The notes under the pieces were generated by a model. That model was not told the DNA's origin. It saw only the letters and a program-made list of their open reading frames with translations, and ran no database searches. Positions 1 to 64,000 of a stretch of 64,000 bases of DNA are shown piece by piece; the first letter of the stretch is position 1; every line of letters begins with the position of its first letter. The translations under genes were made by a program, and so were the position numbers. This DNA is from a virus, in IMG/VR virus record IMGVR_UViG_3300010354_000045, positions 1-64,000 of that record; one strand, written 5' to 3'.

Positions 1-105
1 GCTGGCTTACCTGCACCCATTGCTGCTTCAGGATTGTCTTCAGGTGCTGCTGGCGCTGGCTTACCTGCACCCATTGCTGCTTCAGGATTGTCTTCAGGTG
101 CTGCT
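1..105. repeat. 54-bp tandem repeat (PAAPEDNPEAAMGAGKPA unit), at least 2 copies
   Basis: gctggcttacctgcacccattgctgcttcaggattgtcttcaggtgctgct at 1-51 and 55-105. Confidence 0.9.
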
Positions 106-470
106 GCTGGTGCTGCTGCCGGTGCTGTTTGTGTCCCGGCAGCTAATCTCTTATCAGTAGGATTAGCTTCTGGTGCCGCTGCTGGTGCTGCTGGTGCTGC
201 TGGTGCCGCTTTTGGAGTACCGTCTGGATTAGCATCAGTTACTGGTTTACCTGATAGGAATCCGCCTTTTACCATCCTACCGATTATAATCGGATCTGTA
301 GGATCACCTTGTCCAATTTTTCCTTGGACTTGTGGACTTAGTTTTGCCCAAGCTGCTGCTTTTGCTGGATCTTTACCTTCCCATGGATTAGGTAAGGTTG
401 CTTCTTGTATCAGCAGTCGTCTCAATGACTGAACCTTTTCCTTTAATTGAGATTCTGTAATTTTAGTCAT
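1..470 (-). CDS. Pro/Ala-rich putative internal head protein (3' end truncated by window)
   Basis: ATG at 470 one nt after the stop of 472..2823, preceded by AGGA; reads MTKITESQLKEKVQSLRRLLIQEATLPNPWEGKD... open to the window edge; not in ORF track. Confidence 0.7.
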   Translation of the reverse strand, partial: MTKITESQLKEKVQSLRRLLIQEATLPNPWEGKDPAKAAAWAKLSPQVQGKIGQGDPTDPIIIGRMVKGGFLSGKPVTDANPDGTPKAAPAAPAAPAAAPEANPTDKRLAAGTQTAPAAAPAAAPEDNPEAAMGAGKPAPAAPEDNPEAAMGAGKP

Positions 471-471
471 A

Positions 472-2823
472 TTATTTTCCTGTATTCATTTGTTGCAAAA
501 TATGTTTCATAAAGTCTGCAGGATTGATTTGTCCTCCAGGAAACTGTACATTTTGATTAGGTACTTGCCCTTGTGCTTTATTTAAAGCGCCTGTTATTTT
601 TCTTTGTAACATCTGTCCGATCTGATCAGGTTTGTTCAAATCAATAACATCGTCGTCTTTATCGTCATCACTAAATTTAGGCAATCTTAATCTTAAATTT
701 TGAGCAGCAGGATCAAAATTAGGAACTTGTTCCTCCATGTCACTGTGTGCTACGCCTGCTAATTTTAACAGTCTATGTCTTTCCGAATCCATTGAATTAC
801 CACTAGGATCCATCTTATCAATTAGAGCAATAACTTGACGTACATCATCTTCTGATGCATCTGGATATTCGCCGTTCTTAAATGCTTTTATTACCTTTGT
901 TTTAGCTCTAGTACCGCCGATGGTAAAGTTTCGTTCTTCTTTGTTCCAAAACCCAGCTATAGATTTTAGCATTTGGTCAACACTGCTTGCACGAGGTTCT
1001 TCAAATCCACATTCCATCGGAGTCATACCGCATTCAATAATAGCGTCATGAAGAGTCATTTCTTTATGACCAAAATCGAGTTTTGTATCTAGTGTTGCTC
1101 CGGCTTTTTTTGCACTTTGAATAGCTTTCATTAAACCTCTACGTGCTAAATGCCTTGCTTGAGAATAGCCTTGACCATGTTTACCAGCAGTTACTTTTTT
1201 AGCTGGTTTTTCGTCGGGATCAAATGGAGGATCGTCATGCGTTTCTGCAACAGGAGCTGCTTGTGGTTTAGCAGCTGGTTCAGCCGCAGCAGGTGCAGCA
1301 GGTGCAGCAGGTGCAGCAGGAGTTGCTGGAGTTGCTGGAGTTGCTGGAGGAGCTTCTTGTTCTCCTGGTTCACCAATTTCTAGTTGTGCTGCTACTTCTG
1401 GATCTCTTTGTAAGATGTATTGTTGAATTAAAGGTCTTATATCTAAATCACCGTCGATATCTTTCAAACTTAATAAAAATTCTGGATCGTCAATTAGGCC
1501 TTTAAGACTTCCTACTGCATTTACAGCATCTGGACCAGCTTTCAACTCTGCCCCCATGATCTTATTGAGTTTTTCAATAGCTACACGTTGAGCATCTTTA
1601 TTTGGACTAAAGATTTCATCTTTATTTTCATTAACAAGATCTTCAATAAAATTTTCAAAGGCTACTTCGGGATCAATATTTTCTTTCTTGTGACTCTTAT
1701 ATCCCTTGTTCTTCATCCAGTGAGCTAGTGCAAAAGGATTGTCAATTTCTTTATGTTTCTTCATACCTTTGACAGTGCCTTCCCATCCTTCGGGTGCTTT
1801 TTCATCTAGCAAGTCGTTTGCTGATAATTCTTTAATAGGAATATCACTTTCGTCGACTAGATTGTAAATGTAAGGAAATACTGATTTTAATTCTTCATTG
1901 AATGTGCGAATAGTTAATCTATCAATCCAGTCATTCATAATTGTTTCTGGAATAGCACGTTCTTCTTTTTCAGCAAATGATTCGGCAAATTCTTGATAAT
2001 AAGTTGGGCGTTGTAAGCAATGAATTTCTTTTTTAATTTGTTCAATTCTTTCCATTACTTTAGATGTAATGTCTCCCATTGCTTCGCTTAATTGTTCTTG
2101 ACGGCCAACATAATTTTTAAATTTCCTAAGTTGTGCTAGTTCTTCACTTAGACCAATAATGTGTTTACCAATGCCATCATATGGATTTCCGCCAGCTTTG
2201 ATATGCTCGGCTAATGCTCTTGCACCATTAATATGTTTTGCTGGATACTTGAATCTTTCTCCAACAGCATTTTCAATATAAATGCTATCAATGTGCATAG
2301 TTCTGCCAGTAGGCAGTTCAGGATCAACAGCTTGATTGTGTTTGATAACTAATCTAGCTTCTCCTAGATCCTGATAACTAATTTTATTAGTTCCGTAAAA
2401 TTTACTTTCCATGACAGGTATTTGAGCCATTGGTTCTTCCTTGCGCTTTGACTTAAATTCGTAATCTCTTTTGTCTAGTTCACTTTTACCCATGTTTTCA
2501 ACTTTAAACTTTAACATTCTGCCTTTGGCAAATTTCCTAAAGCTACGAATAAATTGAAATGCGCTGTGTTTTGTTGAATTATCGTCGTCAACTAGATCTC
2601 CGCTAATTTGCATTACTAGACCTTTTTTACTGTCAAGCGAAATTGCAATACTACCCAAAGGTTCTCCGCCTTCTTCGTATTCAAATTCAAAAAATCTAGC
2701 CTGAGGGATATCCTCTTCTTTACTTAAAACTTTGCCGTTTTCGTCACCAATTTTGATGTCGGGAAAACGGTTCTGTATCTTTCCGTAAAGGTCTAAAGCA
2801 ACTTTGTCTAAATTAGCGTCCAT
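472..2823 (-). CDS. Large hypothetical protein, probable virion/internal head protein
   Basis: Long ORF; start moved to ATG 2823 (MDANLDK) after the terminase stop and a TAAATA box; acidic, many (L/I/V)xE motifs, Pro/Ala linker. Confidence 0.7.
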   Translation of the reverse strand: MDANLDKVALDLYGKIQNRFPDIKIGDENGKVLSKEEDIPQARFFEFEYEEGGEPLGSIAISLDSKKGLVMQISGDLVDDDNSTKHSAFQFIRSFRKFAKGRMLKFKVENMGKSELDKRDYEFKSKRKEEPMAQIPVMESKFYGTNKISYQDLGEARLVIKHNQAVDPELPTGRTMHIDSIYIENAVGERFKYPAKHINGARALAEHIKAGGNPYDGIGKHIIGLSEELAQLRKFKNYVGRQEQLSEAMGDITSKVMERIEQIKKEIHCLQRPTYYQEFAESFAEKEERAIPETIMNDWIDRLTIRTFNEELKSVFPYIYNLVDESDIPIKELSANDLLDEKAPEGWEGTVKGMKKHKEIDNPFALAHWMKNKGYKSHKKENIDPEVAFENFIEDLVNENKDEIFSPNKDAQRVAIEKLNKIMGAELKAGPDAVNAVGSLKGLIDDPEFLLSLKDIDGDLDIRPLIQQYILQRDPEVAAQLEIGEPGEQEAPPATPATPATPAAPAAPAAPAAAEPAAKPQAAPVAETHDDPPFDPDEKPAKKVTAGKHGQGYSQARHLARRGLMKAIQSAKKAGATLDTKLDFGHKEMTLHDAIIECGMTPMECGFEEPRASSVDQMLKSIAGFWNKEERNFTIGGTRAKTKVIKAFKNGEYPDASEDDVRQVIALIDKMDPSGNSMDSERHRLLKLAGVAHSDMEEQVPNFDPAAQNLRLRLPKFSDDDKDDDVIDLNKPDQIGQMLQRKITGALNKAQGQVPNQNVQFPGGQINPADFMKHILQQMNTGK
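1286..1348. repeat. 9-bp tandem repeats encoding a PAT/PAA linker
   Basis: (gcagcaggt)x~4 followed by (ggagttgct)x3. Confidence 0.85.
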
Positions 2824-2827
2824 GTTA

Positions 2828-2833
2828 TATTTA
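2828..2833 (-). promoter_or_regulatory. T4-type late promoter TAAATA
   Basis: GATAAATA 4 nt before ATG 2823; gp55 encoded in window. Confidence 0.65.
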
Positions 2834-4429
2834 TCATATGTTGGTTGATACGTATATTGGCAGAGGAGGCTCCCAATCATCGTTTAACTCAGAATTAACA
2901 CTTAAAGTTTCAAAAACTAGAGGGTCCCATTCTGCTAATATTACACTCATTCTCACTGCTAGCAACAAAGCAGAAACAAGGTCGTCGTTTTGCCCTGTTT
3001 TTGCTTTAAAACTAATACCATTAGCTATAAAAGTCTTTAGTTCACTAATTAACGGCCTGCTGTGTATTTTCATCTTGCTTTCTTCAATTAAAAACTTTAG
3101 TCTAGCACAAGCTGAAATTTTACTAGAATAGGTAGTATTGAATCCTTTTCTAAACTTACGCACATGTCCCTTTTTAACCGGCTCGCTTACAAACAAACCA
3201 GGAAAAGTTTCTTCACCTAAGTCTTTAATTACTACAAGAGCAGCTTCTCCAACAGTGTTGTTTTCGCAACTCCAATAGATATTGTTATTGTTATCAGGGC
3301 CTATTTCTTCAGAAATATATTTTAATACATCTCGTAAAATTTTAACTTGTCCTTGTATTGGAGTAATATTATGCTGCCATTCTGCTACTTGTTCAAAACT
3401 TGGTAATTCAAATACTTCAATACCTGCATAATCTCCGCCGGTACCTAGGCAAGGATCTAATGCTGCGAGATATAATTTGCCAGCCTCGGGTTTTTTGTAC
3501 CATCTTACTTGCCCTAGTTTACTAATAGGTTCTTTACCGAGAAGTTCAGACAGTTTAATACTGTTAATTAATGTTTCGTCATACACTAGAAATTCGCAAC
3601 CATACTCTCTACGAAATCTTTCTTCTCCAATTCTGCCTAGTTCTTCACGTTTCCAGTTTTCATCACGATCAGGGTGATCGCTCCATTCTGACCTAAATCC
3701 ATAGAACCCGTTACGTCCTCTACCATCTAAATTTTCATTACCGAATTCGTCAAACTTATCTTGACTTTCTTTCCAGATTGTAGCAAATGTATCTTCATCA
3801 CTATTAGGTGTTGAAGTGATAATTGCTTTACCACCAGTTGCTAGTGTAGGTGAAATTGAAGTCCAAAATTCTTCAGCAATATTAGGTTGTACGAATGCAA
3901 ACTCATCGCAATAAAGTAATGAGATACTCATACCACGCCCTGTTGTGCCTGTGGTCGTCTGTGCTACAATTCTAGAACCATTGTCAAACTCTATACTCTG
4001 TTTGTTATAACTTACTACGCCGCAGCGTATATGGTCTGGGCAAAGTTCATAGCCATATCGAACACGTTGCATAATTTCTTGTGCGCCGGTGTATTTGTGC
4101 GCGGCTACTAGAATTGTTTGGTCTGGATGAAACATAGCATACCATAATAGATACGCCGATGCACAGGTAGTTTTACCACTTTGCCTTGGCAACATATTAA
4201 CTGTAAATCTATAACCGTGATAACTATCTAATAGGCCAAGTTGATAATTGTAAGGATCAAATAACAGTTTACCTTTTACAGGATGTTGTATGTAGAAAAA
4301 ATTCTTAGCAAAAAATATGTAACCTTTGTCTTGGTCGCTACACATTAAGAGCTGATGTATTTGCTCTTCTGTGAATTTTTCTTTAGTATGTGCCTTTTTG
4401 GTAAGGACACCATCTAGTGATTTTCCCAT
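2834..4429 (-). CDS. gp17: Terminase large subunit
   Basis: Walker A PRQSGKTT, Walker B LLYCDE, ITSTPN coupling motif, RNase H nuclease ALDP..G.G.DY and DDLV. Confidence 0.96.
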   Translation of the reverse strand: MGKSLDGVLTKKAHTKEKFTEEQIHQLLMCSDQDKGYIFFAKNFFYIQHPVKGKLLFDPYNYQLGLLDSYHGYRFTVNMLPRQSGKTTCASAYLLWYAMFHPDQTILVAAHKYTGAQEIMQRVRYGYELCPDHIRCGVVSYNKQSIEFDNGSRIVAQTTTGTTGRGMSISLLYCDEFAFVQPNIAEEFWTSISPTLATGGKAIITSTPNSDEDTFATIWKESQDKFDEFGNENLDGRGRNGFYGFRSEWSDHPDRDENWKREELGRIGEERFRREYGCEFLVYDETLINSIKLSELLGKEPISKLGQVRWYKKPEAGKLYLAALDPCLGTGGDYAGIEVFELPSFEQVAEWQHNITPIQGQVKILRDVLKYISEEIGPDNNNNIYWSCENNTVGEAALVVIKDLGEETFPGLFVSEPVKKGHVRKFRKGFNTTYSSKISACARLKFLIEESKMKIHSRPLISELKTFIANGISFKAKTGQNDDLVSALLLAVRMSVILAEWDPLVFETLSVNSELNDDWEPPLPIYVSTNI

Positions 4430-4434
4430 AACTT

Positions 4435-4440
4435 TATTTA
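4435..4440 (-). promoter_or_regulatory. Late promoter TAAATA
   Basis: GTAAATA 5 nt before terminase ATG, directly after a terminator. Confidence 0.65.
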
Positions 4441-4441
4441 C

Positions 4442-4470
4442 AAAAAAAATAGCCCCCGAAGGAGCTATTT
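4442..4470 (-). terminator. Rho-independent terminator
   Basis: Minus strand AAATAGCTCC-TTCG-GGGGCTATTT then T-tract; C(UUCG)G loop typical of T4-like terminators. Confidence 0.85.
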
Positions 4471-4503
4471 GGCACTATCGGACAGAGTGCTAACTGCGAC
4501 GAA

Positions 4504-5547
4504 TTAGTCTTTTAGTCTGCCGGAGTTTTCAGCAGATTTCAACATGTCGATACGATCTTTATAACCTTTTACACCTGGCTTAATATCCTTAGCGGCTTTC
4601 TTTTCTCCTGCTGTAGGATTTTTAATGTGTTTCATTGTGGTCTTTTCTTGATGACTTGCTTCTTTAATCTCATCATACATTTGTGCTAGGCGCGACTTTA
4701 ATGCTTCTTGCATTGGATTTCCTCCGCCGTTAACTTTAGGAGCTTCGTTACCTTTGCTATGCATATCATCGCCTGTTGGTGTAATATCTGCTACATCTAA
4801 AGTTACTGTATCGGCGCTGCCTTCAACTGAATTTTCATAACTGTCGCCAAATAATGCATCTCGATCGTGTGGGATATTAGGAGCCCCAGCAGGTTTACCT
4901 GATTCTATATTTTTAAGAATAGCCATTAAATCTTTGATGCCGCCGCTGCCACTGCCATTCATGCTTACATTCATAGTAACATTATCTTGCTGCTTAGGTG
5001 CAGGTGGCATTGATCCCATCATATCACCACCGCATTCATCATACATGTCTTCTTTAGATAAAGTAGGTTCTGGAGCGTTAGCAAGGGCATTTGCCATTGA
5101 CGATCTTGCGGCTCTAGCTGCTGCTGGGTCAGGTTGATTTTCTGATTGCATTGATTCTTCCCAATCGTCAGATGCCGGTTGGGTAGGTGCAACTGGTAAT
5201 TTTGGCATATTAGGCATTGCCGGTGTTTTCATTCCTTTTACTACATTCATAGGATTCTGCATATTAGCTGCTAGTTCTGGATGTTGTGACATAAAAGCAT
5301 CATATTCTGCTTTTGACACCGACTTACCATTAACAGTATAAGAGTCTTGCCCCGGAGCAGTTGCTGGCCTTGCCTGCTTTGACTGCTGTTTCATCTGCTG
5401 CATCATAGTAGTAGGATCCAACTTTTGAAAAGACGGATTTTTCATAATGTTAGCCATTTGCTGTTGCATCATAGCGTTAGGATCCATCATTCCTGGACCA
5501 GCTTCGTCTAAAGCTTTAATTTTATTATATAATTCTGTGAAATTCAT
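4504..5547 (-). CDS. Low-complexity Met/Pro/Gln-rich putative internal head protein
   Basis: 347-aa ORF, N-term MNFTELYNKIKALDEA resembling a cleavable capsid-targeting leader. Confidence 0.6.
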   Translation of the reverse strand: MNFTELYNKIKALDEAGPGMMDPNAMMQQQMANIMKNPSFQKLDPTTMMQQMKQQSKQARPATAPGQDSYTVNGKSVSKAEYDAFMSQHPELAANMQNPMNVVKGMKTPAMPNMPKLPVAPTQPASDDWEESMQSENQPDPAAARAARSSMANALANAPEPTLSKEDMYDECGGDMMGSMPPAPKQQDNVTMNVSMNGSGSGGIKDLMAILKNIESGKPAGAPNIPHDRDALFGDSYENSVEGSADTVTLDVADITPTGDDMHSKGNEAPKVNGGGNPMQEALKSRLAQMYDEIKEASHQEKTTMKHIKNPTAGEKKAAKDIKPGVKGYKDRIDMLKSAENSGRLKD

Positions 5548-5548
5548 T

Positions 5549-6166
5549 TTATTTTCCTTTCCTTGGATCTGGATTGCTCACAGCGCCAAGGGGACTTTTT
5601 GCAGCAGATATTTTTTCTGCTTTAGGTGCTTTTTCTGCTGGAGCTTTTTTAGCTAAAATTTTATCATTAACACCTTTATATTGTGTAAGTGTTTTTTTAT
5701 TTTTACCTAATTCTTTTAGTAGGTTCATTTTTTGTTTTTCGCCTACTAATTTTTGGCCGTCGGTATCTTCTAATTCTGATTTTTCTAAAAGAGCTTCTCC
5801 TGACAACTCATCATTTGCATGATTTAACGCTTCTTCTTCTTGCTCTTTTAAATTTCTTACTTTAATGCAACTTAATAAAATATTGCAATGTTCTGCAACT
5901 AAATCTCTAATTTCTAAGCTAGTAGCAGGGTAAGCGGTGCATACATCAAACACAGTTACTTCTACATTTTTTTGTTCTGGAAAGTCTGCTTGTGTTTCTT
6001 GAATTGGAGTTCTTTTTCCTGACGAACAACTTTCTACTTGAAATTTTGTCAGTGCTGATTTAATTTTTGAGGTGCAATCGCTTGGGCATTCGCCAGCAAT
6101 TTTTACCTTAAATTCGTAAGTTTGTTTGCTTTCGATCAAATATTCTTTGAATGATTTCATTTTCAT
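5549..6166 (-). CDS. Putative head/internal protein with capsid-targeting-like N-terminus
   Basis: MKSFKEYLIE (alt start 6160) resembles T4 internal-protein CTS MKTYQEFIAE; TAAATA upstream. Confidence 0.6.
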   Translation of the reverse strand: MKMKSFKEYLIESKQTYEFKVKIAGECPSDCTSKIKSALTKFQVESCSSGKRTPIQETQADFPEQKNVEVTVFDVCTAYPATSLEIRDLVAEHCNILLSCIKVRNLKEQEEEALNHANDELSGEALLEKSELEDTDGQKLVGEKQKMNLLKELGKNKKTLTQYKGVNDKILAKKAPAEKAPKAEKISAAKSPLGAVSNPDPRKGK

Positions 6167-6178
6167 AATCCCGATGTA

Positions 6179-6664
6179 TTATTTATTCATATTTTTTAGT
6201 TTTTCTAGTAGACTGTTACGGTCTGTAAGTATGTACCCATCACCGGTTATGTTAACGCTGTTATCGTCAGAGCTTGCATCTTGATCTAATTTTTGTTTCT
6301 TAAGCTGTAGCTCAATCATTTTTAGTTTTTTGTCCATTTTTGCTGCTTTAGCATCGATGGCGTTTTTTAACATAGATCCCGCAACTTCAAATATACGTCC
6401 ACTATATCTAGCTTCTACATTCATACCCAAATCCATCAAATCATCGTATGCATCTGTAGCACGTTGAGCTAGAGCATCAAACTCTGCATCACTGGCATCA
6501 CCTAAGCCTTTTACCTGAGGTAGTGCTGCTGATATTTTATCGAAGTCAGACATGTCTCTTAAAAAAGGTTTAGCAACTTCAGCTTTTTTTGCTTCCTTTT
6601 CTTCCTGCTTGATAATTTTTTTGCTTTCAGGTAAATTTAATAGTTCTTCAAGTTTTTTGGTCAT
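6179..6664 (-). CDS. gp16: Terminase small subunit
   Basis: Helical 161 aa; GRIFEVAGSMLKN resembles T4-like gp16 PRAYEVAGQLIK; near gp17. Confidence 0.65.
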   Translation of the reverse strand: MTKKLEELLNLPESKKIIKQEEKEAKKAEVAKPFLRDMSDFDKISAALPQVKGLGDASDAEFDALAQRATDAYDDLMDLGMNVEARYSGRIFEVAGSMLKNAIDAKAAKMDKKLKMIELQLKKQKLDQDASSDDNSVNITGDGYILTDRNSLLEKLKNMNK

Positions 6665-6671
6665 ATTTTAC

Positions 6672-7109
6672 TTATGCATTAGTTTGACTAAACATATCAT
6701 TTTCGTTGACAATTCTAAATTTAATACCCTGCTGTTTGCACCAAATATTAGCTGCTGCCCACTTAGCTTGGTTTTTAATAAATTGTGCTTGGTTGTATTT
6801 ACTTTTTCCAACCCGTTCTAAAATTGTTTGGCTAGCAGGTTTTACTTCGATAAGTTCTAAATGTCGGCGACTAAATTTGTCTACATACTCTATGAAAAAA
6901 TCAGGAACGTATATAGTTTGGCGACCAGTTAAGGGATCTTTATAAGGAATGTTTACTGCTTCACTAGCCCATTTAGTCACATATGGATTTGTGTCACAAA
7001 ATTTCATAAAATGCCATTCCCAACTAGATCTATATGTTGGAACTTTTGTTCCCACATATTTTTCTGGATGGGTCATAGTGAATTTACCTCTGGCAAATTT
7101 GCTAGCCAT
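6672..7109 (-). CDS. gp4: Head completion nuclease (TnsA-like PD-(D/E)xK)
   Basis: YRSSWE..FM.FCD, WASE..IPY, YVPDF, IEVKP, NQAKW motifs. Confidence 0.9.
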   Translation of the reverse strand: MASKFARGKFTMTHPEKYVGTKVPTYRSSWEWHFMKFCDTNPYVTKWASEAVNIPYKDPLTGRQTIYVPDFFIEYVDKFSRRHLELIEVKPASQTILERVGKSKYNQAQFIKNQAKWAAANIWCKQQGIKFRIVNENDMFSQTNA

Positions 7110-7112
7110 AGA

Positions 7113-7487
7113 TTATACTAGAATGTTACGGCTTTCGTAATTATCAGCTAAAGGTGCTATACGATAACCTAATAAACTTATTTTTTCTCTATAGGCATTT
7201 AAGACTTGTGCAACTACTTGACTAAGTTCTACATCGCTAAGAGCTTTTAATGTATCGATCAATTGAAATACATTAACACTGTCTGCTCTAGCTTGATTTA
7301 ATAACACAATTGCTATTGACCTAGAACTTTCTGTGTCAAAACCTCTTTTAAGAAAAAATCCAATAACCGCATCTATTTGATTAGTTGGGAAACTAACTTG
7401 ACTTACAAAAAATTTATCAAAAAATTGTCTAATCTCTGTAGAACTATCTGCTGATGCAATTGTTGGTAAATTAATACTAGATGACAT
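7113..7487 (-). CDS. Hypothetical protein
   Basis: 124-aa ORF tightly packed in the late operon. Confidence 0.7.
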   Translation of the reverse strand: MSSSINLPTIASADSSTEIRQFFDKFFVSQVSFPTNQIDAVIGFFLKRGFDTESSRSIAIVLLNQARADSVNVFQLIDTLKALSDVELSQVVAQVLNAYREKISLLGYRIAPLADNYESRNILV

Positions 7488-7488
7488 T

Positions 7489-8484
7489 TTAATTTCCTGT
7501 TAGATTTACTTGTGTTGCTGTAGTAGTATTGTTGTTTTGATTTACAACAGGAAATACTACTCCCTGTAGACCAGTTAGCCCTTGTGAAGATGTTGATATT
7601 CCCGTAGCAACATTAACTGGTAATCCGTTATTTAATGCACTAGTATTTTGATATGTATTAATCTGTTTGGTTAAATTACTTACGAATTCTTGTCTATTTG
7701 CTTCTACATTTATATTACTAATAAAACTAGGACTTGCTGTATCTAAATCTCCTCTGCTTTCTAATGGGCTAGGAGTAAGATCATAGTGTTCTAAAGCAAA
7801 ACCTTCGGGGTCACCCGGAGTAACTTTACCAGAACCATAAGCAACTGCTTCATATGCCAACGTCATAGTTTTTTCATTAAGCTCATTTTGAGCATATACG
7901 CCACTACCATGTTGCCATCCAACTATTAAAGGATTTTTTAGTGTGTAACTAACAAACTCTTTTCTCGACATTTGATAAATGGTAATATAGTTAAAAAATG
8001 GCAAAGTACTACCGTTGTCTAGGCCGTAGGCATTAGGAATAAAATCACTACTTTTTGTTGCATTTCTTGAATACGCACTGCCATTTTTAGCACTATTAGG
8101 ATCAGCATAATAGTAGCTATAATAATTCTGCCATAGTTGATTTATCAAACTCATGTTGTCGTCATGAAATTTAATAGTAATATTTTCATACTTATGAGTA
8201 GTTTGTAAAACTTTTTTTCTATTATATTGATTTACAGTTTCAGTAGTAATACTAAATTTAGGCAAGTCTGCACTTTTTACTAACATATTAATTTCATTCC
8301 TGTGGCGTTGAACAAGATCAATATTTTTAAGTGCTGCCGAATTTATACCAAAACTAACATGAAAAAGAAACTTACTCTTAGGTGCTAATCTAAACCCGTC
8401 GTCAACAAACAGTCTAGCAGCATGTTGAAAGTCACGTAGATTTAAATCACTTCGTGGTTTAAGATAATTTGGGGTAGTAGCCAT
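7489..8484 (-). CDS. Tail tube-like protein (gp19/gp48/gp54 fold)
   Basis: LVKSADLPKFSITTETVNQYNRK..Y.NITIKFHDD pattern; adjacent to tail tube. Confidence 0.65.
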   Translation of the reverse strand: MATTPNYLKPRSDLNLRDFQHAARLFVDDGFRLAPKSKFLFHVSFGINSAALKNIDLVQRHRNEINMLVKSADLPKFSITTETVNQYNRKKVLQTTHKYENITIKFHDDNMSLINQLWQNYYSYYYADPNSAKNGSAYSRNATKSSDFIPNAYGLDNGSTLPFFNYITIYQMSRKEFVSYTLKNPLIVGWQHGSGVYAQNELNEKTMTLAYEAVAYGSGKVTPGDPEGFALEHYDLTPSPLESRGDLDTASPSFISNINVEANRQEFVSNLTKQINTYQNTSALNNGLPVNVATGISTSSQGLTGLQGVVFPVVNQNNNTTTATQVNLTGN

Positions 8485-8489
8485 AATAA

Positions 8490-8495
8490 TATTTA
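8490..8495 (-). promoter_or_regulatory. Late promoter TAAATA
   Basis: CTAAATA 5 nt before ATG 8484. Confidence 0.6.
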
Positions 8496-8530
8496 GCCAA
8501 TAAATTTACTGGGTATTTTATCAAAGCCAT

Positions 8531-8559
8531 TAAAAAAGGCCGCCTAAGCAGCCTTTTTG
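8531..8559 (-). terminator. Rho-independent terminator after tail tube
   Basis: AAAAAGGCTGC-TTAG-GCGGCCTTTTTT on minus strand. Confidence 0.85.
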
Positions 8560-8560
8560 T

Positions 8561-9181
8561 TTAGCTAGCTGTTGCTAGCGTTCCTACTCGTCTGGTTACT
8601 GGAGATCCGATGCCTGTACCTAATGGTGTTTGTAGGCAATTGTCTGGTCTTACTGTAATGTCAATCTCAACCGGAGTCTGTTCGCTGTAGGCTACATTAT
8701 TGTATGCTGCCTTTTCTAAGTAGCAACCATAACATTCCCATGTTTCTAAAACTGTTGGAGTGTTATTACCGTTGCCGCCATCTAACAATTCAATACGCAT
8801 GGTAAATTTATAATCGCCGGCCGCTGCTGAACTAGACTGCTCAAAGAAATCAAACTGTCTTTGCATTTGTTCACCAACTAACTTAGCAACATTACCGTTT
8901 ATATCATCTCGGAATTTAATAGTCATTGCTTCCCATGATACTTTACCGGCATAATTAATTTTACTGTTATAAACTTCAATTATTTGGTTTTGAAAACTTG
9001 CTGTAGGTCTAGCTGCACTTACAACTTGTTTGGTTAATTCAGTAGTTGCACCAGATACACCAAAACCTTCAAAAGTAACCCTAAAGCGATACTTGAGTTT
9101 TGGCATTAACAGACCTTGTGAGCTAGCACTTTGGTCTGAAGCTAGTGGTACTGTAAATCTTGATAAACTTGCGATTGCCAT
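8561..9181 (-). CDS. gp19: Tail tube protein
   Basis: PKLKYRFRV, YAGK..WE.MTIKFRDD, ETWECYGC; follows sheath; GGAG SD and TAAATA upstream. Confidence 0.88.
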   Translation of the reverse strand: MAIASLSRFTVPLASDQSASSQGLLMPKLKYRFRVTFEGFGVSGATTELTKQVVSAARPTASFQNQIIEVYNSKINYAGKVSWEAMTIKFRDDINGNVAKLVGEQMQRQFDFFEQSSSAAAGDYKFTMRIELLDGGNGNNTPTVLETWECYGCYLEKAAYNNVAYSEQTPVEIDITVRPDNCLQTPLGTGIGSPVTRRVGTLATAS

Positions 9182-9214
9182 ATTATTCTGCTCCGTTAAA
9201 GATATTTATCATTA

Positions 9215-12200
9215 TCATAGACCTGCAATTTCGCCAGTGTTCTTCAAGCGTAGCGGAATATAGATAAATTCAACTGCTTTTACTGGTTCAATAGCAACAT
9301 CAAGATACAGCTCGTTACGATCAATTCTAGCAGGTGTGTTGTTAGAAGTGTCGCAAACAACTAGATAATCATACAATGCACGTTGTCCTACTAGCTCTAA
9401 TAATAGACTTTCAGCTGCTTGTTTGATCTCATCCCTAGTAATCTTATCGTTTGGTTCAAACACATAAGGTTTGGCCAATTGTGCAAACTGACGACGTAGA
9501 TAGATTACTAAACGAGCAACATTAATTCGATCTAAGCTACTTGCATTTCTTGCACGAGTATATTGACCGTAGTTGACTAAACCAGTGCCTGTAATAAATG
9601 TCAACGGATTAACTTTGATTGCTGCTAGAGTATCACGCTGACCAGTGTTTAGAGCCACTGATTGGAATTCACCTTCGTCATTGATATAACCAACTGCTGT
9701 TGCGTTAGTAATACCGCCTCGACGTGTTCCTGCTGGTGCAAACCATGGATAGCTGACATTATCATTTAGTGCAATTGTACGCAACATCATATGGCTTGGA
9801 GGAACAACTACATTGTTACCTAAGTTATCGCTAGTGTAACCCCATGGATAGAAGAATCCTAAATATTCATCGCTAGTAACTAACCCAGCATCGCCGTCTT
9901 CAGCAGCTCCTGCTTGGTTAGTACCCCAGTTATTTAAACTTGTAGCATCGCTCTTTAGTCTTGCTGGAGTATCGCCAACAACAAATGCTGTTAATCCACG
10001 ATCGTAGTTTAAGCTTACCATTTCACCAACTAGCTCAGGATATCCTGGGCAAGCAATTAAGTTAAAGATGCGGCTTTCTTCATCACGTATTTGTTGATTG
10101 CTATTAACAAGAGCTTGAAGTTTTTGCACAACAACTTTACGTTGTGCTTTACGACCAAATGTTCCAGCACCGTTTTCTTGATTAGCTGCTTCGCTAACCC
10201 AACGATGTGGATAATAGTTAGTCATTGCTTGGCCGTCTCCGATAGCACCTGGTTGCCCGGTTCCGCTGTTACCGTTCCAACGTAGGTTACGTTCTAGAAC
10301 ATCTACATAGTTTTGTACAAATCGTTTAACATTATTTCCAGAACGACGTAGGTTCCATAACAACATACCTTTTGGATATAGTGCTGGATTTGGTGCATCT
10401 GCATCTAGGAAACTGTGATTTAACAATGAAGCAATTGAACTCGGTGCTGAACCTTCGCCAGTTGTGTTCCAACGAGTATCAGCAAATAAAATTCCATTTT
10501 CTGTAGTTTGGTCACTTGCATCAACTAACACCCACTTTTTAGTAGTATAGTTAAATTTATAAAGTCTTGGGAAGTTTTCTAGATCACTAGTATCGACCCA
10601 TAAATCGCCATTGGCTAAAGGTGTACCGTCACTTTGTTTGGTAGGCTTTGTAGCGCTAACAATTGGACCAGCAGGATCTGTAGTGTCGCCACCACCTTGA
10701 TTCTGAGTATATTGTAAGTAACCAACCCAGTAGGTACCATTGTGTACCATTATGTCAACTTCACCTACGTCATTATCATACCATAGACGACCGTCTGCAG
10801 GAATAGTTGTTGGTGCATTTACACTAGCAGGAGCAACAGCAACTTCTTGGCCGTCACTGTTAAGAATTGTTGGGCTCCACAACGTAGCTACAAAGTTTCC
10901 TGAGATGCCATTTGGATCTGCATAATAGTTAGCTGTCTTATTAGTACCGGATGCACTGAATAATGTTGATAGCGGTGTGCCTGCGCCGTTAACTAGTTTA
11001 ATTTCGCCGCCAGCAGTGTGAGTTAAAATTATTTGATTAGTATCAACATTGATGCTAGCAACTACTAAAGATCCACTTGGTAACGCTGTATTGATTGCAC
11101 TTAGTAATGCTGTAGCATCGGCTGTTGCGCCAGAAGCGGTAAAAGTAATTGTAGTAGGACTGGTATAACTTGCGCTACCTTTTGTTGACCAGCTAATAGT
11201 AAAATCTTTTGTGCCGGCTGTGAATGTACTACTAGTAACTGTTGCTGATCTAATTACAGTTGCACCAACTCCTCTACGTGCATAAATTTTAAAATTAGCT
11301 TCGGTTGGTGTGCCTTCGTCGTCATTATACTTAACATACAATGCTCCTAGTGCTAAGTTAATGCCGCCGCCAGTTGAATCAAGCGATGCCAATGCTGCTG
11401 CATTAGTTGCGTGTAATGGTGCTGATAACAGCCCCCAAGTGTCGGTTGCAGCATTGTACTTTTTAACGCTCCACTGGGCTCCTTTGTTTGGATTTGTAGT
11501 CTTTACCCAAATAGAACCTGTTGCTTGTCCATTTACTGTTGATGGCAGATCTGTACGCTTCCATAGCGGAACAGTAGTGTGAGCGCTGATTGCTAGGGCC
11601 ATTGGCTTATATGTGCCTGCGGTGATACCTAATTCATCTAACATGGTTCCGCTAATAACGATATCAGTAGTCCCAACATTAATATAAATTTCAACTTTAC
11701 CGTTTACTAGTCCTGCAGAAATGCCTGCTGCCTGTAGTGAACTATCGGCATTAATTCCGGCAACAACACCAGCTGCTGTTGTATAACCAGTTAAACTAGT
11801 TCCATTAATAACAATAGTGTCACCTACAAGCATCGTTGCATTAGCAACTGAACCTTGTATTGTTGGACGACTTTTAAACCAATTTGAACTACCAACTTCT
11901 ACCCAGGTGCCTGTTGTAGTTGGGCTGTCACCAGTATCACCTTTTTTGTAATAAAATTTGTTAAGTGTTGTTGTAGCAACAATAACGTAATCGCCAATTG
12001 CACCATAACTTTGTAAAGGTGCACCTGTAACCGATGCTCCTACAAGATTAGCCTTATCTGTAATAACACTAGGAACTTTGTTTATGAAAGTTTGACCAGT
12101 AGGTGTAATTGCACTAGCAGAATCCCATTCAAAAATACCAAATTCAGTGTTAGCTACATCAAACCAATATGTACCGTCAGCTGGTTCGCCTGCTGGCGGA

Positions 12201-12574
12201 GTAGCAGTTCCTGTAAGTTGACCTAAGTCAACATCAGCACGGACAACAAATGCACGATTGCTTACACCTAAATAACTGTATGCTGCTTGTAAACCGTATT
12301 CGTTTTGCTCACCGGCGTGTATAGGGTTATTGTTAGCATCTGTTTTAAACACCGGTGTGCCAAAAGTGTCTGCTAGATCTTTCTGACTGGTTAATAAATA
12401 AACTTGGCCTGCATTGGCTTTTAGTGTGCCTGGTGCAGTGCCAGTACCAGCACCGTTAAGTTTGCTTTCTTCTGAAGCAACGATGATTAGTGGGGTTGTA
12501 CCTGGGGCAGCTGGAGTATAAAAACTTTCGTCGATAACTGTTACGCTTACACCTGGTGAACTTAGTTGAGCCAT
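9215..12574 (-). CDS. gp18: Tail sheath protein (enlarged)
   Basis: N-term LSSPGVSVTVIDES; C-term PWFAPAGTRRG, DRINVARL, FEPND, CDTSNNTP, IEPVKAVEFIYI. Confidence 0.96.
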   Translation of the reverse strand: MAQLSSPGVSVTVIDESFYTPAAPGTTPLIIVASEESKLNGAGTGTAPGTLKANAGQVYLLTSQKDLADTFGTPVFKTDANNNPIHAGEQNEYGLQAAYSYLGVSNRAFVVRADVDLGQLTGTATPPAGEPADGTYWFDVANTEFGIFEWDSASAITPTGQTFINKVPSVITDKANLVGASVTGAPLQSYGAIGDYVIVATTTLNKFYYKKGDTGDSPTTTGTWVEVGSSNWFKSRPTIQGSVANATMLVGDTIVINGTSLTGYTTAAGVVAGINADSSLQAAGISAGLVNGKVEIYINVGTTDIVISGTMLDELGITAGTYKPMALAISAHTTVPLWKRTDLPSTVNGQATGSIWVKTTNPNKGAQWSVKKYNAATDTWGLLSAPLHATNAAALASLDSTGGGINLALGALYVKYNDDEGTPTEANFKIYARRGVGATVIRSATVTSSTFTAGTKDFTISWSTKGSASYTSPTTITFTASGATADATALLSAINTALPSGSLVVASINVDTNQIILTHTAGGEIKLVNGAGTPLSTLFSASGTNKTANYYADPNGISGNFVATLWSPTILNSDGQEVAVAPASVNAPTTIPADGRLWYDNDVGEVDIMVHNGTYWVGYLQYTQNQGGGDTTDPAGPIVSATKPTKQSDGTPLANGDLWVDTSDLENFPRLYKFNYTTKKWVLVDASDQTTENGILFADTRWNTTGEGSAPSSIASLLNHSFLDADAPNPALYPKGMLLWNLRRSGNNVKRFVQNYVDVLERNLRWNGNSGTGQPGAIGDGQAMTNYYPHRWVSEAANQENGAGTFGRKAQRKVVVQKLQALVNSNQQIRDEESRIFNLIACPGYPELVGEMVSLNYDRGLTAFVVGDTPARLKSDATSLNNWGTNQAGAAEDGDAGLVTSDEYLGFFYPWGYTSDNLGNNVVVPPSHMMLRTIALNDNVSYPWFAPAGTRRGGITNATAVGYINDEGEFQSVALNTGQRDTLAAIKVNPLTFITGTGLVNYGQYTRARNASSLDRINVARLVIYLRRQFAQLAKPYVFEPNDKITRDEIKQAAESLLLELVGQRALYDYLVVCDTSNNTPARIDRNELYLDVAIEPVKAVEFIYIPLRLKNTGEIAGL

Positions 12575-12668
12575 ATTAGAATCTCCATGAATACATGTTC
12601 TTCATGTATTTAGTGGATTTTGGATTTTTACTCAGGTTATACACCATGAAAAAGGGGTGTAAAAGGTG

Positions 12669-12674
12669 TAAATA
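12669..12674 (+). promoter_or_regulatory. Late promoter TAAATA (divergent partner at 12607-12612 drives gp18)
   Basis: GTAAATA 5 nt before ATG 12680; CTAAATA on minus strand upstream of sheath. Confidence 0.55.
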
Positions 12675-12679
12675 TTTGT

Positions 12680-13015
12680 ATGAGACCTTTATGTGTCTGC
12701 GGATATAGGCCAGCAGCAATAAATTACTACAAAAATGGTAAAGCCTATTATAGAAAGCTATGTGAAAGCTGCCTTAAAGGCGGAAAATTTTCTACAATAC
12801 CTAGATGGGCAAGAGCTGGTTATAAAGTCAAACTAACTTGCGATAAGTGTGGATTTAAAAGCCAGCACAAAGAAGTGTTTAATGTTTTTCATGTAGACGG
12901 AGATTTAAATAACTGTCGTCACACTAATTTGAAAACAATCTGTGCCAATTGTGCTAGAGTTTTACATAAGGAAGGAGTTAAGTGGCGGCAGGGGGATTTA
13001 ACACCAGATCTTTAA
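12680..13015 (+). CDS. Zn-finger HNH endonuclease-like protein
   Basis: CxC, CxxC, CDKCG, VFHVDGDLNN..TNLKTICANC. Confidence 0.8.
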   Translation: MRPLCVCGYRPAAINYYKNGKAYYRKLCESCLKGGKFSTIPRWARAGYKVKLTCDKCGFKSQHKEVFNVFHVDGDLNNCRHTNLKTICANCARVLHKEGVKWRQGDLTPDL

Positions 13016-13625
13016 CTTTGTTAAAAAGATCATCAATACTACCGTCATTATTTAAGATAGCATCAAAATTGGTTCCTACCCAACTTGTTTCACTAGCGTG
13101 TATACCTAGTTTTTTTAGTTTATCTACACTAATTGCCCAATTGTAATTAGCTACGTCGCCTTTATTAGCACTGACTGCGGCATCATACCATTCAGGCAAT
13201 TCACCGCGCTTCACCCAAACAATTATGCCGCCAGCATCTTTAATTGACTTAATTTCATTAGGAAATCGGCAGTCACTAATAACAATGTCATCGGTTGAAT
13301 TTCGAAGTTTGTTTTCTAGACTAGCAATCCAGATATCGTCATGGAAACCTTTGCGGCAAACTTCAGTGCCCCATAACTGTAACATTAGCCGAGGTGTTAC
13401 TTCCCGACCCAGTCTTTTACTCCACCATTGATCGGGTTGCTCTCGCCATTCTCTACTTTGTTTAGTACGGCCTTCTAGCATGGTCCGATCCCAACCAAAT
13501 ACGTGTGCTACTGCATCTTTTAAACTATTGGCGAAACTTTCTCGTCTAAAACCGTGAAAATTTGTAAGGTAATCGGCAATAGTATCTTTTCCGGAGCCGA
13601 TAAATCCACATATCCCAATAATCAT
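12978..13625 (-). CDS. gp1: Deoxynucleoside monophosphate kinase
   Basis: IIGICGFIGSGKDT P-loop, FA..LKD, TPR.MLQ.WGTE, ISDCRFPNE, HASE. Confidence 0.93.
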   Translation of the reverse strand: MIIGICGFIGSGKDTIADYLTNFHGFRRESFANSLKDAVAHVFGWDRTMLEGRTKQSREWREQPDQWWSKRLGREVTPRLMLQLWGTEVCRKGFHDDIWIASLENKLRNSTDDIVISDCRFPNEIKSIKDAGGIIVWVKRGELPEWYDAAVSANKGDVANYNWAISVDKLKKLGIHASETSWVGTNFDAILNNDGSIDDLFNKVKDLVLNPPAAT

Positions 13626-13645
13626 AAGATCTCCTTGCTAGTGCA

Positions 13646-13674
13646 AGTATATAACAGATCTTATACTGTGTCAA
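13646..13674 (-). promoter_or_regulatory. Sigma70-type early promoter of dNMP kinase
   Basis: TTGACA-17 nt-TATACT on minus strand, followed by AAGGAG SD. Confidence 0.8.
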
Positions 13675-13682
13675 AAAATTTA

Positions 13683-14450
13683 TTAACCAATTATAAAAGT
13701 CAGAGGCGTTCCGCCGGGAACCATGTTTTCAATTTCTTTTTCTAGCTTTTCTATTTCTTCTTTACCAGCAGATTTTAGATCTCCGCCGTTCATTTGGATG
13801 GACTGACCTGGACCAGCGATACTAGCAAACTTGCTGCGAGCTTCGCCTAACATTATCTTGCATACAGCTAGGGAATAGTCATATAACCATTGTTTTGCAT
13901 AGATGTCAGTTAACAGAACAAAGTCGGGTCTATAGTTATGTGTTCTAAGAAGAACTTGTTCACCTTGTGCAAAAGGACGTTGTAGAATAGTTAATAAATG
14001 ATTACTTTGACGCCATCTAAATTCTATGTAACTACCAAACATACGCCCTACTAGTTTTTGATATCCTGCAAAAAGTTCATATGTTGCTAGCCCGCCCATC
14101 ATAGTGCCGCTTAGTAAGTAGGTGTTTGTGTACGCCAAGTTGAATGGCTCGAACAATGTTCCGCCTGCACCTAAACCACTTCTACTACCAATAGCTCTAC
14201 GGAAAATACTTTGAACTTCGATTACTTCATCAGGTAAACGATATTCGTTTTGATCTTGAATTAACTCTAAAAACATCCAACTTTCTTCGACGGCAGCACT
14301 ACTACGTTGGCGAAACTTTGTTATAGCACGATCTAAAGCAATTTCATAGTGTTTAGGATCCAGCTCAACTTCAACCATGCCGTCGCCTAGCATAGTTCTT
14401 ACGTATTCAAATACTTTATTTCTTTCAGTTAACGATGTAGGATCAGCCAT
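13683..14450 (-). CDS. gp13: Neck protein
   Basis: LG..MVEVELD, WLYDYSLA.CK.MLGEARSKF.SI.GPG..I.MNG; start at ATG 14450 with GGAG SD. Confidence 0.88.
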   Translation of the reverse strand: MADPTSLTERNKVFEYVRTMLGDGMVEVELDPKHYEIALDRAITKFRQRSSAAVEESWMFLELIQDQNEYRLPDEVIEVQSIFRRAIGSRSGLGAGGTLFEPFNLAYTNTYLLSGTMMGGLATYELFAGYQKLVGRMFGSYIEFRWRQSNHLLTILQRPFAQGEQVLLRTHNYRPDFVLLTDIYAKQWLYDYSLAVCKIMLGEARSKFASIAGPGQSIQMNGGDLKSAGKEEIEKLEKEIENMVPGGTPLTFIIG

Positions 14451-14466
14451 TATTAGTTCTCCAATC

Positions 14467-14488
14467 ATATTTATCTTACGATAAATAT
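14467..14488. promoter_or_regulatory. Back-to-back divergent late promoters
   Basis: Perfect inverted repeat ATATTTATC-TTAC-GATAAATAT between gp13 and gp14. Confidence 0.75.
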
Positions 14489-14492
14489 CAAT

Positions 14493-15653
14493 ATGCCGCG
14501 ATTATCCTTATACAAGCCCGAACGAGGGCAAGACTACAAATTCATAGATCGACAGATTTCTGAAATGTTTCAGGTTGGAGGTACTGATGTTTATCTACAC
14601 AAATACATAGGTACTGATGACGGTACTACTGTCAAAGATATCACACAAATACAAGATCTTATGTTTTTAGAAAACAGGGATCGCAAATACGATGAAGAAA
14701 TATACAGGATACGCGGGCTTTATAACGTACAAAATATTGATTTTAATTTAAGTCAATTTGGACTTTTTATTGACAACGACACTTTATTCATGACTATACA
14801 TATTAATGATTTTATCAAGTATGTTGGTCGTAAGCCTATTACAGGCGATGTGTTAGAATTACCCCACTTAAAAGATCAGTTTGCATTAAACGACTATGAT
14901 ATTGCATTGCCTCGATACTATGTTATAGAAGACGTTGGCCGAGCTAGTGAAGGATTTTCTGTCACCTGGTACCCTCATTTATACAGATTGAAGCTAAAGA
15001 AAATTACAGATAGTCAACAATTTGCAGATATATTAGACAAACCAGCAGTTGATGCCGATGGTAATCCTAGCAATCAAACTCTTAAAGATCTACTTAGTAC
15101 TTACAATGCTGAACTAGCTATTAACGATGCAGTTGTTACTGAAGCTGAAACTGACGCACCGAAGAGTGGATATGAAACAAGACAGTTTTATACTCTTGCT
15201 GTTGATCCAACTACAGGTAAAACTTTGTTAAACACTGCCGATGAAGCCACAATACTAGCTAGTAATATAGAACTTAATACAAGTGAAAATAATCAACGAC
15301 CTATTCGTAGCGGGTATGCAGGATATTTAATCGGTGACGGCATACCTCCTAATGGTTACGATTTTGGATACGGTGTACAATTTCCGAATAATGCAGTTAA
15401 GGACGATTGGTTTTTACGCACAGATTTCTTACCTAGTAGATTGTTTAGGTTTGACGGTGCAAGATGGATTCGAGTTGAAGATAGTGTTAGAATGACTATG
15501 ACCAACAACGACACTAGAAACACCCAAAAAACTAGTTTCATTAATAATACTAAAACTAATAACTTTAAAAACACTGACGGTACTACAACTGCTGTTCAAG
15601 AGCGTCAAAGTCTTAGTAAAGCTCTTAAATATAAACCAGAGGCAGACGTATAA
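14493..15653 (+). CDS. gp14: Neck protein / head-tail connector
   Basis: FLENRDRKY, LSQFGLF, GDVLELPH; next to gp13 and gp15. Confidence 0.75.
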   Translation: MPRLSLYKPERGQDYKFIDRQISEMFQVGGTDVYLHKYIGTDDGTTVKDITQIQDLMFLENRDRKYDEEIYRIRGLYNVQNIDFNLSQFGLFIDNDTLFMTIHINDFIKYVGRKPITGDVLELPHLKDQFALNDYDIALPRYYVIEDVGRASEGFSVTWYPHLYRLKLKKITDSQQFADILDKPAVDADGNPSNQTLKDLLSTYNAELAINDAVVTEAETDAPKSGYETRQFYTLAVDPTTGKTLLNTADEATILASNIELNTSENNQRPIRSGYAGYLIGDGIPPNGYDFGYGVQFPNNAVKDDWFLRTDFLPSRLFRFDGARWIRVEDSVRMTMTNNDTRNTQKTSFINNTKTNNFKNTDGTTTAVQERQSLSKALKYKPEADV

Positions 15654-17104
15654 TGCAGCATTTTTACGATGGTCAGATTAGAAGATACATTGCACAAACT
15701 ATTCGTGTCTTTAGCAATTTTGTTGTCAAATATGGAGACGGGACATTAGTCCGTGTTCCAGTCAGTTACGGTGATCCAGACAAGCAAGCTGCAAGTATAA
15801 TTAGACAAAACAGCGAAAATAAAATTAATAGTGTACCAAGAATATCTGTATATGTTACCAGTCTAAGTTTAGATTCTAGTAGATTAAGCGACTCGTCTTT
15901 TGTTAGTAAAGTCCATATTAGAGAAAGAGATTTAATTGCAGGTGATTATACTCAGGGTCAAGGTAAAAATTATACAGTAGAAAGACTAATGCCAACTCCG
16001 TTTAATTTAAAAATGAAAGTTGATATATGGAGCGCAAATACTGATCAAAAATTGCAAATATTAGAACAAATTTTAGTATTGTTTAATCCTAGTCTAGAAT
16101 TACAAACTACTGATAATTATATCGATTGGACTAGTCTTAGCGTGTTGAATTTAAATGATGTAAATTGGTCTAGTAGACAAGTGCCAGTAGGTACTCAAGA
16201 CCCTATCGATATTGCCACATTAACTGTTGAAACTCCTATTTTTATTAGCCCGCCAGTTAAAGTAAAACATCTAGGAGTTATTACTAAAATCATCAGTAAC
16301 TTGTGGGACAGCTCTACATCATCACCTAATAATTATATAGACGGTTTAGGCAACGACCTTGTTGCTCCTACTACTAGTTTTTCAACTTTATTAGCACAAG
16401 AAGTTGTTACTATAACAGATTACCACATTCAAGTTTATAATAATAAACAAGGATATGGTCAAATAACAGTATTAGGGAAAACTGAGAATGCTATTCCTTA
16501 CGAACCAACATTAGAGATTCCTATTAGACAAGGAACACCTAATATTCATTGGGAAGAAATATTTGAATTATACCCTGGAAAATTTGTCAATGGTTCTAGC
16601 AAAATTTATTTGTTACAACCAAATGGTACTGAAATTTCAGGAACCATTGCTATCAACGCATTAGATAGTACACAGCTAATTGCTACATGGGACCAAGATA
16701 CGCTAACTTCAAATACTAATATTGTAACAAATGGTGTACGAGCATCGCCGGGAACATTTGATGCTATCATTGATCCTACAAAAGTATACCCCGGAAACGG
16801 TATGCAGAATGTAGTAGCAGGCGATAGATTTTTAATTATTGAAGATATCGGTAGTGCTGTTAATACTGACGGTCCTGATGCTTGGAAGTCTACAGGCGGT
16901 ATAGATTTTGTAGCAACTGCTAATGACATTATTGAATGGACTGGTACCCAGTGGCAGGTAGCATTTGATAGTAGTCAAGAAGATGACACTATGGTATGGC
17001 AAACTAATATATACACTGGAGTTCAATACTTGTGGAATGGTGTTTCGTGGGTTAAGAGCTTTGAAGGTGACTATAAGGCTGGCCTATGGAGAATAGTATT
17101 GTAA
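15653..17104 (+). CDS. gp15: Tail sheath stabiliser/terminator with C-terminal extension
   Basis: FYDGQIRRYI, VPVSYGD, PRIS, MPTPFNL, LQILEQIL.LFNP. Confidence 0.85.
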   Translation: MQHFYDGQIRRYIAQTIRVFSNFVVKYGDGTLVRVPVSYGDPDKQAASIIRQNSENKINSVPRISVYVTSLSLDSSRLSDSSFVSKVHIRERDLIAGDYTQGQGKNYTVERLMPTPFNLKMKVDIWSANTDQKLQILEQILVLFNPSLELQTTDNYIDWTSLSVLNLNDVNWSSRQVPVGTQDPIDIATLTVETPIFISPPVKVKHLGVITKIISNLWDSSTSSPNNYIDGLGNDLVAPTTSFSTLLAQEVVTITDYHIQVYNNKQGYGQITVLGKTENAIPYEPTLEIPIRQGTPNIHWEEIFELYPGKFVNGSSKIYLLQPNGTEISGTIAINALDSTQLIATWDQDTLTSNTNIVTNGVRASPGTFDAIIDPTKVYPGNGMQNVVAGDRFLIIEDIGSAVNTDGPDAWKSTGGIDFVATANDIIEWTGTQWQVAFDSSQEDDTMVWQTNIYTGVQYLWNGVSWVKSFEGDYKAGLWRIVL

Positions 17105-17535
17105 AAGATAGAATAGTATGCAGCGGTGCGTTATTCTATGCAAAATCTACTAAAAGAGTTTTGTTATTACAAAAAGCCAATGGTAAACATCAAAGTACTT
17201 GGGGGTTAGTAGGCGGCACAAACGTTGTTGGAGAAAGTCCCTGGCAGGGGCTACAACGAGAAATTGCAGAAGAAATAGGTTCTATCCCCAATATAATTAA
17301 AACAATACCATTAGAAACATTTGTAAGTAATGACAACGTTTTTAATTTTCACACGTACCTTTGTGTAGTTGCAGAAGAATTCATACCAACATTAAGTTTA
17401 GAACATTGTGCATGGGCATGGTCAACAATCGATTATGCTCCTAAACCGTTACATCAAGGTCTTAGAAGTAGTTTTGGTAACAGGGTTATTCGATTAAAAT
17501 TACAAACAGTATTTGACGTAGTTGATTTAACCTAA
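17086..17535 (+). CDS. Nudix hydrolase
   Basis: Nudix box GTNVVGESPWQGLQREIAEEIG (GX5EX7REUXEEXG). Confidence 0.9.
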   Translation: MENSIVKDRIVCSGALFYAKSTKRVLLLQKANGKHQSTWGLVGGTNVVGESPWQGLQREIAEEIGSIPNIIKTIPLETFVSNDNVFNFHTYLCVVAEEFIPTLSLEHCAWAWSTIDYAPKPLHQGLRSSFGNRVIRLKLQTVFDVVDLT

Positions 17536-17808
17536 ACTTAGAATAGGATCACTCGAGTGATCTCTTATATAAATCAATAAGTTTTCTCTTGCAGCTTCGT
17601 ATTCGAGTTTAGCTGCTTGTAATTTTTCAGTTGTTTCAATTCCAACTCGTTTATTATATTCTATTTGTGCTTGGTTATAAGCTTCTGCTTTATCTCTATA
17701 TATTGTATTCAAGTTAACAGCAACAGTATCGTCTGTTCCTTTTGTAGATTGAACATAAAAACGATTTTTTTCTTGACGCCATTCATATGAAAGATGAAAA
17801 TTTTCCAT
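17527..17808 (-). CDS. Hypothetical protein
   Basis: 93-aa ORF with AGGT SD after the 1293-aa gene. Confidence 0.65.
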   Translation of the reverse strand: MENFHLSYEWRQEKNRFYVQSTKGTDDTVAVNLNTIYRDKAEAYNQAQIEYNKRVGIETTEKLQAAKLEYEAARENLLIYIRDHSSDPILSLG

Positions 17809-17817
17809 AATTTACCT

Positions 17818-20800
17818 TTAACCTTGACTTTCTGTCCAAGAGAGGCGGCACCTTACGTTCTGTGCGTTAGCGCCAAGATTCCTTGCAAATACTGTAATAA
17901 TATCAGGACCGTCTGGATATCCGACGTTACCCCCAAAGACACTATTGCCTAATTCTCTAATGATATTAATATCAAAAGAGGTTGTTGCAAATCTTCCTTG
18001 ACCTTCTTCAGCAAAGAAACTCATTAACACGTCACCTGCTACAGGTGCCGGAGTAGTGCCGCTAACTGAGTGATCTAAGTATTGGCTAATACTACCGTTA
18101 CCTGTTCTAATCCAATTGGCTTGATTAGTAAACAATGTACTTTCTGTATTAAGCCTTAGTGTAATCTGGAAAAACCCAGACACTGCTACACCTACTTGTT
18201 TTAATGTCAACGCACTTCTATTAATTAACGCTCTACGACCAAATTGATCTCCAATTCCATTATCAACGCTAGGGGCTAATCTTACGCTAACAATTGGTAG
18301 TTCGGAGCCGGCGCCAACGTTGATTTGATTAGTAGTACCAGCAGTGAACAGGTAGGATTTATCTTCATCAAATCTACCATCCATCATTACCGATACACCC
18401 CAATGGCTAAGGCTTGGCGCACAATTTTGATTAAAGCTCCATATGTTATCGCCCACGTTAGCAGTTGCATTTGATATCAATCCAAATTCATTTCTTTGAA
18501 CAATAGTAAATCTTGTAGCGCTACGACCGCTTATAGTTCCTGCACTACCTGGAGTACCTTTGGTGTATCTCATGGTTTCGTAGTTAATTACAACTCTTCC
18601 AATTCTAGGAAAATCTGTAGCTTCGGAGTCCCACATGTCAAATGTTGAACTAACTGTAGTCAATGTGCTTCTTAATACGCCCCTTTTAGATCTATTAGAT
18701 ATTTCAAATCTTCCAGGTAAATTACCTGATCGCATATAAGCTTCTGTGTTAACGTTATTGTTGATAAATTCATGACAATATGCAATAGATCCGTCTAGAG
18801 TTCTCATTCCAAATCTAGCCTTTCCTGCACCATACCAAGAATAATCAATAAACACCATCTGCATTTTATTGCCGTCAAAAATAAAACCACTGGGCCCAGA
18901 GCCGTCAAATTTATCTAAGTTAAAGCTACCCGAAGCTACTCTTAAATCATTAGTAAATAATACTCTTAACCCCGATTCTGTAATTGTTTTACATGCTGGT
19001 GCAATATATATCTGCGTATCATTAATTATCTGTGCTATAATATAACCAACACCTTTGATAAGAATATTATCACCTTCTCTTAACTGGCTCAGCCATTTAG
19101 TACCTGTTCCGGTTACAGTTGAGCTATTAGCTGTTACTGAAACTGAGCCCGGCAATTGATTTGTACTATTTCGCCTTACAACATATATGTCTGCACCGTC
19201 ATACTCAAAAAACAATCCGTTTTGATCGTCAAACATACCATCTCTTACAACAGAGTCTTGCCAGTTTTGCACAATTACCTTACCTACGCCGCCCGGTGAT
19301 GTATCTGTAGGTTGTGTTCCCGCCGGAAGAGTTACGGTAAATGTTCTTGAATCAACTACGGTTGCAACTCTAAAAAATCCATTGTATCTGTTTAAACCGC
19401 TAGTTACTGTAAATCCCGATAGATATATTTGTGCTCCTAATCTATATTGATCTGGAGTGGTAAATCCGTGATCTATATCAGTGACTATAGTAAAAACATA
19501 AGGATTAACGTTTGTTAACACTGATACCGATGATATGTCATATGTAGGTTTAAATAAAATACCTGTTGAAAATTGAATACCTTTACCTGATTGATAGCGG
19601 AAATATCTGCGAGTCTGTCGAATAATTTGAGCGTTTGGACTAGAGGTTGCTGTTGTTATAGACACGCCTCCGTCATTAAATCTGTGTGTAGGCACTCCTT
19701 CTGGGGCAACATATACCCTAGTATTACCTCCGTTTACTGTAGTAGTTGATCCAAATGCAGCAGTAGCGTTAGTAAGATATCTAACAACCGTTGCACTTCT
19801 AACTTGATTAATTTCAAATACACCTACCCATACTGCTGTAGGATTAGAAGTATCTGTTACAAATATTTTATTTCCTGGAAATAAAGAATGCGGTGATTGA
19901 AAAGTAATTTCAGCTTGGATTGTTGATATAATTTGTTGAATACTGTTAATAGGTATTGCACCGGCTGCAAAAAAACCACCGGTGTATATAGTAGTATTGG
20001 CGTTAGCATAGTTTGTTCCGTTTACTACTGGTTTTCCTACTCGCATATCAAATGTAGTTGTGTTGATAACAGAACTAATAACACCGGTAGCATCTGATAA
20101 TCTATTTGTAGTTTCTCTTAAAGATATAGGTTGCATTACAGCAAAAGGTGATGTTGGAGCAGTTTGCACTACTACTCGAACAGGTCTGTTGGAGTTTGTT
20201 AAAATATTCCAACCGTCTAAACCGGTAATTGACTGACTAGCTATAAGCGTAGTACCGTCAGATATTTCAAGCCAGGTTGAGCCATTGGCATTAGTAGTAT
20301 ATCTTATTTGTTGTTGATTACTATTTTCAAACCATCTAATTTCAACTATGGTTCTATTAGCAATATTTCCGCCAAAGTTGTAACCTTCCCATCTTAGGGT
20401 GTAGATGCCGGTGGTAACAACGCCACCATTAAGTGTCAATAGACGCTTGTCACCTTTGAAGAATCCCAGATGAGGGAAAGGCGGTGTAGTCGGAACCAAT
20501 GCAGTTGGAATTTGTCCAGTTCCAGTTCCAAAACTGATATATCCGTTAGTTCCTACAAACAAAACGTTGTAGGTAGAACCTAAAAACTGAATATTAAAAG
20601 GCAAATTTACCTGAACGAACGTATCGTCACTGTCACCAGTAAATAAATTAGTTAATCCTGTTGTACCGTTAGTTGGAACACCTGCATTAAGTGCTATGCC
20701 GGCTGTACCTGTTGGAGATTGACCAGTAATAGAAACAATTTGACTGCCTGAGAACGCAGGCTCGTTAGCTTTTAAAAAATAAGATGGATAACTGTTTATA

Positions 20801-21699
20801 GTTTCTACAGTTTCCCATTTAGTACCCTGAGCACTATACTCAAAGTCAGTGTCCATCATTGACTGAGGCGTAGACACACGCATTTTTTCAACAGCATCCT
20901 GATAAACAGGATCGGGTTTCATACTTGCACTACCTTCGTCATAGATGAGACTAATTTCATCAGTAGGCCTCATAGTACTAGTAACTGAATAAAAATAAAT
21001 TGTAGTTAAGTCATCAGGAATTTGTTTGTAAATTGCATAAGCAGTTCTAGTAGCATCAGCAAAATTATACATGATAACACCTCTAGTGCTATTGACTATT
21101 AGTGCAGACTTTTTAACAGTAATTTTGCCTCTAGTTGTTAAATATCCCCAGAATCCGTTACCGAGGGTCAATGCAGGTAAACTAGTAAGCCCGTTAGTAA
21201 TTGTATCTGTAATACCTGTTAATAATGTAGTTACTCTTGCGTTTGCGCCGGCTTCTCCGTTTAATCCTGTTGTAATTTGCGGCTCAGCTGTCTGATATGC
21301 TGGACTAGCTGCTACACCCGGAAAAATATAATTGTTAATTAAACTAGTAATGTAAGTATAAACAGAAACCTCTGGAGCTCGATCTCCGTCGACTTGCGGA
21401 ATATCTCCCACCCAATAAAAACTGGCAATTTCTCTAGTCTGTACATTACCATTAAACTTTAAATCATTAGTTAACGCTTCAATAACATAACCTACATCTC
21501 TTTCACATTTTGCCGAATTATAATCATAATCCTGGAACGGAGCAATATTATTGTTAATTTGATTCTGTATATAAGCCACAGACATTTTTTGTATAAATGC
21601 TTTATTGGCTACTAATCTTGCATAGGCATTAGGAAAGGCATTAAAACTTTCGTTTGACCCTGGTGTAAATGAATAATTAAAAAGTTGTTTTTTTGCCAT
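17818..21699 (-). CDS. Large virion structural / tail-associated protein
   Basis: 1293 aa beta-rich; KCERDVGYVIEAL and RQTRRYFRYQSGKG, WYGAG motifs seen in aquatic myophage virion proteins. Confidence 0.7.
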   Translation of the reverse strand: MAKKQLFNYSFTPGSNESFNAFPNAYARLVANKAFIQKMSVAYIQNQINNNIAPFQDYDYNSAKCERDVGYVIEALTNDLKFNGNVQTREIASFYWVGDIPQVDGDRAPEVSVYTYITSLINNYIFPGVAASPAYQTAEPQITTGLNGEAGANARVTTLLTGITDTITNGLTSLPALTLGNGFWGYLTTRGKITVKKSALIVNSTRGVIMYNFADATRTAYAIYKQIPDDLTTIYFYSVTSTMRPTDEISLIYDEGSASMKPDPVYQDAVEKMRVSTPQSMMDTDFEYSAQGTKWETVETINSYPSYFLKANEPAFSGSQIVSITGQSPTGTAGIALNAGVPTNGTTGLTNLFTGDSDDTFVQVNLPFNIQFLGSTYNVLFVGTNGYISFGTGTGQIPTALVPTTPPFPHLGFFKGDKRLLTLNGGVVTTGIYTLRWEGYNFGGNIANRTIVEIRWFENSNQQQIRYTTNANGSTWLEISDGTTLIASQSITGLDGWNILTNSNRPVRVVVQTAPTSPFAVMQPISLRETTNRLSDATGVISSVINTTTFDMRVGKPVVNGTNYANANTTIYTGGFFAAGAIPINSIQQIISTIQAEITFQSPHSLFPGNKIFVTDTSNPTAVWVGVFEINQVRSATVVRYLTNATAAFGSTTTVNGGNTRVYVAPEGVPTHRFNDGGVSITTATSSPNAQIIRQTRRYFRYQSGKGIQFSTGILFKPTYDISSVSVLTNVNPYVFTIVTDIDHGFTTPDQYRLGAQIYLSGFTVTSGLNRYNGFFRVATVVDSRTFTVTLPAGTQPTDTSPGGVGKVIVQNWQDSVVRDGMFDDQNGLFFEYDGADIYVVRRNSTNQLPGSVSVTANSSTVTGTGTKWLSQLREGDNILIKGVGYIIAQIINDTQIYIAPACKTITESGLRVLFTNDLRVASGSFNLDKFDGSGPSGFIFDGNKMQMVFIDYSWYGAGKARFGMRTLDGSIAYCHEFINNNVNTEAYMRSGNLPGRFEISNRSKRGVLRSTLTTVSSTFDMWDSEATDFPRIGRVVINYETMRYTKGTPGSAGTISGRSATRFTIVQRNEFGLISNATANVGDNIWSFNQNCAPSLSHWGVSVMMDGRFDEDKSYLFTAGTTNQINVGAGSELPIVSVRLAPSVDNGIGDQFGRRALINRSALTLKQVGVAVSGFFQITLRLNTESTLFTNQANWIRTGNGSISQYLDHSVSGTTPAPVAGDVLMSFFAEEGQGRFATTSFDINIIRELGNSVFGGNVGYPDGPDIITVFARNLGANAQNVRCRLSWTESQG

Positions 21700-21724
21700 T
21701 TTTATTCCGTTTTTATAAACATTT

Positions 21725-22153
21725 TTATAGTGCTACTGCATAAGCTATTGCTAGACTATCAGGTATTAATTTTTGTCCGGCTGCTGTAATAGTTCCCGAA
21801 ACTGCAATATTTCCAGTTACCTGTAATTTATTTACACCGTCGTCTATTGCAGATCCTATAACAACATTACCGTTATATTGAGCAATTTTTACTAGTCCTG
21901 AACTATTAACTTCTATACTAGGTATGCCAGATACATCGTTAACTGAAAATATAGTGCCCGTTAAACTATTAGTTAATGAAAACAATTGCCCATTACTAGC
22001 TTCAAAACTAAGAGTACCATTACTTGTTGGTAATGCAACAACACTAACGTTTTGCGGACCAAGACTGGCATTTGCACCGCTAAAAACAATAGCAGGATTA
22101 TTTGCCGAACCTACATTAGGAGTAATTACTATATTTTTATCAGAATTTGCCAT
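21725..22153 (-). CDS. Short tail-fibre-type protein
   Basis: LFSLTNSLTGTIFSVNDVSGIPSIEV, KLQVTG fibre motifs; TAAATA 7 nt before ATG. Confidence 0.65.
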   Translation of the reverse strand: MANSDKNIVITPNVGSANNPAIVFSGANASLGPQNVSVVALPTSNGTLSFEASNGQLFSLTNSLTGTIFSVNDVSGIPSIEVNSSGLVKIAQYNGNVVIGSAIDDGVNKLQVTGNIAVSGTITAAGQKLIPDSLAIAYAVAL

Positions 22154-22180
22154 AGTATTATATTTAGTTGTTAAAAAACT

Positions 22181-24064
22181 TTAAAGTCTTGTTATAACTA
22201 CCTGTCCTTCAGCCAAAGTTGCATTAGGAGCACCTGCACTAGCTAAAGATCTAGTAACATTAGTGGCACCTGGAACAACGTAGGAACTTCCGCCTGTTGA
22301 TCGACGTAAACTCTGCCCCGAACTTCCTGTTACGACTCCGCCTGTATAACCGCCACCACCGCCAGTACCAAATCCTCCGTTTCTGGCACCACCACCGCCA
22401 AAACCCGCGCCGCCGGCAGTTGTAGTATCAAATACGGTTGATTGATAAAGGCCGCCAAACAGTCCATTAAAAAAACTTCGACCTTCACCAACATTGCTTG
22501 TAGGAAATCTGTCACCGTTGGTATTAAATCCGCCGCCACCGCTAGGATTTGCGGTACCACTATCATTATTAATTGTTCCACCATTACCGGTTGTAGGAGT
22601 TAATGGATTTAATGCGCCTGCATTTAGCACTGTAACGGTTATTCCGTCTGTAGTTTGAGCATCTGCAAAAGCCTGACCTGTTTGAAAACTAGCCTCACTG
22701 GTATAAAAACTGTAATCACCGGCACCCCCAGCTACTACTAATGGGGTGGAGCCGGCAATAGCTCCATTATTTGAAAGAACAACCCAACTAGCTCCTTCAC
22801 CTACTTCGGTGGCAGCACTTGCACGCTGTCCACAAATTATCCATATTTTTTGACCTTGTGTTAAACTTACTGTTGCTGTAATTAAAGCAGCAGCACCTTT
22901 AGTAGAGGCGCTGCCACTAGAAGCGCCTCTTGCTTGTATCTGATAATTAGCAGATGCTGGCACAGTCCATAGCTGATACCCGTTAAATGCGGTTACTTGA
23001 TAATAGGCGGTATTGTTTAACCAAGGATTATTAGCGGTATCATATGCAGCCAGTAATTGTGCCTGAGTCGGGCCAAGGCGACCAATAGTGCCTGCGTTAG
23101 TAAATGTAAATGTAGTAAACGAATATAAGTTAACTGCTACAGTAAGGTTAAAAGTTTTGCTAGTAGTTTGATTTATTTGATCAGTAAACGTAACGGTAAA
23201 AGTTGTTGAGGCAATACTTTGAGTAGGAAGTCCTGAAATAGTTCCATCTTGGCTAATAGATAGGCCTGTAGGTAGTGTTGGACTAATAGACGCAGCAACG
23301 GTACCATATCCACCAGTATAACTTACTGGTCTAAAAGAAATTGATCCTGTTACTGTTTGATTTGCAATTAGTACAGTACTTGATAAGACAGGAAAAGATA
23401 CACTCTGAAAGGTTCGATTCGAAAAGGCTCTATAATTATTTTCTATTTCACTGTCAGACAAAGCTCTATTATAAATTCTAACTGCTCTTATAGAACAAGT
23501 GGCAAATTCACCTGGGAATCCATTGTGAATGTTAAGGATTTGACTAGTAAAATTATTATTAAAATTTGATTTTTGATGTTGTAAAATAGCATTTTTATAA
23601 CCATAGGCTACATTAGATTCTCTTTTTAAAACAATATGATTCCATTCATTTAAAGTAAGAGACCAACCAGCAGTTGGGTCTGTATTAAATGTAGCACTGT
23701 AAAAATATACTTGTCCGTTAGTGACATTTGCTTTGAGTGCAAACGTATTTTGCTCGGGTAACGCTACCATGTGAGTATATGTGCTAAAGCTAGTCGGATA
23801 TATCCAAACTTCTATAGTAAAATTACCGGTTCCGAACGCCCAGTTACTATTAGAAGGCCATTGTAAATAGTCGGTACTAGGAAATGACCATGCACCTGTG
23901 ACCAAACTCCATGTTGTAGTTCCTACAATTGATCCCACTAAAGGAGTACTTATACCCGTTGTGGTAATTTGTTTAGTAGCAAAGTTTGTATTGTTATAGT
24001 TAAATGAATCAATATTAAAAACTAATCCTGATATAACTAAATTTGGTCCTGAAATCCCTGCCAT
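22181..24064 (-). CDS. LamG/ConA + Ig-like + glycine-rich putative adhesin
   Basis: FTIEVWIYP..WNHIV..VRIYNRALS (LamG), LPTGLSI..GTISG.PT (He_PIG-like), C-terminal GGGG runs. Confidence 0.75.
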   Translation of the reverse strand: MAGISGPNLVISGLVFNIDSFNYNNTNFATKQITTTGISTPLVGSIVGTTTWSLVTGAWSFPSTDYLQWPSNSNWAFGTGNFTIEVWIYPTSFSTYTHMVALPEQNTFALKANVTNGQVYFYSATFNTDPTAGWSLTLNEWNHIVLKRESNVAYGYKNAILQHQKSNFNNNFTSQILNIHNGFPGEFATCSIRAVRIYNRALSDSEIENNYRAFSNRTFQSVSFPVLSSTVLIANQTVTGSISFRPVSYTGGYGTVAASISPTLPTGLSISQDGTISGLPTQSIASTTFTVTFTDQINQTTSKTFNLTVAVNLYSFTTFTFTNAGTIGRLGPTQAQLLAAYDTANNPWLNNTAYYQVTAFNGYQLWTVPASANYQIQARGASSGSASTKGAAALITATVSLTQGQKIWIICGQRASAATEVGEGASWVVLSNNGAIAGSTPLVVAGGAGDYSFYTSEASFQTGQAFADAQTTDGITVTVLNAGALNPLTPTTGNGGTINNDSGTANPSGGGGFNTNGDRFPTSNVGEGRSFFNGLFGGLYQSTVFDTTTAGGAGFGGGGARNGGFGTGGGGGYTGGVVTGSSGQSLRRSTGGSSYVVPGATNVTRSLASAGAPNATLAEGQVVITRL

Positions 24065-24073
24065 ATCTACACC

Positions 24074-26134
24074 TTAAATTTGTTGTTCTCTTCCAATCTG
24101 CCCAACATTAGTGCTAGGAAATCTTCTGTTTAGTCCCCAAATGACTCTTACTGCTCCGTTTCCGCCTGCACCGCCCGATGGCGCACTTCCTCCTGCACCT
24201 ACAACCACTGTATACGTTTGTCGAGGAAATACTGGATAGTTATTAATAAACCGTGTTCCGCCACCGCCACCGCCACCACTACTGCTAAACTGATTAGCAC
24301 CACCACCACCACCAAATTTTCCGCCGTTAGAACCGTTCCACGGGAATGTACCTGCTGTGCCAGTAGTGCCGGAATCGCCTCCAGAACCGCCTTGACCACC
24401 ACTGTTAGAGAACAGGGCGCCGCCGCCGGCACCATTATCACCTTGGCCGTAAACTCCAATACCTCCGCCGCCGGCACCGCCGTCTCCAGAGCTGCCTGAC
24501 GGAGTTGTTCCAGACCAAGATCCGCCGCCACCGCCACCACCGCCGGATCCACTGTTTCCAGATCCACTGGCACTGCCGGCACCACCGTTTCCTGCATATC
24601 CGCCGGCGCCACCACCGCCGCCATTTCCAGAACCATTGTAGCCACCACCACCGCCATTACCGCCACCAATGTCTCCGCTTGAACCGGAAATGGTGCCTCC
24701 TGCACCAGCAGAAGATTGTGTGCCACCACCACCTCCATTTGCTATGCAAATAGATCCGCCAAACGAGCTAGTTCCTCCGGCATTACCAGACCCGCTATCA
24801 GTGGCACTAGCTCCGCCGCCACCTACACATAATATTGTCAGTGCGTAAATACCTTCTGGAACAGTAAACGTATATGTGCCGGGAGTTGTATATAAAATTC
24901 CACCAATATGAGAATAGTATCTAGGTATATAACTGTCGTATAGTTGCTGTACTTGATCAGCAGATAAATTTGTTCTGTAAACACTAATATTACTTATAAA
25001 TCCGTTAGCAAAAGAAAAATTAGATAATTCCGATCCTATTGATACTGAACTTCCTTGACCAAAATTAAAATTTGATGGCAAGGTTGTTGATAGAACATTT
25101 TGTGCATCTCGATATACAATCAAACTAGTTCCATTTCTTACTACACCTATATGATGCCATAGATTGTCGTTTACATTTATTCCGGATGATGCTGTTGTTT
25201 CTACCGTCGATCCAAGAACAGATTCATAATATGAAAAACTTAAATTACTAGAATTTGTAGAAATACGTAGTGCCCAAGCACCAACAGCTGGCTGGCCGGG
25301 TGGCGGTGGTAAAATTGGATAACCTTGACTAAGAATACAAGAATAATTATTTTGTGTAGTAGTGCTTGACCGCCACCATATACTAATCGACCAATTACCT
25401 GTACCTAGCGTTGCTATTTGTGAGGTCGCAGGAAATGATCCAGTGCTGGTTCCCGATCCGGTTGAGCCGAACTGTAAAAGTCCATAAGTTAAATAAGGTT
25501 CAACTTTTTCATTTACAGTAACAGGTACGGATCTGTTAATTAAGTCTACCCACCTATTGCCATTAGTGTTAGCTAACGGATTGAATGTTGTTACTACTGA
25601 GGACCGTTCGACTTGAAGCCCGTCAAACCAAATATTAACCCCGTTTGTAGTGCATCCTAATCTTGCCTGTACATAAAACGTGCTAGCATTAGTAAATGTC
25701 ACAGAAAAACTAAATCTTTGCCAAAATGTTGTAACTGTAAAAGTGTTAGATAGTGCTTCTAAGTATGCTCCTGAACTATTTGCACTAAAAAGATAGGGCA
25801 GCGCTGTTGCTGTAGAACTAGCTTTAGCCCAGAAACTTAGTGTCCAAGATTGAGCCGATGCTGCTTGTGCTAAATTCCATATAGAATTGCTATAAGTTGC
25901 AATATAAGAATCAGTACCTTGAGAAAACATTTTTAAAGGTATGCCGCCGGCTGGACTTCGATTAATCGAATCGTCCCTTGAAATAGAACAGGTGTTTAAT
26001 CCAGCAGTACCACACCATGCAAATAAGTCTAGTGGGTTAGGTACAACATTACCGCTATAACTTTGTGGGTTAGCTGAATCTAAGCAACTTACTAGGTCAG
26101 TAATTGGAATTGACTGGTTGAGTGATATTCCCAT
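24074..26134 (-). CDS. CBM-like + LamG + glycine-rich putative adhesin
   Basis: WTLSFWAK..WQRF..DGLQVE (CBM-like), WHHIGVVRNG (LamG), TFTVPEG..CVGGGG and long poly-Gly tail. Confidence 0.75.
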   Translation of the reverse strand: MGISLNQSIPITDLVSCLDSANPQSYSGNVVPNPLDLFAWCGTAGLNTCSISRDDSINRSPAGGIPLKMFSQGTDSYIATYSNSIWNLAQAASAQSWTLSFWAKASSTATALPYLFSANSSGAYLEALSNTFTVTTFWQRFSFSVTFTNASTFYVQARLGCTTNGVNIWFDGLQVERSSVVTTFNPLANTNGNRWVDLINRSVPVTVNEKVEPYLTYGLLQFGSTGSGTSTGSFPATSQIATLGTGNWSISIWWRSSTTTQNNYSCILSQGYPILPPPPGQPAVGAWALRISTNSSNLSFSYYESVLGSTVETTASSGINVNDNLWHHIGVVRNGTSLIVYRDAQNVLSTTLPSNFNFGQGSSVSIGSELSNFSFANGFISNISVYRTNLSADQVQQLYDSYIPRYYSHIGGILYTTPGTYTFTVPEGIYALTILCVGGGGASATDSGSGNAGGTSSFGGSICIANGGGGGTQSSAGAGGTISGSSGDIGGGNGGGGGYNGSGNGGGGGAGGYAGNGGAGSASGSGNSGSGGGGGGGGSWSGTTPSGSSGDGGAGGGGIGVYGQGDNGAGGGALFSNSGGQGGSGGDSGTTGTAGTFPWNGSNGGKFGGGGGANQFSSSGGGGGGGTRFINNYPVFPRQTYTVVVGAGGSAPSGGAGGNGAVRVIWGLNRRFPSTNVGQIGREQQI

Positions 26135-26707
26135 TTACCATATCCTTATTTGATCTATTATTGTTTGAGAGCCGCTACCGGTACTACTACAACTGCGGCC
26201 ATGATGTATTCCGGCTAACGATCCGTTAACATTACGTCTACGAACAATAGTAAAGTATCTAAATACTTCTCCGTTAAATCTCATAAAGTTATTTGCATCG
26301 TTATCGCACGCTGTAGTTTTGTCATGCGTAGAAAATTGTGGTTCATCTTGAGCAAGGTATGTTCTAATAATTCTATCCCCAGCAGATTCGTTATAGTTGA
26401 TCATATTGCCAGTGCCGCTAGCACCTACTGCTGCACCGTATGCACTAGTATTCATAAAACTCCAACAAGCCGCTGTTCCAGACACTTGAAAACGACAACT
26501 CATATAACGCCATGCAAACGGATCTTTTAATTCAATGTATATACCGCTGTCTGCGCCGCCACACCCGGCCAAGTCATGTCTAAAAGTCGCTACAAACCCA
26601 GAGTCAGGTCCGTCGACTTGACTTAATAATGTTGCGCCTGTAACATTTATTGAATTAACATTTTGACTAGTTATGAGCAGGCCGCCTGAACTGTAGTTAA
26701 CTGCCAT
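26135..26707 (-). CDS. Hypothetical Cys-containing protein in fibre block
   Basis: 190-aa ORF abutting both neighbours (TAAATG junctions). Confidence 0.7.
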   Translation of the reverse strand: MAVNYSSGGLLITSQNVNSINVTGATLLSQVDGPDSGFVATFRHDLAGCGGADSGIYIELKDPFAWRYMSCRFQVSGTAACWSFMNTSAYGAAVGASGTGNMINYNESAGDRIIRTYLAQDEPQFSTHDKTTACDNDANNFMRFNGEVFRYFTIVRRRNVNGSLAGIHHGRSCSSTGSGSQTIIDQIRIW

Positions 26708-26923
26708 TTACCATTTTCCTATAGGACAAAAACTTTCTGTAAATGCTACTCGATTAACTAATAAACAACTGCATTTTCGACAACCGTCCCCGACTTTATT
26801 CTCGCAAGTAAGACAAATGGCCATACGTGTTGCCTTTAATTCTTCTGATGCTAATTCAATATCAACAGTCACTTCGTTGACTACAATATGTCCTACCGAA
26901 TAACTATTTGTAATTTCTGCCAT
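26708..26923 (-). CDS. Small Cys-rich protein (DUF6171-like)
   Basis: R..IC..C, C..C.C, CPIGKW C-terminus. Confidence 0.7.
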   Translation of the reverse strand: MAEITNSYSVGHIVVNEVTVDIELASEELKATRMAICLTCENKVGDGCRKCSCLLVNRVAFTESFCPIGKW

Positions 26924-29900
26924 TATTCATCACCTTCCACTTCAAGAGGATCTACATCTCGACGAGTAGCCCAAACAGTATAAAAACAATTTACATTGCC
27001 ACCGAACATGCTGTCATTGTCTATATAAATTTTATTATTTTCGATCTTTTCTACACATAATTTTTGGAATTTTCCAATTGGGGTTAGATCAACTGTTATA
27101 GATTCAGGGTCTACTAAATTAGTCCAGTACTCTGGTAATTCTATAATTCTGCTATTAGACAATTTACCTCGTACATAAACACCAAACTCTGGACCTTCTA
27201 AGCTACCGTGGCGTAGTAATTTACCTTTCTTAGTTGGGTGTGATATAATAAATGACTTGGTTGTAGCATTTAATGCTCCACTAATACCAACTCCGCCTGC
27301 AACTGTTAATGCTCCTGTTGTAGTCGAAGTGCTTGCTTGAGTAAACGCAATTGCTAGCCTACCTGTACTTGAGCCGCCTAATGTTATTGTGCTTGTAGTA
27401 ACAGATGTAAACAAGCTGATAGGCGCATTACCTGTTGAATTTAAAGATGCTGCGGTTCCAGACCCAATACGAACATCAGCATTTCCGCTGCTGCCGCCGA
27501 GCTGAATTGTGCTACTTGCACCACCGATGTTTATAATTGATAAATTAGCAGTACCTAAGTTTACAGTACCGTTGGTAGACAGACCGGTAAACAAATTAAT
27601 AGTACCAGTAGTCACGTTAGAAGTTATAGTAGCTGTTCCAGCAGTGCCAGATCCTTGTACATTTAATGTAGTGTTGGCTGCTGATCCTACTTGTAAAGTA
27701 TTTGATGACCAAGTTAAAGAACTTAGACCAGACACTGCGGTTCCGTTGGCTGCATAATAGGCAATTTGATTAGCTGTACCTGAGTTAACTGTGCCGCTAC
27801 CGCCAGCAGAAACAGTTGACCAAGATAGTACACCAGAACCGTTAGTTGTTAGTACTTGGTTAAGACTGCCGCCTGTAATCCTAACTCTAGCAACGTCACC
27901 TAAATCAGTTACTCCTGTTCCATTAGGTGCGATAGTAATATTGCCGTTAGAACCTGCGGTAATTGTTATTGATCCGCTAGTGATTCCGTTGTTTGTGCTC
28001 AATACTAAATTAGCAGTTGCAGATCCTGTAGTCAATGCGCCAGCATTACTTGTATTACCAATATTAACAACTCCAGTTCCGTTAGGAGTAATTGCAATAT
28101 TACCGTTAGCTCCATTATTAATAGTAATACTACCAGTAGTTGTTCCGGAGTTAGTATCTAGAACTAAATTTGTGGCACCGCTTGTAGAAACTTTTGGTGT
28201 TAAAATGCTTGTTGTAAAACTTGGTGTTGTCTGTAATGCAACTACTGTACCGCTTCCAGTTGTTGAATAGCTAGTACCCCAAGCAGAGCCGGTTGAATTT
28301 GGAATTCCGCTACCTGGATACACCATTGGTGCGGTATTAGTAACAGAGACTGCACCAGTAGCACTAGTATTAGCGCTTAATCCGCTGCTAGATGTAAAAC
28401 TAGTTACACCAGTGTTTGTTATGCTTACCGAACCCGTTGCATTAGTATTAGTACTAAGTCCAGAACTTGTAGTAATTGCGGTAACACCTGCGTTAGTAAC
28501 AGTAATTGAGCCTGTGCCATTTGTAATGGTAATACCAGTGCCTTGTGTTAATGTTGCTTTAGTTAGTGTATTACCAGTTGTATTACCTATTAACAATTCG
28601 CCGTTAACATAACTAGTCTGGCCTGTTCCGCCGCGGGCCACGCTTATCGTTGTAGCTTGCCATGTACCGCTAGTTATAACTCCTGTGCTAGATACAGTTA
28701 ATGTGTTAGCTACTATATTTCCTGTACCATTAGCTGTTAGTGTTATATTTTGATTGGCGCCGGCACTAATTGTTATGCTTCCGGTCGTTGTTCCATTATT
28801 GGTGTTTAAAACTAGATTAGATGTAGCAGATCCTGTTGTTAATAATCCCGATGATGCAGTATTACCAATATTAACTAGGCCGCTACCGTTAGGAGTAATA
28901 TTAATATTTCCGCTAGCACCTTGATTTATTACAATAGTACCACTGTTTGTACCTGCATTTGTGCTTAATGTAAGATTACCTGCTCCGTTTGTTGTAATTG
29001 TAGTGGCTGTAGCGGCAGCGCCAACAGTTAGTGTATTTGACGCCCAGGTCAGTGAACTTAACCCAGACACTGCGGTTCCGTTGGCTGCATAATAGGCTAT
29101 TTGATTAGCTGTTCCAGAGTTAACTGTTCCTGATCCGGAAGAAACTGATGCCCAAGATAGTACACCAGAGCCGTTAGTTGTTAGTACATTTCCAAGTGCG
29201 CCTCCGGTAATTTTAACTCTAGCAACATCACCTAAATCAGTTACTCCTGTTCCATTAGGCGTGATAGTAATATTGCCGTTAGCACCAGCTGTGATTACAA
29301 TACTACTGCTGGATGTTCCGCTATTTGTGTTAAGTGTTAAGTTAGCAGTAGCTGACCCTGTAGTAATAAGCCCATTTGCTGTAACGTCGCCTAAATTAAC
29401 ATTACCAGTACCGTTTGGTGTAATTGCAATATTACCATTAGTTCCTTGATTTATTGTTATAGTGCCGCTATTTGTTCCGGTATTAGTATCAAGTACTAAG
29501 TTAGTTGCTCCGCTAGTCGTAACCTTTGGTGTACGAATATCTGTAGTAAAACTTGGCTGAGTTTGTAGTGCAACTACTGTTCCACTGCCTGTAGTTGAGT
29601 AACTAGTTCCCCAAGCTGATCCAGTTGAGTTAGCAATGCCCGCTGATGGATAAGTCATTGGCGAAGCATTTGCAACGGTGATAGATCCGTTGCCGTTGGT
29701 AATAGTTATACCAGTACCTTGTGTTAGTGTTGCTTTAGTTAGTGTATTACCTGTAGTGTTACCAATTAGTAATTGGCCGTCAGTATAGGTTGTTTGTCCA
29801 GTTCCGCCATAAGCTACACCTATTGTTGTTCCACTCCATGTACCAGCAGTAACAGTACCTACTGTATTAATTACTAAATTGTTAAGATTAACAGTTCCGG

Positions 29901-31671
29901 TACCTTTGCCTGCAAGCACTAAATTAATATTTGCATTTGCACCGCTTGCAGTAATATTACTAGTAGTGTTTGTAGTAGTACTAGAAACAGTAAAACTACC
30001 GGTACCTTTAGTTTGAATATTAAATCCAACATTAGTATCTGAACCGGTACTAGACATTGTAGGAGTACTGGCTGCTGCTGCACCAGCAATGGTGAAATAA
30101 TTAGCACTACTTAAACCAATGGTGCCTGAACCACCAACATTTAATGCACCTACTATACCAGCTCCGCCGCCTACTGTTAACGCACCAGTGCCAGTTGTGG
30201 TGCTAGCAGTGTTAAAACTTACTGCTACTCTACCGGCATTAGCACTACCAATTGATATTAATCCCGTAGTCATGCTATTAAAAATATTAGCATTACCAGT
30301 AGTTACATCTGTTGTAAAGTTAACTGTTCCTGCGGCTGTGCTGGCAATTTTTAAAGTATTTCCTGTAATTGCGCCGCCCACTGTGACAGTATTAAGTGCT
30401 GAAGTATTTGTACCTAATGCTATACTTGTTGTACTTGTGCCACCTACAGTAACTCCAGTTGCAGATCCAAGCACTTGACTTGTATCTAACACCGTAACAT
30501 TATTAATTTTAAATACTTTACTAGATGCTATGTTCCAATGTTCGCTACTGGTCCAATTACTGTTAGTACTATCCCATGATATTGTTTTATTTGTTCCGCC
30601 TAGTAAAGTAATTCCGCCACCGTTTGCTGTTGCGTCTGTTGCTCCTGTAATAGTTAATGTTGCACCAGTTGCAGTTCCTGTACCAGTAAGATTTTGATTT
30701 AAAGTAATCTGTGTTGCACTATCAATACTTGCTACTGTAGTGTTAGCTGGTAAAGTAACTGTACCGTTTCCTGACAAACCAGTTACCGCTGAACCAGGAA
30801 TAATATTTGCTGTACTAGAAATGTTAGTAACTACAGCAGAGCCTGCTGTAATATTACCAGTTGGAGATACTGCTGCAACTCCACCTAATTCTAAATTTTT
30901 ATCATCGACCGATACAGTATTTGAGTTGATTGTAGTTGTTGTGCCATTAACAATTAAATTGCCGTTGATAGTTGTTGCGTTAAGAGTTCCGGGAATATCA
31001 TTAGCAACTAAGGCTCTAAAAGTCGGCGATCCAGCAGAACCGTTTGGGGCAGCATAAACTGTATTTGCTGTCTGAGATCCAAACGGTGCTAGATAATCTG
31101 TTCCTGCTGTTGCAGCACTAACTACACCCGTAGTTCCTTTTAGTAGACCGTTTAGTGTACCAATAACAAGACTACCTGATCCGTTTGGAGCGATTGTAAT
31201 ATTTCCGCTGGCGCCTGCTGTTATAGTAATTGTACCAGATGTAGTGCCATTATTAGTGCTTAACACTAAGTTAGCTGTTGCTGAACCTGTTGTCACAACG
31301 CCAGAACTAGCTGTATTACCGATATTAACAACGCCGGTGCCGTTTGGAGTAATTGCAATATTACCATTAGCTCCGTTATTAATAGTAATGCTTCCGGTTG
31401 TGGTTCCTGTATTTGTATCAAGTACTAGGTTAACTGCCCCATTCGTTGTTACTTTTGGTGTGCGAATATCTGTAGTGAAGCTTGGACTTGTGCCAAATAC
31501 TAAAGCTCCTGATCCTGTCTCGTCGCTAATAATGGCGGCTAATTGAGAGCTAGTTGAAGTAGCTAGTTTACTTAACTCAATAGCAGCTGATGCGCTGACG
31601 TCAGCATTAACTATTGATCCGTCTAAAATTAAATCACTGTTTACATACCCAGGAGTTACTAATAATCCCAT
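26923..31671 (-). CDS. Long tail fibre with repeated modules and C-terminal chaperone-like domain
   Basis: 1582 aa Gly/Thr/Asn-rich; ITPNGTG repeats; C-term KSFIISHP..LRHGSLEGPE.GVY.RG..LPEYW. Confidence 0.85.
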   Translation of the reverse strand: MGLLVTPGYVNSDLILDGSIVNADVSASAAIELSKLATSTSSQLAAIISDETGSGALVFGTSPSFTTDIRTPKVTTNGAVNLVLDTNTGTTTGSITINNGANGNIAITPNGTGVVNIGNTASSGVVTTGSATANLVLSTNNGTTSGTITITAGASGNITIAPNGSGSLVIGTLNGLLKGTTGVVSAATAGTDYLAPFGSQTANTVYAAPNGSAGSPTFRALVANDIPGTLNATTINGNLIVNGTTTTINSNTVSVDDKNLELGGVAAVSPTGNITAGSAVVTNISSTANIIPGSAVTGLSGNGTVTLPANTTVASIDSATQITLNQNLTGTGTATGATLTITGATDATANGGGITLLGGTNKTISWDSTNSNWTSSEHWNIASSKVFKINNVTVLDTSQVLGSATGVTVGGTSTTSIALGTNTSALNTVTVGGAITGNTLKIASTAAGTVNFTTDVTTGNANIFNSMTTGLISIGSANAGRVAVSFNTASTTTGTGALTVGGGAGIVGALNVGGSGTIGLSSANYFTIAGAAAASTPTMSSTGSDTNVGFNIQTKGTGSFTVSSTTTNTTSNITASGANANINLVLAGKGTGTVNLNNLVINTVGTVTAGTWSGTTIGVAYGGTGQTTYTDGQLLIGNTTGNTLTKATLTQGTGITITNGNGSITVANASPMTYPSAGIANSTGSAWGTSYSTTGSGTVVALQTQPSFTTDIRTPKVTTSGATNLVLDTNTGTNSGTITINQGTNGNIAITPNGTGNVNLGDVTANGLITTGSATANLTLNTNSGTSSSSIVITAGANGNITITPNGTGVTDLGDVARVKITGGALGNVLTTNGSGVLSWASVSSGSGTVNSGTANQIAYYAANGTAVSGLSSLTWASNTLTVGAAATATTITTNGAGNLTLSTNAGTNSGTIVINQGASGNINITPNGSGLVNIGNTASSGLLTTGSATSNLVLNTNNGTTTGSITISAGANQNITLTANGTGNIVANTLTVSSTGVITSGTWQATTISVARGGTGQTSYVNGELLIGNTTGNTLTKATLTQGTGITITNGTGSITVTNAGVTAITTSSGLSTNTNATGSVSITNTGVTSFTSSSGLSANTSATGAVSVTNTAPMVYPGSGIPNSTGSAWGTSYSTTGSGTVVALQTTPSFTTSILTPKVSTSGATNLVLDTNSGTTTGSITINNGANGNIAITPNGTGVVNIGNTSNAGALTTGSATANLVLSTNNGITSGSITITAGSNGNITIAPNGTGVTDLGDVARVRITGGSLNQVLTTNGSGVLSWSTVSAGGSGTVNSGTANQIAYYAANGTAVSGLSSLTWSSNTLQVGSAANTTLNVQGSGTAGTATITSNVTTGTINLFTGLSTNGTVNLGTANLSIINIGGASSTIQLGGSSGNADVRIGSGTAASLNSTGNAPISLFTSVTTSTITLGGSSTGRLAIAFTQASTSTTTGALTVAGGVGISGALNATTKSFIISHPTKKGKLLRHGSLEGPEFGVYVRGKLSNSRIIELPEYWTNLVDPESITVDLTPIGKFQKLCVEKIENNKIYIDNDSMFGGNVNCFYTVWATRRDVDPLEVEGDE

Positions 31672-31680
31672 GCTAGCCCC

Positions 31681-33636
31681 TTACTTATATTGTGCATCAA
31701 ACCAACAATTAGCAGCACCTATTGTTTTAGTTGGTCCAGTTGTTGAATTACATACTACAATGCCTGTTGAAAAATATCTTCCATATACACCAAAATCAAA
31801 ACTAAAATTACTAGTTGCCGGAACATAAAACATAACTGCCGGGGCAACAGCGTCTGCCGGTAAACTGGCTGCATTGTGTATTTGAATAAATTGTGCAGAT
31901 GCTAAACTGTTATATCCACTTAGCATATATAGTGTTCCGGCACTGGCCTTAACTACTAAATTTGTTGCATATGCGGTTGTTGTTGCGTTTGTTCCTGAAT
32001 AAGAACCACTTGCATCTGGTAGCGCTTTAGTTTGTACAACATCGTCTGTAGCAATAGTGACTCGTTGTGTTCCAGCTGATCGAGCGCCGGTGTTCATAGC
32101 AATTGCTTGGCCGTTTAGTTGAGTTAAACTTGTTACTGTACTAACTGTTCCAATATTACCAATTGAATTTGTACCTGTTGGTAATCCAGTGTTAGGACTA
32201 AATGTTACAACTAAACTAGGGTCAGCAGCAACAGCAGCAGCACTAGCTGCTTTCACAGCCGCAGTATTAGTGCCATCTGTTATTCTATGAAAAACTCCTC
32301 TTGCAGCAGCATCTCCGGTTGGCATTGTGTTAGTGCCGTCTGTAACACGAACATATACACCCGAACCGATTGCATTGTTAATTGTTACATCACCTATATC
32401 AACACCGTCATTTGCCGTTAACTTACCGATGGCATTAGTACCTGCTGGTAGTGCGTTAGTTATAGAAGTTACTGATGTAACTGTATTGATATTCCATGTA
32501 CCACTTTGACTTGCTGGCACTACATCATCTGTGGCAATAGTAACTCGCTGTGTGCCTGCGGTACGGACTCCAGTTCCCATTGCTATAGCTTGTCCGCCAA
32601 GTTGAACTAAGTTATTAATATTCCAAGTACCGCTTTGACTTGCTGGCACTACATCATCTGTGGCAATAGTAACTCGCTGTGTGCCTGCTGTGCGAACACC
32701 AGACCCCATGGCAATAGTCTGCCCTGCTAATTGTGCTAGATTAGATATGTTTTGAGGTGTGTTAATTGTACCAGAAAGACCAGAAAGACCAGAACCTGCT
32801 GTAGTGACTATAGCAGTTCCGTCTAAATTTACTAATGTAAATGTTGTAGATCCGTTTGTAACACTAATTCTATAAGAAGTTGGATTTGCATAACCTGTGA
32901 TAATTCCTTGTACTGCGCCAGATGGTGCAGTGCCGCTTAATGTAATTACTTGACCTACAAATAATGTCGTTGCACTTGCTGAAAATTGTCCAGCAGTGCC
33001 GGTAATTTGAATACTCGAAACGGTAGTAGTAGCCAAATTAGCAGTTACACCCCAGGCACCTGATTGAGTAACTGCTAGGGTTGCGTTGTTGATAGTAACA
33101 TCGCCAATATCAACGCCATCGTTGGCAGATAACTTTCCAACTGCATTTGTGCCGGAAGCTAGTTTTACTTCAGTATTAGGACTTACAGAAACTACTAATG
33201 CTGTGTCAGCAGCCACTGCTGCTGCACTAGCTGCTTTTACTGTTGCTGTATTAGTGCCAACTGTTATTCTATGAAAAACTCCTCTTGCAGCAGCATCTCC
33301 TGTTGGCATTATATTTGTCCCGTCTGTAAGACGAACATACACGCCCGATCCGATCGCGTTATTAACTGTTACATCACCTATATCAACTCCATCATTAGCT
33401 GCTAGTTTACCTATAGCATTAGTACCTGCTGGTAGTGCGTTAGTTATAGAAGTTACTGATGTAACTGTATTGATATTCCATGTACCACTTTGAACAGCAT
33501 TAACACTGAACGCTGTATTGTCACTGGCGATTGTAACACGCAGTGATCCTGTTCCTGTTACGCCGTTGCCAGTTAACAGGTCGTTGCTTTTAACTTTTAG
33601 TAAGTTAACTAATCCAATCGTTCCGCCTGCTGCCAT
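31681..33636 (-). CDS. Repeat-rich fibre/structural protein
   Basis: Repeats of [10 protein letters not shown] and [11 protein letters not shown]. Confidence 0.7.
32432..33493. repeat. 78-bp exact direct repeat (32432-32509 and 33416-33493) plus 120-bp-spaced repeat near 32500-32690
   Basis: gcattagtacctgctggtagtgcg...ccactttga identical at both sites; ctttgacttgctggcactacatcatctgtggcaatagtaactcgctgtgtgcctgc occurs twice. Confidence 0.9.
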
Positions 33637-33637
33637 G

Positions 33638-33967
33638 TTATGTTATCTCCACGCCAAAAGCGCTAAATGAAAGAGTTGCTAGAGTAGCATAGACTCTTAT
33701 TCGATCAGTTGCTGCCAAGGTCATTCCAATGGTTGCTGTAAAACTAGAATTTCCATCGATCAATTGATCATAAAAAATATATTGTTGTGGAACATCAGCT
33801 GCATTTGCAATAGCAACACTAATCCTAAATCTTGTTTCTGTTGCTGATCTATTAGCTACAACTAATGTACTAACCGTTGTACTGGTATTAGCCGGAACTG
33901 TGTACAAATCTGTTAGTGTTGCTGCTACTGGATTTGCTTGCCCTAAAACTTTAAATGCTTCTGCCAT
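33638..33967 (-). CDS. Small beta-sandwich structural protein
   Basis: LYTVPA..ST.VVAN..TDRIRV; similar pattern to 40694..41011. Confidence 0.7.
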
Positions 33968-33968
33968 A

Positions 33969-34574
33969 TTATCCTCCCATTAGAGCAAACGTCCTTGCCC
34001 AACTATTTGAATTTAATGTTCCTATTCCAATTGAACCTATATATCTATAACCGTAAATGTAAATTACACTTGATCCAGTCATGCCAGCCGGAATAGTACC
34101 ACCAAAAAAGTGTAATATACCTGCTTGATAATCAAAATACCATTCACCTGTGCCGCCGCTACCGTCGGCAAATATTTGTGTCCCGCCCGAAGATGCAGGA
34201 TTTGATAAGCTAGCAGCTCCGTAATATACTTGAACTCGATAGCTATTAGTTAAGTTTACAGTGTCAAATTCTGGAGGTATCCAGTTAGTTAATCCTGTTT
34301 TCCATGTTGGATAGACACTGCTGATTGTTTGAGTTGTTGTATCAGCTGTACATTGTATTCTGTTAGTTGTTACATATGCTTGAACAATATTAGCTGTGGC
34401 TGCTGCTGTTGTCGGTATCCTATAAGAATCTAACCAAAGCGTATCGCCTCTATTGAGCGTAGGACTAGCTATAGCTTCATTACTAGGACTTTTATTTGCA
34501 GCCGTGTCAGTTTTGGCAACTCCGTAAAGTTTCTTAAGTAATAAATCTGTTTTAACTGCATCTGAAACTGCCAT
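33969..34574 (-). CDS. Tail-associated structural protein
   Basis: 201 aa; WYFDYQAGILHF..YIYGYRYIG. Confidence 0.65.
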   Translation of the reverse strand: MAVSDAVKTDLLLKKLYGVAKTDTAANKSPSNEAIASPTLNRGDTLWLDSYRIPTTAAATANIVQAYVTTNRIQCTADTTTQTISSVYPTWKTGLTNWIPPEFDTVNLTNSYRVQVYYGAASLSNPASSGGTQIFADGSGGTGEWYFDYQAGILHFFGGTIPAGMTGSSVIYIYGYRYIGSIGIGTLNSNSWARTFALMGG

Positions 34575-34586
34575 TTTATGTTCCTA

Positions 34587-37500
34587 TTATACTGTTGAAG
34601 CACCTAGATAAAGTGCAGTTATAGATTGTCCTTGATTCAATCTTATTCTTATCCATATTTCATTATTAGTTGCATCTGTTGAACTTAATGTACCAAATGA
34701 ACAATTAAGCGATATCGTTCCTGTAGATGCTGGATTATGGTTTCCGCCCAATGCACATCCACCAGCTAAACTGTTATCAATTCCTAAATCTAACCAACTA
34801 TTAACGTGCCCTGATTTTAAACTGGTACCGTTAGCACCAGGCATAGCACAATATATTTTTGCGACACCGGTAGTTGTGGCATAGGTAATATTAAATTTAC
34901 TAACCGCAGTTCTAACAAATCTAAATGTAAAATATTGTGGGTTAGCTGCTGTTCTTCCACTGAAGTTTGGTCCAGCTGGCAAATAGCCAGTTGAATAATT
35001 TATAACATTATGTGCAATTGCATGGGTACCAGTACCAGTACCTGCAAGAATTGCATCGGTAACATATAATGTACCTGTTTGACTATTAAACGCTGCTGCA
35101 CCTGCTGTATATGCAGGGGTATCAGTACCTGTGCCAGCATCTGGATTTTGACATCTTAATCCCCCCGGGGTAGTGCTCCCGCCTACTGCTGAGTTAAAGA
35201 AAATGTTTGTTTCGTCTATGAATGTAGTTGAACTAGTAGTTCCAGTTTTGTACAGTATAATTGCATTGAGTGCAGGTAATGAACTAGATCCAGTTAGATA
35301 ACTATTGTCCGCAGTAAACACAGGTACAGTAGTAGTTGTTGTCCAAGCACCAAATCCTGTTACAATGTTTACTGCAAATGAACTAGCATTGGGCCCAACT
35401 CCATTAGTGACAGTTAAGGTTGTGGGTAAAGTTGTATAACCTAGTGCTGTGTAAGATTCATTGCCTGCACTAGTAAATGGTCCCACAGCAGCAGTTGTAA
35501 TGATATTATCTGATGTAGCAGAATGACCAGTTTGACCGGCGTTCCATGTTAGGGTAAAGCTAGGATTAAATGTTGTTGAACTGTTATAATGCGGAACAGT
35601 ACTAGAATAAGTTAAGCTGCTAGTTCCAATAGCAAAAGATTGAGATGCAAATGTAGGAGCAACACTTGAACTATTATCGTAATACCAAATACCAGTATTT
35701 GTAGTTGTTGCTCCTATTGTAGTAGATCCTGCACCACTATGTGTAATCTGCACTGTGTTCCATCCGGCCGGCACCGATGTTCCACTCACTGCTACATCTA
35801 TTGTTTCATGGAATCCTGGCGTACCTACAGGAAATGCCACATTATTTGATATAGTCAATGTTGTGTTGTTGTTAACAATCGACCCGTTGTCACTAGTAGA
35901 TGTAAAACTTAAACTACCTGTAGTTGTACTAGTGCCGTTAAATGCGGCACCAATTGCACCTGTAGTTGTGTTATATAGTGATAATGTTATGGTAGTTGCT
36001 GTTACTGCTGTGATATAATATGCTGTTGAGTTAGATAGTCCACCAAATGCCCCACTAGCGGCTGTTGTAATTAAATATCCTGGAACTAAAACACCTACTG
36101 TTGGTGGTGTAAACGCAACTACATTACTGTTTAATGTTGTACCGGTTATAGTTGCCGTAATTGTTTGTGTTGTATTCCCATAAGTTAAAGTTTTTGTAAC
36201 CGCTGCCGTACCGTTTCTATTAACTGTTAGCAGTCCTTGAGTACCTGGGCCTGTAGCAGAAATAGTCACTGTTGAAAAAGTAGTTGACCTTCGAACACGA
36301 ACTATTGTTCCAGCAGCCGGTGCAGTAATTCCAGTACCATTTAACACCTGAGAACCGGCAGCAAGATTCATTATTCTAGCAGTTGTAGTATTAATAGATA
36401 AACTACTACCTCCAGGAAATGCAGTTGGAGCAGCCGGAGTTAATAAAGTTAACACTTGATTTAATTGTGCAATACCATCAGTTACGTTTGTTGCTGTTGT
36501 CATAGTTACTGCGCCTGTTAGTGTTCCCAATGCTGGTGTTCCTACAGCAATGCCAGTTGCACTATTTGTTGTTAATAGTCCTGATACTGTTGTGTTTGCG
36601 TTAACAGTAACTATTTCACCTGTTGCCGGGTCTATATTAATTGGTCCAACTGTTGAACTAATAGTATTACCTGCAATAATAATATTGTTTGCAACTAAGC
36701 CAGTTGCTCCTACGGTAGTAATATTAGTACCATCATTAAATGTTAAACTGTTAATTGAACTTACATCTAAGGCACCAGCAGCAAAACTAACTGCACCAGA
36801 ATCATAATTTACTGTAAATAGATTACCAACTCTAAAATTACCGCTTTGATCTATGGAGTTGTAATAAACTTTGCCGTTATTGACTTGTATAACTTCGTTG
36901 GCCTGTACAACCGCAGCTTCGTCATTGGTTAAGTCTGCTCCTGTTCCTATGTAAGCAAAATTCCATGACATTAACTGTAAACTTACACCATATCCATCGG
37001 CTTTGATGCCTTGATTACCGTAAATGAATGCACCAGAGACTGCTCGCATCTCTGCACCAAATTCAGTTGTGTCATATCTAGTAATACCAGTGGCCGTACC
37101 TCCACTGGTTACTCGAATATCTTGAATAGTAATACCGTCGTCTAAAATTGTTGTGCTGTTATTTGCACCGTCAAAGTGTAACAGTGCAACTGTATAAATG
37201 TCGCCAGTAAATGCACTTGTAGCAGGAGTAAATGTTGAAGTATATCTACCAATTCCTTTAGATATTCTAACTTCATCGATATATCCATTCCACCCCGTAC
37301 TGCCTGTCCACGACGAGCCAATGACAACTGGTCGAGCAGCATAATTATTGCTATCGGTATAAGTTGTAGGTGTTAACGTGCCACCGACAAACATCCTAGT
37401 TGTTCCTGTATTTCTAGAAATAGCCACATGTGTCCATGTGTTTTGAGAAACTGCTACACTAGAAGTTAATACATATCCGCCATTAACAAACATTCTTATG

Positions 37501-39275
37501 TTACCAGCAGCATTAGATTCTAAGTAAACTGATATGTCAGTACCAGCAGTGCGTTGATCTAATAGAACTTGTTGGGTAGCAGCAGTTTTATATACCCAAC
37601 ATTCAAATGTAAAATCTCCGGTACCGTATCCAAAATCTGGATCAGAGTTTATAGATATGTAGTCGCCGGTGCCGTCTAATAATAAGCTAGTAGTTCCAAA
37701 TTGTGGACTAATTGTATTACTTAACTTAGCATTGCCACCGACATTAATTACCTTGTTATCTCTATTAGCGTTTGTTTTTAACCCAGTTACGTTTCCAGTT
37801 AATGAAATTTTACTACCGTTTATAGCAGCAATTGTGCCAGACCCTAATACTGTAGGAAATATAGAATAAAGAGTTAATGTATCACCAATATTATAAGTAC
37901 CAGTCTTTCCAGTTAGCGTTATGTATGTCTGTCCAGCCCCGCCATATCCGCTTGCACCCACTACCCCTTCAACGTGCAAGTCGGCAAAATAAGTAAAACA
38001 ATTTAACCATTCAGTTCTAGCACCATTAGTTAAAATCAATCCTCGACTATTTGGTACAATAAATGTACATTCATTAAACAACATAGCTGCTTCGATACTT
38101 CCACCGCTGGCAATAGTACCTTTTTGCACTTTTGATCCATCAACTAACACTGCTCGACCTGCGTCTGCGCTAACATATCCATATGGATCAGTAGTATTAT
38201 TTGCACTAGTTCCTTTGTTAAGAACAGTAATTCTTTGAATATATGGACTTCTTTGAGAAATCTGTACCGGTGTTGCGTTAATTGATGTACTAATAGTAAA
38301 TGTTAGATCATTGGTGCCATCTACTCCACCTAAATAACTACCACTAAGTGTAACTGTATTGCCTACAGCATAATTTGCGCCTCGATTAGCGCCTAAAGAT
38401 ACTGTTATAACACTGGTGTAATTTGTACCAACAGTTTTTGTTATGTTAAAACTGGCGTTAGATCCGCTGCCGTTAGTAGATTTTTGAGGAACATTTGTAA
38501 ATGACCCAGCAGCATTAACACCTGTGCCTGTAATACTTGTGAATGTAGTTGTAGTTCCTAAACTGTTGCTAGCATATCTAAATGCGTATCCAGTATTGTT
38601 ACCGGAACTATAGAACATGTCTTTAACTGTTAGATCACTAACCGTAGTTTCGCCATTTAATAAAAAACAATCTTTATTATTTGTACCAACCGTTGGTGCT
38701 ATTTGAGTTTCTCTTAGGCCTGCACCGCGCACCGATACACCTTTAGGAATAACTAATGGAAAATCTTCTTGGTAGTTACCAGGTAATATATAAACAGTAT
38801 CACCATTATTAGCCTGTGTTAATGCGTACTTGATTGTCCTTAGCGCATTCATTTCGCTATGGCCGGCATTGGTGTCAACTCCGACGCTGTCAGAAACATA
38901 CCAAACCGTAGAGTCGCCGGCTCCAAATACAACACCATTGATAATAACTTTACCAGTACCAGTGGTTGTTAGTGTTAAATTATTGTTAGTTGCAGCGGAA
39001 AGATCTAGTGCTCCTGTTGTCGAGCTTAGACTGTTGCCGTTTAATTGTAAATTTCCCGCAGTTACAGTAGTACCTAAGAGAGATGTTGCGCGAGCAGTAC
39101 CTGTAACATCTAAAGGATAAGCTGGGTTTTGATTCTTAATGCCAACAAAGTGGTTGGCCGTGCTGGTAGTGTCGCTAACTAGCAAATAAAGTAGGTCATT
39201 TTCAAAAGCTAAGTTTGAACCTTTACGGGTCAAGTTGTCTTTTAAAAGCTGTCCCGAAATTCTTCCTACAGACAT
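34587..39275 (-). CDS. Large tail fibre/spike protein with beta-helix-like and LamG domains
   Basis: GRISGQLLKDNL.R N-term, GDTVYILPGNYQE.FPL.IP.GVS.RG, FTFECWVY..WTHVA..GYIDEVRISKG. Confidence 0.8.
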   Translation of the reverse strand: MSVGRISGQLLKDNLTRKGSNLAFENDLLYLLVSDTTSTANHFVGIKNQNPAYPLDVTGTARATSLLGTTVTAGNLQLNGNSLSSTTGALDLSAATNNNLTLTTTGTGKVIINGVVFGAGDSTVWYVSDSVGVDTNAGHSEMNALRTIKYALTQANNGDTVYILPGNYQEDFPLVIPKGVSVRGAGLRETQIAPTVGTNNKDCFLLNGETTVSDLTVKDMFYSSGNNTGYAFRYASNSLGTTTTFTSITGTGVNAAGSFTNVPQKSTNGSGSNASFNITKTVGTNYTSVITVSLGANRGANYAVGNTVTLSGSYLGGVDGTNDLTFTISTSINATPVQISQRSPYIQRITVLNKGTSANNTTDPYGYVSADAGRAVLVDGSKVQKGTIASGGSIEAAMLFNECTFIVPNSRGLILTNGARTEWLNCFTYFADLHVEGVVGASGYGGAGQTYITLTGKTGTYNIGDTLTLYSIFPTVLGSGTIAAINGSKISLTGNVTGLKTNANRDNKVINVGGNAKLSNTISPQFGTTSLLLDGTGDYISINSDPDFGYGTGDFTFECWVYKTAATQQVLLDQRTAGTDISVYLESNAAGNIRMFVNGGYVLTSSVAVSQNTWTHVAISRNTGTTRMFVGGTLTPTTYTDSNNYAARPVVIGSSWTGSTGWNGYIDEVRISKGIGRYTSTFTPATSAFTGDIYTVALLHFDGANNSTTILDDGITIQDIRVTSGGTATGITRYDTTEFGAEMRAVSGAFIYGNQGIKADGYGVSLQLMSWNFAYIGTGADLTNDEAAVVQANEVIQVNNGKVYYNSIDQSGNFRVGNLFTVNYDSGAVSFAAGALDVSSINSLTFNDGTNITTVGATGLVANNIIIAGNTISSTVGPINIDPATGEIVTVNANTTVSGLLTTNSATGIAVGTPALGTLTGAVTMTTATNVTDGIAQLNQVLTLLTPAAPTAFPGGSSLSINTTTARIMNLAAGSQVLNGTGITAPAAGTIVRVRRSTTFSTVTISATGPGTQGLLTVNRNGTAAVTKTLTYGNTTQTITATITGTTLNSNVVAFTPPTVGVLVPGYLITTAASGAFGGLSNSTAYYITAVTATTITLSLYNTTTGAIGAAFNGTSTTTGSLSFTSTSDNGSIVNNNTTLTISNNVAFPVGTPGFHETIDVAVSGTSVPAGWNTVQITHSGAGSTTIGATTTNTGIWYYDNSSSVAPTFASQSFAIGTSSLTYSSTVPHYNSSTTFNPSFTLTWNAGQTGHSATSDNIITTAAVGPFTSAGNESYTALGYTTLPTTLTVTNGVGPNASSFAVNIVTGFGAWTTTTTVPVFTADNSYLTGSSSLPALNAIILYKTGTTSSTTFIDETNIFFNSAVGGSTTPGGLRCQNPDAGTGTDTPAYTAGAAAFNSQTGTLYVTDAILAGTGTGTHAIAHNVINYSTGYLPAGPNFSGRTAANPQYFTFRFVRTAVSKFNITYATTTGVAKIYCAMPGANGTSLKSGHVNSWLDLGIDNSLAGGCALGGNHNPASTGTISLNCSFGTLSSTDATNNEIWIRIRLNQGQSITALYLGASTV

Positions 39276-39387
39276 CTGCGCTCCTAAGTACCCCGTGTTT
39301 CACGGTTAACCAAATTTGCAGCTTTCGCTCTTTGCTGGTTTACCACAGTTTAACATCTCAGCCTTTTGGCATGAGCAACTGTATTTA
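39276..39387 (-). promoter_or_regulatory. Late promoter plus structured ~105-nt 5' leader
   Basis: TAAATA at 39387-39382, then three hairpins incl. GC-GAAA-GC and CCGTG-AAA-CACGG, then AGGAG SD. Confidence 0.6.
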
Positions 39388-39408
39388 TGTGATTGGTAAG
39401 TTTAGGAG

Positions 39409-40692
39409 TTATCGGTCAAAGCCGTGTAAGACTGTTACGTTTTTGCCTAGCGGAACTGGTTCGGTAAATTGTAGATAATATCCTGAGCCAACATTAGAAC
39501 CATCAACAATGGTATAAGTCATGCCGATTGGAATTGTCTGGCTTGTTACGTTGGCACTTAATGTAGCACTAGTCAATGCCCCATCGATGCCATCAGTAGT
39601 ATAACTAGTTATAGTTGTTCCATTAGGAATATAAGTAGCATATGCATTGCTAACTTTCGAACTAGCAGTCACGACACCTGCTTGATTTGTTAATGCAAGT
39701 GTATAAGATACAGATGTTGCACTAGGCGCAGGGCTTGCTAACACAGTAAATGTGCCATTGAACAAATTAATGCCTGTGACTGTTATGCTTTGTCCAGCAA
39801 CAAACGGTGTACTTCCTAAGTTAGTAAATGTCAGTGTTGCTACATTACCACTAACTGCGGCAGTTAAAACTGTTAATGAAGTAGCTGTAGTAATTGTAGA
39901 ACCAGTAAGCACAACAGAAGGATATATCAACACACCGTTAACACTAGTTGCTACCATTCTAGTAGTACTAGGCACTGCTGCAAATGCTTGAGAAGTATTA
40001 ATTGTATAACTTCCTGCGCCACCGCTGCCAGCTGTAATAGTTCCGTAAATAAAATTAGTTTCACTATTGGCAACTTGTTGACCAACTGCTAGTTGTGCTT
40101 GAGAACCTGTGCTAACAGCACCAACAGTCATAGTAACTGATTGATTAGCAGCCGAGCTTGCTCCAATGCTAGCAGTAAAAAATGTGCTGAAATAAAGAAC
40201 GTTAGTTCCAGATGCTATTGATTTAGAACTAGAACCCGAATATGTGTTGCCAGCAATGGTTGGATTTTGTGTTACCAAATAATTTATGTCAGCAAGCTGT
40301 ATAACATTTTCTACCACAACTAATAAATTTTTTGCCATTTGAGTAGTATCCCAAGTGACACCGCTTTGTGCTGTAGCAGTAGGAGCCGGATTTAATGGTC
40401 CAAAATAAATTGTTGCGCCATCGCCTGCGCCTAAACTTTGTTGTGTAATTAATCCTGGTTCTTTAAATCTTACACTACGCCATACACCTGTTGATCCTTG
40501 ATAAATTTCAACTTCTTCACTGGTTGTATTATAACGCATCTGGCCTGTCACAGGTCCTGTAATAGCAGAATTGCTCTTTGGTAAAACAAGACTTCTACTT
40601 TCGGTCATTTGAATGTCATTGTTAATATCCAATGCCATGCGGCCATCGTATATTTGTCTACGATTAAGTTGAAGTGTTTTTAAAAATCTCAT
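39409..40692 (-). CDS. Tail/fibre-associated structural protein
   Basis: GQMRYNT..E.EIY motif, LVVVENVIQ, F.EPVP.GK.VTVLHGFD C-terminus. Confidence 0.7.
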   Translation of the reverse strand: MRFLKTLQLNRRQIYDGRMALDINNDIQMTESRSLVLPKSNSAITGPVTGQMRYNTTSEEVEIYQGSTGVWRSVRFKEPGLITQQSLGAGDGATIYFGPLNPAPTATAQSGVTWDTTQMAKNLLVVVENVIQLADINYLVTQNPTIAGNTYSGSSSKSIASGTNVLYFSTFFTASIGASSAANQSVTMTVGAVSTGSQAQLAVGQQVANSETNFIYGTITAGSGGAGSYTINTSQAFAAVPSTTRMVATSVNGVLIYPSVVLTGSTITTATSLTVLTAAVSGNVATLTFTNLGSTPFVAGQSITVTGINLFNGTFTVLASPAPSATSVSYTLALTNQAGVVTASSKVSNAYATYIPNGTTITSYTTDGIDGALTSATLSANVTSQTIPIGMTYTIVDGSNVGSGYYLQFTEPVPLGKNVTVLHGFDR

Positions 40693-40693
40693 A

Positions 40694-41011
40694 TTAAACT
40701 GCCAATGTGCTAACTGTTGCTGTTAAGCCGGCTGCAGAACATATTGCTCTAATTTCATCGCCTGTGCCTAACACCATTTTTTCTTGATCAAAACTAACAG
40801 TATCTCCAGCCGGAACTGAAAGAGCATTAACAATCATAGTTCCGTTGCCCGGTGAACTTCCATTAGGAACTGCATACAACGTAACTGTTTGGGCCGATGC
40901 GCCTGTATTACAAACTATAATGGTAGTAATAGCACGATTGCCAGATCCAGAAGCTAGTGTATTTGCACTACCAACTACTGTTGCTGTAATTTGTGTATTA
41001 AAAATTGGCAT
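40694..41011 (-). CDS. Small beta-sandwich structural protein
   Basis: AITTIIVCN..VPAGDT..EKMVL..GD. Confidence 0.7.
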   Translation of the reverse strand: MPIFNTQITATVVGSANTLASGSGNRAITTIIVCNTGASAQTVTLYAVPNGSSPGNGTMIVNALSVPAGDTVSFDQEKMVLGTGDEIRAICSAAGLTATVSTLAV

Positions 41012-41020
41012 TTCTTATCC

Positions 41021-41989
41021 TTAAAATAACATACTAAACAAAAGCGCTCTATTTTTAGCAACTAATTCATCACTGACTGTAGTGTTAGTGAAATATAAAC
41101 CGCTCGATCCTGGACCTATAGTTGCTAGAGAATACACTTTATTTCTTCCAGATTCAAATGCAGGAGCACTTGCCCTATTAACTATATTTAAAGAAGCGTC
41201 TACTTCAACAAGAGCATTAGTGGCAGTCAAAATTAATTTTTGAGTTGGAGAAATGTTTGTAATAGTATTATTTAAAATATTAACTTGACTGCTTACAGTT
41301 AGACCGCCTGAAGTAACTGTGGCAATTAAATTTGAATTAATAACAAAATCAAGAGACGAAGTTGTAGCCTGGGCTCTTGATTGTTCAACGCCTAAAACAA
41401 CTTTACTAATTTTTTCTAAACTAGCACTAGCAAGATAATCTGCAACATAAGTTGTTACAAATCTTCTATTAGGAATGTCGCTATCATTAATAACTCGTTC
41501 ATGATAATTAGTTGCATTTGCAATTTTTAATACGCCGGTTCCGGCTTGCATATCAAAATTTAAATTAGTGTTTTGTGGTGCAGAAATACTATTAAGTTGT
41601 AGTCCTGTTTGTCCTTCTACTCCTAAATCACTGATAGTTTTTAATACAAAAGATCCAGTTCCTACACTGTTAGTATTAGAATTCCAATGTGTAATATTTT
41701 CTTTAAATAACAAGTACGCATCTTGTTGTGCGCCGCGTTCTATTTGAATACCTGCTTGATAATTTAAAGTTCCGCTTATTCCGTTACCGGTTTCTCCAGC
41801 ATTTATAACAACTATATTATCATTAATTGTTGTAACTGTAGATTGAACTGTTGTAGTGGTACCTCGAACATCAAGATTACCTGTAATGACTACTGTTCCA
41901 GCCGTAGGACCAGTATCAAAAGTAATAGTACCACCATTTGATACTTTTACTCTATAATCAGGTTGGTCAATTCTCAGTATTCTTGACAT
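41021..41989 (-). CDS. Fibre-type structural protein
   Basis: VVITGNLDVRGTTTTV.ST...I.DNIVVIN.GE..AGIQIERG. Confidence 0.7.
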   Translation of the reverse strand: MSRILRIDQPDYRVKVSNGGTITFDTGPTAGTVVITGNLDVRGTTTTVQSTVTTINDNIVVINAGETGNGISGTLNYQAGIQIERGAQQDAYLLFKENITHWNSNTNSVGTGSFVLKTISDLGVEGQTGLQLNSISAPQNTNLNFDMQAGTGVLKIANATNYHERVINDSDIPNRRFVTTYVADYLASASLEKISKVVLGVEQSRAQATTSSLDFVINSNLIATVTSGGLTVSSQVNILNNTITNISPTQKLILTATNALVEVDASLNIVNRASAPAFESGRNKVYSLATIGPGSSGLYFTNTTVSDELVAKNRALLFSMLF

Positions 41990-42003
41990 TATAAATCCTT
42001 AAA

Positions 42004-42024
42004 ATGGGGGAATAAATCCCCCAT
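42004..42024 (-). terminator. Intergenic hairpin (terminator or 5' stabiliser)
   Basis: ATGGGGGA-ataaa-TCCCCCAT; TAAATA immediately upstream on minus strand. Confidence 0.5.
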
Positions 42025-42032
42025 ATTTATTT

Positions 42033-42752
42033 TTAGTGGTTGCTAATCTGAACTCTACCGCTAACAGCAGCATCAAACGACCATTTTGCAGAAGCACCGC
42101 TGGCAAAAGCAGTACCTGCAGAACTAGTGCCACCGTGTGTATTAGCTACTGGAACTAATACTGCTCTGTATGCAGTTAATTTTGACACAAGGTAAGTGCC
42201 GCCTGCACTGTCAGTAGCCATAATGCTCATTTCGTTTGCACCTAACGTTCCGTCAACAGTAGTAACTAATTTACAGACTGCGGTGCCGTCAGCAGTAGTA
42301 ACTTTATAACGACGAGATCCTGTTTGTTTAACAATATCACCCACTAGTACTTCTGATCCAGCACCAATTTGTGCTTCACACTTAATACTATTTTGACGAG
42401 CGTTTGCACCGCTAGTTAAAGTTGCTACAGGTGTAGCGCTACCAGATCCACCTGCAATACTACCGTTAAATGTAATTGTTGGAGCACTTGTATAACCAGA
42501 CCCTGCTGAAACAACTGTTACAGTATAAGCTGTTGCACCTGTCACTGTTACAGTTAATACTGGTTTTGCACCACCGGTTAAATCCGGTGCACCAATACTG
42601 GCTGCTGGAATTGTGTATGTACCATTTACTAGAGTTGCTAAAGTACCTGCTGGATTTGTTACGCTGGCAATTGCTTCGCCGCCCACGTTAGCTCCACCAA
42701 ACTTAGCGTAGTTTGTATTTGCAAAATATTTTTTCTGAATTGGACGTCCCAT
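42033..42752 (-). CDS. Putative capsid decoration/structural protein downstream of MCP
   Basis: Start at ATG 42752 (MGRPIQKKYF) with AAGGAG SD; GSGYTSAPTITF, IVKQ.GSRRYKV. Confidence 0.7.
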   Translation of the reverse strand: MGRPIQKKYFANTNYAKFGGANVGGEAIASVTNPAGTLATLVNGTYTIPAASIGAPDLTGGAKPVLTVTVTGATAYTVTVVSAGSGYTSAPTITFNGSIAGGSGSATPVATLTSGANARQNSIKCEAQIGAGSEVLVGDIVKQTGSRRYKVTTADGTAVCKLVTTVDGTLGANEMSIMATDSAGGTYLVSKLTAYRAVLVPVANTHGGTSSAGTAFASGASAKWSFDAAVSGRVQISNH

Positions 42753-42840
42753 TTGTTTCTCCTTGTGTTGACGTTCTAGGTCTACGCTGTGGGGTACAGC
42801 ATAAGTCTCTTTCGAGCTCATTTATTAGACATAGTATTTA
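42753..42840 (-). promoter_or_regulatory. Late promoter plus structured 5' leader
   Basis: TAAATA 42840-42835; GTCTA/TAGAC stem enclosing CTC-GAAA-GAG and GCTGT/ACAGC hairpins. Confidence 0.6.
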
Positions 42841-42850
42841 GCCGTAAATG

Positions 42851-42875
42851 AAAAAGGGCTCCTAAGAGCCCTTTT
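42851..42875 (-). terminator. Rho-independent terminator after major capsid gene
   Basis: AAAAGGGCTC-TTAG-GAGCCCTTTTT. Confidence 0.88.
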
Positions 42876-42905
42876 AAAGAACACAACAACCTTTCGGTAT
42901 GTTGA

Positions 42906-44072
42906 TTAGCTAAACTTAACGTTTGCGTCAGTAATAGCAACTTTACCTAGATAGTCAGCTGCGTTACCTAGAGAAGAAGCTGTGTTGCTTAACTCTACAT
43001 AACCATAACGTGTCATGAAGCTAACTACTGGCTCAAATGTTGCTGGATCTAGAACAACACCACTGCTCATCAATGGAATGTATGGGCAATAGAATGCTGC
43101 TGCGTCACTTTCGCTTGAACCTTTGTAACCGATTAGAACTGCGGTTCCGTCTGTGGCATAGCTGTTTACATATACCTTCATTGCGCCATTTAGAGTACCA
43201 ACAAACTTGGTGTTTGTAGGTGCTTCGAATGTGCCTTCGGTTGTACGTGCAAAAGCTGATGTTGTTGCTGACTGAAGAATTGTAAGTGCAAATGGACTTA
43301 CAACTGCCCAGTTACCAGCACCACGACGTGTACGCTGAGCGATCAAGTTGCTTACGCGATTGATCTGAACAGCAAGTGCAGCGTGCTCGTCACCAACGAA
43401 TGTAGCAGTACCGCTTACGGCTGCTTGATCATAAGTTTGTGTAGCTGTGCCAGCTAGTGTTGCTAGAGAAGCTAGAATCTCTTGGTCAATTTCAGCTGTG
43501 ATTTCTTGTGCTAAAGCAGCCATAATTTCTGCTTCAACGTCGATACCTTGCTGAGCTTGTGCATCTTGAGCAGCTTCGAATGTCCAACGTGCGCTTAGTT
43601 TGCGTGTTTTGGCTTCGACTGTCTGCTTTAAGATTTGAATGCTCATACGCTTTCCAGCTTGACCTTCAAGCGTAGCTGTAGAAACAGCCTTACCTGTAGA
43701 ATCAGCTGAATAGCCTTCAGCAATCTTGAATGGGCTTAGTGCCTCTTCACCGGCTACAACGCCAGCATTGCTGCTTGTATCAGCATAGCGAACACGTAGA
43801 GTGTGAATTTGGCCAACTGGGCCTGTCATTGGCTGTACGCCGACCAACTCGTTAGCAATAACGGTTGGCATAACACGACGGATCACTGGAAGGATCACGC
43901 GGTTAAGTGTGGAAATGTTGCCAGCAGAAGTAGCACCAGCAGTTGGACTTTCCATTAGATACTTACGTGTATTCTCTAATGTAACTCCCATAACTGATCT
44001 CTTAGTGCCTTGTAAGCCTTCTAGTAGGGCTTCTCTAGTTTCTGCCCAACGTCCTGTAAGTAGTTCAGACAT
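42906..44072 (-). CDS. gp23: Major capsid protein
   Basis: LVGVQPMTGPVGQI, VEAKTRKLSARWTFE.AQD, EI.AEIDQE, RTRRGAGN, FYCPYIPL, FMTRYG. Confidence 0.97.
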   Translation of the reverse strand: MSELLTGRWAETREALLEGLQGTKRSVMGVTLENTRKYLMESPTAGATSAGNISTLNRVILPVIRRVMPTVIANELVGVQPMTGPVGQIHTLRVRYADTSSNAGVVAGEEALSPFKIAEGYSADSTGKAVSTATLEGQAGKRMSIQILKQTVEAKTRKLSARWTFEAAQDAQAQQGIDVEAEIMAALAQEITAEIDQEILASLATLAGTATQTYDQAAVSGTATFVGDEHAALAVQINRVSNLIAQRTRRGAGNWAVVSPFALTILQSATTSAFARTTEGTFEAPTNTKFVGTLNGAMKVYVNSYATDGTAVLIGYKGSSESDAAAFYCPYIPLMSSGVVLDPATFEPVVSFMTRYGYVELSNTASSLGNAADYLGKVAITDANVKFS

Positions 44073-44083
44073 TTAATTTCTCC

Positions 44084-45187
44084 TTAAATTTTTAGTCCTG
44101 CGAGTTTGCGAATATCGATGATGTTCGTGTCTGCCTCGCTGCTACGGTTGGTGTTGGTAATTGATTTATTACCTGTTACTTCTTTTGCCTCTACTAGTGC
44201 CTGTTTCTTCTGCGGAGCTTTGCTGTTGCCAGCAATTACAGATGGAAGATATCTATTAAAACTTTCGTTTAGTTTGACAGTCTTCACACTCTCCAATAGT
44301 TCTTTCATGATGTCACGTTGCTCAACACTAAGTGGAGCTAGTAATTCACTCATGATTACTTGTCTTTCTTGCGATTCTTTTAGATTCGCAATTTCTGCTT
44401 TTTTGCTTTCTATTACTTCTTCAGCTTTAACTACGGCTTCTGCAGCCTCTTTAATAGCTAAATCTTTCAGGTCTATGACTTTGAGCAATTTTGCAGTTTC
44501 TGATTTTTCATTTAGGTAACTGGACTGATATTCTTGGGCAAAAGCTTCGAATAACTTACGTCCAAAATCTGCACGTCGAGCAGCTTCGATGTCTTCTTTA
44601 AGTGATGTAATTTCAGTACGTAGACCTTCTGTTACTACACTTTCAACCATCTGAGCAGCACGTTGTACAAACTCTTGTTTTACCTTCTTGATCTGTTCAC
44701 GTCCTTCACGGATCAAACGAACCTTGGTTTCTGCAAGGTCTTGTTTGTCTTTGTAGAACTCTGTAATTTCTTGAGCTAGAGCCTCAACTACAAATTCTTC
44801 TAACTTGCTGAACTTGCTAGCCATTACTACTTGATCTTCATGCAATTCTTTAACTTCAGAAGCTAGTTGACGAGTAACAAATTCTTTCATTACGTTAGAA
44901 TCTTTTTTCATCTTGACAGCATATTTGGCTTTCATTTCGGCCAACTGTCTACGATCGTCAGCAAATTCAACTAGTTCTGAGGCTAGTTGCTCGCTGAGCA
45001 TACGATCTACTGCTTCAATCATTGCATTCTTATCATGCTCGTAACGCTGTGCAAACTCTTCGCGTAGTTGTTGAGTTACTTGTTCACGGTTCTCGTTAAT
45101 ACGAGCTTCCCATGCTTGTTCGATTGACTCTTTGATCTCTTCAGAAATCACATTGTTCTCAAATAACTGTTTTAGCGCATCCAACAT
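44084..45187 (-). CDS. gp22: Prohead core scaffolding protein
   Basis: Glu-rich coiled coil between protease and MCP. Confidence 0.85.
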   Translation of the reverse strand: MLDALKQLFENNVISEEIKESIEQAWEARINENREQVTQQLREEFAQRYEHDKNAMIEAVDRMLSEQLASELVEFADDRRQLAEMKAKYAVKMKKDSNVMKEFVTRQLASEVKELHEDQVVMASKFSKLEEFVVEALAQEITEFYKDKQDLAETKVRLIREGREQIKKVKQEFVQRAAQMVESVVTEGLRTEITSLKEDIEAARRADFGRKLFEAFAQEYQSSYLNEKSETAKLLKVIDLKDLAIKEAAEAVVKAEEVIESKKAEIANLKESQERQVIMSELLAPLSVEQRDIMKELLESVKTVKLNESFNRYLPSVIAGNSKAPQKKQALVEAKEVTGNKSITNTNRSSEADTNIIDIRKLAGLKI

Positions 45188-45200
45188 GTGATTCTCCTTG

Positions 45201-45829
45201 TTATTGGAGTTTGCTTATTATTGATAATAAGCTCTCTTTGAGATATTTCTGTGCCTTTGGGTCGCCCTTCACCTCCTGCGCTATACGCAAGGCGTTGAAT
45301 CCACCGCGATTATTCATCAGGTGTTCATAGATTGGCGTAGGATACGCCCCCGGGGCACTGGGTTGAGCTACCATATCTACGGTGATAATCTCAAAATCCG
45401 AAACTTCACCGGAACCGTCTGCTTTGACGTTACCGGATCCGCGACTGCTAACTCCCAATTTGACTCCTGACTCTAACATAGTTCTAATCAGTTGCCCCAT
45501 TGGGGTAGGAAGTATTTTCAACTTCCCATAACCGTTAGGACCGTCCATCCACATATTAACAATCATATGAGACACACGGTCCAGGTTAATTTTTAGATCA
45601 TCAGGATGATCTACTTCTCCGAGAACTGAATAGCCGTTCTGAATCTGATCGTTTAAGGTTTTGACAGCCTTGCCAATCTCTTGAACAGGATAACACGCTG
45701 ATTAGCGTTTCTTATACCGCCCTGAATACAAATTCCGGACATGTATAAGTTTTTCCCTTCTTTGTCATCAGATTCAACGACCATTTTGGCTTCGTTGAAA
45801 CTGAGATTCTCTCGGAGGTATTGCGACAT
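45201..45829 (-). CDS. gp21: Prohead protease, split by a 1-nt frameshift near 45692
   Basis: GICIQGGIRNANQRV in one frame continues YPVQEIG..LGEVDHP..VSH..GVSSRGSG..DMVAQPSAPGAYP in the -1 frame (CGT GTT ^AT CCT lacks one T). Confidence 0.9.
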
Positions 45830-45835
45830 TATCAA

Positions 45836-46654
45836 TTAGCCTTTGCTACCAATAAGGCTCTTTTTGTTCTGAGCAGTTTCTCCAGCACCTTTCTTTTCAG
45901 CACCGTGACCTGGCTCTTTCTTTTTAAATGCTGTTTTACCAGCATTGCCGCCTGGAACATTAATATTTCCAGCATTGTCTTCTTTAGTTGCAGGATTTAG
46001 CAATCCGCCTTTTGTACCTGCACCTTTTTCTTCGTGACTTTGTGCAATGTTCTTGTTAGAACCGCCCATGTCATTTTTCATATTGTCAATAAGAGACTTG
46101 GTGTTAGTACCGTTATCGCCGTGTTTTGGTGCTGGAACTTTGTTAACATATTCCATAACAGGTGCAGGTGCTACCATTTCACCTTCTTCACCCATGCCAC
46201 CTTGCATCATAGCATCAAGGTCGCCACCTTCTTCACCACCTTCTTCACCTGCCATTAGAGCTTCAAATTCTGCTTTTAGGTCTTCTAGTGCATCTTCAAG
46301 GTCAAGAATACGATCGGTTTGTTCTTCGTCGGACATATCGGCACCTTCTTCGTCACCCATATCACCTTCTTCGTCACCCATATCTCCTTCTTCGTCACCC
46401 ATATCACCTTCTTCGTCACCCATATCACCTTCTTCGTCACCTTCTTCGTCACCGAACATTTCTTCAACGGCTTCTTCTTCAGGTGCGGCTTCTCCTTCGC
46501 CTTCTTCGGCTAAGTCAAAGTCTTCGCTTAATAATTCTTCGTAGATTTCACGAGATTTTGCTACTACGATATTGTGAAAAATCTCTTTTGCTTTTTCTTG
46601 ATCCTCATTAATGAGAGCTTCAAGCATTGCTTCAAATTGAGCGCGGTCAGTCAT
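45836..46654 (-). CDS. Acidic prohead core protein (gp67/gp68-like position)
   Basis: ATG 46654 with AGGAG SD; very acidic; between portal and protease. Confidence 0.7.
   Translation of the reverse strand: MTDRAQFEAMLEALINEDQEKAKEIFHNIVVAKSREIYEELLSEDFDLAEEGEGEAAPEEEAVEEMFGDEEGDEEGDMGDEEGDMGDEEGDMGDEEGDMGDEEGADMSDEEQTDRILDLEDALEDLKAEFEALMAGEEGGEEGGDLDAMMQGGMGEEGEMVAPAPVMEYVNKVPAPKHGDNGTNTKSLIDNMKNDMGGSNKNIAQSHEEKGAGTKGGLLNPATKEDNAGNINVPGGNAGKTAFKKKEPGHGAEKKGAGETAQNKKSLIGSKG
46342..46453. repeat. 21-bp tandem repeat (EEGDMGD) about 4.5 copies
   Basis: caccttcttcgtcacccatat units. Confidence 0.9.
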
Positions 46655-46759
46655 GTTTGTTTCTCCTGTATTAGACAAGGCTGTATTATATTTACATTTA
46701 ATTTGAAAAAATGTGCTGAAATGCCGCAAAAACGACAGATTTTTTGCGGATTTTAAAAA

Positions 46760-46999
46760 TTACTGAGCAGGAGCCGACGGTGTTGCGTACATAGAGTGAA
46801 TAAATTCTAATTCTGTCTCTTGTTCTAAAATATGTGCTTCACTACTCTTACGTAATTCATTAAGTTGTTTTAATGTTAATCTAGTTTTTCTTGTGTCATC
46901 TCGTTTTATAGACGTAATGTCACGACTAGGTTCGTAGCGTAAATCATTAGCTACTTGCCTAGTATCTGGATCAATATAAAACAACTCTCTTAGAATCAT
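46760..46999 (-). CDS. Small head-module protein
   Basis: 79 aa MILRELF..DTRKTRLTLKQLNELRK; TAAATA 5 nt before ATG. Confidence 0.75.
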   Translation of the reverse strand: MILRELFYIDPDTRQVANDLRYEPSRDITSIKRDDTRKTRLTLKQLNELRKSSEAHILEQETELEFIHSMYATPSAPAQ

Positions 47000-47007
47000 G
47001 TTATTAT

Positions 47008-48756
47008 TTATGCAGCTGGTGGTGTTGCAGGGCCTGCTGCCGCAGCAGGAGCAACAGGTGGAGTTTGACCTTCTGCACTAGGTTCAGCAGCTATGTCATC
47101 AGGTGCAGATAAATCTCCAGCCATACCTAAGTCGCCTTCAATACCAGCAGCACTTAGGCCTGCTGAACGTAATTCGCCGGCAGCATCGGTATGTGTGGGT
47201 TGTCCTTTACCTTGTTCTTCGCCCCACATGCGTTCATTTTCTGCAATTTCTTCTTCACTTAGACCTAAAAATCTACGTAAAGCAAATCGTTTTGACATGT
47301 AGGGCACTTGTTGAATTGTGTTAAATGTATTAATTCTTTCTGTATCAATTGCTGCTTGACGGCTGCTGGCAAAATTCATCGGTGGATTAAACTTCAATTC
47401 AAATAAATTTGAATCGATATTAACTCCCCTGCTGTGCATATACATCTTAAATTCTTCGTCAAAAACAGCAGTTAACAAAGATTGTAAACGTTCGCAGTAC
47501 TTGTTAAAACGTAGTTCTTGAATGTATGCAGTACCAACACGACCGTCATTAAACGAAGCTTGACTATCATCTGCGCCAGTTGGCAGGTAGCTACTAGGTA
47601 TACGCAGACCGCGGAATAATTTATTGGTAAAATATTTTAAGTCATCTATTTCACCTAAATTTGTGCCGCCTGGCAATGTTTCAACTTTTGATCCTCGTCC
47701 TTCTGCGGTTGTTGGAAAGAAATAATCTTCATTAATGCTTAAAGGATTGTAAGCCGAATCAATCACATTTTGACCGCCACCTGTTTGGCTAGGAATTCGT
47801 CGTTGATGGATTTCATTTTTAACACGCTCTACAAAGGCCATAGCCATGTGACTGGGCATATTACCGACATCAATGTGGAACACTCTACGTTCTGGAGCAC
47901 GTTGTATACGATAGATTAAAATAGCATCTTCAAGCAACTCTTTTTGCTTGTATACTTTAAAAATATTTTCTAGTAAGCTGTTACCAAATGGATAGTTATT
48001 ATCTAATCCTTCTGATAAGCTTAAATGGACCATATGCTCAGAGTTAATAGCATATTCTGTTTCACTTAATCCAAATCGACTACCTGAAGTTGAGCTTGGA
48101 TAGGGTCCAGCAGTTCCTCGTTGTATTCCTGGTGCGCCTAGATAACCCGAGTTTCCTGGAACTCCGGCATTATTACTTCTTGGATTAATATTAGGTGTGA
48201 TCTGTGTTGCAACTAAATCTACAAAATTTGGTGCTAGATCTTTAACTACATACTGTTCAGGTGCTTTACCTTCACTTTCGTTAACGATAATTTTAACAAT
48301 TTTTGTTGGATCTACATAACTCCACTTTTGTGTTTCAGGATCTCTAATAAAAAATGCATCGCCGTATTTGTAAATGTTACGTACAATTCTAAATATTCTA
48401 GTGTCAAATTGTTGTAATTTAACCCACTGCTGTAGATACTCACTTAAAATTCTAACTTCACTGTTTGTAGCTTTATGCCGCCACTGAACAGTAAACGGAC
48501 TTTTTCCGTCTTTAGATTTTTGTGTACAAAATTCTGCAAGTATATCTAAGGCAGCATTGACTTCAGGATCACTGTCCATTACTTCGTACTGTTGATATCT
48601 TTCAATTCTATTAGGGCTACCTGTATAGACATCAGGCAAATACGAACTATAATTTGTTCGTGCTGGGCCTGGTCTTGAACCAGATTCAATACCAGAAATT
48701 GGACTTAGGCTTGTTCCTTTAACAGGAACTGGGGTGAAATATTTTTTCCAGCTCAT
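47008..48756 (-). CDS. gp20: Portal vertex protein
   Basis: LLEDAILIYRIQRAPERRVFHIDVGNMP, EDYFFP...GRGSKVETLPGG.NLGEIDD, ELRFNK. Confidence 0.96.
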   Translation of the reverse strand: MSWKKYFTPVPVKGTSLSPISGIESGSRPGPARTNYSSYLPDVYTGSPNRIERYQQYEVMDSDPEVNAALDILAEFCTQKSKDGKSPFTVQWRHKATNSEVRILSEYLQQWVKLQQFDTRIFRIVRNIYKYGDAFFIRDPETQKWSYVDPTKIVKIIVNESEGKAPEQYVVKDLAPNFVDLVATQITPNINPRSNNAGVPGNSGYLGAPGIQRGTAGPYPSSTSGSRFGLSETEYAINSEHMVHLSLSEGLDNNYPFGNSLLENIFKVYKQKELLEDAILIYRIQRAPERRVFHIDVGNMPSHMAMAFVERVKNEIHQRRIPSQTGGGQNVIDSAYNPLSINEDYFFPTTAEGRGSKVETLPGGTNLGEIDDLKYFTNKLFRGLRIPSSYLPTGADDSQASFNDGRVGTAYIQELRFNKYCERLQSLLTAVFDEEFKMYMHSRGVNIDSNLFELKFNPPMNFASSRQAAIDTERINTFNTIQQVPYMSKRFALRRFLGLSEEEIAENERMWGEEQGKGQPTHTDAAGELRSAGLSAAGIEGDLGMAGDLSAPDDIAAEPSAEGQTPPVAPAAAAGPATPPAA

Positions 48757-48765
48757 CGATTGTCC

Positions 48766-50997
48766 TTAGGCCAGTGCTCTATTACCAGTAGCTTTGCCAG
48801 CTAATCTTGCTGTTTTTGAACTAGCTTCACTTATGTCAGACATATAAGATAACATTTGACCCATTGTTTTATTTAACAGATTTATACCATCAAGTGTTTG
48901 GAGTTGAATATCTTCTTTAGGCCCGGCTGTTATTTCTGATGCAGTTGTTTCTGCTGCTGGTTTACCTGCACCCATTTCTTGTTCAGGTTCAGGTTTAGCA
49001 GCTTGTTGTCTTTGAGGTGTGGCTGCTGTTGATATTGTTGTTTTTAAATTATCTAGCATGCCGCCTAAGTTCATGCTTGGCATTTTAATTTCAGGCATCT
49101 GAGGCATTGAAGGTGCCTGCGGCATTTCAATTTTTGGCATTTCTGGAAGTTTAAATTCCTTGCTAGAAATTTGTGCTAGATTCTTTTGCATCATATCTTG
49201 TATACTAGCAAAATTAAACTGCCCTTGTGACTGTGCTTGGCCTGGTTTACCGGCATTTGCTTCGCTGACTATGTCTTTTACAAAATCAAATCGTTTATCA
49301 AATGGAACCACAGCTTCTTTTTTGTGTAGTTGCATCATAGTCCCTAATCCAAAATCTTCAAACCAGTTGCCTGTTGCTGCTTTTGAACCTATTTCTCGAT
49401 TAGTTGGACGACCTGTTGCAAAAGGTGTATTTGGATTTATTGTAGGTGCATTAGTACTTCTACCTGATGTTGAATCTATACCTAAGGCTTCTTTCAATTT
49501 ATCTGGTGTTTTACTAAGTTCATTGGATTTTTGTTCTACAGTTCCTCCAATTTTTCCACCAAATAGTGTTTCAATACCTTGTCTTGTGGTATTGACGAAT
49601 TCTGGACTTTTACCTAAAGTAGTATTAAGTTTACTAAACTGATCTGTAAGAGCAGCAGTATTCTTTCTAGCTTCTTCCTGAGCAGTGTTTAATAATCTAG
49701 TTGCTGCCTGGTTAGTATCAACTTTTCCAGCATCGGGTCCGACTCCAATTTGACCTTGTTGTTCTCTTCTAATACGGTCTTCTTGTAAGCGCAATGCTTG
49801 TGCAGGATCGACACCTGCTTCTCTAGCTTGTGTTTCTGCTCCGGCTCGTCGTTGATTTTCTGCTATTAATCTTCTTTGTGTTTGTGCAATTTCGCCTTCA
49901 CCTTGTAGTGCTAATCTAGCATAACGTTCACTACTTTGAAATTCATTTATTTTAGCAACTGCTGCTTTCATAGCAGCATCAGCTTGCATTTTTTGTGCAT
50001 CTGTAACAGCACTTTGTTGCATACGAACAGCACGTTGAAACTCAACACCTGCTGGTCCTAATGCAGCCATAGTATTGAGATTATCTTTAGTCATTCTACC
50101 GCCAGAAGCAATAGTCTGTGCAAGATTGTTAATAGATGGACCCATTCCTGATAAAGATGCTTGAGTTTTTACAAACTGTTGTCTTTGTTGCTCGCTCATC
50201 ATGTTCATGGCTAAGATAGCCTCTGGGCTTTTCATTCTTTCTTTTAATTCAGCTTCGATTGCGTCTCTGCTTTTGCCTGTTGCCCTTGCTTGTTCGTCAA
50301 TAGTTTGTGCAAGATAAGCACTTGCTTGAGCAAGTTCGGCGCGGCCTTTTAAGTCTGTTTGTAAGTTCACTTTAGTGTTAGATGCCATAATGGCAGTAGC
50401 ACTTTGTAACCCATCCACATTACCTTGAAATTGAACGACTTGCTGTCCTATGTCACTTTCTATAGCGTCTCGTGTTAGTTTTAAAAATCGTTGTGATCCT
50501 TCCTGTGCTGTTGCGCCGAGTCCTGTGATACTAGGGCCTTGTGCTTTAAGCAACTTGCCGTATTCGGCCATTTCAAACCCAGCAGCTCGAGTTTGTGCCA
50601 TAAATTCTGGAAGATTAGTTCCGCCAATGCCTTGCCTACTTGCTTGGTTAATTGACTCTCTGCCCGCTTCCATTGTTTTTACAAATCCTGTTAACGCTCC
50701 TCCAATCTGTGGATTAACTTTGTTTACAACACCTGCAATAAATTCCATTGCTGCCGCAGCTTCTTTGCCCTGTGCAGACAACCCTAAAAATGCTGTGCCT
50801 AAAGGTGTAGCAGCATTTAGTAGTTTTACAAATTTGTCAGTCACACCGCCTGCTGCTTCTGATAATGCAGCCATTACACTGTTACCTTGTGACGACGGGG
50901 CAGCGGCACCAGCAGCTGGTCTACTATTACCACCAAAATACGGTTTTAATGCTTCGGAAAAAGCATTTGTTAAATCAGTAAGACTAAAATTAGCCAT
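48766..50997 (-). CDS. Tape measure protein
   Basis: 743 aa Ala/Gln-rich helical; LHKKEAVVP motif near C-term; adjacent to gp26-like gene. Confidence 0.7.
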   Translation of the reverse strand: MANFSLTDLTNAFSEALKPYFGGNSRPAAGAAAPSSQGNSVMAALSEAAGGVTDKFVKLLNAATPLGTAFLGLSAQGKEAAAAMEFIAGVVNKVNPQIGGALTGFVKTMEAGRESINQASRQGIGGTNLPEFMAQTRAAGFEMAEYGKLLKAQGPSITGLGATAQEGSQRFLKLTRDAIESDIGQQVVQFQGNVDGLQSATAIMASNTKVNLQTDLKGRAELAQASAYLAQTIDEQARATGKSRDAIEAELKERMKSPEAILAMNMMSEQQRQQFVKTQASLSGMGPSINNLAQTIASGGRMTKDNLNTMAALGPAGVEFQRAVRMQQSAVTDAQKMQADAAMKAAVAKINEFQSSERYARLALQGEGEIAQTQRRLIAENQRRAGAETQAREAGVDPAQALRLQEDRIRREQQGQIGVGPDAGKVDTNQAATRLLNTAQEEARKNTAALTDQFSKLNTTLGKSPEFVNTTRQGIETLFGGKIGGTVEQKSNELSKTPDKLKEALGIDSTSGRSTNAPTINPNTPFATGRPTNREIGSKAATGNWFEDFGLGTMMQLHKKEAVVPFDKRFDFVKDIVSEANAGKPGQAQSQGQFNFASIQDMMQKNLAQISSKEFKLPEMPKIEMPQAPSMPQMPEIKMPSMNLGGMLDNLKTTISTAATPQRQQAAKPEPEQEMGAGKPAAETTASEITAGPKEDIQLQTLDGINLLNKTMGQMLSYMSDISEASSKTARLAGKATGNRALA

Positions 50998-51023
50998 AAG
51001 TTAAAAATCCAAAAAACTACGTA

Positions 51024-51047
51024 TATAAATACCTATACTATATTTAT
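51024..51047. promoter_or_regulatory. Face-to-face late promoters for gp26-like (+) and tape measure (-)
   Basis: TATAAATA (+) 51024-51031 and ATAAATA (-) 51047-51041. Confidence 0.65.
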
Positions 51048-51059
51048 CCGGAGTCTTAT

Positions 51060-51881
51060 ATGGCCATTAACCCTTTACAAAAATACTTTAGACAACCAAA
51101 AATTTTTATAAATTTGCCTAGTCACGGTATCTATTGTAAAGAAGGGACTCTACAAGGAGATCCTATTAATATGCCAATCTACGGCATGACTGGTATGGAC
51201 GAAATTATTAGTAAAACTCCCGATGCATTGTTAACAGGGGAAAGTTCTGTAAAAGTAATAGAAAGTTGCTGCCCGTCAATTAAAGATGCTTGGGGGTTAA
51301 GTGTGCTTGATACTGATGCAATTTTTGCAGCAATTCGTATTGCTACATACGGAAATATTTTATCTGTAACACACAAATGTTCTAATTGTGAAACTGAAAA
51401 TGATTATGATTTAGATTTAAATCGAGTAATAGAGCATTTTTCAACTTGCAAATACGATAACACTGTTATTTTTAAAGATTTAGTTATTAAAACTCAACCC
51501 ATTACCTACAAACAATCTACGGATTTTAATTTGCAAAATTTTCAATTACAACAAAAATTAAGTCAAATTAGATCAATGGATGAAACACCTGAGCAACAGG
51601 CAGCTATTAATAATTTATGGAAAGAATTAGCAGACAGTCAAAAAATTATTTTTGCTGCATCAATTGAATCTGTTGAAACACCTAATGGCACAGTAACTGA
51701 AAGAGGTTATATCACTGAATGGTTAGAAAATTCTGACAAAGACTTGTTAAATGAACTTAAATTGCATATAGAAAAAAATAGGGAAATTTGGACAATGCCT
51801 AAATTTCCTATCAAGTGCAATAACTGCGGGCATGAAGAATCTATTACTATAAACTTGGATCAATCTAATTTTTTCGACTGA
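51060..51881 (+). CDS. gp26: Baseplate hub assembly protein / tail assembly chaperone
   Basis: NPLQKYFRQPK..LPS.G, D.DAI..AIRIATYG, two CxxC, ends ..NFF. Confidence 0.75.
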   Translation: MAINPLQKYFRQPKIFINLPSHGIYCKEGTLQGDPINMPIYGMTGMDEIISKTPDALLTGESSVKVIESCCPSIKDAWGLSVLDTDAIFAAIRIATYGNILSVTHKCSNCETENDYDLDLNRVIEHFSTCKYDNTVIFKDLVIKTQPITYKQSTDFNLQNFQLQQKLSQIRSMDETPEQQAAINNLWKELADSQKIIFAASIESVETPNGTVTERGYITEWLENSDKDLLNELKLHIEKNREIWTMPKFPIKCNNCGHEESITINLDQSNFFD

Positions 51882-52108
51882 GCCTAATTAGTCTTTCACC
51901 CGGTGAAATAGAAGAAAAACTAGTTAGGCTAGATCAAGAAGTTAAAAAATTTAAAGAAGAATTATTTCGACTTACTTGGTACATGCGAGGCGGGGTAAGT
52001 ATAAATGATTTATTATTTGTATACACCTATGATGATAGGCAAGCAATTTATACTGTAGTACAAGAAAATTTTGAGTTAACTAAAGAAACTCGAATGCCTT
52101 TACTTTAA
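51875..52108 (+). CDS. gp51-like ORF reachable by -1 frameshift from gp26
   Basis: Open -1 frame RLSLISLSPGEIEEKL..LFRLTWYMRGGVS..RMPLL*; no upstream start codon; T TTT TTC at 51869-51875. Confidence 0.7.
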   Translation, partial: RLSLISLSPGEIEEKLVRLDQEVKKFKEELFRLTWYMRGGVSINDLLFVYTYDDRQAIYTVVQENFELTKETRMPLL

Positions 52109-53286
52109 CGGCCCCTATCTCCAACATAGCCAAAATCAACTTTTTTAGTTACTGGATCTTGTATAAACCCCGGTGCATAATAAACCCACTTGTCTCTAGG
52201 ACTTGGAGTTAATTTTGACGGATCTGGTTGATCTCCGATACGGGGTGTTGTTTGTCCGGCACCGGAAGCTGCATTTGCTGCATTTTGTGAAGACTGTCCA
52301 GGTCGTTGCGAACTAGGTGGTTCACTAGTTCCCCCAATGTCAGTTTTTGAATCATCTGCTGGCCTAGCACCTTGACCACTAGACGATGGTTGACTAGACG
52401 CACCAGCTGCTTGTGCAATTTTAGCAGCTTCTTGGTCGTAGGTAGTTGTAAACATACTTAAGATCATATCTTCTAAAGTAGTTAAAAGAGGAGCAGCTCC
52501 TCTTTGAATTAAACCAGGAGGACATTTTCCTTCTTCAGCTGTTGTTGAACAAGCAAACCAATTTCCTATAGCTTTGGCATTTTCTTCGGAGTTGGCTAAA
52601 GTCATAAACATTGCCGCTAATACCTTATTTGGCAATTGAGTTTTTTCTTTCACCCATGCTCCTGCTCGTGTACTAAAAATCCCTATAGTTTTTGCAGCTA
52701 TAGCGGCAGGCATTTTTGCTAAAATACCAGTTCCTATTAATACTGTAACACGACCGGCTAATTTTGTAATCTGTTGATTTCTGTAGGCTTGGAAACTTTC
52801 AAGCATTTCTGGAGTAGGATTTTTTTCTAGTTCTTTTAATGCCCATTGCATATCTTGATAATAATCAATAAAGGGTTCTGCAAATGCATAGGCTATAGCA
52901 ACTCCGGATGTAGCGGAAACTAAATTTCTTACTATACTGCCTGTTTTTACTACACCTGATTTAGCTCCCGAAACAGCTGATGCTATAGAGGCACCTGCTC
53001 TCCTTAATCCGCTAGGAGCTCTAACTTTATTTGCTTGTTTAACAGCAGTATCTAATATACCAGGATTTTTTGCCACTAGCCTTTGTGCTTCAGGGCCTAA
53101 TCCTTTAGCAACAGCTTCTGCTTCGGCTCTTGTGGCAGGCCCTGCCCACTTGCCAGCAGAAACTAGCCCATCTTTAATAGCAGTAAGTAATTGTGATGAT
53201 TTAGTTCCAAAGAGACTTCCTAATGTTCTAGCGACTGCGCCATATTCATTTATTTGCTCTTTGTGAACGATGTCTAATATTTTCAT
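52105..53286 (-). CDS. Hypothetical late protein with hydrophobic helices
   Basis: 393 aa, MKILDIVHKEQINE N-term, Ala/Gly hydrophobic segments; TAAATA at 53308-53303. Confidence 0.65.
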   Translation of the reverse strand: MKILDIVHKEQINEYGAVARTLGSLFGTKSSQLLTAIKDGLVSAGKWAGPATRAEAEAVAKGLGPEAQRLVAKNPGILDTAVKQANKVRAPSGLRRAGASIASAVSGAKSGVVKTGSIVRNLVSATSGVAIAYAFAEPFIDYYQDMQWALKELEKNPTPEMLESFQAYRNQQITKLAGRVTVLIGTGILAKMPAAIAAKTIGIFSTRAGAWVKEKTQLPNKVLAAMFMTLANSEENAKAIGNWFACSTTAEEGKCPPGLIQRGAAPLLTTLEDMILSMFTTTYDQEAAKIAQAAGASSQPSSSGQGARPADDSKTDIGGTSEPPSSQRPGQSSQNAANAASGAGQTTPRIGDQPDPSKLTPSPRDKWVYYAPGFIQDPVTKKVDFGYVGDRGR

Positions 53287-53316
53287 AGGAATCTCTTTTT
53301 GATATTTATCGAGATT

Positions 53317-53801
53317 TAAAAGAAGAACTACGTTCTTCTGTTCTTCGCTATCGCTCGAACTTTTTTGTATTTTTAATGCGAAGCATTTAAATATTATCTA
53401 GATTGTTCAGTCACACTTAGCCCGTTAGGGCTAAGAAACATTATCTGAGTCGAACATGTCACACAGCGTTAGGACTATAAATGTTTGCTATTCTGTACAA
53501 AATAACACTATATTGTATAGAATAGTTAACATTATGCATAGGCGGTTGTCCGGTACCTACTCATCCCGTCTTATCACAACGGCAGGCCTGTACTGATACG
53601 CTATCATCTGTACAGCCGTTAGGGAGTTACCCTTCTTTTAGCCTTTTTAAAATTTTCCTGTATAGCAAATCCGGTTGTGTGTAGGCATATCCGAACATCG
53701 TCCTGTAAAGGATAGTTGCTATAAACTCACAACGGCGAGAGATTTCCTTACCCTGCGACATCACCAGGGATTCGGGCGCCCGAAATTAGCTGACGCTTGC
53801 T
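53317..53801 (-). ncRNA. Candidate large structured ncRNA
   Basis: Longest intergenic gap in a tightly packed window; at least 10 hairpins and repeated motifs; strand inferred from the upstream operon. Confidence 0.55.
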
Positions 53802-54245
53802 TTAACCGTTTGATCGAGCCTGTGCTTGTTCTTGTAGGCGCTGCCTTAAGATGTTTGACCCACCAATTCTACAGTTGATAATACCGTTATAGTATTCGTC
53901 TGTTTCAAGAACTCTGCGTTCAAACTGTTCTCTTGCCTCTAGATATGACATTTCTGCCTTAGATTTGCAGTAATAAAGTATTTCTCTAGTAAATTTTTCC
54001 GGACCTAATGCGTGTACGTCTGCCTGTAGTTTGTCTGATGAGCCCCAATAATTTCGCCAATCGCTTTCGACGGTACTACGTCTTTTAAGTTTTTTGCCTT
54101 TGAGAGGAGGTCGTGTTTTTTTAAATTGGGCTAGTTTTTTGCCTATATATTTTTGTCCGGTTGTAAGGTTGGTAATAAGATAAACAAAGCCAATATAGCC
54201 TTCAGGAATTTCTTCTACTAATTGATTTTGATGTGTCCATGACAT
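53802..54245 (-). CDS. GIY-YIG endonuclease (endonuclease II/DenA-like)
   Basis: GFVYLITN...YIGKK, W..YWGSS, F.REIL, YLEAREQF, YYN. Confidence 0.85.
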   Translation of the reverse strand: MSWTHQNQLVEEIPEGYIGFVYLITNLTTGQKYIGKKLAQFKKTRPPLKGKKLKRRSTVESDWRNYWGSSDKLQADVHALGPEKFTREILYYCKSKAEMSYLEAREQFERRVLETDEYYNGIINCRIGGSNILRQRLQEQAQARSNG

Positions 54246-54248
54246 CAC

Positions 54249-54503
54249 TTATGTATTATCTTGAGACTGATCCTTCAGTTGTTTTTGAGCCTCTCGATAC
54301 TTTGGACTTTTTATTTTAGGTTTCTTTTTTCGTATTTCTAAAATTTCTTCCCTCATAGCCAAAGCAATGCGCCTTATTTCATATAGATGTTTTCTTAGCC
54401 TAATTCCGCTAGCATGTGATTCGTAGTTTTCCCATGTTTGATTTTCCTCAAAGTAGGCTCGAAACTCTTTCATCAATGCTTCATGTAAATGCCTAGTGGT
54501 CAT
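54249..54503 (-). CDS. Small basic Hc1-like (histone H1-like) protein
   Basis: ASGIRLRKHL.EIRR.A..MREEI resembles AAGTRARK.L.EL pattern; Lys-rich tail. Confidence 0.5.
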   Translation of the reverse strand: MTTRHLHEALMKEFRAYFEENQTWENYESHASGIRLRKHLYEIRRIALAMREEILEIRKKKPKIKSPKYREAQKQLKDQSQDNT

Positions 54504-56275
54504 TCTTCAATTTCTATGTCGTTAGCATAACTGGTAAAGCCATTTTCTTTGATAACTTTAAGTACATTATTAACTCGACCAATTAATTCATCTTTGTGAC
54601 TGATTAAGAAAACATTTTTCTTACGTTCACGTGATATTTTTTTAAGTACTGCTAAAGCGCTTTCAACACCGCTAGCATCTAAACCGTTATCAATTAATTC
54701 ATCAATAAACAATAGATTGATACCTTGATATAAACTTTCCCATACATCTCTAAATGCCCATGATAACGATAGTATTAACCTATTTCGTTCGCCCCGTGAC
54801 AAGTTGTCAAAATCTAAATCTTGACCAAGTTGCATAATTTCGACTGTTAAATCATTTAAGAACGTAACAGTATGTGGTAATCCCATTTTATCTAGATAAT
54901 AAGTTAGTCTATTGTTAAGATAAGCTAGGTTTTGATCAATAATCTTTTTACGAATAAAGCTATCTTTACTAGTTAATAACTTTAACAGAAATTCTTGATG
55001 ATCCTTGAGAGTAGTTAGTTCATTTATACTATCCCAAGATATCTCTTGCATAGCAGTATTACGAAGTTCATCAATTTGCTCTTGATAAGGGTCAGTCTCA
55101 CCTGCCTTAACAGTTAATTGTGTTTCAAGAGTTTGAATAGTATTTTGATGTTTTAATGCTTCTTCAACAGTATCGTAATAGGTAACAGGCCTGCCATTAA
55201 TGTCTCCTATTTCATCAAGTTCTGTAATAATTTTAGCTAGATCATTTGTGACTTTAGTTAGATATTTGTTAGCTTCATCGAGTTGCGACTGAGCAGTGCT
55301 AGTCATTTCTGTATGCTTGTGATCTTGTAGTTGCTGTTCACAAGCATGACATTTTTTATTAGCTAATTTTTCTAATTCACCTGCATATTTTTTAACAGTT
55401 CGTTCTGCTTGGGCTACTGCACTTTCTAAAGTAGCACGTTCTTTGTTTAGACTTTTTAATTTTGCCGCCTGTTCGTCATAAATTTTTAATTTTGCATGTG
55501 CATCTAATTCAACGGCAATGTCTACATTTTCAAGTTCGATAATTGCTCGACCTATTTTTTCTAAATCGTTATCTCGCTGAGTGTTCCATGCATTTTGTCT
55601 AATGATTAATGCATCGATACTTTGTTGAATCTTGTCGTTTGATTTTTTAGTAGCTTCTAAATTGGCAGTTTCTTGAGTGATTGCTTCTTTAGTTTGTCTA
55701 ATTAATTCTTTAAGAGTTTCTGCCTTTTCAGAAAGTAGGGTAATGCCTAACAATTGCTCAATTACAGCACGTTGATCTGCTGCTTTCATTGAAAGAAACG
55801 GTTCAGTGTAGGTATTAAGTGCAATAATATGCTTAAACATATCATGACTCATGCCTAACAAATCATCTAAATCTTTTTGTGTTTCTCTCATATCTCCTTG
55901 AGAGTCATCATTTTCTTCTGAAGTCTGCTCTTCGTTATTGACAAAGAACTTTAACACATTAGGTTTTCTTCCTCTTTCTATTCTATAATCAATGCCATTA
56001 TTTTCAAAAGTCAATGTTACTAACATATTTTTGTTGTTAATCTTATTAATAAGATTGTCTTTTTTAATGTTAGTAAGTGCATTACCAAACAGTGCATAAC
56101 TTAGTGCATTGACAATAGTAGTTTTACCAGTACCGTTACGAGCACCGCTGTCATCCCCTCCTTGGTCTAAATTTTCGCCTAGCACAAGTGTTAGATTTTC
56201 TTTGGCAAAATTAACAGCTTGAGTTTGATTGCCAACACTCATGAAATTTTTAACAGTTAATTCTTTTATTTTCAT
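54500..56275 (-). CDS. gp46: Recombination ATPase (Rad50/SbcC-like)
   Basis: KNFMSVGN, NGTGKTT, CHAC zinc hook, LSRGE signature, LFIDE, ISHK. Confidence 0.95.
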   Translation of the reverse strand: MKIKELTVKNFMSVGNQTQAVNFAKENLTLVLGENLDQGGDDSGARNGTGKTTIVNALSYALFGNALTNIKKDNLINKINNKNMLVTLTFENNGIDYRIERGRKPNVLKFFVNNEEQTSEENDDSQGDMRETQKDLDDLLGMSHDMFKHIIALNTYTEPFLSMKAADQRAVIEQLLGITLLSEKAETLKELIRQTKEAITQETANLEATKKSNDKIQQSIDALIIRQNAWNTQRDNDLEKIGRAIIELENVDIAVELDAHAKLKIYDEQAAKLKSLNKERATLESAVAQAERTVKKYAGELEKLANKKCHACEQQLQDHKHTEMTSTAQSQLDEANKYLTKVTNDLAKIITELDEIGDINGRPVTYYDTVEEALKHQNTIQTLETQLTVKAGETDPYQEQIDELRNTAMQEISWDSINELTTLKDHQEFLLKLLTSKDSFIRKKIIDQNLAYLNNRLTYYLDKMGLPHTVTFLNDLTVEIMQLGQDLDFDNLSRGERNRLILSLSWAFRDVWESLYQGINLLFIDELIDNGLDASGVESALAVLKKISRERKKNVFLISHKDELIGRVNNVLKVIKENGFTSYANDIEIEE

Positions 56276-57285
56276 AGGCTATTATAAATTGCAAGCAATG
56301 TATTTTTGTCGTAGGTGTCGGAATCGATGTTTATGATTTGACTAGACACAATTTGATCAACACTTTCAAATGCTTGTATATCAATGTTTGTGTTAATTTC
56401 AACTTCTTTTCGTTCTGTGATTAAAGTAAGTTCTCGAATGTCATAGTCTTCGATAAATTTTTCTTTAATAAAACTTGCTTCTTCGTAAGTGATATCAATA
56501 TCTAGTGTAACACGTAGATGCTGTTTTGGTTTAATTAGTGTATCTGCTTCATCAATAAGTTGACTTAATTTTACAGTTCTAAATGTTGGTTGAGAATCCC
56601 AACTGTAAAATACAGGCTTTTTACCCCACTCAAGAATCATCATTCCTCGATCGTCATCCCATGCATCAGCATAGTTATGGGGAAAGGCATTGCCTATGTA
56701 ATGCATATTCTTTTTACTCTGTCGTTTATGAAAATGTCCACTAAACCCCATTTCATAATTTTGAAAAGCATCTAATTGTATCTCGCCGTGATCAGGCATT
56801 TGAACCATGGCGTTCATGTAAAAATGTGGTAATTCAAAGTGTCCAAATATGTATCTTGCTTTTGTTTTTCCTATAGCTTTCCACTCTTCGCCGACTAACC
56901 AAGGACACATAGTAACGTCACCTACAGTCATAGGCTTGTGAACAATGGTTATGCCGGGAATATATTTGCCAAACTCGACAGAGTGGATATCACGTTTATC
57001 TTTATAGTATAAATCATGATTACCTGGAAAAAAGAAAAACTGATCAAATGCTGCACCTAATTTTTCTAAAGCTCTAAGGCTATAGTCCATGGTGGTGATA
57101 TTAAGACTATTGCGATTATGGTGCCAGTCACCAAGGAAAATTCCTGTATCGCAACCTTCTTCCTTTGCTTTGGCAATGAACCAATCGACAAATTCTTCAC
57201 AGTCTTGATTATGTACTTGACTGTTAGATTTAAGACCGAAATGTATGTCTGTAAAACAGGCAACTTTTTTAAACAAATTAGTCAT
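56272..57285 (-). CDS. gp47: Recombination nuclease (Mre11/SbcD-like)
   Basis: DIHFG, LGDW, GNHD, GHFE, SGHFH; start at ATG 57285 overlapping gp55 stop. Confidence 0.95.
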   Translation of the reverse strand: MTNLFKKVACFTDIHFGLKSNSQVHNQDCEEFVDWFIAKAKEEGCDTGIFLGDWHHNRNSLNITTMDYSLRALEKLGAAFDQFFFFPGNHDLYYKDKRDIHSVEFGKYIPGITIVHKPMTVGDVTMCPWLVGEEWKAIGKTKARYIFGHFELPHFYMNAMVQMPDHGEIQLDAFQNYEMGFSGHFHKRQSKKNMHYIGNAFPHNYADAWDDDRGMMILEWGKKPVFYSWDSQPTFRTVKLSQLIDEADTLIKPKQHLRVTLDIDITYEEASFIKEKFIEDYDIRELTLITERKEVEINTNIDIQAFESVDQIVSSQIINIDSDTYDKNTLLAIYNSL

Positions 57286-58108
57286 CTCCGCCCTCAGAAT
57301 ATCTTCTAACAGCAGCTTCATGTTCGCCCTGTCCTGTTCTACTATAACTGGGATTCATACCGTTAATTTCTAAAATATCGTCTCTAATGTTTTGATTGCG
57401 TTTTTCAATGTTGATAACTCTAACGAATGAATTAGTGACAGCAGCAGTAAAGTAAGCAAAAGGATTATCAGATTTACTTTCATCGAATTGTAGTCCTATC
57501 TGTGTTAGTTGTAAAATTGCTTGGCCTTTCATTTCGTCGTTATAGGTATAACCACGCACGTTGCCTCTTGTGGCATAACGCTCGCAAAGTTTGATCATCA
57601 TTCTTGCTAGATTATTTGTAATTTGTCCAGCATCTTTGTCAAAATGTCCTTTTATAAGATCACCTTTCCAATGAGACTTTCCTACACACTCTAGTTCATC
57701 AGATTCATTAAATTTCCAATGCTGAAAAGGAGGAAAGTTAACTTTGTCTCTATGATCAGCTTGACTTTTAGGATTTTTCTTTCTGGTACTGTTCATAGGA
57801 ATATGATCGAAAGTCATAATCCTAAAGATTAAATCTGTCTTAGGAATTTTTTTGTAGTCTATTTCGCAGTCAGCTTGTTTGACTTTTTCGCCCGCGGATT
57901 TACGACGTTCATAGTCTTCTTGTCCCAATCGTTTGGCTCTATTGCGTTTAGCTTCTGCTATAGTCCTAATATTAATTTTTTCTAAACTTGGTAAGATAAT
58001 GTCGTATTGGTGATGTTCGGGTTGAGTAAAACTACAATACGAGCTTTTCGATTTATGTATTTCTGATAACATATCCTTGTTGTTTAGATAGTTTATTTTT
58101 GTAGTCAT
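57278..58108 (-). CDS. gp55: Late-transcription sigma factor
   Basis: YLNNKD N-term, RGYTYNDEM, FDESKSDNPFAYFT..F.R.I..EK. Confidence 0.9.
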   Translation of the reverse strand: MTTKINYLNNKDMLSEIHKSKSSYCSFTQPEHHQYDIILPSLEKINIRTIAEAKRNRAKRLGQEDYERRKSAGEKVKQADCEIDYKKIPKTDLIFRIMTFDHIPMNSTRKKNPKSQADHRDKVNFPPFQHWKFNESDELECVGKSHWKGDLIKGHFDKDAGQITNNLARMMIKLCERYATRGNVRGYTYNDEMKGQAILQLTQIGLQFDESKSDNPFAYFTAAVTNSFVRVINIEKRNQNIRDDILEINGMNPSYSRTGQGEHEAAVRRYSEGGDD

Positions 58109-58131
58109 CTAGATATTCCTATGCTTTAAAT

Positions 58132-58160
58132 ATTATAAAGTACGTACATTATAAAGTCAA
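58132..58160 (-). promoter_or_regulatory. Sigma70-type promoter of the gp55-gp47-gp46 operon
   Basis: TTGACT-17 nt-TATAAT on minus strand; divergent TAAATA at 58162-58167. Confidence 0.8.
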
Positions 58161-58190
58161 ATAAATAATGTACCAAAGAGGGAAACTATT

Positions 58191-59144
58191 ATGGCATTTA
58201 ATATTGGCCAAGGATTAAATTCAACAATAGGTGCTGCAACTAGTGCAGTGGGGGCGATCGGAAGTGCTTCAAACTTGTTGTCAAACATTCGTCTTGATTC
58301 AGCTGGCCTTACTAATATTGCCGAAGGTATCGGTGATATTGTTGACGCAGTTGCAGCGTTTGATGACGATAATGCTAATGATTGGCGTGTCAGGTTAAGT
58401 CTTCCTTCTAGGGCAGCATTTAGGCAAAGTCCAGTTTTTGCACCATTAAAGGATGCCGGGGGTTGTGTTTTTCCATATACTCCGTCAATTACCATCCAAT
58501 CAAGTGCTAATTATACTGCAATACCTACAGTTCATACAAATTACACTTTCCAAGCATATAAGAGCAGTGATCCAGGTTCAATCGGTATTACTGCACCAAT
58601 GTACGTAGAAGATCAAACACAAGGATTGTACTGGGTAGCTATGGTACATTATTTACGTAGCTTAACCAAAATGTTTAGCGGATCTGATCCTAAGGCAGGT
58701 AATCCACCGCCTATTGTTTTTCTAAATGGTTATGGAAACTATGTGTTTAAGAATGTCCCTGTGGTAGTAAAAGATATGAAAGTTACCATTGGTAATCAAT
58801 GTGATTATATTGGAGTTGAAGTAGTTGGATCAGCAGCAGGTGCAATTGAAGGAGTCTCCGATAGTTTAGGCGGACTCGCAGACACATTAGGTGGTGCCCT
58901 TCCTCAGTTATCGGGAATTACCAGCACTGTAAGTTCTATTGCAGGTGGTGTTGGCCAAGTAGCTGGCATTTTAGGTAGTTTAGGATTAGGCGGAAAAACT
59001 AGTGGCGGTATCACTCATGTTCCGACTAAGAGTGAATTCACAGTTACGTTAATGCCTGTTTACAGTAGAAACAGCGTCCGTAAATTTAGTCTTGAAAGAT
59101 TTGCTCAAGGCGGATATCTAAACAATCCATTTGGTTATATTTAA
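58191..59144 (+). CDS. Baseplate tail-tube initiator/cap-like protein
   Basis: VFPYTP.I, HYLRSLTKMF, GNPPPIVFLNGYG..F.NVPVVV; precedes gp53. Confidence 0.65.
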   Translation: MAFNIGQGLNSTIGAATSAVGAIGSASNLLSNIRLDSAGLTNIAEGIGDIVDAVAAFDDDNANDWRVRLSLPSRAAFRQSPVFAPLKDAGGCVFPYTPSITIQSSANYTAIPTVHTNYTFQAYKSSDPGSIGITAPMYVEDQTQGLYWVAMVHYLRSLTKMFSGSDPKAGNPPPIVFLNGYGNYVFKNVPVVVKDMKVTIGNQCDYIGVEVVGSAAGAIEGVSDSLGGLADTLGGALPQLSGITSTVSSIAGGVGQVAGILGSLGLGGKTSGGITHVPTKSEFTVTLMPVYSRNSVRKFSLERFAQGGYLNNPFGYI

Positions 59145-59147
59145 ATT

Positions 59148-59447
59148 ATGTCTACATATACATCAACAAGTCCTTGGTACTTAACAGAATTAAAACAAGA
59201 TTATTTAGATGTGCTGACTATTAGGCCAGTTAGTGCAGAACCTGATGATTATTTGTTTACAATAGTTCCTCAATATGCCTACAGGCCAGATTTATTAGCA
59301 CATGATTTATACGGTGAAGCAGGCCTGTGGTGGGTGTTTACTCAAAGAAATTTAGATGTACTACAAGATCCTATATTTGATTTTATTCCTGGTAAAAAAA
59401 TTTATTTGCCTAAACCGTCTAGTTTAAAAGAAGTGCTTGGATTATAA
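59148..59447 (+). CDS. gp53: Baseplate wedge subunit (LysM-like)
   Basis: YRPDLLAHDLYG...LWWVF..N...DP.FDF.PG..I.LP. Confidence 0.85.
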   Translation: MSTYTSTSPWYLTELKQDYLDVLTIRPVSAEPDDYLFTIVPQYAYRPDLLAHDLYGEAGLWWVFTQRNLDVLQDPIFDFIPGKKIYLPKPSSLKEVLGL

Positions 59448-59448
59448 T

Positions 59449-61677
59449 ATGTCTTTAATTAATGCAGCTACTAATGCTGTCAGTACTGTTACAAATACAT
59501 TATCAAGTTCAGGCCCTGCAACAGCGTTGTCGGGCATAGCAAATTCATTAACTGGCAAACTAAGTTCTTTAGGATCAATTTTTAAAACTGTTCCTGGTAT
59601 TAAGTTGCCTTTACCGAATCCATTGTTTAATTATGCAACCTATGATTATGTTTTGACCTTAGGTTGTCTAACAGATAAAGAAATTAACAATCCGGATTCG
59701 ACATACCTTGCAGGCAAACCGTTTAAAATTATTTGTAAATCTGCTAATGCTGACCCTAATAATCGAGTTAATACACCCTACGGTAAATTTGATTTTTTCT
59801 TTGATCATTTACAAATGAAAAGTCAAATTGGTCTAGATGCTGCTAGTACAACAAATGTTACTAATTTAGAATTTACTATAAGAGAACCTTATAGTATGGG
59901 AATGTTTATTATTTCATGCCAGACGATAGCGCAACAATTAGGCCATAACAATTTTAGAGAAGCTCCGTTTATTTTGACTATAGAATTTAGAGGTAATAAA
60001 GAAACGGGGCAAATGAATAATATACCTGGAACAAAAAGATTTTTAGCTTTTAATTTTAGTGATATTTCAATGAAAGTCAGTGAAATGGGTAGTATCTATA
60101 AATGTATAGCTATGCCGTTTAATCAAGGTGCGTTAGCTGATGTAACAGCTAATTTTAAAAGCGATGTTAGTATTACAGGAGATACAGTTCGAAGCATACT
60201 TCAAACTGGAGAAAACAGTTTACAAGCAGTTGTTAATAAAAAATTTAAAGAAATGGCACAAACTGCTAGTAATAAAGAAGCTGGTATTGTAACAGTACCA
60301 GACGAAATTGTAATTTTATTTCCTCAAGACATAGCATCTAACTCTACTCCGACAGAATCTAAATCTGAAAATAATTCATCAGCAACTACTACGCCAACAG
60401 AATCAGATGCGGCTACTATTTTTAAAAAATTAGGAGTTAGCAGAAGCACCGTCAATGAAACTTTAGTTCAACAGGCAGGTGATTGTAACGCAATTGGGCA
60501 AGCAGAATTAGGATTTAGCGCTGCTAGAAGAGGCGATTCCCCTTCGGGTAAAGATAATCTTGTCTGGGATCCTGCTAAAAAAGTATATGTTCGATCGGAA
60601 AATCCTATAAATTTAAAAATGTCCGATATGAAATTTGCTCAAGATACTGATATTCCTAATGCTATTAATCAAACTATTCTTTCAAGTAAATTTGTTGTTG
60701 AAACATTAGATGTAAACAATTTAACTAAAGAAGGCATGCGTAATTGGTGGAGAATAGATACGCAAGTTTATAACATAGGCGAAGTACAAAAAGCAACCGG
60801 AGTAAAACCTAAACTGTATGTTTATAGGGTAGTTCCGTATGAAGTACACGCTAGTAGAATGATAGCCCCAAATTTAAAAGCTCCAGGGTTTGATGCTTTA
60901 AAAGCTCAAGCAGTTAAACATTACAACTACTTTTATACCGGTAAAAATGTAGATGTTATAAGTTTTGACATTGATATTAATCAAGGATTTATCAGTACAA
61001 TGAGTGCTGATGGTTTAGAAAAGTCACAAGATGTTAAAACAGCAGCACAATCTAGCGCCGATGCTGATCCAATACCTACTGGAAATCCTGTTGGTCCGGG
61101 AGAGCTTCCTTCTAATGAATTAGGAACTACGCCAACTATTGTAAAATATATCGGAACTAATACAAGTTCTGATAGAAAAGGTGGAGGCGGCAAAGAAACA
61201 CCTGGTCAACGTGCTGCTAGAAATTTCATGGATGCCGTTACAAATTCAAATAATTTATATAATTTAAACATGAAAATAATTGGCGATCCTTATTTTATAG
61301 TTCAAAGCGGCATTGGAAACTATACAGCCAAAGCAACTCAGTACAAGAATTTAAATTTAGACGGTACTGTAAATTATCAAAACGGTGAAGTTGATATTTT
61401 AGTTAATTTTAGAACACCAATTGATATCAATCAAACTTCCGGTATGTATGATTTTGGAAAAAATGCTAAAAGTGCCCCAGTAATGCAATTCAGCGGATTG
61501 TATAATGTTACCGAAGTAACCAGCACATTTAGTAACGGACAGTTTACTCAGGTTCTTACAGGGTTCAGAAGACCAAGTCAAGAAAACAAAACAGAAGCCA
61601 CACCAAATCAAACGTTCAATACAGGTAATCAACGAGTCGACACTACTAACCAATATGGAGATAATTTAAGTGAGTAA
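59449..61677 (+). CDS. Baseplate hub protein (gp27/late control D-like)
   Basis: F.I.EPYS, PFILTIEFRG, IIGDPYF, FSGLY.VT.V.S.F.NGQFTQ.L; between gp53 and gp5. Confidence 0.65.
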   Translation: MSLINAATNAVSTVTNTLSSSGPATALSGIANSLTGKLSSLGSIFKTVPGIKLPLPNPLFNYATYDYVLTLGCLTDKEINNPDSTYLAGKPFKIICKSANADPNNRVNTPYGKFDFFFDHLQMKSQIGLDAASTTNVTNLEFTIREPYSMGMFIISCQTIAQQLGHNNFREAPFILTIEFRGNKETGQMNNIPGTKRFLAFNFSDISMKVSEMGSIYKCIAMPFNQGALADVTANFKSDVSITGDTVRSILQTGENSLQAVVNKKFKEMAQTASNKEAGIVTVPDEIVILFPQDIASNSTPTESKSENNSSATTTPTESDAATIFKKLGVSRSTVNETLVQQAGDCNAIGQAELGFSAARRGDSPSGKDNLVWDPAKKVYVRSENPINLKMSDMKFAQDTDIPNAINQTILSSKFVVETLDVNNLTKEGMRNWWRIDTQVYNIGEVQKATGVKPKLYVYRVVPYEVHASRMIAPNLKAPGFDALKAQAVKHYNYFYTGKNVDVISFDIDINQGFISTMSADGLEKSQDVKTAAQSSADADPIPTGNPVGPGELPSNELGTTPTIVKYIGTNTSSDRKGGGGKETPGQRAARNFMDAVTNSNNLYNLNMKIIGDPYFIVQSGIGNYTAKATQYKNLNLDGTVNYQNGEVDILVNFRTPIDINQTSGMYDFGKNAKSAPVMQFSGLYNVTEVTSTFSNGQFTQVLTGFRRPSQENKTEATPNQTFNTGNQRVDTTNQYGDNLSE

Positions 61678-63181
61678 TACTGATTTATACCATATTTCTA
61701 GCGGCGATCCTGCCCCAAGGCCAGGACCTTATCTAGCAAGAGTAATCAGCCATCTTGATCCTACTTATATGGGAATGTTAGAAGTAGAGTTATTAAGACC
61801 GGGGGGTAACAATCCTAGTTCTGGATCAATACACATGGTAAGTTATATGAGTCCTTTCTACGGAGTTACTAGTATTTCCTATGCTAAAGAAATTAATGAT
61901 TATAATAATACACAAAAGAGTTATGGTATGTGGATGGTTCCTCCGGATCCCGGCACAGTAGTTGTTGTTATTTTTATTGATGGTAATTTTAAGTACGGGT
62001 ATTGGATAGGTTGTGTTCAAGATGAATTTATGAATTTTATGGTCCCGGGACTAGCAGCAACTAGTCAAGTAGTTGATGAAACTGACAGAATGCCTACCGG
62101 AGAATACAATAGAAAAGCTACAGAAGGTCAAACAGTAATTGTTTCAGATCCTGAAAAATTAAAAAAACCTCGACATCCGTTAGCAGATGCGTTAGAAGCA
62201 CAAGGTTTACTTAAAGACGACATTAGAGGAATAACAACATCAAGTGCTAGGAGAGAAACTCCCAGTATGGTGTTTGGTATTAGCACTCCCGGACCTTTAG
62301 ATAAACGTCCAGGCGCTCAAACAGGAACAAAGGGAAAAGTAGACAATTTAATTGTTAATGCACCAGTTAGTCGGTTAGGCGGAACAACTTTTGTAATGGA
62401 TGACGGTGACGACAAATATATTCGTAAGACATCGGCTAGTGACGGCCCTCCAGAGTACGAAGCAGTTGAGCAATTAGGTGAAGGAGAAACTCCAACGGGC
62501 GACGAAACTATTCCTCATAACGAGCTGTTTAGAATAAGGACAAGAACTGGCCATCAAATTTTGTTACATAATAGTGAAGATTTAATTTATATTGGTAATG
62601 CTCGCGGTACTACTTGGATTGAATTAACTAGCGACGGAAAGATTGATATCTACGCAGAAGACAGTATTAGTTTACATACAAAACAAGATTTAAATTTTTA
62701 TGCAGATAGAGATATTAACATTGAAGCAGGTAGAAATTTTAATTTAAAAGTTGCCGAACGCCATCAGACTGAAGTTGGCGCAGATAAAATTTTAATTGTT
62801 GATAATGATAATTTTATTAGAGTAACAGGAGTTAATAATACTACAGCAGGCGGGTTATTTCAGGTAAAAGCTGCCGGAACAAATATAGACGGTGGTGAAA
62901 TACACCTAAATTCTAATAACTTTGCCGGAAATAATTCAGAAGATGTTCCGCCTTTAACAACTTTTGCGAACCCAACAGAAAATTCTGAAACAACTATAGA
63001 AAGTATTATGTTACGTATACCTAGCCATGAACCATGGCCACATCATGAAAATTTAAATCCTATAGATTTTAAACCAGCAATGACTGATAGGGAAATAGGA
63101 TCATCAATTTCTATACCAGATTCGTGGAAAGAGTATACAACAACAACTGACACATTTCAAAAAATTAAAGGAGCGGGATAA
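61670..63181 (+). CDS. gp5: Baseplate central spike (gp5/VgrG-like, no evident lysozyme)
   Basis: OB-fold DPTYMG.L.V, SYGMWMVPPD.G..V.V.F; RTRTGHQI, WIELTSDGKIDIY beta-helix. Confidence 0.8.
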   Translation: MSNTDLYHISSGDPAPRPGPYLARVISHLDPTYMGMLEVELLRPGGNNPSSGSIHMVSYMSPFYGVTSISYAKEINDYNNTQKSYGMWMVPPDPGTVVVVIFIDGNFKYGYWIGCVQDEFMNFMVPGLAATSQVVDETDRMPTGEYNRKATEGQTVIVSDPEKLKKPRHPLADALEAQGLLKDDIRGITTSSARRETPSMVFGISTPGPLDKRPGAQTGTKGKVDNLIVNAPVSRLGGTTFVMDDGDDKYIRKTSASDGPPEYEAVEQLGEGETPTGDETIPHNELFRIRTRTGHQILLHNSEDLIYIGNARGTTWIELTSDGKIDIYAEDSISLHTKQDLNFYADRDINIEAGRNFNLKVAERHQTEVGADKILIVDNDNFIRVTGVNNTTAGGLFQVKAAGTNIDGGEIHLNSNNFAGNNSEDVPPLTTFANPTENSETTIESIMLRIPSHEPWPHHENLNPIDFKPAMTDREIGSSISIPDSWKEYTTTTDTFQKIKGAG

Positions 63182-63627
63182 TGAGTTCTAGTGCTAATCT
63201 ATACAATAAAATTACTTTACCGGCTGCTCCTAATAATCTTAAAGAAATTTCTCCTAAGATGTACAAAGGGTTTAGTTCTGTATCTGTAGATACAGAAAAT
63301 TTTAAGCTATATGATTTAGATTTAATCAAACAAGATTTGATTAATCATTTTTATGTACGTCAGGGCGAGAGATTAATGCAGCCAGAATTTGGAACAATCA
63401 TATGGGATCTATTATTTGAGCCCCTTACTGAACAGGTTAAAGATCTTATTTTACAAAATGTTAACAACATCATTAATTATGATCCTAGAATAAAAGCAGA
63501 AAGAGTTATAGTTACAAGTTACGAAAGCGGCATACAAATTGAATGTTATCTAACGTATAGGCCGTATAATCTTAGTGAAGTGTTAAAGCTACGGTTTGAT
63601 CAAGCAAACGGATTGCTTGCACAATAA
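63181..63627 (+). CDS. gp25: Baseplate wedge subunit
   Basis: LIKQDLINHF..RQGERLMQPEFGTIIWDLLFEP, YDPRI. Confidence 0.9.
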   Translation: MSSSANLYNKITLPAAPNNLKEISPKMYKGFSSVSVDTENFKLYDLDLIKQDLINHFYVRQGERLMQPEFGTIIWDLLFEPLTEQVKDLILQNVNNIINYDPRIKAERVIVTSYESGIQIECYLTYRPYNLSEVLKLRFDQANGLLAQ

Positions 63628-63674
63628 ACTACCCAGAAAATTTTATTCAATAAATATAAGATATAGGATAAATT

Positions 63675-64000
63675 ATGAGTTCAATCGATAGACAAAATAG
63701 ACTTTTAGTCGCAGAAGATTGGAAAAAAGTATACCAATCATTCCGTAATGCTGACTTTCAAAGCTATGACTTTGAAAATTTGCGTCGTACGATGATCGAT
63801 TATATTCGTCAAAATTATCCAGAAGATTTTAATGATTACATTGAATCTAGTGAGTATCTTGCACTCATTGATCTAATAGCGTTTTTAGGCCAAAGCATAG
63901 CATTCCGTGTTGATTTAAACGCTAGGGAAAACTTTTTAGAACTAGCAGAACGTAGAGAAAGTGTGTTGCGTTTAGCTAGATTAATCAGTTACAATGCAAA
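63675..64000 (+). CDS. gp6: Baseplate wedge subunit (5' part, truncated)
   Basis: MSSIDRQNRLL..DFENLR..DFNDYIESSE..ENFLELAERRESVLRLA..ISYN; not in ORF track. Confidence 0.88.
   Translation, partial: MSSIDRQNRLLVAEDWKKVYQSFRNADFQSYDFENLRRTMIDYIRQNYPEDFNDYIESSEYLALIDLIAFLGQSIAFRVDLNARENFLELAERRESVLRLARLISYNA

Follow-up and report, generated by a model that had tools for sequence, protein, structure and literature searches.

The 64,000-nt stretch of viral DNA analysed here (the window) belongs to a 161-kb record from a freshwater giant (jumbo) phage, in which the locus under study is a gap of 515 nt at 53287-53801. As the first-pass annotation had claimed, this gap is the biggest ORF-free stretch of the window, and it is also the biggest of the whole record. 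The operon that had been placed upstream was confirmed, with gp55, gp47, gp46 and a SegE-type GIY-YIG gene, as was a late-promoter-like motif ahead of the next gene (ATAAATA at 53303-53309). Between the nuclease and gp46 lies a basic 84-aa protein (54249-54503, minus strand) that is missing in several relatives and matches Hc1 weakly (E 5e-4, under the cut-off). The gene on the far side of the gap (52105-53286, minus strand) encodes a late protein of 393 aa that matched nothing in PHROG or Pfam, and relatives carry at its position variable proteins starting MKI.(D/E)I. Past the baseplate hub gene a seeming gap at 51882-52109 (plus strand) resembles a short gp51-like gene more than a true intergenic stretch, while beyond the window a 4,600-codon ORF lies amid structural genes (G000 67156-80955, plus strand).

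Comparison with Rfam identified 53660-53801 (minus strand) as Polynucleobacter-1 (RF01718) over the full model (positions 1-141), scoring 74.6 bits against a cut-off of 37, which refutes the earlier view of an undescribed family without a match; for the remainder of the gap nothing credible was found at E up to 5. The stem noted at 53751-69 agrees with the Rfam consensus stem. Polynucleobacter-1 was reported as a candidate RNA downstream of PSSM2_218-like genes when no sequenced phage had one, and the supplementary alignment of that study contained a tail subfamily with P5-P8, reaching to ~53539 of the window, and one pseudoknot without covariation support (PMC2864571). The window element appears to have the same placement (PMC2864571), downstream of what may be a GOS11034/PSSM2_218-like gene, the upstream gene being phrog_447/PF19835 with many cyanophage relatives. 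What was absent from sequenced phages in 2010 (PMC2864571) is here a core jumbo-phage locus. The RNA was drawn at ~260 nt in 2010 and is held in Rfam as 141 nt of ~410, with PK2, P7, the boxes, P9 and the tail counted at that time as flanking sequence and the tail pseudoknot corresponding to PK1, which covaries here (PMC2864571). The gap encodes a real structured RNA of ~410 nt, the 5′ third of which is Polynucleobacter-1 and which is far larger than catalogued. What was an orphan motif in 2010 is one piece of a larger RNA with pseudoknots, found at a locus that belongs to the core of uncultured jumbo phages. In addition, type B elements have the core and 3′ part in common with type A, to which the window element belongs, together with a different 5′ half, and fall below the Rfam cut-off.

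The coordinates of all features are given in Table 1. The description of the gap as packed with helices holds, with folding energies of z = -3.5 (minus strand) and -4.4 (plus strand) and none of 100 shuffles equally stable, and every helix arm that had been listed was found in its place, the pseudoknots and the twin boxes having been overlooked. Loci were gathered in two ways, via the nuclease and separately via a core DNA pattern, revealing the whole gap to be conserved in 97 distinct full-length phage loci with a mean identity of 65%. Covariation was assessed by a background-corrected G-test against a tree-based null, and complementary covariation was detected for P1, P4, P6, P7, P8, P9, H1 and H3 as well as the pseudoknots PK1 and PK2. 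The proposed check for covariation in homologous loci gave a strong result, and the claim of a large, structured noncoding RNA is well supported for the minus strand. A separate alignment of 70 sequences has pairing in 94% of cells and double changes in 47 of 67 pairs; its covariation score of 0.50 compares with at most 0.08 in slid controls, part of this excess being expected because the structure came from the same sequences.

Table 1. Features of the locus, listed in the 5′ to 3′ direction of the minus strand.
Feature	Position	Strand	Remarks
SegE-type GIY-YIG gene	53802-54248	-	PF19835 E 5e-35; usual, non-obligate upstream neighbour
RNA proper, ~410 nt, full-length Polynucleobacter-1, type A	53393-53801	-	3′ end at box 2 suggested by PA5oct look-alike
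Rfam RF01718 Polynucleobacter-1 domain (P1-P4)	53660-53801	-	74.6 bits, cut-off 37
P1 (53796-92 with 53776-80)	53776-53801	-	covaries; two pairs exceed all null values
PK0, tentative 3-bp pseudoknot (53801-799 with 53788-90)	53776-53801	-	86% paired, non-significant
P4 three-way junction	53661-53723	-	non-canonical U.C/C.U covariation at 53712/53700
PK3, tentative: P4b loop GCCU (53686-83) with AGGC (53644-41)	53641-53686	-	mostly invariant, weak covariation
P5 hairpin	53620-53633	-	single pair, E 0.08
P6 stem; loop 53604-53598 is PK2 5′ strand	53588-53615	-	G-U 141 vs A-C 6
PK1 (53580-76 with 53545-49)	53545-53580	-	near-fully paired, double changes
Invariant core GGTACCGG-NNN-ACCGCC and P8 (53559-56 with 53539-42)	53545-53580	-	
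P7 long-range helix (53566-63 with 53472-75)	53472-53566	-	among top covarying pairs
Inserted hairpin, lineage-specific	53480-53533	-	missing in most relatives
PK2 3′ strand, partner of P6 loop 53604-598	53463-53469	-	97% paired; double changes in 6/7 pairs
Box 1, NNA-CTC-RSATRAW	53440-53452	-	7-mer AGATAAT at 53446-40
P9 hairpin, between boxes	53416-53435	-	G-U 39 vs A-C 3
Box 2, NNA-TCT-RSATRAW	53393-53405	-	7-mer at 53399-93 same as box 1
H1, GCGAAGC mini-hairpin	53375-53387	+	GAA loop on plus (template) strand
A-rich tract and H2 (C-GNNA-G loop, tandem G.A)	53340-53374	-	
H3 end hairpin, GTA loop	53321-53339	-	97% Watson-Crick; G-U 4, A-C 4
Late-promoter-like GATAAATA	53303-53310	-	serves next gene (53286-52105)

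Comparative support was obtained for the helices previously seen at 53321-39, 53416-35, 53539-59, 53588-615 (outer stem), 53620-33 and 53661-723. The inner TGATA/TATCA pairs were not confirmed, their loop being taken up by the long-range pseudoknot PK2, and the long stem at 53480-53533 turned out to be a lineage-specific insertion. PK1 and P8 are 99.7% and 100% paired respectively, with double changes. The strand had been deduced from operon context, which is needless as G-U pairs on the minus strand far exceed A-C apposition (P6 141:6, PK2 46:3, P7 81:1, P9 39:3); this excess, along with the GNRA and UUCG loops of the core, among them G(GCAA)C, points to RNA. No Rfam or ARAGORN match identified RNase P, tmRNA, tRNA or a group I or II intron; readings of the boxes and core as RNase P, group I or K-turn were dismissed on inspecting the alignments, and the RNase P look-alike words GGAAA and ACCGCC lack, by inspection, an RNase P P4 partner. 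Metatranscriptome contigs are sparse and, with a depth of 2-6, too thin to give level, ends or strand, one of them spanning the nuclease gene into the element (53680-53842); the JGI metagenome scan covered contigs above 1 kb and hence holds no RNA-sized contigs. Internal deletions of 100-170 nt occur in three loci, removing box 1 and P9 (L006:3700-3716), P3-P5 (L010:3495-3500) and the 5′ half (L062:3405-3415), and are either natural variants or assembly artefacts.

On either side of P9 the 7-mers of the two boxes covary by identity, being identical in 162 of 167 loci where chance would give 18%. Joint switches of the two boxes on the tree match the rate of base pairs, with 20 at one position compared with 18 for PK1 and 20 for P4, and the pair has switched jointly even between two elements that are 97% alike. 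The spacing of the boxes is 47-59 nt without helical phasing. No complement of the box was present within the element in 94 of 96 cases, and no box match was found at a homologous site elsewhere in five large genomes. A trans partner was also sought in five genomes with a result no better than that for swapped boxes, and readings of the boxes as internal pairing or as promoter mimics were dismissed on inspecting the alignments. Given the identity within each copy, the switching at the rate of base pairs and the lack of a complement, the simplest explanation would be that one box pairs with the strand opposite its twin.

Beyond box 2 the character of the element changes. The RNA-like part appears to end near 53393 and to be succeeded by a tail of ~70 bases that look like DNA hairpins, such that the single ~480-nt RNA originally proposed is probably not what the gap encodes. 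The A+T content from box 2 to H2 averages 71% compared with 54% for the core. H1 and H3 covary with nearly pure Watson-Crick pairs and no G-U bias, and the loops are mostly C-GNA-G, C-GNNA-G or C-TTTA-G: a C-GNA-G loop occurs on either strand of H1 in ~81 of the 97 loci (G-U 5, A-C 4), while H3 loops are mostly GNA, GNNA or TTTA. Loops of these three kinds form unusually stable DNA mini-hairpins, and we know of no comparable status for GNA triloops in RNA. The end hairpin and U-run that had been noted were not confirmed, the T run being short, the terminator scan not calling H3 and G-U bias being absent. The tail may therefore be DNA that acts once unwound.

The nearest cultured phages by gp55 are PA5oct/Paride, Phosso and the 121Q group, and each of the three that were examined has a large gap flanked by the gp46-resolvase block on one side and the baseplate hub gene on the other. 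The syntenic elements of 121Q, GAP32 and PA5oct have the helix order of the window and twin boxes. The 121Q gap is conserved in more than 70 jumbo-phage records at 2-5 places in each, and the RaK2/121Q-type multicopy RNA combines the helix order, core motif, twin boxes and a syntenic copy. In these type C elements the order is that of the window (P6 loop, CCGTTG, P7, P8 holding CAAC-CCGC, P7′, PK2′, box, P9, box, C-GNA-G hairpins), with double changes in 24 of 35 pairs and PK1, P7 and P8 100% paired. The boxes use other words (CGTCA, TGTCA, CTTCA, preceded by ATC, ACC or ACG) and differ between enterobacterial paralogs of one genome, and yet the pair within a copy matches at all compared positions in 21 of 22, which is not what a shared protein reader would enforce. 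Profile methods gave no significant link: the covariance model of types A/B had no match below E 0.38 in the cultured-phage elements and type A/B HMMs likewise failed to find them, the best HMM cross-search was the reverse HMM at E 0.048 on a type B core, and a blastn search with the element gave no match among cultured phages or plasmids. A topology descriptor recovered all four 121Q copies and the window element at ~1.4 false matches per Mb, while four type A/B copies and every PA5oct copy escaped it; as the elements had been seen before it was written, it does not count as independent evidence. Synteny, helix order, core motif and boxes make it probable that the window element and the cultured-phage elements are homologous, and the window RNA is probably part of a clade-wide jumbo-phage element.

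A TGnTATAAT-like promoter motif lies ahead of 21 of 22 type C copies, and enterobacterial phages have four to five co-oriented, evenly spaced copies, with intervals of 44-86 kb in five-copy genomes (p for evenness ~0.001-0.004 in each genome); because the five-copy genomes are relatives, the even spacing amounts to about one observation. Of the eight C-GNA-G hairpins with at least 5 bp in the 121Q genome, five fall in its four tails. Copies also occur on small recombinase (integrase) islands in E. coli, Serratia and Silvania, on which no Rep or primase gene was recognisable. In PA5oct there are three unevenly spaced copies, two of them paralogs of the syntenic gap, and one of these is ncRNA004, for which Lood et al. 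(2020; PMC7318152) gave neither structure nor function. By RNA-seq ncRNA004 made up 0.08, 0.03 and 0.02% of phage reads, being most abundant early (PMC7318152). It contains P6/PK2, PK1, P7, P8, box, P9 and box in the order of the window, with no significant profile similarity to it, and its twin boxes read CCGAA..CATAAG. The annotated end at 246,734 coincides, within the precision of an RNA-seq annotation, with the last base of box 2, on the assumption that the coordinates of the paper are those of the equal-length RefSeq record. Two other PA5oct RNAs, ncRNA001 and ncRNA002 (8263-8498 and 21951-22401; L465, L466), are by search not paralogs of ncRNA004 and reach up to ~5% of phage reads each (PMC7318152). 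In the Sinorhizobium phage Phosso the syntenic gap is a 1-kb ORF-free stretch with a GAA-loop hairpin followed by an RNase HI gene (L418:11760-12774), and this one sequence did not suffice to place it in the family.

By analogy, the element can be read as a two-part, cis-acting candidate for an RNA-primed (R-loop) replication origin working like ColE1 RNA II, a reading that we favour tentatively and rate at somewhat short of an even chance. In the window, host RNA polymerase would transcribe the element by reading through from the gp55-gp47-gp46-nuclease operon, and in enterobacterial phages it would start at an early promoter belonging to the element. Behind the polymerase, the fold would then bring box 1 of the RNA up to the box 2 template strand, and this contact would nucleate an RNA-DNA hybrid that persists. 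Priming of the leading strand would fall to the 3′ end of the RNA at box 2, possibly after trimming by RNase H, and the opened tail would fold into hairpins that load helicase or primase. An RNA end at box 2, the A+T-rich hairpin tail, spaced co-oriented copies, low early expression and the Rep-less islands fit such an origin, and in two cases only, Phosso and L106, the locus has an RNase HI gene next to it. Against it, the freshwater genomes show one copy each and the PA5oct copies are unevenly spaced, T4 origins work without structured RNA, and no plasmid match was found. Fourfold-site GC skew showed no flip at the element in five genomes, the cumulative minimum lying ~4 kb off and tracking the coding-strand switch. 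Over most of the record in G000-G004, element-strand genes are lower in fourfold-site GC skew by 0.1-0.2 than those of the other strand, an effect confounded by gene class.

In ColE1, a G-stretch lying upstream in RNA II base-pairs with a C-stretch of the template near the origin, the same logic as that proposed for the twin boxes. The ColE1 pre-primer, 550 nt long and transcribed by the host polymerase, forms a persistent hybrid and becomes the primer (PMC5043065), and the window RNA resembles it in size, in its proposed transcription by host polymerase and in the hybrid proposed here; the window differs in being phage and not plasmid, in lacking sequence or Rfam similarity to RNA I and RNA II, and in that no antisense RNA I or Rop was seen. 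T4 has several R-loop origins per genome, of which oriF, oriG and oriE combine a promoter with an A+T-rich tract, as is proposed for the element, whereas T4 R-loops need no specific sequence or fold (PMC3016281). For the element, an A+T content of 71% in the tail and promoters of enterobacterial copies were observed, and no clear promoter of its own was seen for the window element. In keeping with T4 origins, the point at which transcription changes direction is 0.8-4.2 kb away from the element in four of the five genomes. The iterons of T4 oriE are evenly spaced 12-mers, in contrast to the unphased boxes here (PMC3016281). A limited literature search found no paper on how replication starts in these phages.

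The position of the element directly after the nuclease stop in 119 of 140 loci might suggest a guide or scaffold RNA of the GIY-YIG nuclease, similar to HEARO or omega-RNA, although this set is biased to the nuclease as many loci were fetched along with it. In the other loci a gene is inserted between the two (11), a PD-(D/E)XK nuclease takes the place (3) or neither applies (7), and in further cases RNase HI or unrelated genes lie upstream. The obligate linkage expected of an RNA-guided system is thus not found, no variable guide segment was seen, and hundreds of cultured phages have the nuclease gene with blastn showing no element there. Such a role is very improbable; the element persists without the GIY-YIG gene, which is a neighbour rather than a partner and is dispensable to it. 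More credible, if still unlikely, is a free trans-acting ornate RNA serving as scaffold, cage or protein sponge in the manner of GOLLD/ROOL or CsrB, with the boxes as a symmetric tertiary contact or a site for a dimeric protein and the tail as a terminator. Its rich tertiary structure with loop-loop helices and the own promoters of enterobacterial copies would suit this, the island copies could serve the host as decoys and, speculatively, like-with-like contacts could allow parallel pairing of the identical boxes. However, a diffusible RNA has no need of even spacing or of DNA-type hairpins, the box match holds per copy and not per genome, and abundance in PA5oct is low. As for the likening to GOLLD and ROOL in the first-pass annotation, no sign of comparable abundance was seen, with RNA contigs too sparse to be informative and the PA5oct look-alike at 0.02-0.08% of phage reads. 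GOLLD, ROOL and OLE are also large, pseudoknotted, phage-associated RNAs (PMC12286853), but neither these nor HEARO gave an Rfam match to the window RNA, for the former at E up to 5, and the twin boxes and DNA tail set it apart.

Copies that follow early promoters, co-oriented with bulk transcription and evenly spaced, might instead act in cis to modify elongating host RNA polymerase, as a processive antiterminator of the put or EAR kind for long early transcripts. That strand of 121Q has, though, 85 such promoter motifs against four elements, the PA5oct RNA is annotated as stopping at box 2, a late-promoter motif comes at once after the window element, and the boxes and tail would be left unexplained, making antitermination less likely again. 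That the whole element is folded single-stranded DNA, either a displaced strand or a single-strand origin, would accommodate the DNA-type tail; G-T wobble is possible in DNA, and the sense strand is the one displaced in an R-loop. The GNRA and UUCG core loops, including G(GCAA)C, the U.C/C.U covariation, the pseudoknots and the detection of RNA in PA5oct all speak against this, and we consider it improbable.

Returning to the RNA-primed origin, a broader and more tentative proposal unites Polynucleobacter-1, the RaK2/121Q multicopy RNA and PA5oct ncRNA004 in a single family that would be the RNA-primed replication origin of a whole jumbo-phage clade, its folded RNA targeting its own template via the twin boxes, and that is found also on small enterobacterial islands; this is possible, if rather doubtful. 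Should the origin model hold up, the element would be an example of a structured primer RNA from beyond the ColE1-type plasmids, and of an RNA that locates its own template through a word occurring twice. Should it not, there would still be an RNA feature to explain, namely two sequences whose covariation is by identity and keeps pace with that of base pairs. With probable counterparts in phages that infect P. aeruginosa PAO1 or E. coli K-12-compatible hosts (121Q group, PA5oct, Paride), the element would become testable at the bench. In one phage contig a tRNA and a permuted tmRNA of alphaproteobacterial type lie 4 kb from the element (L172:3911-4304), possibly hinting at the host.

Repeats upstream of the element were also considered. 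As upstream iterons of type A, AGGCA repeats were rejected, being barely enriched (1.28 vs 0.93 per 85 nt). In L106 ~10 tandem, iteron-like 14-mers (TTACCCTAAAGCAG) on the minus strand lie between an RNase HI gene and a Polynucleobacter-1 element, and in L155 and L108 repeated TAGGCAC words lie directly ahead of type B elements, 200-480 nt upstream of the core.
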